A DNA stretch of 63,502 bases, the filler included, from Octopus bimaculoides (taxonomy: Eukaryota): NCBI RefSeq assembly GCF_001194135.2. It is 5 parts of 5 records of this genome, joined end to end, with 100 filler letters (N's around TTAATTAATTAA, not from the genome) between each part and the next. Parts side by side here need not be neighbours in the genome. Positions count along the whole stretch, not along the records: positions 1 to 13,108 come from NC_068996.1; 4 more parts are not named here. One strand, written 5' to 3'. Every line of letters starts with the position of its first letter. Positions within the stretch are counted from its first letter, which is position 1. Below the pieces are notes generated by a model. That model worked only from the letters and a program-made list of their open reading frames with translations, was not told the DNA's origin and searched no databases. Of the stretch, positions 1 to 63,502 are shown in pieces. Position numbers and translations under genes: made by a program.

Positions 1-229
1 ATATATATAGACACATATATATATATATGGACGTATGTATGCATAGATGTATTTAAGTACACAGTAGGCGGGTCCTCACAATAGTGAGTGGGAGTAGTGA
101 ACTATAAAAACTTTGCGAGAAGGCCTCGAAATGGTGCACATTTTCTTCTGATAGTCTATGAAACCTCATCTGGTAAGCAAAGTTTTAGATTGACTGTACC
201 CGCACTAGGAAGCTGTTTCTAAGTCCCCA

Positions 230-715
230 TGTACGTACGCACACACATAAAATTCATATATGTACACCTGATTTACATACACATGTAAAAATACATATGT
301 ATATACACATATGCATACATGCATATGTGTATCTATATACATACATATATATATATATGTATGTATATATACATACGTACATACGTATACATGTATATAT
401 ATATACATACATGCATACACACATGTTTGTATACAAACATACATGCATATATACGTATCTATGTTTATATACATATGTTTATATTTATATATATGTATAT
501 GCACATACATATATATACATATACATATCTACACATACATATATACATATACATTCATGCATATATATTTATACATTCATGTATATATCCACATACATAA
601 ATGTATATATACATACATACATGCACATACATACATGCACATACAAACATGGATATATAAACATACGTCCATATATACACATACATGCATATATACTTAT
701 ACATAAATTGAACAC
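230..715. repeat. Degenerate (TA/CA/TACA)n low-complexity microsatellite
   Basis: Mixed ATAC/ATAT units seen directly; source of the YI/HT-rich pseudo-ORFs at 205-728. Confidence 0.95.
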
Positions 716-1134
716 AAATGGCGTTTAATATTTACGACAGCTATTTCTGTAGAATTCTGTTGTTGTATTCATATAATCCACCATCATCATCATGTAATAT
801 TGTGAACTCAATATTATCATACCTAGCCATTTCTCGTATCCTACGTGTTGATATACCGAGGTTCTTTTGAATACTTATTAACTAACATATATATTTACTA
901 TTAGCAACGGTAGCAGTGTGTGCAACGACTAAAACCATCCGGTTGTTATCAGGATTTGTTTATCTGGTTCGAAGGGGGGTTTTTTGGCTTTGTTTTGTTT
1001 TTGTTTTTTTTTAGTCATGCTAAATCCAAAAATTGAATCATTTTATTACTATCACGACTAAATTTCAATATGCCTAAATCCACCAATCATCAGTGGATGA
1101 TATGCGTGGACTTTAAGATCTATCTTATCTTTTA

Positions 1135-1320
1135 AATGTTTCAGTCATTAGACTGTCGCCATGCTGGATCATCGCCTTGAAGAATTTTTTTAACCGAGTG
1201 AATCGGCCCTAGTACTTATTTTTTTTTCAGCCTTGTACTTATTCTATCGGTTTCTTTTGCAGAACCGCTAAGTTATGGGACCCTAAACACACCGACACCA
1301 GTTTTCAAGAAGTGGTAAGG

Positions 1321-1351
<31 letters not shown>

Positions 1352-1509
1352 TAATATATACGAGCTTCATTTAGTTTCCATTTTACCAAATCTACCCACA
1401 AGGCTTTGTTCCTCCTGAGGCTATAGAAGAAGACACTTACTCAATGTGCTGCCCAGTGGGACTGAACCATGTCGTTCGGAAGCAAGCTTCTTAGCACACA
1501 GCCACGCCT
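1135..1509 (-). mobile_element. tRNA-derived SINE, working family A (tRNA head, internal CA/TA microsatellite, conserved tail)
   Basis: Reverse complement aligns by eye to the copy at 46271-46645 (aggcg..ggctgtgtg.taagaagcttgc head; ..ccagcatggc..cagtc.aatgactgaaac tail). Confidence 0.85.
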
Positions 1510-2250
1510 TGGTCTTGACAAGACAAATATGGAACGCTTCCCGATTTCGGGCAACAAAGTAGATACACCAAATATCCATACTTTTTATGTATGTATGTAG
1601 AATAGAAGAGCCAGGAGAAAACTTTCGGTTATCAAAGAATGGCTGCAGCGAACACTAGTCCCATGGTCTTTTAATGTAATTGAAGAGCCTTTAGCTCAAC
1701 CGGAAATAATCCTACCTCCACTCCATGTCAAACTTAGCGCTATGAAGCAGTTAGTTAAATCTCTTAATAAAGACTGACCATGCTTTCACTATATCTGCAG
1801 CTTATTTCCTGATCTCTATGCAGTTAAAATATAAAACCTGAAGTATTTTATAGGCTTCAGATCAGGAAATTGATGAAAGATGGGAAATTTGTAAATTCCA
1901 TAAATTCCATTGAAGCAGCAGCATAGAATTCATTTGTAATAGTTGTAAATGGCATTCTGGGCAACAAAAAGCAGCCAACTATGCCGAAATAGTTGACATT
2001 ATGATGGAGAACTTTCTAAATTTGGAAACGCATATGATCAGTCACCTTGATAAATTCCCTGAAAATCTTGGTTACTCAAATGACGAGCAGGGAAAACGTT
2101 TCCATCAGAACATAAAATCAATGGAACAAAGGTTTCAAAGCAGTTCAGACTTGCATATGATGGTAGACAGTTGCTGGAACTTGACTCATAATCTTCATGG
2201 GGTTCAACACTCAAGAAATTCATCCAAATGCTATTTCACGGGAAATTAGG
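1510..2250 (+). pseudogene. Decayed DNA-transposon transposase, probably Chapaev3-type (CMC)
   Basis: Pieced translation GQQSRYTKYP..FLC / IILPPLHVKL..MKQLVKSL / SHLDKFPENLG..DEQGKRFHQNIKSMEQRFQ..MMVDSCW matches a transposase family I recall as LPPLHIKLG..HLDFFPENLG..DEHGERFHQDI..YCW. Stops and frameshifts present. Superfamily name from memory. Confidence 0.7.
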
Positions 2251-3898
2251 CATAAATAATTATGTAATTTCTTTATAGAAATTTTAGAGTTTTTACTAGT
2301 TTTCAGTAGAATTTTATGAAGATATTCTGGTTTTGAAGAATGTATGTTATATCTTGTTCCCCATAAGCTGTTTTATTATTATTATTTTTTTAATGTAATT
2401 CTATGGATCCAGTGTCTTAACAACTTGATGTAATGGTAATGAATGGATGTAATTTTCAGAATGTTTGTGTCAAGAAAACCCTAATTTAGATCCAAATTTT
2501 TTGGCGAGACAAGAAATCCAACTTTAATAGGATGTGTTGTTTAGATCGTCTCAAATTGTACTTAGCGTTCAGAGTTAGCATCTCTCGTTGACGACACGTG
2601 CTATAGAAGCAGCGACTATATCAGCTGACAAAGTGATTGTCTGCAATGGTGGATGGCATTACCGTATAATATACCGCTGTTCCAGTATGTAACCGAGGCT
2701 GACTTAGTCTACTAAACTCAGCAAGGCGGTGCCTCGGTCTAATGCCTGACACCAATCGCAAATGAAAACAAAAGATACTAGAAACCCTACCCAAGTCTCC
2801 TCCAAATTTATGATGGAAGATTCTTCGTATCCGTAGATCAGGAGGAAGAACAGCAGACCGTCAAATGGCTATGTAAACTGATATTTGGCGTTGCAGGACT
2901 TTTGTTCCTGTTTGCACTAATTAGTTTTAGAGTGTGAGTCAGTTCGTACAATTCGGTTCCATTCTTTAGGCTTGGAGGTCAGATCTCAATAACTTAGACC
3001 GCTGCGGTAACGAGAGCAAACAATAGGTAAATTGCCCAACAGGGCTGAAGACATCCACCTATCCCAGAGTTAACGGAAAGTTGTCAAAGAAGGCACTGCA
3101 ACGCCTGAAGGACGCTACTCCTTGATTTGCAGTCGAAGTTGACTCTCCTAACATTTTCCTTTCCCAAGGAATTCACAAGGCAGTGAAAGTTTGTACTTGG
3201 AATATCTCCGATAACACGCTAAATAACTCCTAGTTGAGTCTCTGACATGAGCTACTTTTCCAGATCAGAGTACGTCCGGGAACTAATGGCTATAAGGTGG
3301 GTCCACACTCCTCAAAACTCGGAACATTCACATTAGGGCCTATTACTGGATGCAGTATTTTAAATTATATTTAGAAATATATGTGTGTATATATACCCCT
3401 ATATATAACTTTAATCTTAAGCATGATGTAATATTTATGAAGCAGCATCAAATAGCAAGAGAGTTTTAAAATACATACAAACAGGAAGAAAACAAACCGC
3501 TTATTACCTCTTTGTCATATGTAAGTATGTATATATTTATGTATGTATGTGTGTATGTAAGTCGTACTCAAAATCTGTTATTATGGACATTAATATAAAT
3601 GTTATCCAGTCGAGATATATAACATTTCTTTCCGTTTTATTAGGTATACAGCCATCATTAGATCTGGTATCGATTACAGATTAATCGATAATAAATCTCT
3701 TATCGATTATGCTATAATTTATATTATATAATCTATAATTTATATTGAGATAGCAAACTTGTAAGCAACATCCTGTGCAAATGATATTTAATAGAAATTT
3801 TATACATGTATTTATAACATATGTGGATGTACTGCTGCTAAATCGCTCGAGAGGAATATATAGAATATAAGCTGAATAATGCCTATGTCATACACTAG

Positions 3899-3900
<2 letters not shown>

Positions 3901-3931
<31 letters not shown>

Positions 3932-4206
3932 NNNNNNNNNNNNNNNNNNNNNNNNNNNNNNNNNNNNNNNNNNNNNNNNNNNNNNNNNNNNNNNNNNNNN
4001 NNNNNNNNNNNNNNNNNNNNNNNNNNNNNNNNNNNNNNNNNNNNNNNNNNNNNNNNNNNNNNNNNNNNNNNNNNNNNNNNNNNNNNNNNNNNNNNNNNNN
4101 NNNNNNNNNNNNNNNNNNNNNNNNNNNNNNNNNNNNNNNNNNNNNNNNNNNNNNNNNNNNNNNNNNNNNNNNNNNNNNNNNNNNNNNNNNNNNNNNNNNN
4201 NNNNNN

Positions 4207-4272
<66 letters not shown>
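3901..4272. repeat. (TA)n, assembly gap, (GA)n
   Basis: Direct. Confidence 0.95.
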
Positions 4273-4276
<4 letters not shown>

Positions 4277-5277
4277 CTAAAAAACCAATAAATTTTTTCA
4301 AAGCCAAGATATTTGACCCACCTCGGGAGAAGAATGGGTGAATGTATATTTCATAGCAGTGTCTAAAAACAGAAAAATTTCAGCAGGACAGCGTGGGTTA
4401 GCAAGAAATGCGTCTGAAGGAGCAGAAGAAATGGTCAGAAAGGTGAAGTGGTTAAAGAGGAGGCGCAGGATAACGAAATCCAGAAAGAGATTGGATAAAG
4501 TTTATTACTAGCCTAAGAGAAATAGTGTTTTCAGAAGAAAAAAAAACAAACAAAACAGCGGGGAAGTGATAGTACTAACTGCCAGTCTCGATGTAGCAGG
4601 TTAATAAGGAAACCGAAACAAGTCAATGGAGTAGCGGAAAAGTAAAAGAAGGTGAAATTACAAGAGAAATTACAGCCAGTAAATGAGAATCATAGCCAAT
4701 AATGCAGTCAAACTTAATAAGGACTTAATGTAATGAGTTAAAGCTTTGTAATATTCATGACGAGAGGCAAATTTTACATCAGAGAAATGATTTGATAAAG
4801 AAGTCTTATTGCGGTGCAATATAGTGATCTATTCTTGGTGGTATAATTTACAAACGTGACACTCTGCTGTGTAGAGGATTGCTCCACAAAGTATGCACCA
4901 TGACATATTAGGGTATACCCTCAGTATTTAGGTGATATATAAGGGTGGCAAGGGAGGAAAATAGTTTCATGGTCCTATTTGAGAGAGGATCTCAGGTGTG
5001 CAAATAGACATCGTTTAAAGGCAAGTGTACCTCCAGTGCCAAGGTAGATTTTACCATGGAGTGGGCGTAGATTTATAAGTGCACATTTATACACAGTATC
5101 ATAAAGCAAGAGATTGTTCTTCAGTGGATAATTTTTTAATACTCTACAATTGCAAGGTCTTTTTGTGGTCTACACTATAATTGGTCATATAGATAGAAGC
5201 AGGTAGGATAACATCGGTATTATCAAAATGCGGAGTGTTAGCGCATTTAGGATGAAGAAAGTATGTGTGCGTGTGTG

Positions 5278-5400
5278 CCATCATCATTGCTTTAATGTCC
5301 ACTTTCTTATTCGCGCATGTGTCGGAGTGAGTTTATGGAGGTTTATTTTCTACAGCTCGTTAAGTTTTCAATCGCCAACTTTCCCCTGTTAGCATGCAAG
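5278..5400 (-). mobile_element. Possible decayed RTE-type LINE 3' tail
   Basis: catcatcattgctttaatgtccacttt... resembles the reverse-strand (GAT)n-ended LINE tail common in octopus as I recall it; highly diverged. Confidence 0.35.
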
Positions 5401-5492
5401 ATTAATATTGCACCATGGCTAGATATGTTTCAATCATAATACTGAAAATGAATAATATTCAGTTACAACAATCATGAAATATCAGGACAAGA

Positions 5493-5533
<41 letters not shown>

Positions 5534-5999
5534 CACACATANNNNNNNNNNNNNNNNNNNNNNNNNNNNNNNNNNNNNNNNNNNNNNNNNNNNNNNNNNN
5601 NNNNNNNNNNNNNNNNNNNNNNNNNNNNNNNNNNNNNNNNNNNNNNNNNNNNNNNNNNNNNNNNNNNNNNNNNNNNNNNNNNNNNNNNNNNNNNNNNNNN
5701 NNNNNNNNNNNNNNNNNNNNNNNNNNNNNNNNNNNNNNNNNNNNNNNNNNNNNNNNNNNNNNNNNNNNNNNNNNNNNNNNNNNNNNNNNNNNNNNNNNNN
5801 NNNNNNNNNNNNNNNNNNNNNNNNNNNNNNNNNNNNNNNNNNNNNNNNNNNNNNNNNNNNNNNNNNNNNNNNNNNNNNNNNNNNNNNNNNNNNNNNNNNN
5901 NNNNNNNNNNNNNNNNNNNNNNNNNNNNNNNNNNNNNNNNNNNNNNNNNNNNNNNNNNNNNNNNNNNNNNNNNNNNNNNNNTCTCTCTCTCTCTTTCTT

Positions 6000-6031
<32 letters not shown>

Positions 6032-6380
6032 ACTAAATCCTAAATCCGTGCAAAAGTTCTGCGAGTTAAAAAAAAGTGCTTCTGTGAATTGCTTTTGAGC
6101 GGATAAAGTTTTACACAACACTAAATGCAATTTTCAGTGTAATCAGCTATAAAACATATGCTGAGACGACCAGAAACCAACTACTTTTCGGTTTTAGTTA
6201 TACGAGTAATACTTTCTTGTACAAGGAAATTCTGTCGAGAACTTCCAGTTGTTCACATCCTAATCAATCAATAACTGGGACCTTAACAGGTGCAATTATC
6301 CCGGGTCAGAACAATCGTGGCTAAGAGGTGAGTCCACACTCCTGAATACCCTCTAATTCTCGTACCAGGATCCCATTAAC

Positions 6381-6487
6381 GAAGAAAAAGAAGAAGAAGA
6401 AGAAGAAGAAGAAGAAGAAGAAGAAGAAGAAGAAGAAGAAGAAGAAGAAGAAGAAGAAGAAGAAGAAGAAGAAGAAGAAGAAGAAGA
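6381..6487. repeat. (AAG)n microsatellite
   Basis: Direct. Confidence 0.98.
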
Positions 6488-6530
6488 GTTTCAAATTTTG
6501 CCAGAAGGACAGCAATTTGGGGGAGGAGAC

Positions 6531-6562
6531 TAATAATAATGATAATAATAATAATAATAATG

Positions 6563-6621
<59 letters not shown>
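6531..6621. repeat. (AAT)n microsatellite
   Basis: Direct. Confidence 0.98.
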
Positions 6622-7068
6622 TGAGAGTTGTGCGATAAGTATCGCCTGGAATGTTCCAATAAGTGGTATGAACACCAACCTTTGTCAGTGAAGGATCAGA
6701 TGTAATTCACATGGGATATGCCACTCTACATAGACAAGAAGTTGCAACTCTAAAGAACGGACCTTTATCGGCATAATTATACCTGCAGACCAAAATATTG
6801 TGAAGACAGAGGACGGCAAAGTCGGAAAGTACCAAGACCAAGCATTGGAAATGAAATGCATCCCTAGAACTTCAGGAATGGATGTGATATATATTGTGAC
6901 AGGCGGACTCCATAACATCTCAAAGCAATTTTCTGGCCTGCAAAGCTGCAAATACCAAACTTCATAGAAAGTACACAGTCAGCAGCAATACTCAGAGGAG
7001 CACCTGTTGAAGAAAATATTGCCTCTCTTAAAGAGCTGAGACGTGACATAGGTAACTCGGAACAAGAA
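6622..7068 (+). mobile_element. 5'-truncated R4/Dong-clade non-LTR retrotransposon 3' fragment A (RLE domain)
   Basis: ELCDKYRLECSNKWYEHQP..FTWDMPL..DQNIVKTEDGKVGKYQD.ALEMK..IVTG: C-terminal zinc-knuckle/PD-(D/E)xK region typical of R4/Dong/Rex6; disrupted; followed by (AAC)(AAT)n. Confidence 0.8.
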
Positions 7069-7070
7069 AT

Positions 7071-7094
7071 AACAACAACAACAACAACAACAAC

Positions 7095-7138
<44 letters not shown>
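7071..7138. repeat. (AAC)n(AAT)n microsatellite
   Basis: Direct. Confidence 0.98.
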
Positions 7139-7139
<1 letters not shown>

Positions 7140-7734
7140 TGAAATTGGCACAAAAGACGACATGACAATGTGGCACGAATGATCCATTGGGAGCTCCGTG
7201 AAAATCACGGCTACAAAGAGCAAAGACGTGGTATGAACAAACCCCAGAAGAAGTCATCGAGAATGAAGATTGCAAAATCCTGTGGCATTCAATGATTCAG
7301 TATGATCACCTGACCAGACATCGGAAAGCGAACATCGTTATGGTGAATAAAATCGAAATAACTTGCAAGGTAATCGACATAGCATGTCTCGGTAACAGTA
7401 GGATTAGAGAGAAAGAAGAAGAAAACTGAACAACTACGACGATTTGAAGTGGGAAATACGAAGGTTGTGGTTAATGAAGAGAGAAGACGTGATACCAATT
7501 GTAATTGGTGCACTTGGAAGTATCAGCAATCAACTACCAACATGGCTCAAAAAGATTGGTACAAATATAAAGACAGAACACCTACAAAAACCAGCATTGC
7601 TAGGAACTGCAACGCTTCTTCGCGGGGTCCTTGAAGCATGGCCAGTAAACAAGTGTCACCTTAGTCTGCTGGCTGAGGAGGGCTGACACTTTCCATCATA
7701 CCCAGCAAAATAAGCTGAGAGTTCTCATCAAAGG
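7139..7734 (+). mobile_element. 5'-truncated R4/Dong-clade non-LTR retrotransposon 3' fragment B (RLE domain plus 3'UTR)
   Basis: KRRHDNVARMIHWEL..KTWYEQTPEEVIENEDCKILW..KVIDIAC..YDDLKWEIRRLW..VIPIVIGALGSI..LQKPALLGTATLLRGVL; ends in ataatgataataataa. Confidence 0.9.
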
Positions 7735-7750
7735 ATAATGATAATAATAA

Positions 7751-7935
7751 GCCCTCTCTACTAAAGGCAGAAAGCCTGCAATTTGTTGGGGGAGTAGACT
7801 AGTCGGTTATATGGATCCCAGTGTTGAACTGGTACTTAATTTATCGACCCCGAAAGGATGAAAAGCAAAGCCGATCTCGGTGAGATTTGAACTCAGAATG
7901 TAGTGGGAGACGAAATACCGCTAAGCATTTCACCT
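7751..7935 (-). mobile_element. SINE working family C (5'-truncated)
   Basis: RC contains aaatgcttagcggtatttcgtct..ctgagttcaaat..tcatcctttcggggtcgataaattaagtaccag; same family as 41751-41970. Confidence 0.9.
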
Positions 7936-7960
7936 TGTGTGTTGTTAATGTTAATAATGC

Positions 7961-8012
<52 letters not shown>

Positions 8013-8013
<1 letters not shown>

Positions 8014-8575
8014 CCTGGATGCAGTACCAGGCAGTGGTTCTCATGGTTTCTGTCTTAATTGATTGGAAGTGTTATCATGTACATTGTTTTTTTCTTGGTG
8101 TATAAGATGGGCTACAACAAATATTCTGTTTAATACTACAGATTTGCTTGTCAGTTGCTTGACCTTAACCAGTTGAACATGTCCCTGAGTGGCTGACAAT
8201 ATGTGCATCTCTGATCATGAGCAGAAGTAGTGGGGGAGCATCATAGCTATGTGTTGAGAGGAATTCTTTAGAGTTTGGATAATTTACCTCTGAAAACATG
8301 GGTGTTTTGCTCAACATCCTTAAACAAACCTTATTCAGAGACCTTTTGAGCGGGATGGGCTACTCTACCTGAAGAAAATTCTAACTGGGCCCCATCTACA
8401 AGTTCATGCGCTGTTTATCTTGATATGAAATCCCCATGCTGCGCACATATGGTTGTAATGCATGTGTCTGGTGTACTCTTATCAGACGGGTAGACATGAT
8501 GGGTATAAATGGGTTTCGTATATTTTACCCCAGTATCACTTTGATGGCATGCACTGCTCTCTCACTCACTCACTC
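8013..8575 (+). mobile_element. ~560-bp non-coding interspersed element flanked by (AAT)n, full-length copy 1
   Basis: End-to-end reverse-complement match to 28808-29362; (AAT)n at about 7955-8012 and 8576-8643. Confidence 0.85.
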
Positions 8576-8646
<71 letters not shown>

Positions 8647-9625
8647 CATTTTAAGTCCTGCTGAAAAAGTATAGGAATAGTTATGATATAAAAAATATAA
8701 TAGGTATGGAAAACTCACAGTTTTGTCCAACCATTGTTAGGGTAGAGTATGGTTTAAAGTGTTTCTGGAAAAGAATTGAAAACAANNNNNNNNNNNNNNN
8801 NNNNNNNNNNNNNNNNNNNNNNNNNNNNNNNNNNNNNNNNNNNNNNNNNNNNNNNNNNNNNNNNNNNNNNNNNNNNNNNNNNNNNNNNNNNNNNNNNNNN
8901 NNNNNNNNNNNNNNNNNNNNNNNNNNNNNNNNNNNNNNNNNNNNNNNNNNNNNNNNNNNNNNNNNNNNNNNNNNNNNNNNNNNNNNNNNNNNNNNNNNNN
9001 NNNNNNNNNNNNNNNNNNNNNNNNNNNNNNNNNNNNNNNNNNNNNNNNNNNNNNNNNNNNNNNNNNNNNNNNNNNNNNNNNNNNNNNNNNNNNNNNNNNN
9101 NNNNNNNNNNNNNNNNNNNNNNNNNNNNNNNNNNNNNNNNNNNNNNNNNNNNNNNNNNNNNNNNNNNNNNNNNNNNNNNNNNNNNNNNNNNNNNNNNNNN
9201 NNNNNNNNNNNNNNNNNNNNNNNNNNNNNNNNNNNNNNNNNNNNNNNNNNNNNNNNNNNNNNNNNNNNNNNNNNNNNNNNNNNNNNNNNNNNNNNNNNNN
9301 NNNNNNNNNNNNNNNNNNNNNNNNNNNNNNNNNNNNNNNNNNNNNNNNNNNNNNNNNNNNNNNNNNNNNNNNNNNNNNNNNNNNNNNNNNNNNNNNNNNN
9401 NNNNNNNNNNNNNNNNNNNNNNNNNNNNNNNNNNNNNNNNNNNNNNNNNNNNNNNNNNNNNNNNNNNNNNNNNNNNNNNNNNNNNNNNNNNNNNNNNNNN
9501 NNNNNNNNNNNNNNNNNNNNNNNNNNNNNNNNNNNNNNNNNNNNNNNNNNNNNNNNNNNNNNNNNNNNNNNNNNNNNNNNNNNNNNNNNNNNNNNNNNNN
9601 NNNNNNNNNNNNNNNNNNNNNNNNN

Positions 9626-9660
9626 ATATATATATATATATATATATATGGAGAGAGGGA

Positions 9661-9704
<44 letters not shown>

Positions 9705-10225
9705 GATATACAAACATATATATACATCATATATATATATATATGTATCAATACACACACACATGTATAGATATGCACGCATATACATACCAATATATGT
9801 ACATAAATATATACATATTGTGTGTACATATATATATATGTGTATATGTGTGTGAGGGTGTATATATGTATGTATGTTTGTGCATATATATGTGAGTGTA
9901 TATATATATATATATATGTATGCATGTATATATATATATATATGTGTGAGTGAGTGAGCGAGCGAGCGTGTGTTTGGGTCTGTGTGTGCGTGTGTGTGTA
10001 TGTTTATGTATGCGTGTGTGTTCATTGCAATGCAATACTGAGGGGAATTCTTCAATGTTTGCTAACATAATGAGTTGCTGATATAATTGGATGTATACAG
10101 ATGTATGCATACCTCTGTCTGTATGTGTAAGCGACTCAGTGTATTCGTATTCCGAAGCGTATTATGCGGAATATTTCAATATACAGTCTAACACCCCCAC
10201 CCCCCACATCACCCCCACACACGTG

Positions 10226-10260
<35 letters not shown>
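9626..10260. repeat. Compound (TA)/(GA)/(TG) microsatellite block between gaps
   Basis: Direct. Confidence 0.9.
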
Positions 10261-10780
10261 NNNNNNNNNNNNNNNNNNNNNNNNNNNNNNNNNNNNNNNN
10301 NNNNNNNNNNNNNNNNNNNNNNNNNNNNNNNNNNNNNNNNNNNNNNNNNNNNNNNNNNNNNNNNNNNNNNNNNNNNNNNNNNNNNNNNNNNNNNNNNNNN
10401 NNNNNNNNNNNNNNNNNNNNNNNNNNNNNNNNNNNNNNNNNNNNNNNNNNNNNNNNNNNNNNNNNNNNNNNNNNNNNNNNNNNNNNNNNNNNNNNNNNNN
10501 NNNNNNNNNNNNNNNNNNNNNNNNNNNNNNNNNNNNNNNNNNNNNNNNNNNNNNNNNNNNNNNNNNNNNNNNNNNNNNNNNNNNNNNNNNNNNNNNNNNN
10601 NNNNNNNNNNNNNNNNNNNNNNNNNNNNNNNNNNNNNNNNNNNNNNNNNNNNNNNNNNNNNNNNNNNNNNNNNNNNNNNNNNNNNNNNNNNNNNNNNNNN
10701 NNNNNNNNNNNNNNNNNNNNNNNNNNNNNNNNNNNNNNNNNNNNNNNNNNNNNNNNNNNNNNNNNNNNNNNNNNNNNNNN

Positions 10781-10812
<32 letters not shown>

Positions 10813-11267
10813 GGAGAGAGAGAAGAGAAAGATTTTGTGTTTACGTATAAACAAATGTGTATGCGTATATCTATACACATATATACATACAGACGCATGT
10901 GTATATAAATATATATTTACGCGTGTCTGTACGTTTTGCTTGCGTATATGTATAATTCTATATAATTCTATACATATGCATATATATTTGTGAGTGCTCC
11001 TGCATACATACATACATACATACATACATATACGCATATATACAGGTATGCACACACATACATAACATTTGCGGTTTTTTGTTGTTTTTTCTTTTTATTT
11101 TCTCCTTTTCGGTGAGAAAAAAAACTAAAATGAATTAAGAATTTATTATATATGACATACAATTCATCACCTTTAACATAATTATCAAATATTCACATCA
11201 TACATAGCGTTTATATATTTTAATTTTTAATATGCAAATTTCTCTAGGTTTAAATTATTTATTATCT

Positions 11268-11429
11268 TTTACTTGTTTCAATCGGTGGACTTTGGTTTTA
11301 GCCGAACGAATCAATCGCCACTCCCCTCGGACATAATGATTCTTTTATAGAGCCGCTTGCTTATTCTGTCAATCTGTTTTGCCGAACGGTTAAATTATGG
11401 AGGCGTAAACAAACTAACACCAGTTTTCA

Positions 11430-11430
<1 letters not shown>
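11268..11430 (-). mobile_element. SINE family A tail, diverged
   Basis: tttacttgtttca..gccgaacg..ttaaattatgg..gtaaac..caccagttttcaa(ca)n. Confidence 0.65.
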
Positions 11431-11463
<33 letters not shown>

Positions 11464-11496
11464 ACACACACACACATATGCATGTACACAAATACT

Positions 11497-11880
11497 TACT
11501 CTTTTACTCTTTTACATGTTTCAGTCATTTGACTGCGGCCATGCTGGAGCACCACCTTTAGTCGAGCAAATCGACCCCAGAGCTTATTCTTTGTAAGCCT
11601 AGTACTTATTCTATCGGTCGCTTTTGCCGAACCGCTAAGTTACAGGGACGCAAACACACTAGCATCGGTTGTCAAGCGATGTTTGGGGGACAAACACAAA
11701 CATATACACACACACACATATATATATATATACATATATACGACGGGCTTCTTTCAGTTTCCGTCTACCAAATCCACTCACAAGGGTGTAGTCGGCCCTA
11801 GGCTATAGTAGAAAACACTTGCCCAAGGTTCCACGCAGTGGGACTGAACCCAGAACCATGTGATTGGTAAGCAAGCTATA
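11497..11880 (-). mobile_element. SINE family A, near full length
   Basis: tactcttttac..tttcagtcatttgactgcggccatgctggagcacc..gggcttctttcagtttccgtctaccaaatccactcacaag..cacttgcccaagg..gggactgaacc. Confidence 0.95.
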
Positions 11881-11947
11881 CGATGAGATCTTTTTTTTTA
11901 TGGTCCGCGCTATATAATAGAAGACACTTGCTCAAGATACTTTTATT

Positions 11948-12330
11948 GTTTTGCTTGTTTCAGTAATTTGACTCCGGCTATGCTGGAGCACCGCCTTTAA
12001 TCGAACAAATCGACACCAGGACTTATTCTTTGTAAGCTTAGTACTTGTTCTACTGTTCCCATTTTCCGAACCGCTAAGTTACGGGGACGTAAACACACCA
12101 ACATCGGTTGTCAAGCGATGGTAGGAGGTAGACAAACACAGACACACAAACATATACATACATTTATACGACGGGTTTCTTTCAGTTTCCGTCTACCTAA
12201 TCTACTCATAAAGTTTCGGTCGACCTGAAGCTATAGTTGAAGACACTTGCCCAAGGTGCCACGCAGTGGGATTGAACTCGGAATTATATGGTTGGGAAGT
12301 AAGCTTCTTACCACACAGCCACTCCTGCGC
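11948..12330 (-). mobile_element. SINE family A, full length
   Basis: Same motifs, ending in ..ccacacagccactcctgcgc. Confidence 0.95.
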
Positions 12331-12343
12331 TTGTATATATATA

Positions 12344-13108
12344 TCAGGTTTTGTCCAATTCTACCTTTTTTTTTTAATTGAAGGAAATTTAATTGTATTT
12401 TAGAATGTCTAATGGAATTCAAAATTATTTTTATGCATGTGTGTACATTTAAACTAATTAAATATTATTTTACAGATATAATAGAATTAAAATTTGGTTG
12501 ATTAAAATCATTTCTAACATCGAAGTATCCAAAGACCATTTAAAGCACATAATGCTTTATGAGTACAAAAAAGGAAACTCTGCAGCCGAAGTGACTCGAA
12601 ACATACACTCAGTTTATGGGAAAGAATGCTTGAATGAAAGAACTTGCAGAAGGTGGTTTGCAAAATTCTGAAATGGAGAGTTCAGGATGTCTAGTTGAGT
12701 TTGATGATAAGCTCCTTCAGGCATTACTTGAAGAAAATTCTGCATGAAGAGTTGACGAGTTGGCAATAAAGCTTAGTTCAAACCATACAACTGTTCATCG
12801 TCATCTTCAACAACTTGGAAAGGTTCCTAAACTTGGAAAATGGGTGCCTCATGAATTGTCCGAAAGCAACCGCAAATCCCGAGTTGACATCTGCTCTTCT
12901 CTCCATTCTTGTAAACTCATTTCACCCTTTTTGGATAGACTTGTGACTGGTGAGGAAAATTGGGTCGTCTATCGAAATGTTAAACGTCGTAAACAGTGGC
13001 TTGGTAAAAGGAAAAAAGCTCAACCACAACCAAGAAGGGAACTTCATGGGAAAAAGGTTCTTCTCACTATCTGGTGGGATTGCAAAGGAGTAATTCACTT
13101 TGAATTGT
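12344..13108 (+). mobile_element. Mariner (Tc1/mariner) transposon, 5' part with defective transposase, cut by a gap
   Basis: Translation from 12519: HIMLYEYKKGNSAAE..ERTCRRWFAKF*; WVPHEL at 12841-12858; VTGEENW (canonical VTGDEKW); KKVLLTIWWDCKGVIHFEL. Putative TIR start TCAGGTT after TA at 12342-12343. Confidence 0.92.
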
Positions 13109-13208
13109 NNNNNNNNNNNNNNNNNNNNNNNNNNNNNNNNNNNNNNNNNNNNTTAATTAATTAANNNNNNNNNNNNNNNNNNNNNNNNNNNNNNNNNNNN
13201 NNNNNNNN
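13109..13208. other. Assembly gap marker N44-TTAATTAATTAA-N44
   Basis: Exactly 100 bp; identical structure at 38073-38172, 42931-43030 and 61071-61170. Confidence 0.95.
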
Positions 13209-13542
13209 GTAGTGATGGTGGTGGCGGTGAGAGCGGCTGCGACAAATGTTGGCGTTGGCGTAAGTAAAGCTGGAAGTAATGGAGGTTACGACTGTGATGG
13301 TTCAAATGGGATTTACGGAATGCTGAAGAAAGCTGTGCAGTGTAGCTGTCGTTTTTGTGGAGTCGTGTTGCTAATCATAATTCTGATAGAGGAAGCAGAG
13401 CTTGAGCGGGGTAGGATTGTGATATTCGTCGTGTTATAGCGGTGGTTGTAGAGGTGACCTGTAGAATTGGTTAAGGTGGTTGATAAAAATTGATCTCAAA
13501 TTTTGGTACAAATCAGTAAGTTCGGGTGAATACTCATCCAGT

Positions 13543-13708
13543 GGAAACGCATGGCTTAGCGGTTCAGCTGTTGGACTCATGATCGTAAGATTGTGGTTTC
13601 GCTTCCGGACCGAATAACGCGTTGTGTTCTTCAGCAAAAACACTTTATACGACATGAAACCTGGAAACCGGTCGTTATGGATCGGTATGACTTGAGAAGG
13701 TAACTTTA
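13543..13708 (+). mobile_element. SINE working family B, internally deleted
   Basis: gcatggcttagcggtt..ttggactcatgatcgtaagattgtggtttcg..gttgtgttctt.agcaaaa..gaaaccgg..gagaaggtaacttta; compare 47727-47975. Confidence 0.8.
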
Positions 13709-13727
13709 ATTAAAAGGTAACTTAGTA

Positions 13728-13980
13728 CTCAACTGGTATTTATTTCATCGACCCAGAAAGGATGAGCGGCAAAGTCGACATCGATGGAATTTGAACTCAG
13801 AACGTAAAGACTGACGAAGAGGTAGTAGCAATATTGATGGGAATTTCCTGGGGGTGAGATGACTGAATCGTTAGCACGCCAGATAAAATGCTTATCGGCA
13901 TTTTGTCCGTCTTTACATCCTGAGTTCAGATGCCTTCGGGGCTTACTTTACCTTTCATTCTTTCGGAGTCGATGCAACAA
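13728..13980. mobile_element. Two SINE family C fragments (13728-13818 minus, about 13862-13980 plus)
   Basis: atcgaccc.gaaaggatg..aaagtcgac..gaatttgaactcagaacg on plus (RC of family C), then gaatcgttagcacgcc..ctgagttca. Confidence 0.75.
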
Positions 13981-14985
13981 AGACAGTGGAGAAGTCAGTG
14001 TTTCGGTGGTGCGTATATGAATTGAGCTGCTGCTACTGCAGGTGTTGATTCTGAGAACATTTGCACCAAGGCAAACTACATATTTGATAACTTTATCACT
14101 GATTGTACCTCACTATTACATTAAGATTACATGTATTTATTGAGGACACGGTATTTTATGCGCTAAGTCAATGAGCAAGCACTTCAGTTCATCGAAAAAC
14201 TGGAATGCTCATCAGCGAAAACGTCTGAATATAATTCTACAAAAAGATCTATTAGGAATGAGAGATGTGTATCTAGTTCTGTCAAACTGGAAAGGAAAAA
14301 AGAGAGACATTGATATAATAAAATAAACGGATAAATATCGTGTTACAGAAGCATATAGAATATAGAAATGTGAGTGTGTGAGTGTGATCATATATGTGTA
14401 TGTGTATGTGTATGTACACGTACTCATTTCGTGTGAATATCTTCTATCATATATATAATGCGTGCATGCATGCATTACATTTCCTACATATATTACTTGC
14501 ATACATACATACATACAAACATGCATGCATACATACATACACAAATACATACATATGGTTTAAATTTGCTGGAGGAACGATAAATTCAAGGAAGCTATAT
14601 GGATAGCAAAAAATCTAGAATAATGAAACAGAAAGCATACTGAACAAAAGAAAAACAAAACAATATCAAATTAATGGCACAGTCTTATGAAAAAAACCCA
14701 AAGAATATGACACAACAGAAAATCCCTACGCCCAGATCTGATAACAGGATATTGTTTCATGAATCTCACCTCTTATCGCCGAGGATTGATAATGCAATAT
14801 GGAAAGTGCATCAGAAATAACAATGGTGACTTAGGCAGGGCGAAATGTTTGCCAACCAAAATTTCTATTCGTATTCCTAAACATAACTAAAGCGATCGGC
14901 TTTAAAATAAAGCTCAAAAGTTAGCTGTAGAAACATAGGTTCAAAAATTAACAGAAGAGTCTGTTACATTCTTCTGTATTTTTAA

Positions 14986-15150
14986 TTTTAGGACAAGGCC
15001 AGCAGTTTGGTGGTAATTATTTCATCGACCGCGAAAGGATGATAAGCAGAGTCGACCCTGGTGACATTTGAACTCAGAACGGAGACATGTGTGAAATGCT
15101 TGCTAAGCATTTTATCCAGCGCAGTAACGGTTCTGACAGCTCATCGCCTT
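14986..15150 (-). mobile_element. SINE family C
   Basis: catcgaccgcgaaaggatga..gagtcgacc..atttgaactcagaacgg..gctaagcattt..cagctcatcgcctt. Confidence 0.85.
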
Positions 15151-15732
15151 CTGCCCTACTACCAGAACATTGTGAATACAATGTCGGTTGGGGGTTGCAC
15201 AAATTATTTTATAGAACTATTGGGAAACCAGTAATATCATAACATCTGTAAGGCAGCGAGCTTTCTGTTTTATGGTCAATGCGACGATCACACGCTACAT
15301 ACCTCCCTTCCAAGTACTGCTGTAAACAGCGGAAGTGAGCTAGAACGTTAAAACTTAGTGCGCAAAGATCAAGGTCAGTTTGTACCAAGCAACTCTACTC
15401 TGAGTGTTTTAGCTTCGTTACTATGGCAACGGTCTGCATACTTATTGATCAAACCTTGTAGGTATATGTACATATATAAACACATATACTTATGTAAGTA
15501 CAGGAGACCTTTTTATATACAGAAGCAAACACACCTGTTTTTATGTGCGTATGTGCCTTTGTATGTGTGTGTGTATGTGTGTGTGTGTGTGTGTGTGAAC
15601 GAGTGTGTGTTAGTGTGTGTACTCCAAAAATCCTATGTACAACATTTGGTATTATCTGCTTTCATGTTAAATAAAGAACAACATACGTAACAGACTGACA
15701 GTATACCAGCGGCTACTTATTGTGACGCATAG

Positions 15733-15797
<65 letters not shown>

Positions 15798-16099
15798 GAA
15801 AGAGACAGGGAGGTTGGAGAAGATAAGACAGATATATAAAGACAAAAAGTGCAAGAAAGTGTGTACAAGAAAAAATGGAAAGAAAGATAATATGGAAAGA
15901 AATTGGTGAGACGATTCTTAAATCAATAAGACATAATTTTTTTTACATAAATACCAATAAAACATTATCACTATATTACTCACTTCTTCTTCATGTCTTT
16001 CTCACTGTTCTTATATATCTGTGTATATATGTGTGTGTGTGTCTGTGTGTACATGTGCGCTCGCATCTGTGTCTGTATCAATGTATGTATATATATGAA

Positions 16100-16150
<51 letters not shown>

Positions 16151-16634
16151 TTTATTTAAACGTATGCATATGTATTTATATATGTGTATGTATGCTTGCG
16201 TTATATTATGTATATGTGTGTGGATTTGTGTGTGATTGTTTGTGTGTATGTGTGTGTGTAAGTGCGTGTCTCAGTGGTCTATATATGTATTTGCATAATA
16301 AGATTATCGTGATGTATTTTCAATAAAATGAAAAAGAACAACCGAAATCTGATAATATTTTAGTTGTAAGTAAACGCCTATGTAACATTCCTTATATCTA
16401 CAGAATTTCCAGCATATTCTTCTCATATGGAATATGTCTCTATTTGTCGTTAACTCTATCAAGTCTCGCTATTAAATCATCAGTACACTATTGGTGTCTA
16501 TAAAAAAAAAATCTGTCTTTGACAGAGGCGTCTTAGATCGAGTATACTACTTACTCGAAATTCTACGCTACAAGAAGAATATTCATAAGTATGTTCGCTA
16601 ACAGTACAAAGTGCGCGTTGTTCTGTGGACGAAG

Positions 16635-16870
16635 GTGAGTTCAGTGGAAGCGGATACATTTCAAACTACGCGTGCCTAATTTTGGCAGAGAGTGGCAGTG
16701 ATATTTTATGCATCCGGTAGCTTTGGCGAAGGAAACGTAGTGGTCGAGATCCAATGGATGGAAGCCAGACATTTTATTATTTGGTCAAGCCCTCATCAAC
16801 TTCTTCAAGGTTCACTTAAAAAGAAAAAAATGAAGTGCAGAGGAAAGTGTTGCCTCCCAGAAAATACACT
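16635..16870 (+). pseudogene. Highly decayed mariner transposase fragment
   Basis: VEADTFQTTR (compare mariner VEADPSQTTRELA) and downstream KKMK..GK..LPE resembling the region around WVPHEL; a related micro-fragment DELKTVVEADTYQTTPELAA lies at about 19117-19176. Confidence 0.5.
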
Positions 16871-17329
16871 GAAAGGTTAATGAGAATTCTAAACATGGTC
16901 CAAGTGAGCGGGTCAGCTCTGAGCATACGCCTGTAGATTAGGGGATCAAAGATGAGAAAATGCACTTGCTGTTATTGGGTAGAGTGAATATGGCTTTTTG
17001 GAGGGTTTTGACAAGTAGTTCTCGGAGATCTCCCCACCCTTGCAGAATTTTCTCGTAGATTGTATATTTCTATAATTTATTTTGTTTTATTATTTCTGTT
17101 ATTTTCCTTGTTTTTCCCCGTTATTTTTACAGTGTTATTCCACCCTGTATCGCTGTACAGTTTTCGATCCTTTTCTTACTCCCTGACAGATAAAAGTCTG
17201 ACTGCCGTTCTCGAAGTTACATAATTCTTATGCTCTCAACAACAACACATACACACACACACACATACAGATACAAACCGCTATGTATATACAAATGTTC
17301 TTATACAAGTATATATACACATATAAATA

Positions 17330-18790
17330 CCAGTCTTTCTGCAAAACTCTTACCGTGGCCTGTGATTAACGGAAGCAGTAAATTGCAGCAACTTGCTTTA
17401 GTTTTTCTCTTCGAGATATTGATGCAATCCCAGAATAGATAATTTACTATAATAGTCTAGTTGCCAAATGCCCATAATCCATTGTATTAATGGTTAATAT
17501 AATGCTTCTGTGTTGGTGTATTTCAAAAACAGTCATTATTTCTCTTGTTTCCCACTCTCATCTTGTTACTTCATTTTGCTTCCCATTGAGAATATTACAA
17601 CTATAACATTGAACTGAAACGGTTAGAATATTTATGCGACTACATTAGCTTTTGTATTGAGATCTACTTTAACTATTAATCGAATGCCGCCTTAATATTT
17701 TTTTCCCGAAACACTGTTTTTCAGGTGTTATTTCTGCCTAATTTATTGATATCTAAGTATTTGTAGTAATGCTTTTGATTTAAATCTCTCATTTTCCTTA
17801 TCTTCATTTCGTGTATTAGTGTTCGTAATTAATTTTTCCTCTCTTCGAGGTTTCCTTCGCTCATTTTATTTTTAAAATCTGAATCTCATATAATTACTTC
17901 AGCAAACGTGTTTACTGTCAGAAAAGGTGGTTTTAGTTTGTCATTTACATATAAGCACATTCAGAAAGCTATGAAGAAAACTGTTTATTCTCTTCCCATA
18001 GCATTCGTATACTTTTCCAGGATAGCTTAATTCGTTGGTTAAAGGTGTTAATGTAGCACATAAAAACATTGTATTCAAGGAGTCTCCTTGGTATATTCCT
18101 GTTCTGATTGAAATAATATCAGTTTTCATAATTCCCTCATTTGTTTGTTTCTTGAGAATAGTTTCCTACATATTCATCACAACTTGTTTAATGCACCGGC
18201 TTATTATTGGCGCTACATTGCGCATAACTAATATTTCCAAAATCCGTGGGTGGTAAAATACTTGTAAATCTCTTGCTAGTCGATCGATGATTCCTTTCTT
18301 CTCCTACAGGTTTCCTTTATGGCTTTGTTGAGCGTTAATCGATCTTTACAGCCATATGAGCCTTTGCAGCGTCCATTCTGTTATCCTGGAAATTAGGTTT
18401 CTTTTTCGTCAGTAAGTATTTATCTTCTGCAATATTATTGCGTTTTTATTACAAGCTGTAGGCAAGCAGGTTATGGGTCAGTAGATTTTGCGGTTAACTG
18501 TTTGGCATGGTTTTGGGAATTAAGAACGTTTTCTTTCAGTGAAGCATTGATGTTCTGTCCGTCTTTTGAAGTATCTTATTAACTCTATTTTACCTGCCCT
18601 GTTAGAGATTTCGATTTAGGATTTTATTATTTCCGGTTACCTTCGATTTGATCATTGTTTTGTAACGTCTGGGCTTCATTTCGACTTGACACAGTGTAGC
18701 ATGATTGTTCAAGTGCTGCGTGTGTTGTTTTGAACAATAGGATCCAAGGTCATTTCGAGGTATAAGACCCAGGAGTGGATGATGGGCGAA
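17330..18790 (-). pseudogene. Decayed R4/Dong-clade reverse transcriptase
   Basis: Minus-strand pieces: LIPK..PITCLPT / QNGRCKGSYGCKDRLTLNKAIKETCRRR / ISIRTGIYQGDSL / LYVND.KL (YMDD motif) / YKYL / LNTK..AxNILTV..YS.NILNW / KTREIMT. Many frameshifts. Confidence 0.85.
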
Positions 18791-19212
18791 GTAGAAGCAG
18801 CTATTTATATATATGTGGGTTGGTTACTCTCATTGTTTTGTTATTTGTTTTCAATATATTTATTTATAATTCTATACATATACACACTGCGCACGAAGAC
18901 ACCCACACGCATTCATGTTTATTGTATATATTCACTGTACCAATCATTTAAAATGTCTATATATTGTATAATCTCTTTGATCCCGCCCCCGTATGTGTAT
19001 AAATCTATTCGCATTCCCCCCACCCTGCACACCTTATGACCCTTTTTGTAACTTACCTCATATATGTATTATTATGCCTATATGGAAAATAAATGGAACA
19101 ACAATAACAAGAAGAATGATGAGCTCAAAACTGTAGTGGAAGCGGATACATACCAAACTACGCCTGAGTTAGCAGCAACAACAACGACTTCGAAAATGAT
19201 GATGATGATGAT

Positions 19213-19605
19213 GAGGCAATATAAGGCTCTGGCTCTCATGGTTTCTGATCTTTAGAGATTGTAAGTGTTGTTATGCACTTGTTTTACTATCTTGATGTAA
19301 AAGATGAGGTACAGCAAATATTCGACTCAAGAGCATAGATTTCCTTGTCGCTTTGTTTCACCTTAATCAGTTGAGCATGTCCCTTAGTGGCTGTTGAGAT
19401 GCGCGTCCTTTTTTCACGAGCAGAAGTAGTGGGGTGGGGATCACAGCCATGTGTCGAGAGGAATTCTTTGGGGTGTGAATAACTCACCTCTGGTAACATG
19501 GGTGTTTCGCTCATCATCCTTAAACAACCCTTATTCAGGGACATTTTGAACGGAATGCGCTCCTCAACCTGATGAAAATTATAACTGGGCCCCATCTGCA
19601 AGGTC
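19213..19605 (+). mobile_element. Partial (5' ~390 bp) copy of the (AAT)n-associated element
   Basis: Aligns to about 8018-8405 (tggctctcatggtttctgatctt..gagcagaagtagtggg..catccttaaacaac..aactgggccccatct); preceded by (GAT)n. Confidence 0.85.
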
Positions 19606-19637
19606 TCTTCAAATCTCGGGAATGGTTTATAGGATAA

Positions 19638-19750
19638 GGGCAAATTGCGTAGTGGTTAAGAACGCGGGTTATGAACCTCAAGATTCCGAGTTCGATTCCA
19701 GGCAACTCGATGCCAGGTAACTCGAGGTTGTGTGTTGGACGAAGTTGTAA
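19638..19750 (+). mobile_element. tRNA-like SINE head fragment
   Basis: A-box-like tgcgtagtggttaag and B-box-like gagttcgattcc; no complete cloverleaf or 3' end. Confidence 0.5.
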
Positions 19751-19837
19751 GTATTTACGAAATACACCTTCTTCCAACAATTCCTCATCCACTTCCTGAA
19801 GTTTAATTTGGAAAGAAAAATGAAAGTGGAGAAGCGT

Positions 19838-19995
19838 AACAGCCGATGCTGGAGTGTTTACGTCCCCGTAATCTAGCAGTTCGGCAAAAAAGACCGATAG
19901 AATAAGTACTAGGGTCAATTTGCTCGACTAAAGGCGGTGCTCCACCATGGCCGCAGTGAAAATGACTGAAACAAGTAGAATAGAAAAATAAAAGA
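19838..19995 (+). mobile_element. SINE family A tail
   Basis: gtgtttacgtccccgtaa..gttcggcaaaa..gaccgatagaataagtactagg..aaggcggtgctcca.catggccgcag..aatgactgaaacaag. Confidence 0.9.
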
Positions 19996-20127
19996 TTATA
20001 TATATTTATANNNNNNNNNNNNNNNNNNNNNNNNNNNNNNNNNNNNNNNNNNNNNNNNNNNNNNNNNNNNNNNNNNNNNNNNNNNNNNNNNNNNNNNNNN
20101 NNNNNNNNNTATATATATATACACATC

Positions 20128-20161
<34 letters not shown>

Positions 20162-21059
20162 CATACACATATACACACACACATGCACATATATATATAT
20201 GCATACGTACATACATATATATGGGTATATGTGTATATATACAGACACAGACTTAAATAAATATATTTGTAAGCATATGTACATATATATATGTGTATAG
20301 ATATCTGAGTCTATATATATATAGAGAGAGAGAGAGAGATTTACGCTGCTCACACACAAAATGACAATCACACACACGCACGCACACATACATATACATG
20401 CGTATATGTATATATATATATATATTTACATAAATGTGTAAGCACATATATCTACGTACACTTACATACCACGAAACAAACACCTGCTCATCGTGCATCT
20501 CTGAGAACATAATATTTATAGGAATATAATGCCGGATGAACATCTGTGTGAGACTGGGCGTATGTGTTGATTAAATAAAAGCACAGTAATAAGTTTCGTG
20601 TGAAAAACATTACATGAAATTATCCCATTTACTTTCATTCACTTTTAACTCAAAATTTCTCCTTCCAGTTTTATTCATACAGCTACTCATACAGCGAAAG
20701 ACATGCGTATGGAAACGCATATATACAGACACAAATAGACGCAGATGTGGTTATACTTATTCATAAACAGGCGACCGTCCGTATACGCATGTATATGGCA
20801 ATCTCACGATGCTTCTTTACAACTCGAGAGCAAGTTGAATATATTTTAATGTCACCTACTATGGCTTTCTCCATTTTCTTCTGTCGGTCTCATCAGTAAT
20901 CATTGTCTCGCTTTCGTCTTCTGTGTATATAAAGATATATGAATCTTCGCATGTACTTTTACATGTATGTATGTATGTATGTATGTATGTATGTATGTAT
21001 GCATGCATGCATGTATGTACGTTTCTATATCTTTATATTTATTTATTTCTGTGTGTCTC

Positions 21060-21102
<43 letters not shown>

Positions 21103-21314
21103 ATTTACTCTTTTACTTGTTTCAGTCATTCGACTGCGGCCATGCTAGAGCACCGCATTTAGTCCAGTAAAGCGACCCCATGACTTATTCTTTGTAAGCT
21201 TAGTACTTATTCTATCGGGCTACGTTGCTGAACTGCTAAGTTACGGGGACGTATACACACCAGTATCAGTTGTCAAGCTATGTTGGGGGACACACACAAA
21301 CATATACGCACACA

Positions 21315-21320
<6 letters not shown>
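21103..21320 (-). mobile_element. SINE family A tail running into (TA)n and a gap
   Basis: RC of the family A tail. Confidence 0.9.
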
Positions 21321-21350
<30 letters not shown>

Positions 21351-21873
21351 NNNNNNNNNNNNNNNNNNNNNNNNNNNNNNNNNNNNNNNNNNNNNNNNNN
21401 NNNNNNNNNNNNNNNNNNNNNNNNNNNNNNNNNNNNNNNNNNNNNNNNNNNNNNNNNNNNNNNNNNNNNNNNNNNNNNNNNNNNNNNNNNNNNNNNNNNN
21501 NNNNNNNNNNNNNNNNNNNNNNNNNNNNNNNNNNNNNNNNNNNNNNNNNNNNNNNNNNNNNNNNNNNNNNNNNNNNNNNNNNNNNNNNNNNNNNNNNNNN
21601 NNNNNNNNNNNNNNNNNNNNNNNNNNNNNNNNNNNNNNNNNNNNNNNNNNNNNNNNNNNNNNNNNNNNNNNNNNNNNNNNNNNNNNNNNNNNNNNNNNNN
21701 NNNNNNNNNNNNNNNNNNNNNNNNNNNNNNNNNNNNNNNNNNNNNNNNNNNNNNNNNNNNNNNNNNNNNNNNNNNNNNNNNNNNNNNNNNNNNNNNNNNN
21801 NNNNNNNNNNNNNNNNNNNNNNNNNNNNNNNNNNNNNNNNNNNNNNNNNNNNNNNNNNNNNNNATATATATAC

Positions 21874-21911
<38 letters not shown>

Positions 21912-21912
<1 letters not shown>

Positions 21913-22055
21913 AATGTAGCGAAAACACAATGGAGGACATTAAGACATTCGAACAGATTGACGATACAAAGGCGGACAAGAGAAACAATTAGAGGGACAG
22001 GCTTTCTTTCCTCAGTCAAGTACCAGAAGTCACCACCATTTCGGGCAGTTACACA
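21912..22055. repeat. Interspersed repeat shared with 46715-46895, possibly a Penelope-like terminal repeat
   Basis: aaaacacaat.gaggacattaa.acattcg.acagat..gatacaaagg..gacaagagaaacaattaga.ggacagg..cagtcaagtaccagaagt..accatttcgg.cagttacac present in both; both start at (TA)n. Confidence 0.75.
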
Positions 22056-24105
22056 TGGATGTGTGTGTATGTATGTATATATATTCTATTGTCTCTTTTG
22101 ATGTTCAGTTATAATAAAAACAATTTTATATTAATCTGAGAGGTTACTCTATACTTTCTTGTAATACATATTTTACTTTCTAGCCTTAAAAATATCAGAC
22201 TAAATAAATTCTGTAGCTTTTTACATAGATTGCCATTTTATGGTCAGGTCCGTAGTAGGACGAAGCAATTTAAAATATTTACTGAACATGTGTTCAAATT
22301 CCACGGAGATCGCGTTTGCTTTTATCGTTTCAGGGTAAAAATATTTTTCATGTTTCGACTAGTTAGACCATTGTCGGACTCTCACGATAGATCAGCTGGT
22401 CGAAACTTCGAAGTTACTTTCAACAATTTTCTTGTTTAATACATATGCTGTAGTTGAATGATAGATGTGAACATGATATTCTGGGGATCTGAAGAGCTTG
22501 CTTTCTACAGCTATATTAGCTAATAGAATGAACAATACTACTATATAATTCAGAACATGTACGATAGCTCAGACATATAAAATAATTTCTAATTGACTCC
22601 AAAACGATCGCAATCCTATGTATATCAGCTGGTGAAATAAATATATTCATCGCATTCCTCCAGAAATCATTTATATTCTATATACTCCTAATGAAATAAT
22701 CATTACTAATTGGATTAGCTGGATTTCAAGTGAATAAGACTATACTACACCATTAGTTATTGGTTTCTAATGTGGTTTCTTGCTTGGTCCAATAACAGGA
22801 CTATCTTATGAGTACAACCGGCTTAGATAAATCTATAGATTGTGCACTAAGATATATATATATATATANNNNNNNNNNNNNNNNNNNNNNNNNNNNNNNN
22901 NNNNNNNNNNNNNNNNNNNNNNNNNNNNNNNNNNNNNNNNNNNNNNNNNNNNNNNNNNNNNNNNNNNNNNNNNNNNNNNNNNNNNNNNNNNNNNNNNNNN
23001 NNNNNNNNNNNNNNNNNNNNNNNNNNNNNNNNNNNNNNNNNNNNNNNNNNNNNNNNNNNNNNNNNNNNNNNNNNNNNNNNNNNNNNNNNNNNNNNNNNNN
23101 NNNNNNNNNNNNNNNNNNNNNNNNNNNNNNNNNNNNNNNNNNNNNNNNNNNNNNNNTATCAAGTATGCGTGTGTAAATGTGTTTGTACCGAAGTATGTAT
23201 CTACGTGTCTGCATTGATGTATGTCTACGCCATTGTGGTTGTGCTCGATGCGACACCCCCGGCTAAGACATGTAACCGAACCACTCGTATCCACTCGACA
23301 GAATATGCATCCATAAAATGAGTATCAGTTTGCATTATGCATTTCATTCTATATCATCGATTGAAACCCCTTCAAAGTGATATCCTAGAATAGTAACAAA
23401 CGCATGCACACACATATACACACCCACTCACAAATATATATATATATATGAATACATATGTAATGTAGGTATATAGAGGTGATGTAACTATGCTTCCGAT
23501 GGAGTGGACTAGATTTTCTATCACGTGTGTCTCAGGCTCTTAGTCGCTTTTTCTCTCTCTTTCTCTCCCTCAGTATCCCTCTCTCTCTCTCTCTGTCTCT
23601 CTGTCTCTCTGTCTGTCTCTCTCTCTCTCGCTCCCTCACTCTTCTCCTTACTTTCTGCAACTACTCCGAAGGAGAATTAGAGCTTTATCTGAAGCATAAG
23701 TGCAAGGTATGTTTACTACTAGCACTTCTCATTAACTCAACATTCTAAAGCTGATTACCTATTTAGAGACACAATAGTCTACCTAAACTCCTATGACACA
23801 CATATGCGTGTGTGTGTGTGTGTGTGTGCGCGCGCGCGCGTTTGTGCATCCGTGTCTATGAATGTGTGAGCGCGTGTGCGTGCGTATGTGTGTACATGGA
23901 CCGAAAAGACAAAACTAGTCATGAATTAATAATAAAAAGACCAAAATTAATGTGGAAAGAGATAAACCATTCCTCAGAAATGTCTACGGAGAGACCAGGA
24001 AAATATTACTAACCACACGTAATAATCACGCGATGGTAAAATAGATAAAGTGGACTCAACTAAAATATAAGATAAGACCCTTCATCTGATTTTAAGTAAA
24101 TATTG

Positions 24106-24350
24106 TTTTCAAATTTTTGCACAAGGCCGGCAAACATGAGGGGCGGGGAGTGGATTGCATCAACTCCAGTGTTCAACTGATGTTTCTGTTATCTCCCCGA
24201 AAACGATGAAAGGCCGTGTCTTGAATTTGAACTCAAGTTATGAAAATGGTTTCAAATTTTGGCACAAGGCCAGCAAATTTCAGGTAGAGGGAAGTTGATT
24301 TCATCATCCGCAGTGCCCAAGTGGTATTTATTTTATCTACTCTGAAAGGT
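24106..24350 (-). mobile_element. Two tandem SINE family C 3' fragments
   Basis: tcaaattt.tgcacaaggcc occurs twice (about 24109 and 24252), each followed by diverged family C tail RC. Confidence 0.7.
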
Positions 24351-24464
24351 GAGCTCAGGGGAATCTGAGCTCATGTTAAGTAAATATTCCAAGTTGTTTC
24401 GAACTCCTACGGACGTAACCACAAAATAGTAATCTATGTAATAGACATAGTTAATAGACATAGT

Positions 24465-37045: not shown

Positions 37046-38012
37046 ATTTGACTATACTATCGTGCAATGTGAAGCACAGTTGAGGTTCTTTCTTCTCCAT
37101 AGGCTTCTAGATTTGAACTAATACGGAAGTAAGTTCTATATATTCACGACAAGAAGACTGAAACAGAAAATACACTTTCTATAACCTTATACGAACAACG
37201 TTAAACGCAGTAAAACTAAACAAGCACGACAGTATTTCATTAAATCTCATTAATTACTTTCCACTACATAATATTTACTCTAGTTCTGTTTACTAGTCAC
37301 AACATAAGCTGCAGCTGTCTACTAAACTATTCCAGCATTATTAACGAACACCAATCAAAGTCATATTCTATTAGTACTGTATGTAAACACCGTATTATAA
37401 TGTCACCCAACTAAAAATATATGTTCAAAGAACGAAAAAAATTCTAACGTATTATGCAAAGATTAAAGTCGATAGAATCATGAACAGCTGCAGAAGCCTC
37501 TAATAACATAATTTTAAAAGAAAGGTGCACCAACACAACATTATGTTCTGACAATGCTCTGCACAAACAAATAAAAAACGCACATTTTGAGATTTATATA
37601 GCAAACATGACATCAACAAAATAATCATTTGTTTTATTTTATTTAATAATAATGTTTTCTTTAGATATATAAGCGGAATGTCTTTAGACTAATATAATAT
37701 ATTAATTAACAAATTGATCGTTGACAAATGGTATTTATATTAAAATCTAAGCAATTTATATTAAAGAGTAACATTATATAATTCATCATTCTATCCTGAC
37801 AATACAGCTGATGTTTGACGATTAACGCAAATCAATAAGCTGAATAAACTATCTTGTGAAAACTTCTAAATAGATTTACTGATATACTAGAAGGAAACGT
37901 GAACTAATTAGTTAAGGACATTCAACGAAGATAGTTTTGACAATGTTATATATACAAGCATACGTACATACATACATACATACATACATACATACATGCA
38001 CACACACACACA

Positions 38013-38072
<60 letters not shown>

Positions 38073-38172
38073 NNNNNNNNNNNNNNNNNNNNNNNNNNNN
38101 NNNNNNNNNNNNNNNNTTAATTAATTAANNNNNNNNNNNNNNNNNNNNNNNNNNNNNNNNNNNNNNNNNNNN

Positions 38173-38224
<52 letters not shown>

Positions 38225-39836
38225 GCATATATATAAACATATACATACACACACGCACAAATGCCTCCCCGCTGCGCGCACACACACGCACACACTCACA
38301 TATATATATAAATACATACATAAATACGTACGTAAATTTTGTAAGATGGGACCCATTGTTTGATTGTTTTGCACACAGAGATTTTGCATATATATATGTC
38401 AGAATACTTGCCATCTTGTGCTTGCTGAATATTTTGAATTTATATTGGCATTTCCACAACTAAAATCTAAATCGTTACTATTATTATATAGACGAATGGT
38501 GCCAAAATCGATGGTGTGTTTCCTTAGGCCTCTGCGTCCTCATTTCCAATACAACTGGGAATATATTTGGCCATATATACTTGTTAAAATGCTAGAAGTC
38601 ATTTTATTACAATAATATTCATCTACCGATAGGTTTCTATCACATTAAAGAGAATCTTCCTTTATAGCCTTCATAAATTAAAACTATCTCAACCCAAACG
38701 TCTATCATTTTGCGGAAATTACGAACAATCTCATTTATTAATCTGCTTAACTCACTAGATGAAATAAAAATCACAAGGCATTACACAAACAGACAGACAG
38801 TCAGATAGATAGATAAGTTCGTTACTTATGCACACAAATATATGTCCTTGTGTATACGTACAAAATTTTATTGTACCTTCGATGAAGAGGGCGGTCAGCA
38901 GCCATTACGATGAAATTCATTTTTACTGGATTTTGCACGAGATGAAGCTTTTCTACGATATACACTTTCTGAACACGTGTTGCCAAAGTCGATGTCATCC
39001 AAACATATAGTGGACGAAGTTCTTATACCTAGACTATTATTGGTATGTGACTTGCGATGATATTGGATATTGCCCAACGGAAATCCCACTGCTGGTCACT
39101 TGGAGAGAAGAACTAAAAAGAATCAAGTCTTGTTATAGGTTCTTCTGTTTTATTGTTTATCAATTGTTGGAAGAGATATTGATTAGTAAATAGTTTACGT
39201 CTGATGGTGTCTAAGAAACATCCTTTGCAAACTTGCGTTTTCGGGTTCAGTACCACTTCAGAACCCCTTCGGCCTGTTTCTTTAACTATAGTTTGTCTAG
39301 ATAGTGAACACGATAGAGAGAAACTGGAAAATATTTTGTGGAAGTCCGTCTTATATGTGTATATGTGTGAGAGAGAAAGAGTATGTGCATATAAGTCTGT
39401 GTTTTCTGCCTCCAGTTGACAACCAGTATTGATTTGTTTATGAAGCTTAGTGGTTCGGCAAAAGAACCGATCAAATAATTATCAGATTTTTAAAAAATGC
39501 TGGTATAGACGCAGACTTTCATGGCGGTATCCTAGCAATACACACACACACTCACACACACAGGTATATATATATATATATATATATATACCTGTGTGTG
39601 TGTGCGTGTATACAATTATAAATATACATATGTAAGTACATCATTATACATATGCTTAAAAACTCACACACACATATATATATGTATATGTGTTTGTATT
39701 AGCTTGCACACTCTCATACACACAAATACACACACACACTTACGCACACGCATATATACATATACACACGCATATATAAATGCTTGCTCAGTCGTATATG
39801 ATATATTTGCACATATCTGTATCTATGTTTTAGGAT

Positions 39837-39896
<60 letters not shown>

Positions 39897-40014
39897 NNNN
39901 NNNNNNNNNNNNNNNNNNNNNNNNNNNNNNNNNNNNNNNNNNNNNNNNNNNNNNNNNNNNNNNNNNNNNNNNNNNNNNNNNNNNNNNNNNNNNNNNNNNN
40001 NNNNNNNNNNNNNN

Positions 40015-40047
<33 letters not shown>

Positions 40048-40683
40048 AGGTGGGGAGACCGTGACCTCGACAAAAAATTCGACGGGTTTCGTAGATGAAT
40101 CTCATAGGAAAATGTTTCGCTTATGAACATCATCTCATCTGTTACATCGAATGAAACAAACTAGTAAAAACAACCTATGATAGTGTCGGCAGAGAGCTCA
40201 CTTCGATAAATATTCTATCAACTTTGCTGATTTTTCAAAGTTCGATTAAATTACTGATGCTTGTATGAACGCTGATAATATCCTCACGGTAACTTCTAAT
40301 CACATATATAGGTAGATATTGACACCCTTCCCAATTCTTTTGGCATCTCCATACATTTATCAATCACACGCCACTCAAACACTTCACACCATCCAAAGAA
40401 CTGAACTAAAGCAACGACAAAACTAGGCGTGCGAAAATGAGAATCTGTTTTTTTTTTAACGTTACAAACACAATCTCTACACCCGCGCACAGGCATACAC
40501 ACATGCAAATATATGTACACACAATCGTGTGCGCGCACAGACTTAGGGATACTCACATACTCACACACTGTCCAGGCTTTTACATACATTACCATTAAAA
40601 CATCGTGTCCAGAGGTGTTCTATACTTTATACAAAGCAGAAAGCTATGCATATGTGTGCTAAATATCCATCTACCTTGCTGGC

Positions 40684-40741
<58 letters not shown>

Positions 40742-40742
<1 letters not shown>

Positions 40743-40870
40743 TCGGCTCACGATCAGAACATGATGAGTTCGATTCCCGGCAGTACGTTTGTTCTTGATC
40801 ACGACACTTTATTTCACGTTCCTCACGCCCGCTCAGGTGGCAAAATCTTGCACAATGCTATGCAAGGCGC
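40742..40870 (+). mobile_element. SINE family B head, truncated
   Basis: ggctcacgatc..gagttcgattcccggc..ttgttcttga..cactttatttcacgtt. Confidence 0.65.
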
Positions 40871-41750
40871 GTCCGCAGTTATTGTCTTGCTGTCATCATA
40901 CAATGGAAATAGTCCTGCTGCTGGTTATACATCAGGAATTAAATAGTATCCGTCGATTTTGTATAAATAGGTAAATGATAGAAATTTGAATGAATGACGT
41001 TCTCTATTTAATATCACTACAATTGTTTCAACATGTTTTTACACCTTTAATACATTGATGAGTTATGTTATCATAGTCATACATCCAATGTGTAGGATGC
41101 ATCTCTTCAGATGATTGCTTAAATAAGCACTACATTTGATGATCTCGTCATTTTACGCAGTGTGATAATGCATAACCAAAGTGATGTGTCATTTTCAATA
41201 GTTTGCAAACAAAACTAAACGCATAGATATAGGGGCAGGCAAAATAAAATTACAATCAAAATAGAAAATACACGAATAGAAAAGAAATGGGTAAAGCTGG
41301 CTTTAAATTACCAATTTATCTTAATGGTCAGATTACAAGGAAGAAAGCTCTAAAGAGACGGAAGAATAAAATTAAGCATTTACAGATAATAAAGTGATAA
41401 AGTCGTGAAAGCTGACTATTTCAGTACTGACTATCAACTGCTTTTTGTCTCTTTTAAGGATCTAAATTACCCTCTGTCCCACGTGACACAACATCTCGCT
41501 CCATTCTAGACTCGAATGAACCTCTATTTAAAGTTAATTTATTTCCATCTACCTTTTATATGTCTTATTGAAACAATGAGAGAAAAAGTAATAAGCTAGT
41601 AGATATCATTACCCGCCCCGTATGCATATTTTTCCATATACCCACTTACAAGGTAGAGTGCATTGTTTTATACATCCTCCACACAGACATATATATATAT
41701 TTATATTTCTATATATACACGCATACATGCTTCTTGATAATATCCTTTCT

Positions 41751-41970
41751 GGGCGATGAGCTGGTAGAAACGTTAACATGCCGGCCGAAATGCTTAGCGG
41801 TATTTCGTCTGTCTTTATGTTCTGAGTTCAAATTCCGACGAGGTCAACTTTGCCTTTCATCCTTTCGGGGTCGATAAATTAAGTGCCAGTTGCGTACTGG
41901 GGTCGATCTAATCAACTGGTTCCCTCCCCCAAAATTTCGGTCCTTGTGCCTAGAGTAGAAAGGAATAATA
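41751..41970 (+). mobile_element. SINE family C, full length
   Basis: ggcgatgagctggtagaaacgttaac..gagttcaaattccgacgaggtcaactttgcctttcatcctttcggggtcgataaattaagtgccagtt..ccttgtgcctagagtagaaagg. Confidence 0.93.
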
Positions 41971-42249
41971 TTCTTTCTAACTGAATCATTTATATCACTA
42001 TATGCATGTTGGGTTGAAAGCCTAATCAACATACAATGTAGTGTGTAGATTTCTATGTACACACACATGTATCTATACACAAATGTATGTATATACAAAG
42101 ACGCATACACATGTATTCTTCTATACATGCTGATATGTATATATAAATACATCTTACATCCATTCTAACTATTATGTAACCAGGAAAGAAAATAGCATTA
42201 TAAAGTAAAATGAAATATATATACAAGCACATCTATACACTTCTAATAA

Positions 42250-42284
<35 letters not shown>

Positions 42285-43097
42285 CACATATACATTTCTA
42301 ATATAATACTTGTTTCTAAAGACGCAAATAAAGAAGGTAAAATAAAGAATGAAAAATACATGCATATATGTATTTTATATGTATATATGCACACTTGTTA
42401 CATGCATTCGTCCAAAATGTTTATAAGAAACAAAACAAAACAGATATAGATAATACAATATGATACAGTTAAACAGAATAAAACGTAATATGAGAACATA
42501 AAAAGTTTAGAGTGATATAATACAATATACAAGTAAAACAACTGGACACAACACCTTACATCACGGCTCCTTTTTCCTCAATTGCGGAATTACGTATATA
42601 TATATAAAAATTAAAAAAAATTAAAAAAAACGAAGAATATGTATTAATACCTAATTAGCATAGGTTGATAAATTAAATTAAATCACTAGCCTAATCATAT
42701 CTTATTGCGGATTAATTCATAATAATATTTTGTTTGTATTTTATTTCCATGTTTAATTTTATTTAATTTTATTTCTTATTTCATTTATTAATCCATTTAT
42801 AAGTTAATCCCTAATCATCGATACAAGTTCAAATTATACTAGTTCTATTCCGGCCTGCTTATATAATGTCTATTGGTACTTCTATTTATTTTATTTTATA
42901 ATATTATTTTTCTTCCTTATATATTAAATTNNNNNNNNNNNNNNNNNNNNNNNNNNNNNNNNNNNNNNNNNNNNTTAATTAATTAANNNNNNNNNNNNNN
43001 NNNNNNNNNNNNNNNNNNNNNNNNNNNNNNATATATGCGTCCGTATATGTAAGTATACTGTTTATATACATGTATTTGTATTTATGTACTGGAGTAT

Positions 43098-43159
43098 ATT
43101 CCACTGATGAAGGCAGAGCATTATTATTTATGCAAAGCCAGAAATCCAGGATTTGGAAT
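43098..43159 (+). ncRNA. Type I hammerhead ribozyme motif (Penelope-like minimal type), one core-adjacent mismatch
   Basis: Stem I ATTCCA (43098-43103)/TGGAAT (43154-43159); CTGATGA 43104-43110; stem II GGC/GCC plus GCAT/ATGC; GAAA 43141-43144; quasi-palindromic stem III TCCAGGA; NUH = ATT (43151-43153). Pair 10.1-11.1 is A/A. Confidence 0.65.
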
Positions 43160-43504
43160 TATCTTATTTTTACTGGTTCATTTGGTCTTCGTCTTCGCTA
43201 ATCGTGCCATGCGGACATTTATTGTGGTTTTAGAGTCAGGATTTGACTGCTATTTTTTCAGCGTGGTGGTATCTCTTGATACCCTGTATTATAATTTTAA
43301 ATAATTATTACCTTTGATGGTTTTTATTCCCATGCTGACCACTTGATAAGATCAATATTTTAAATATCGATCTTATCCTTATTTATATAAATATATATGT
43401 ATATATGGGTACATATATATTTGCATATACATAATACATACCTATACATATATATATACATATATGTGTATCTATCCATCTATCTGTCTATTTATCTCTA
43501 TCAC

Positions 43505-43507
43505 TCT

Positions 43508-43572
<65 letters not shown>
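43505..43572. repeat. (TCTA)n tetranucleotide microsatellite
   Basis: Direct. Confidence 0.97.
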
Positions 43573-43573
<1 letters not shown>

Positions 43574-44187
43574 GTTTGTCTATCTCTCTGTCAGCATGTA
43601 TAATGTATATATAATAATAATAATAGAGGAAATTTCTTCACCAGTTGTGGTGGCATTGCTAAATACGTATTTCTGCCACCCTGGGCTCCGTCAGTAGCAA
43701 GTATCTACTGGCATCAATACGCAGTTAGCATTGTCACCACCGTAGCTGAACGATTTTCATCTGCATCTGATATATATTTCTGTTTATTAAAATTCTACGT
43801 TTATAAGAGATGCTACTTCAATACGAATATATAAGTGTGTATGTATATATGTATATAAAACACGTGTATATACCAATTTATGGTCGCCACCAATGAAGGA
43901 AACACATAAAAGAACGAGTTAGTTTTTAAGAAACCCACATTTTTGGGGACCTAAATGTTGGGGACCTAAACTTATTGAACGTAAACTTTTGAAGAGGGCA
44001 ATCCTATGGGAACGGACCTTGAAGGAAAAGGACCACATTATCCAACTTGTGCGTTTGAACCGAACAAGGTGAGATTTGAGAGCGATTTAGTTGTTATGTC
44101 TAGCATGCCGTGTGATGTATGCCATGCTTGTATGTTATCTTTTTTTGTAGAAAGCCTTAAGTCAGATCATAATGGAGCAAGCCTACA

Positions 44188-44290
<103 letters not shown>

Positions 44291-44799
44291 ATGCACGTCA
44301 GTGCGTGTGAGTGTGAATGTGTGGTGTTTTCTGTTAGCGTCCATTTATCGAAAACATATACTACATTAGATTCTACGATTCTAAAACGGTAACCATGATT
44401 GTACGGAAATACCATATTCAATATATTAACACAAAAATAGCAATGTTTCATATTCCAAACATATTTATATGACATCAATTCCTCCTGGCCAAAGTTCCAT
44501 TCACCAAAGTGAATAGAAATGGACGCCTTCTTCTAGATGTTATCAATAACAATATACATATAAAACGATTTATGCAGTTTAATGTACTCATAAGTAAACG
44601 ATTATTAATATGAACTCAGTTGCACCAAGACAAAGTCAGTGTATTTAAGCTTGTTTTTGCCACATTGCAGGAAATAGTGTTTATTACTTCGAACTAATGA
44701 CCTCTTTTAACTGCAATTATTTGTCTACTGTTTAATCAAGGGTGGAAGATGCATAATGCCGAAGGAACCATGTAGTTCTTTCCGGTCTGACTATTCTTT

Positions 44800-45122
44800 A
44801 ATTTGTTTCAGTCATTTGACTACGGCCACGCTGGAGCACCGCCTTTAGTCTAGTAAAACGCCCCCCAGGACTTATCCTTTGTAAGCCTAGTACTTATTCT
44901 ATCGGTCACTTTTGCCGAACAGCTAAGCAACGGGGACGTAAATACACCAGCATCGGTTGTCAAGTGATGTTGGGAGGTCAAACACACACACAGTCACACA
45001 GACAGACAGACAGACAGACAGACACACACACGCACACACATATATATGAATGGACAAAGAAAAACATGAAATGAAGTATCTTGCTCAAGAACATAATGTA
45101 CTAATCGATCCCGGAATCGAAA
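44800..45122 (-). mobile_element. SINE family A tail (about 44800-45050) adjacent to a family B head fragment (about 45055-45122)
   Basis: tttcagtcatttgactacggccacgctggagcaccgcc.. then RC of ttcgattcc..ttatgttcttgagcaagatacttcatttca. Confidence 0.85.
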
Positions 45123-45503
45123 NNNNNNNNNNNNNNNNNNNNNNNNNNNNNNNNNNNNNNNNNNNNNNNNNNNNNNNNNNNNNNNNNNNNNNNNNNNNNN
45201 NNNNNNNNNNNNNNNNNNNNNNNNNNNNNNNNNNNNNNNNNNNNNNNNNNNNNNNNNNNNNNNNNNNNNNNNNNNNNNNNNNNNNNNNNNNNNNNNNNNN
45301 NNNNNNNNNNNNNNNNNNNNNNNNNNNNNNNNNNNNNNNNNNNNNNNNNNNNNNNNNNNNNNNNNNNNNNNNNNNNNNNNNNNNNNNNNNNNNNNNNNNN
45401 NNNNNNNNNNNNNNNNNNNNNNNNNNNNNNNNNNNNNNNNNNNNNNNNNNNNNNNNNNNNNNNNNNNNNNNNNNNNNNNNNNNNNNNNNNNNNNNNNNNN
45501 NNN

Positions 45504-45900
45504 NCACCACCACCACCACCACTACTACTACCACCACCACCATCACTGCCAGCACCAGCACCAGCACCATCAGCACCACCACGTCTACCACTACTAACCC
45601 CTCTCCATTGCCACCTCCCCACCCTACCCCACCGCTACAACCACTCCTATCCCACTGTTATACTATATCAATGCCCAACCCCCAACACACTTTCTTTTCC
45701 GTGATTTTAACAATTTAGACTTTCCGTTAGCAGCTGTGACCGGCAATACACCGATTCACTGGGCAAATATAGCACCACTACAACAACTACCAATACTACA
45801 ATACTACAATCACCACTACTTCAACTACACATACAACAACCACCGCCGGCACCACCGCCACCAATACCACAACGTGTGTGCTGTGTCGTTTTTTCTAGAT
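45504..45900. repeat. Degenerate (ACC/ACT/AGC)n low-complexity tract
   Basis: Direct. Confidence 0.85.
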
Positions 45901-46209
45901 GTACTAAAAATAGCAGTCATACCATCCTCAAAACTCACACCCTGGTGTCTTAAAATAAATGCTTTTCATCATGACTCTACTCGATCATGTTTGACGTGTG
46001 GTTAAAAACATCATAAATGCCACAAACTGACACTCCCAGAATTACCATCATCTTCCCTACACCCCTACCACGACTACCACCGTGGACACCAACAAACACT
46101 AACATGCTCATCTTAATTTCCTCCCAAATAGCTCATACACCCTCCCTCCACACACACACACACACACATACATATGATATATATATATATATGTATGATA
46201 TGTATGATG

Positions 46210-46261
<52 letters not shown>

Positions 46262-46270
46262 GTAGTATAT

Positions 46271-46645
46271 AGGCGCAGGAGTAGCTGTGTCGTAAGAAGC
46301 TTGCTTCCCAACCACATGGTGCCAGGTTCGGTCCCACTTTGTAGTACCTTGGCCAAGTGTCCTCTATTATAGCTTCAGGGCGACCAAAGCCTTGTGAGTG
46401 GATTTGGTAGACGGAAACTGAAAGAAGCCTGTCGTATACATATATATGTATTTGTGTGTCTGTGTATGTATGTATTTGTTGGCGTGTTTACGTCCCCGTA
46501 ACTTAGCGGCTCGGCAAAATATACCGACGTTATAACTACTAGGCTTACAAAGAATAAGTCCTTCGGTCGATTTCTTCGACTAACTAAAGGTGGTGCTCCA
46601 GCATGGCTGCAGTGAAATCACTGAAACAAGTAAAGAATAAAAAAA
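46271..46645 (+). mobile_element. SINE family A, full length
   Basis: tRNA-like A box (tagctgtgtcgtaa) and B box (ggttcggtccc), then accttggccaagtg (CORE-like start), internal (TA/TG)n and tail ..catggctgcagtgaaatcactgaaacaag. Confidence 0.95.
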
Positions 46646-46714
46646 TAAAACAATACATATATGTATACGTGTGTGTGTGTTTGTGTGTGTGTGTGCGTGT
46701 GTGTGTATATATAT

Positions 46715-46911
46715 AAAAATGGAACAAAAACACAATAGAGGACATTAAAACATTCGGACAGATAGAAGATACAAAGGCCGACAAGAGAAACAATTAGAAG
46801 GACAGGCAAAAAAAAGACAGGTCATTCTTGGCTTTCTTTAACAGTCAAGTACCAGAAGTTACGACCATTTCGGACAGTTACACTTGGGATGGTTCAATCT
46901 GATTGCCCCCC
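46715..46911. repeat. Second copy of the 21912-22055 repeat, cut by a gap
   Basis: Alignment by eye; see the entry for 21912. Confidence 0.75.
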
Positions 46912-47244
46912 NNNNNNNNNNNNNNNNNNNNNNNNNNNNNNNNNNNNNNNNNNNNNNNNNNNNNNNNNNNNNNNNNNNNNNNNNNNNNNNNNNNNNNNNN
47001 NNNNNNNNNNNNNNNNNNNNNNNNNNNNNNNNNNNNNNNNNNNNNNNNNNNNNNNNNNNNNNNNNNNNNNNNNNNNNNNNNNNNNNNNNNNNNNNNNNNN
47101 NNNNNNNNNNNNNNNNNNNNNNNNNNNNNNNNNNNNNNNNNNNNNNNNNNNNNNNNNNNNNNNNNNNNNNNNNNNNNNNNNNNNNNNNNNNNNNNNNNNN
47201 NNNNNNNNNNTATAGAAAGAGAGAGAGTGAGAGAGAGAGAGATG

Positions 47245-47277
<33 letters not shown>

Positions 47278-47726
47278 GGTTTTCCGTGGTTTTCACGATA
47301 AGGATTCAATCTTTTTTTAAATAAAAAGAATAACCAAATAAATGATTGAGTATTTCACACAATCATGTATCTTTCACGTAATTTTCAAGCAGAATGAACG
47401 TCACCAGGTCGGAGTTTTGAATTACAGCTACAATCCATCCGAAGAGCTTCTATACAGTTTCAGTGAACCCAGGGTCACTGACAAAATATGGGGCAATCCG
47501 ACAGCAATGAAAATGACATTTTTTCAAGGTGACATTGAACTCAGTGAGTCATGTTTGAGCAGAAGTGCATTGCATCAGTAAAATAACTTTGGTTAAAAGC
47601 CTTAATTACTGGAATTACGTCTAAAATCTCTGTCTCTCTATTCTCTTGAACGCTGAAGAGAGTGATATACCACCACATACGTATAGAAAATCCAGGAGGG
47701 GCATGCTCTAAAGTGGAGGTGCTAGC

Positions 47727-47975
47727 GGAGGCGCGTGGCTTAGTGATTAGAGTGTTGGACTCATGATCGTAAGATTATGGTTTCAATTCCTGGACCGGGT
47801 GATGCGTTTTGTTCTTGAGCAAAACTCGTCATTTCACGTTGCTCCAGTCCACTCAGCTGGCAAAAATGAGTAGTCCTGTAACAGATCAGCGTCTCGTCCA
47901 TGTGGTGAATTTATACGCCATGGGAACCGGGAAACCTTATGAGTCAGCATGACTCGAGAAGGTAACTTTACCTTC
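47727..47975 (+). mobile_element. SINE family B, tail type 1
   Basis: ggaggcgcgtggcttagtgattagag (A box)..ggtttcaattcc (B box)..ttgttcttgagcaaaac..gctccagtccactcagctggc..cgtcca..gaaacc..gagaaggtaacttta. Confidence 0.9.
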
Positions 47976-48009
47976 ATTATGTTCTAAACTTCAGCAGTAG
48001 AGAGAATGT

Positions 48010-48295
48010 TAATGTACGAACTTTTAGATACTGCCAGCTTCTAAATATACCATCTTCGAAATCAAGATCAAAGATATTCTATTGTACCAGTCTGATATTT
48101 AGAGGACCTCAGTTGTTCAAGTGCATACCTAATGACATAAGAAATATAGAAGAGATATTCAATAAAAAATTAAAAATAAACCGAAATGACAAAGGATAAA
48201 CTCTTAACGACAACACCGGACCAGCTAACAGATCAAGGATACATTCGGGGAAGATCAGCTGTTACAAACTCAATCATAGACTAATTTCAAGTCAG
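48010..48295 (+). mobile_element. Decayed CR1/L2-group LINE 3' end
   Basis: SLIFRGPQLFKCIP..IRNI..DKLLTTTPDQ..RSAVTNSIID* resembles CR1/L2-group RT C-termini (FRGP.LFN..P..D.FL..IPD..NSL). Confidence 0.6.
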
Positions 48296-48389
48296 AAAAC
48301 GTTAACAAAACTGAAAGGAAATAAATTAAAACTGTGCTCCAGCATGGCCGCAGTTCTATAGCTGAAACCATTAAAAAATAAAAGAAGAG

Positions 48390-48600
48390 GCACACCTGCT
48401 AATTCTGTCGTTTGAGCATCCACTTGTTCGATCGAATGGACGACCTCCTCATTGAATTAGCGAGGGGAGGAGCTCAATATTTCACAGACACGAGTACCAT
48501 GAACGGAATTTTCAAACAAAATCAGTGTGACACAGTGTGACACAGTGTGACGCAGTGTGACACGGCTGAACCGTTGAATTACAAGTACACCGATTCTAAA
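48390..48600 (-). mobile_element. Diverged SINE family B tail type 2 containing a 10-bp tandem (CAGTGTGACA x4, 48523-48562)
   Basis: RC aligns loosely to about 59830-60015. Confidence 0.55.
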
Positions 48601-48979
48601 AAGTTTCCGTCAACGTCAAACGCTTGGGTGGTAAAATATACAATATAAGAATCGAGGCATGGGATTAGGAAATTAATTTTGCTGCATTGTAAACGCCTGG
48701 ATTATATTTCTTAATTCCTTTACTAAATATGTATTCGTATAACTTTTTTTTACGAAACTGTTCAAATTTGAAATCACTTCTCTGTCGTAGTACAGGATGG
48801 GTGTACTGTGACATCATTATACCACAAAGATTTGCCGACATTTAACCGTGAAATTTGAAGCTTTAAGCTAACAAACGTAAAAGGAAATTTCCTTGTTTTA
48901 GATCAAAATTTGAAACCAGGAGAAATTTGATAAGTCATTTTTCGAAAATGCTCAAATGCAAATATAACAAAAAATAATA

Positions 48980-49196
48980 CTTTCTACTGGAGGAACAAGG
49001 TCTCAGATTTGTGGGATGGGGACCAGTCATTTATATCGACCCCGCTGTTTCACTAGTATTTAATTTATCGACCCCAAAAAGAAAAAAAATGGAAAAGACA
49101 ACTTCAGAGGAATTTGAACTCAGAACGTTGTGGCTGGCGAATTACCGCTGAGTATTGCGACCAGCGCGCTAACGATTCTGCCAGCTCGCCGCCTTA
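48980..49196 (-). mobile_element. SINE family C, full length
   Basis: Ends ..gctaacgattctgccagctcgccgcctt (RC of the family C head). Confidence 0.9.
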
Positions 49197-49419
49197 AATG
49201 TTACGATAATTAATATCTTGTAACACACAGCATTGGGATCACTGCTATTTGGTCAACGACAGGCACATAGTTCGAATCTCATGGGTTACTGTGTCCAACT
49301 TTTCCGGGTAAATGACTTTTTATTTCATTTACTGAGAACTAACAAATTGTATTTTCATTGGGCAACTTCGAAAGAGGCCATTATTTTCAAATTTCTCTAT
49401 TCTTTAAAAATGCGATCTA

Positions 49420-49458
49420 AAAGATACATACATACATACATATACATACACACACACA

Positions 49459-49495
<37 letters not shown>

Positions 49496-49499
49496 ACAG

Positions 49500-49580
<81 letters not shown>

Positions 49581-49730
49581 CTATATATATAGTATATAAA
49601 TATATATATGTATATATATACATACATACATATATATATATATATATGTGTATATATATATATACATATATATACATACATAAACATACGTATATACTTT
49701 ATATATATATATAGATATATATATATGTAT
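49420..49730. repeat. Compound (CA)n(TA)n microsatellite
   Basis: Direct. Confidence 0.95.
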
Positions 49731-50315
49731 GGGAGGGGGAGCGTACGTTCATATATTCGCATACATTGTCGGACACCAAATGTGCACGTAGGCATTTGTG
49801 TCTGTGGGAATGAATATGTATGCACTAAGAGGCTTTAAGATAATGAGTGTTTATATACAACATGCATTATATATCGTTAGATGCTTCCGAGAACACGCAC
49901 AAACACACACACACACACACACACATATACGCACACACCCACACTCACAGACACATACATGCGCAAAAACGCACACACATACAGATAAATAGATATACAT
50001 TTGTATTTATGTGTATGTGTCGTAGAATGCTTTTAATGATTGTACATCAATTAGTTTGTTCAATAATTACACCACTTACACCACAATCACTGAGCTCACA
50101 TCCCTATATCTGTTCCTCTCTGTCTTTCTCTCTCTCTCTTCCCCCTCCTCCTCCTCTCTCTCTCTCTCTCTATTTCTATCAAACTAACTATCTGTCTTTC
50201 CTATATTTACTCGTGGAGAATGTGAAAAATTCAACACACTTTCAGAACCAAATTGGAATGGAGTGGTAGTATAAAAACACCTAGTATAAAAAAATATTAG
50301 ACTATATGTTTAACT

Positions 50316-61821: not shown

Positions 61822-62631
61822 TTACACAAGATTATTTAGAGTGTCTGTACTCAGGAAGTTGTGGTCAGTGAGCAGAGCTGTAGTTGAGCGTCGGATGCTG
61901 AGACTTGTGTTACCTGGTACGGAATATTCTAGTTGGTTAGTTCTGACTGTTGTCCGTGAGTGGATACTCCACTCATACAGTGAAGATAAAACCGAGTGTG
62001 TTGATATTGGTGTGTCCCTGGTGGTGGGGTTGTTGGCGCACGACATTGTAGTAGACAGTACATTGGTGGTGAAGACGTCGGCGCTGGAACTGGCTATAGC
62101 TGTGTTCTGTATGTGTGTGGTGCGAATGATGTCNNNNNNNNNNNNNNNNNNNNNNNNNNNNNNNNNNNNNNNNNNNNNNNNNNNNNNNNNNNNNNNNNNN
62201 NNNNNNNNNNNNNNNNNNNAGACTTGTGTTACCTGGTACGGAATATTCTAGTTGGTTAGTTCTGACTGTTGTCCGTGAGTGGATACTCCACTCATACAGT
62301 GAAGATAAAACCGAGTGTGTTGATATTGGTGTGTCCCTGGTGGTGGGGTTGTTGGCGCACGACATTGTAGTAGACAGTACATTGGTGGTGAAGACGTCGG
62401 CGCTGGAACTGGCTATAGCTGTGTTCTGTATGTGTGTGGTGCGAATGATGTGGTGAAGACGTCGGCGCTGGAACTGGCTATAGCTGTGTTCTGTATGTGT
62501 GTGGTGCGAATGATGTCATGTTGAAAGGTTAGGCAAAGTGTTTGCTGTAGTATTTGATATAGATCAAGTGGAAGGAATTTTCCCTCTCTACTTCTATTAG
62601 GTAGGAGAAATATATGAATTTGAATGAGCAA
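61822..62631 (-). CDS. Candidate Thr/Ser-rich coding exon, unidentified and obscured by a duplicated contig overlap
   Basis: Collapsing the duplications gives about 141 open codons (..HDIIRTTHIQNTAIASSSADVFTTNVLSTTMSCANNPTTR..NNLV*). No recognisable domain, and compositional skew favours long ORFs. Confidence 0.2.
61901..62516. other. Gap-spanning exact duplication (61901-62132 = 62220-62451) plus a 65-bp tandem (62387-62451 = 62452-62516)
   Basis: Identical by eye across the gap at 62134-62219; probable assembly artefact. Confidence 0.85.
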
Positions 62632-63100
62632 TAGCTGGAATATTTATTACAAGACTGGTGTGATAAAGAGTAATGTTTTGATGGTGGAGCATAATTCTTC
62701 TGTTTTGTGTTGATAATGGTGGTAGAGGAGGAAGAGCAAGGGAAAGCTTTCAGTTGTCATTGTTCACTATGTTGTGTAATACAACAATGTGAGAGACCAG
62801 CTAGAGCTGTAATGAAACTTTAATTCCATATTAAAAGGAATCTAAAAACAATTTCATCAGCTGAAAGCATGAATTCCACCACTTCCAAAATAACTCTTGA
62901 TTGCATCTCATTTTTCTGTCTAACTAATAGGTCATTATGCTGATGAATTTTAATGGCTTTCTACAGCAACTAAATTATCAAAAAAGAAAGATGTTTGTAC
63001 ATGTTTTTACTCTTGTCCAGTTGTTCTTTTGACAGGGCATATGAGCATATACAATAAGCTTATCATTATTATTATTATTTTTGTTGCTGTTGTTATTAGT

Positions 63101-63365
63101 GAGGGTGCATAGCCTAGTGGTTAGAGTGTTGCACTCGCAATCACTAGATTGTGATTTCAATTCCTAGACCAGGTAATACATTGTGTTCTTGCGCAAAACA
63201 CATCATCTCATGTTGCTCTGCAGTTATTTCAGTACCTGTCCAGACAACATTGATTTAATAGAGAGTGTGAGCTAATGTGTGGTACAAACATTTGATCACT
63301 ATAAACAAATCATTTGTGCTGGCCATTCTGCAAAAGCTGAATGCTCATACATTGTCTTTGACAAG
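63101..63365 (+). mobile_element. SINE family B, tail type 3
   Basis: gcatagcctagtggttagagtgttgcactc..gtgatttcaattcct..ttgtgttcttg.gcaaaacac then a tail unlike types 1 and 2. Confidence 0.8.
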
Positions 63366-63392
63366 AGAGTCCATCATTATTATTATTACTAT

Positions 63393-63502
63393 TAAGGTGG
63401 TAAGCTGGCAGAATCATTAGCATACAAGGTAAAATACTTAGCAGCATTTCACCCATCTTTATGTTCTGAGTTCAAATTCCACCAAGGTCGACTTTGCCTT
63501 TC
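63393..63502 (+). mobile_element. SINE family C after (TTA)n, cut by the window end
   Basis: aaggtggtaagctggcagaatcattagc..ctgagttcaaattcc..aggtcgactttgcctttc. Confidence 0.9.

What the first reader, a model, noticed from the sequence alone, without database searches (positions are those of the whole stretch)
8013..8575. Discrete ~560-bp non-coding element that sits in (AAT)n with fixed polarity: candidate non-autonomous partner of a Dong-like retrotransposon
Seen: four copies. 8013-8575 and 28808-29362 share both ends precisely; 19213-19605 is the 5' part and 59248-59428 the 3' part. The three copies with an intact 3' end (..gcactgctctctcact.) all run into (AAT)n on the same strand as the R4 fragments, and the 19213 copy follows (GAT)n. 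There is no meaningful ORF, no TIR and no clear tRNA A/B box pair. Inference: a microsatellite-specific SINE-like or internally deleted (SIDE-like) element mobilised by an RLE retrotransposon. Its 3' end does not match the three R4 3'UTRs visible here, so the driver is not in this window. I cannot tell whether it is already in Repbase or Dfam.
Basis: partly seen in the sequence, partly recalled or inferred. Interest (0 to 1): 0.78.

Follow-up and report, generated by a model that had tools for sequence, protein, structure and literature searches.

The report
Octopus non-coding retroposon in AAT repeats
The 563-bp stretch is one copy of a roughly ten-thousand-copy, non-coding "hitch-hiker" retroposon of octopus genomes that ends in an (AAT)n tail and lands in (AAT)n microsatellites, probably copied by a Dong/R4-type LINE; it is an ordinary, if uncharacterised, repeat rather than a new kind of element.

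Summary
It runs 8013-8575 on the + strand, between (TAA)20 and (AAT)23.

- **Second copy.** A full-length copy in the Octopus bimaculoides chromosome assembly (L001 70548-71102) has the same two termini.
- **Abundance.** Raw DNA reads give about 9,000-22,000 copies. Only about 2,500-5,000 of them reach the 5' end, so most copies are truncated or diverged there.
- **Flanks across the family.** The 3' end runs into (ATA)n. The 5' end is preceded by A-rich, AAT-like sequence.
- **What it lacks.** There is no ORF over 67 aa, no TIR, no tRNA or Rfam match, no A/B box pair, and no compact HDV-like fold at the 5' end.
- **Setting.** It is the last unit of a same-strand train (6531-8644): two 5'-truncated R2-superfamily (restriction-like endonuclease, RLE) LINE 3' ends, a SINE, then this element, each separated by AAT-type repeats.

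Best reading: a LINE-dependent non-autonomous retroposon copied by target-primed reverse transcription in AAT arrays. A Dong/R4-like driver is plausible because it shares the target and the strand, but it is unproven. None of the three LINE 3'UTRs I could see resembles the element.

The AAT association is not special to this element. The genome's dominant SINE shows it too.

Verdict: a new member of a known kind, of modest interest.

The parts
8013..8575 (+). The element: one full-length copy, 563 bp and non-coding, 7.1% diverged from the family majority consensus.
   Evidence: Both termini are shared with L001 70548-71102. The consensus comes from read pile-ups.
8013..8090 (+). 5' unit ('head'), consensus GCCCTGATGCAGTACCAGGCAGTGGCTCTCATGG... 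It is the rarest part in DNA but over-represented in RNA-seq. It occurs duplicated in tandem in some transcripts.
   Evidence: DNA depth is 2,100-3,400 against 8,000-17,000 downstream. RNA depth is highest here, and 15-30% of RNA reads at 8090 jump back to 8009/8018.
8146..8260 (+). Best-conserved core of the family, with the highest read depth. It is probably shared by more diverged subfamilies.
   Evidence: Depth is 13,500-17,200 against about 8,000-10,000 on either side. Loose ends behind 8269 are a diverged version of the element's own sequence.
8557..8575 (+). Short (CTCA)n-like run at the 3' terminus, variable in length between copies.
   Evidence: The window copy has CTCTCACTCACTCACTC. 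The L001 copy is 8 nt shorter.
8576..8644 (+). (AAT)23: the element's 3' tail plus any remainder of the target array.
   Evidence: TRF. Family-wide loose ends behind 8568 read (ATA)n for about 7 units.
7952..8012 (+). (TAA)20 upstream flank: the landing site, which is itself the 3' tail of the preceding SINE.
   Evidence: The family-wide upstream consensus is A-rich/AAT-like.
7751..7951 (+). Copy of the genome's dominant SINE, same strand, ending in the (TAA)n above.
   Evidence: Summed depth is up to about 10-fold above that of the element. The sequence was read. The same SINE-tail then RLE-LINE arrangement occurs in L002.
7139..7750 (+). 5'-truncated RLE-type (R2-superfamily, Dong/R4-like) LINE 3' end: degenerate C-terminal endonuclease domain, about 95-nt 3'UTR and a short GAT/AAT tail.
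   Evidence: tblastn to P0027/P0036 at 7149-7632. Homologues carry RVT_1 and zf-RVT with this domain at the C-terminus. Their best solved-structure relatives are R2 proteins.
7071..7138 (+). (AAC)n(AAT)n between the two LINE fragments.
6622..7070 (+). A second, more degenerate 5'-truncated RLE-LINE 3' end, on the same strand.
   Evidence: tblastn hits at 6628-6937. Translation.
6531..6621 (+). (TAA)n at the head of the train, preceded by a 43-nt SINE head fragment (6488-6530) and (GAA)n.

Best explanation
The element is one copy of an octopus family of LINE-dependent, non-autonomous, non-LTR retroposons.

**Shown**
- Full length is about 560 bp and it is non-coding.
- There are roughly 10^4 copies, mostly 5'-truncated or diverged at the 5' end.
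- It has a defined 5' terminus and a 3' terminus of (CTCA)n followed by (AAT)n.

**Inferred mechanism**
- An RNA ending in (AAU)n is made by pol II or by read-through from host transcription units. Pol III is unlikely.
- A LINE-encoded enzyme nicks the TTA strand of an AAT microsatellite, and the (AAU)n tail pairs with the nicked strand.
- The RNA is then copied in place by target-primed reverse transcription, often incompletely.
- Each insertion brings a new AAT array, so later insertions stack head-to-tail in one orientation. This produces the train at 6531-8644.

**Most likely driver**
- An R2-superfamily (RLE) LINE of the Dong/R4 type. Its 5'-truncated copies occupy the same arrays on the same strand.

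Shown here are the anatomy, abundance, flanks, polarity, lack of coding capacity and co-location with RLE-LINE ends. Inferred are the transcription route, the priming step and the identity of the driver.
For: **Termini and flanks**
- Two independent full-length copies have identical termini.
- Family-wide, the 3' flank is (ATA)n: about 2,500 raw reads per run and contigs from three coded organisms.
- Family-wide, the 5' flank is A-rich/AAT-like with agreement of 0.5-0.68, well above what a random flank of this roughly 36% G+C genome would give (my estimate, about 0.3).

**Retroposon signatures**
- The 5' end is 3-8 times rarer than the rest. This is the usual signature of abortive reverse transcription.
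- No ORF exceeds 67 aa in any frame of the consensus.
- No TIR, no A/B box pair, and four TTTT runs are present.
- No tRNA or Rfam match.

**Link to RLE LINEs**
- There is a same-strand train of two RLE-LINE 3' ends, a SINE and this element, each separated by AAT-type repeats.
- The same arrangement, SINE tail then RLE-LINE fragment then (AAT)5, occurs at an unrelated locus (L002).
- The LINE fragments are the C-terminal domain of about 1,100-aa RT proteins without an AP endonuclease. Their closest solved relatives are R2 proteins.

**Literature**
- Dong elements target (TAA)n (PMC3812793).
- Dong-R4 LINEs are abundant and recently active in Octopus (PMC13282606, PMC9115989).
- Inferring a partner from a shared target has precedent in SINEU and Tx1-Mar (PMC4494074).
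Against: - There is no sequence similarity between the element's 3' end, or any other part, and the three RLE-LINE 3'UTRs available. A 'stringent' LINE-SINE pair would share that region.
- In the L001 copy the upstream AAT is only three units long. Insertion may therefore need very little AAT, and the long arrays may be mostly tails rather than targets.
- The upstream consensus is A-rich rather than clean in-phase AAT.
- The depth profile is not a monotonic 5' decline. The core is about twice as deep as the 3' end, so subfamily divergence contributes as well as truncation.
- RNA-seq shows both orientations equally and no discrete ends. There is thus no evidence for a dedicated transcript.
- Other octopus LINEs, such as RTE, also carry microsatellite 3' ends (PMC9115989) and were not examined.
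Confidence: 0.6

Rival explanations
1. It is a retroposon with an AAT tail but no real target specificity. An AP-endonuclease LINE with a microsatellite 3' end (RTE- or CR1-type) mobilises any RNA ending in (AAU)n. Upstream AAT then appears only because the tails of the hundreds of thousands of older SINEs and LINEs are the commonest sites offering microhomology.
For: - The L001 copy has only (AAT)3 upstream but (AAT)11 downstream.
- The upstream family consensus is A-rich rather than phased AAT.
- The dominant SINE shows the same association.
- The octopus RTE has a microsatellite 3'UTR (PMC9115989).
- No 3' similarity to RLE-LINE UTRs was found.
Against: - Every LINE end found in the same arrays in about 140 kb is RLE-type.
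- Dong-type elements are the documented (TAA)n specialists (PMC3812793).
- No RTE or CR1 end next to an AAT array was seen here, although I did not search for them with protein queries.
Confidence: 0.25
2. It is a SIDE-like or LP-SINE-like derivative of a Dong-type LINE: the LINE's own 5' end (promoter or self-cleaving ribozyme) fused to its 3' end by internal deletion. It would be co-transcribed through (TAA)n and trimmed to a precise 5' end.
For: - The 5' terminus sits precisely at the AAT junction in independent copies.
- Bombyx Dong has an HDV-like ribozyme that cuts exactly at the TAA/element junction (PMC3774820).
- Molluscan SINE-like elements with LINE-derived heads exist (PMC4758252).
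- The consensus RNA folds better than shuffles, z = -3.95.
- The head is over-represented in RNA.
Against: - No HDV or other ribozyme family appears in Rfam scans of two copies.
- A descriptor search found no compact nested double-pseudoknot starting at +1 that is shared by the consensus and both copies. Over the first 45 start positions, hit counts were not clearly above shuffles: 7.5% of shuffles did as well.
- The 3' end does not match three RLE-LINE UTRs.
Confidence: 0.12
3. It is not a separate element but the long 3'UTR of a LINE with heterogeneous 5' ends. Alternatively it is a solo LTR, a MITE or a Helitron derivative.
For: - The 5' end is several-fold rarer than the rest.
- If the preceding T is included, the unit reads TG...CA, as an LTR would.
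Against: - Two copies and the contig consensus stop at the same 5' base and are preceded by AAT-like sequence, not LINE sequence.
- The 3' flank is (ATA)n on one strand throughout the family, which neither an LTR nor a DNA transposon would show.
- There is no TIR.
- The ends are not TC...CTRR, as a Helitron's would be.
- No internal LTR-retrotransposon sequence appears among the best-supported loose ends.
Confidence: 0.03

Closest known systems
Dong / R4-clade RLE LINEs (Bombyx Dong, DongAg, DongBg; Dong-R4 families annotated in Octopus)
   Same: Sits in (TAA)n/(AAT)n in one orientation, ends in the same repeat, is found 5'-truncated, and occupies the same arrays as RLE-LINE ends here (PMC3812793, PMC13282606).
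   Different: Has no ORF and is only 560 bp long. It shows no sequence similarity to the three RLE-LINE 3' ends I could see, and no HDV-like 5' ribozyme was detected.
SINEU-3 with Tx1-Mar (crocodilians): a non-autonomous retroposon whose partner was inferred from a shared insertion target
   Same: The logic and the biology match: a short non-autonomous element and a target-specific LINE share a landing site, and tandem insertions are common (PMC4494074).
   Different: The target here is a microsatellite rather than a Mariner transposon. The head is not snRNA-derived, and the candidate partner is RLE-type rather than Tx1 (AP-endonuclease type). Target preference has not been quantified genome-wide here.
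LP-SINEs of gastropods and bivalves (LINE-promoter SINEs)
   Same: A molluscan SINE-like retroposon without a pol III head, with 3' terminal short tandem repeats, possibly transcribed by pol II (PMC4758252).
   Different: LP-SINE heads are demonstrably LINE-derived. The origin of this head is unknown, and LP-SINEs show variable target-site duplications rather than microsatellite embedding.
R2 SIDEs (short internally deleted elements of R2)
   Same: A non-coding parasite of an RLE LINE that inherits the LINE's target site (my own knowledge of Eickbush & Eickbush 2012).
   Different: SIDEs keep the parent's 5' ribozyme and 3'UTR. Neither could be shown here. The copy number here, about 10^4, is far above that of known SIDEs.
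Microsatellite-associated repeat families created by RTE LINEs in Lepidoptera
   Same: A retroelement 3' end that carries and spreads a microsatellite, giving many loci with the same flanking sequence (PMC2887409, listed).
   Different: Those families are LINE 3' ends. This element has its own defined 5' terminus and no LINE sequence.

Membership tests
SINE (strict sense) | Short, non-coding, high-copy interspersed repeat | tested here: met
   563 bp; longest consensus ORF 67 aa; about 9,000-22,000 copies from raw reads.
SINE (strict sense) | 5' head derived from tRNA, 7SL, 5S or snRNA, with an internal pol III promoter | tested here: not met
   ARAGORN finds none. There is no credible Rfam match in two copies at E up to 1 or 10. 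There is no A/B box pair with 2 or fewer mismatches at a sensible spacing, and there are four internal TTTT runs. Caveat: Rfam also missed the head of the neighbouring SINE, so sensitivity for decayed heads is low.
SINE (strict sense) | 3' region shared with a partner LINE, or a simple-repeat or A-rich tail | tested here: inconclusive
   The simple-repeat tail (AAT)n is present. No similarity to three RLE-LINE 3'UTRs was found. Other LINE families were not available.
SINE / LINE-dependent retroposon | 5'-truncated copies and a constant 3' end | tested here: met
   Depth is 2,100 on the first 30 nt against 7,700 at the 3' end and up to 17,000 in the core. The profile is not strictly monotonic.
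SINE / LINE-dependent retroposon | Target-site duplications | tested here: inconclusive
   Both flanks are the same trinucleotide repeat, so a duplication cannot be told from the repeat itself.
Target-specific element of (TAA)n (Dong-like behaviour) | The repeat on both sides of the insertion, in one orientation, in over 20% of copies (Kojima's criterion, PMC4494074) | tested here: inconclusive
   2 of 2 full-length copies have AAT-type sequence on both sides, though one has only 3 units upstream. The contig consensus upstream is A-rich/AAT-like, and the downstream consensus is (ATA)n on one strand. No per-copy count was possible.
SIDE-like derivative of an RLE LINE | 5' and 3' ends homologous to the parent LINE | tested here: inconclusive
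   The 3' end was compared with three RLE-LINE 3'UTRs and showed no similarity. The 5' end is not testable because no full-length octopus Dong could be fetched.
SIDE-like derivative of an RLE LINE | HDV-like self-cleaving ribozyme at the 5' junction | tested here: not met
   There is no HDV-family Rfam match. No compact P1-P2-P3-P1'-P4-P2' solution starting at +1 is shared by the consensus and both copies. The descriptor is crude, so an atypical ribozyme is not excluded.
LP-SINE (LINE-promoter SINE) | Head homologous to a LINE 5' segment | not testable with these tools
   No LINE 5' ends from this genome are in hand.
Solo LTR | TG...CA ends, 4-6 bp target duplication, some copies flanking an internal region, no strand bias relative to the flank | tested here: not met
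   TG...CA is obtained only by borrowing the flanking T. The 3' flank is (ATA)n on one strand family-wide. No internal-region junction appears among the best-supported loose ends.
MITE / TIR transposon | Terminal inverted repeats | tested here: not met
   6 of 20 terminal bases match. No inverted repeat was reported at the ends.
Helitron derivative | 5' TC, 3' CTRR with a sub-terminal hairpin, insertion between A and T | tested here: not met
   The ends are GCCC... and ...CTCACTCA.
R2-superfamily (RLE) LINE, applied to the neighbouring fragments 6622-7070 and 7139-7750 | RT followed by a zinc knuckle and a C-terminal PD-(D/E)XK endonuclease, with no N-terminal AP endonuclease | tested here: met
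   The fragments align to the last about 150 residues of 1,100-1,300-aa proteins. Those proteins carry RVT_1 and zf-RVT and no Exo_endo_phos domain. Their best solved relatives are R2 proteins at E = 6e-31. Placement in the R4/Dong clade specifically was not tested by phylogeny.

The most novel reading that the evidence does not exclude
The AAT-tailed retroposons of octopus may all be driven by AAT-microsatellite-targeting RLE (Dong/R4-type) LINEs. That would cover this promoter-less 560-bp family and also the dominant SINE (contig depth about ten times this element's; an absolute count was not established). The AAT array would serve as landing pad, as primer-annealing site and, through read-through transcription, as part of the expression strategy. 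This would be a genome-scale SINE expansion driven by an R2-superfamily enzyme. To my knowledge that is not an established LINE-SINE partnership.
Probability: 0.2. Interest if true: 0.6.

Novelty: new member of a known kind. Interest (0 to 1): 0.3.

Why it matters
If the Dong/R4 link holds, this family and the neighbouring SINEs would show that a restriction-like-endonuclease LINE can sustain large non-autonomous families. They would also show that trinucleotide microsatellites in octopus are largely made, and then re-used, by retroposons.

That bears on three things:
- why octopus genomes are so repeat-rich;
- why molluscan microsatellite markers share flanking sequence;
- how target-specific LINEs choose their templates.

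In practice the family also pollutes annotation. One copy is read through as 60 residues of a PP2A-B55 gene model. On present evidence, however, it is one more uncharacterised interspersed repeat.

Tried and rejected
1. **Other copies in the piece.** None were found.
2. **Protein-database search with the degenerate RLE fragment**, to reach octopus Dong genes. No hit.
   - The exhaustive representative search found thousands of relatives, but at 60% identity or less, none clearly octopus, and not usable for locus look-up.
3. **Six-frame 'pseudo-protein' queries** from the element and the SINEs, to fish out octopus gene models containing exonised copies.
   - This worked twice (P0001 gave L001, P0154 gave L002).
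   - Most hits were UniRef-only and had no locus on record.
4. **Supplement searches.**
   - The O. vulgaris transcriptome held with PMC9115989 was searched for six element k-mers, with no hit in the stored 400 kb.
   - The supplement of PMC13282606 holds no library.
5. **Rfam scans.** Permissive thresholds on two copies gave only low-complexity or chance hits.
6. **HDV-like descriptor search.** Hits were no better than shuffles, and no solution was shared between copies.
7. **Contig-depth copy number.** The figure of 3x10^4-10^5 was rejected in favour of raw-read depth, because summed contig word-depths overcount.
8. **'Skip 561' joints** (8013 to 8575). These were rejected as empty-site evidence, because their depth shows they are other AAT loci.
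9. **Orthologous empty site for this copy.** Contigs of the other species break inside the AAT array.

Full report
**What is in the sequence.** Positions 8013-8575 (+) are a 563-bp unit lying between (TAA)20 (7952-8012) and a perfect (AAT)23 (8576-8644). The piece contains no second copy and nothing similar to it, including the LINE fragments and SINEs nearby.

**Which organism.** I translated the element's frames and searched them as pseudo-proteins. The only hits were Octopus bimaculoides gene models that had swallowed pieces of the element. One of them gave an 85.7-kb locus of the O. bimaculoides chromosome assembly (L001, GCA_001194135.2 CM046622.1). The window is therefore O. bimaculoides or a very close relative. 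Sequencing runs of at least six coded organisms hold the element, so the family is shared by several species.

**Are the ends real?** Yes.
- L001 70548-71102 is a second full-length copy. It begins GCCCTGATGCAG... and ends ...GCACTGCTCTCTCACTCA, at exactly the bases where the window copy begins and ends.
- Upstream of it is aaataataatat, and downstream is (AAT)11.
- Contigs from two runs of one organism, laid on the 5' end, all lose similarity at the same place. Their overhang consensus is A-rich/AAT-like followed by TGCCCT.
- At the 3' end about 2,500 raw reads per run, plus contigs from other species, continue as ATAATAAT... for about seven units.
- The 3' terminus carries a short (CTCA)n of variable length.

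**Copy number and shape of the family.** Summed contig depth suggested 3x10^4-10^5 copies, but that measure overcounts. Raw genomic reads, sampled at about 0.7x genome coverage, give the depths below.

| Region | Depth |
|---|---|
| First 30 nt | about 2,100 |
| 8055-8084 | about 3,400 |
| 8146-8240 (core) | 14,000-17,000 |
| 8355-8487 | about 10,000 |
| 3' end | about 7,700 |

- This corresponds to roughly 9,000-22,000 copies, of which 2,500-5,000 reach the 5' end.
- Full-length 560-bp copies are thus a minority.
- The remainder are 5'-truncated or belong to diverged subfamilies that keep only the core. Loose ends behind 8269 are a diverged version of the element itself.
- The window copy differs from the majority consensus at 7.1% of sites, 80% of them transitions. 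The L001 copy differs at 9.6%.
- On the scale quoted for octopus repeats (JC 0.065 is about 18 My and 0.09 about 25 My; PMC13282606), this places them at roughly 20-28 My.

**What it is not.**
- The consensus has no ORF over 67 aa in any frame.
- It has no terminal inverted repeat, no A/B box pair, and four TTTT runs that would stop pol III.
- ARAGORN and permissive Rfam scans of two copies find nothing credible.
- Bombyx Dong carries an HDV-like ribozyme that cuts exactly at its TAA junction (PMC3774820), so I looked for the nested double-pseudoknot at the 5' end.
- There was no compact solution starting at +1 that the consensus and both copies share. Over the wider set of start positions, the number of hits was matched by 7.5% of shuffles.
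- The consensus RNA does fold better than shuffles (z = -3.95), which is suggestive but not specific.

**The neighbourhood.**
- 6622-7070 and 7139-7750 are two 5'-truncated 3' ends of a LINE, on the same strand.
- They align to the extreme C-terminus of 1,100-1,300-aa proteins that carry RVT_1 and a zinc knuckle but no AP endonuclease.
- The best solved relatives of those proteins are R2 proteins. The fragments are therefore restriction-like-endonuclease LINEs, the superfamily that holds R4 and Dong. I did not test clade placement by phylogeny.
- Each fragment is preceded and followed by AAT-type repeat. A copy of the genome's dominant SINE follows (7751-7951) and ends in the (TAA)20 in which the element sits.
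- The region 6531-8644 is thus a head-to-tail train of four retroposon units in one orientation, separated by AAT-type arrays.
- An unrelated locus shows the same grammar: SINE tail, then RLE-LINE fragment, then (AAT)5 (L002).
- The dominant SINE's head is also what most often follows AAT arrays in RNA reads, accounting for about a fifth of the overhangs behind 8645. The same is seen in L001.
- The AAT association is therefore general in this genome, not particular to the 560-bp family.

**Expression.**
- In three RNA-seq runs the family is covered on both orientations equally, and no position shows many fragments starting or ending.
- The unique flank has no coverage at all, so this looks like passive transcription within other units.
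- Two oddities stand out. The first about 90 nt are strongly over-represented in RNA relative to DNA.
- In addition, 15-30% of RNA reads at 8090 jump back to 8009/8018, against about 1% of DNA reads. This suggests a few strongly expressed loci with a duplicated 5' unit.

**Mechanism.** The best-supported account is a LINE-dependent non-autonomous retroposon. Its (AAU)n-tailed RNA is copied by target-primed reverse transcription at a nick in an AAT array, often incompletely. Each insertion adds a fresh array that invites the next.
- Shown: anatomy, abundance, polarity, flanks, lack of coding capacity and co-location with RLE-LINE ends.
- Inferred: the route of transcription, the priming step and the driver.
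- The case for a Dong/R4-like driver rests on shared target and strand. This is the same logic used for SINEU and Tx1-Mar (PMC4494074), supported by the documented (TAA)n specificity of Dong (PMC3812793) and the abundance of Dong-R4 in Octopus (PMC13282606).
- Against it, the element matches none of the three RLE-LINE 3'UTRs available. I could not obtain a full-length octopus Dong to compare 5' ends.
- The main rival is an AAT-tailed element moved by another LINE type without true target specificity. It is favoured by the very short upstream AAT in L001.

**Comparison and verdict.**
- It behaves like target-sharing non-autonomous partners (SINEU-3), like molluscan LP-SINEs that lack a pol III head (PMC4758252), and conceptually like R2 SIDEs.
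- It fails the strict SINE definition because it has no pol III head. Membership of the SIDE or LP-SINE groups could not be established.
- A family of this size is very likely already present, unnamed, in octopus repeat libraries, but I could not query Dfam or Repbase.
- I rate it a new member of a known kind, with interest 0.3.

Noticed in passing
window 6531-8644: Head-to-tail 'train' of four retroposon units on one strand: RLE-LINE end, RLE-LINE end, SINE, then the 560-bp element. Each is separated by an AAT-type microsatellite. The same grammar occurs at L002 5780-6380.
   Followed up: yes
window 7751-7951 and 6488-6530; L001 about 45900 (- strand): The dominant SINE ends in (AAT)n. Its head (GTTTCAAATTTTGGCACAAGGCCAGCAATTTGGGGGAGG...) very often directly follows AAT, GAT or GAA repeats. 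About a fifth of RNA-read overhangs behind 8645 are this head.
   Followed up: partly
window 8013-8090: 15-30% of RNA reads reaching 8090 jump back to 8009/8018, giving a tandem copy of the 78-nt 5' unit. Only about 1% of DNA reads do so. The head is also strongly over-represented in RNA relative to DNA. One or a few highly expressed loci, or some RNA-level process, could explain this, but it remains unexplained.
   Followed up: partly
window about 8037 onward (seen in RNA runs X41 and X43): An abundant RNA form joins a SINE tail (...GCCTT + AATAATAA) to a 5'-truncated element that starts at GCTCTCATGG. This may be a composite subfamily or a single expressed locus.
   Followed up: no
L001 70970-71488: The L001 copy is exonised in the annotated PP2A B55-alpha gene model (P0001 residues 92-151). 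The reading frame runs from the element's last about 130 nt, through (AAT)n read as poly-Asn, into the true exon. This is probably an annotation artefact.
   Followed up: partly
window 12498-13108: Mariner-type transposase remnant, with HTH_48 at E = 1e-20 and Transposase_1 at E = 2e-15. It is frame-shifted and cut off by the edge of the piece.
   Followed up: yes
window 11501-12305 and 1128-1468: Two tandem copies (82-85% alike, period about 430-440) and a third copy of another abundant SINE-like repeat (TTTCAGTCATTTGACTGCGGCCATGCTGGAGCACC...), each with an internal AC/AT dinucleotide run.
   Followed up: no
window 6040-6487 and 3287-3318: The sequence ending ...GTGAGTCCACACTCCTGAATACC... runs into (GAA)35, and a 32-nt stretch of it recurs at 3287-3318 (84%). 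This may be another microsatellite-tailed repeat family.
   Followed up: no
window 2001-2249: An 82-aa ORF (…FPENLGYSNDEQGKRFHQNIKSMEQRFQ…) that from memory looks like a transposase-derived C-terminus. It has no Pfam hit at E up to 0.01.
   Followed up: partly
window 3932-4206, 5542-5981, 8786-9625, 10261-10780: Four assembly gaps (runs of N); three of them directly abut di-nucleotide microsatellites (TA, GA, AC, TC). The assembly breaks at simple repeats, and the large 'inverted repeats' and 'ORFs' reported across them are artefacts of the N runs.
   Followed up: yes
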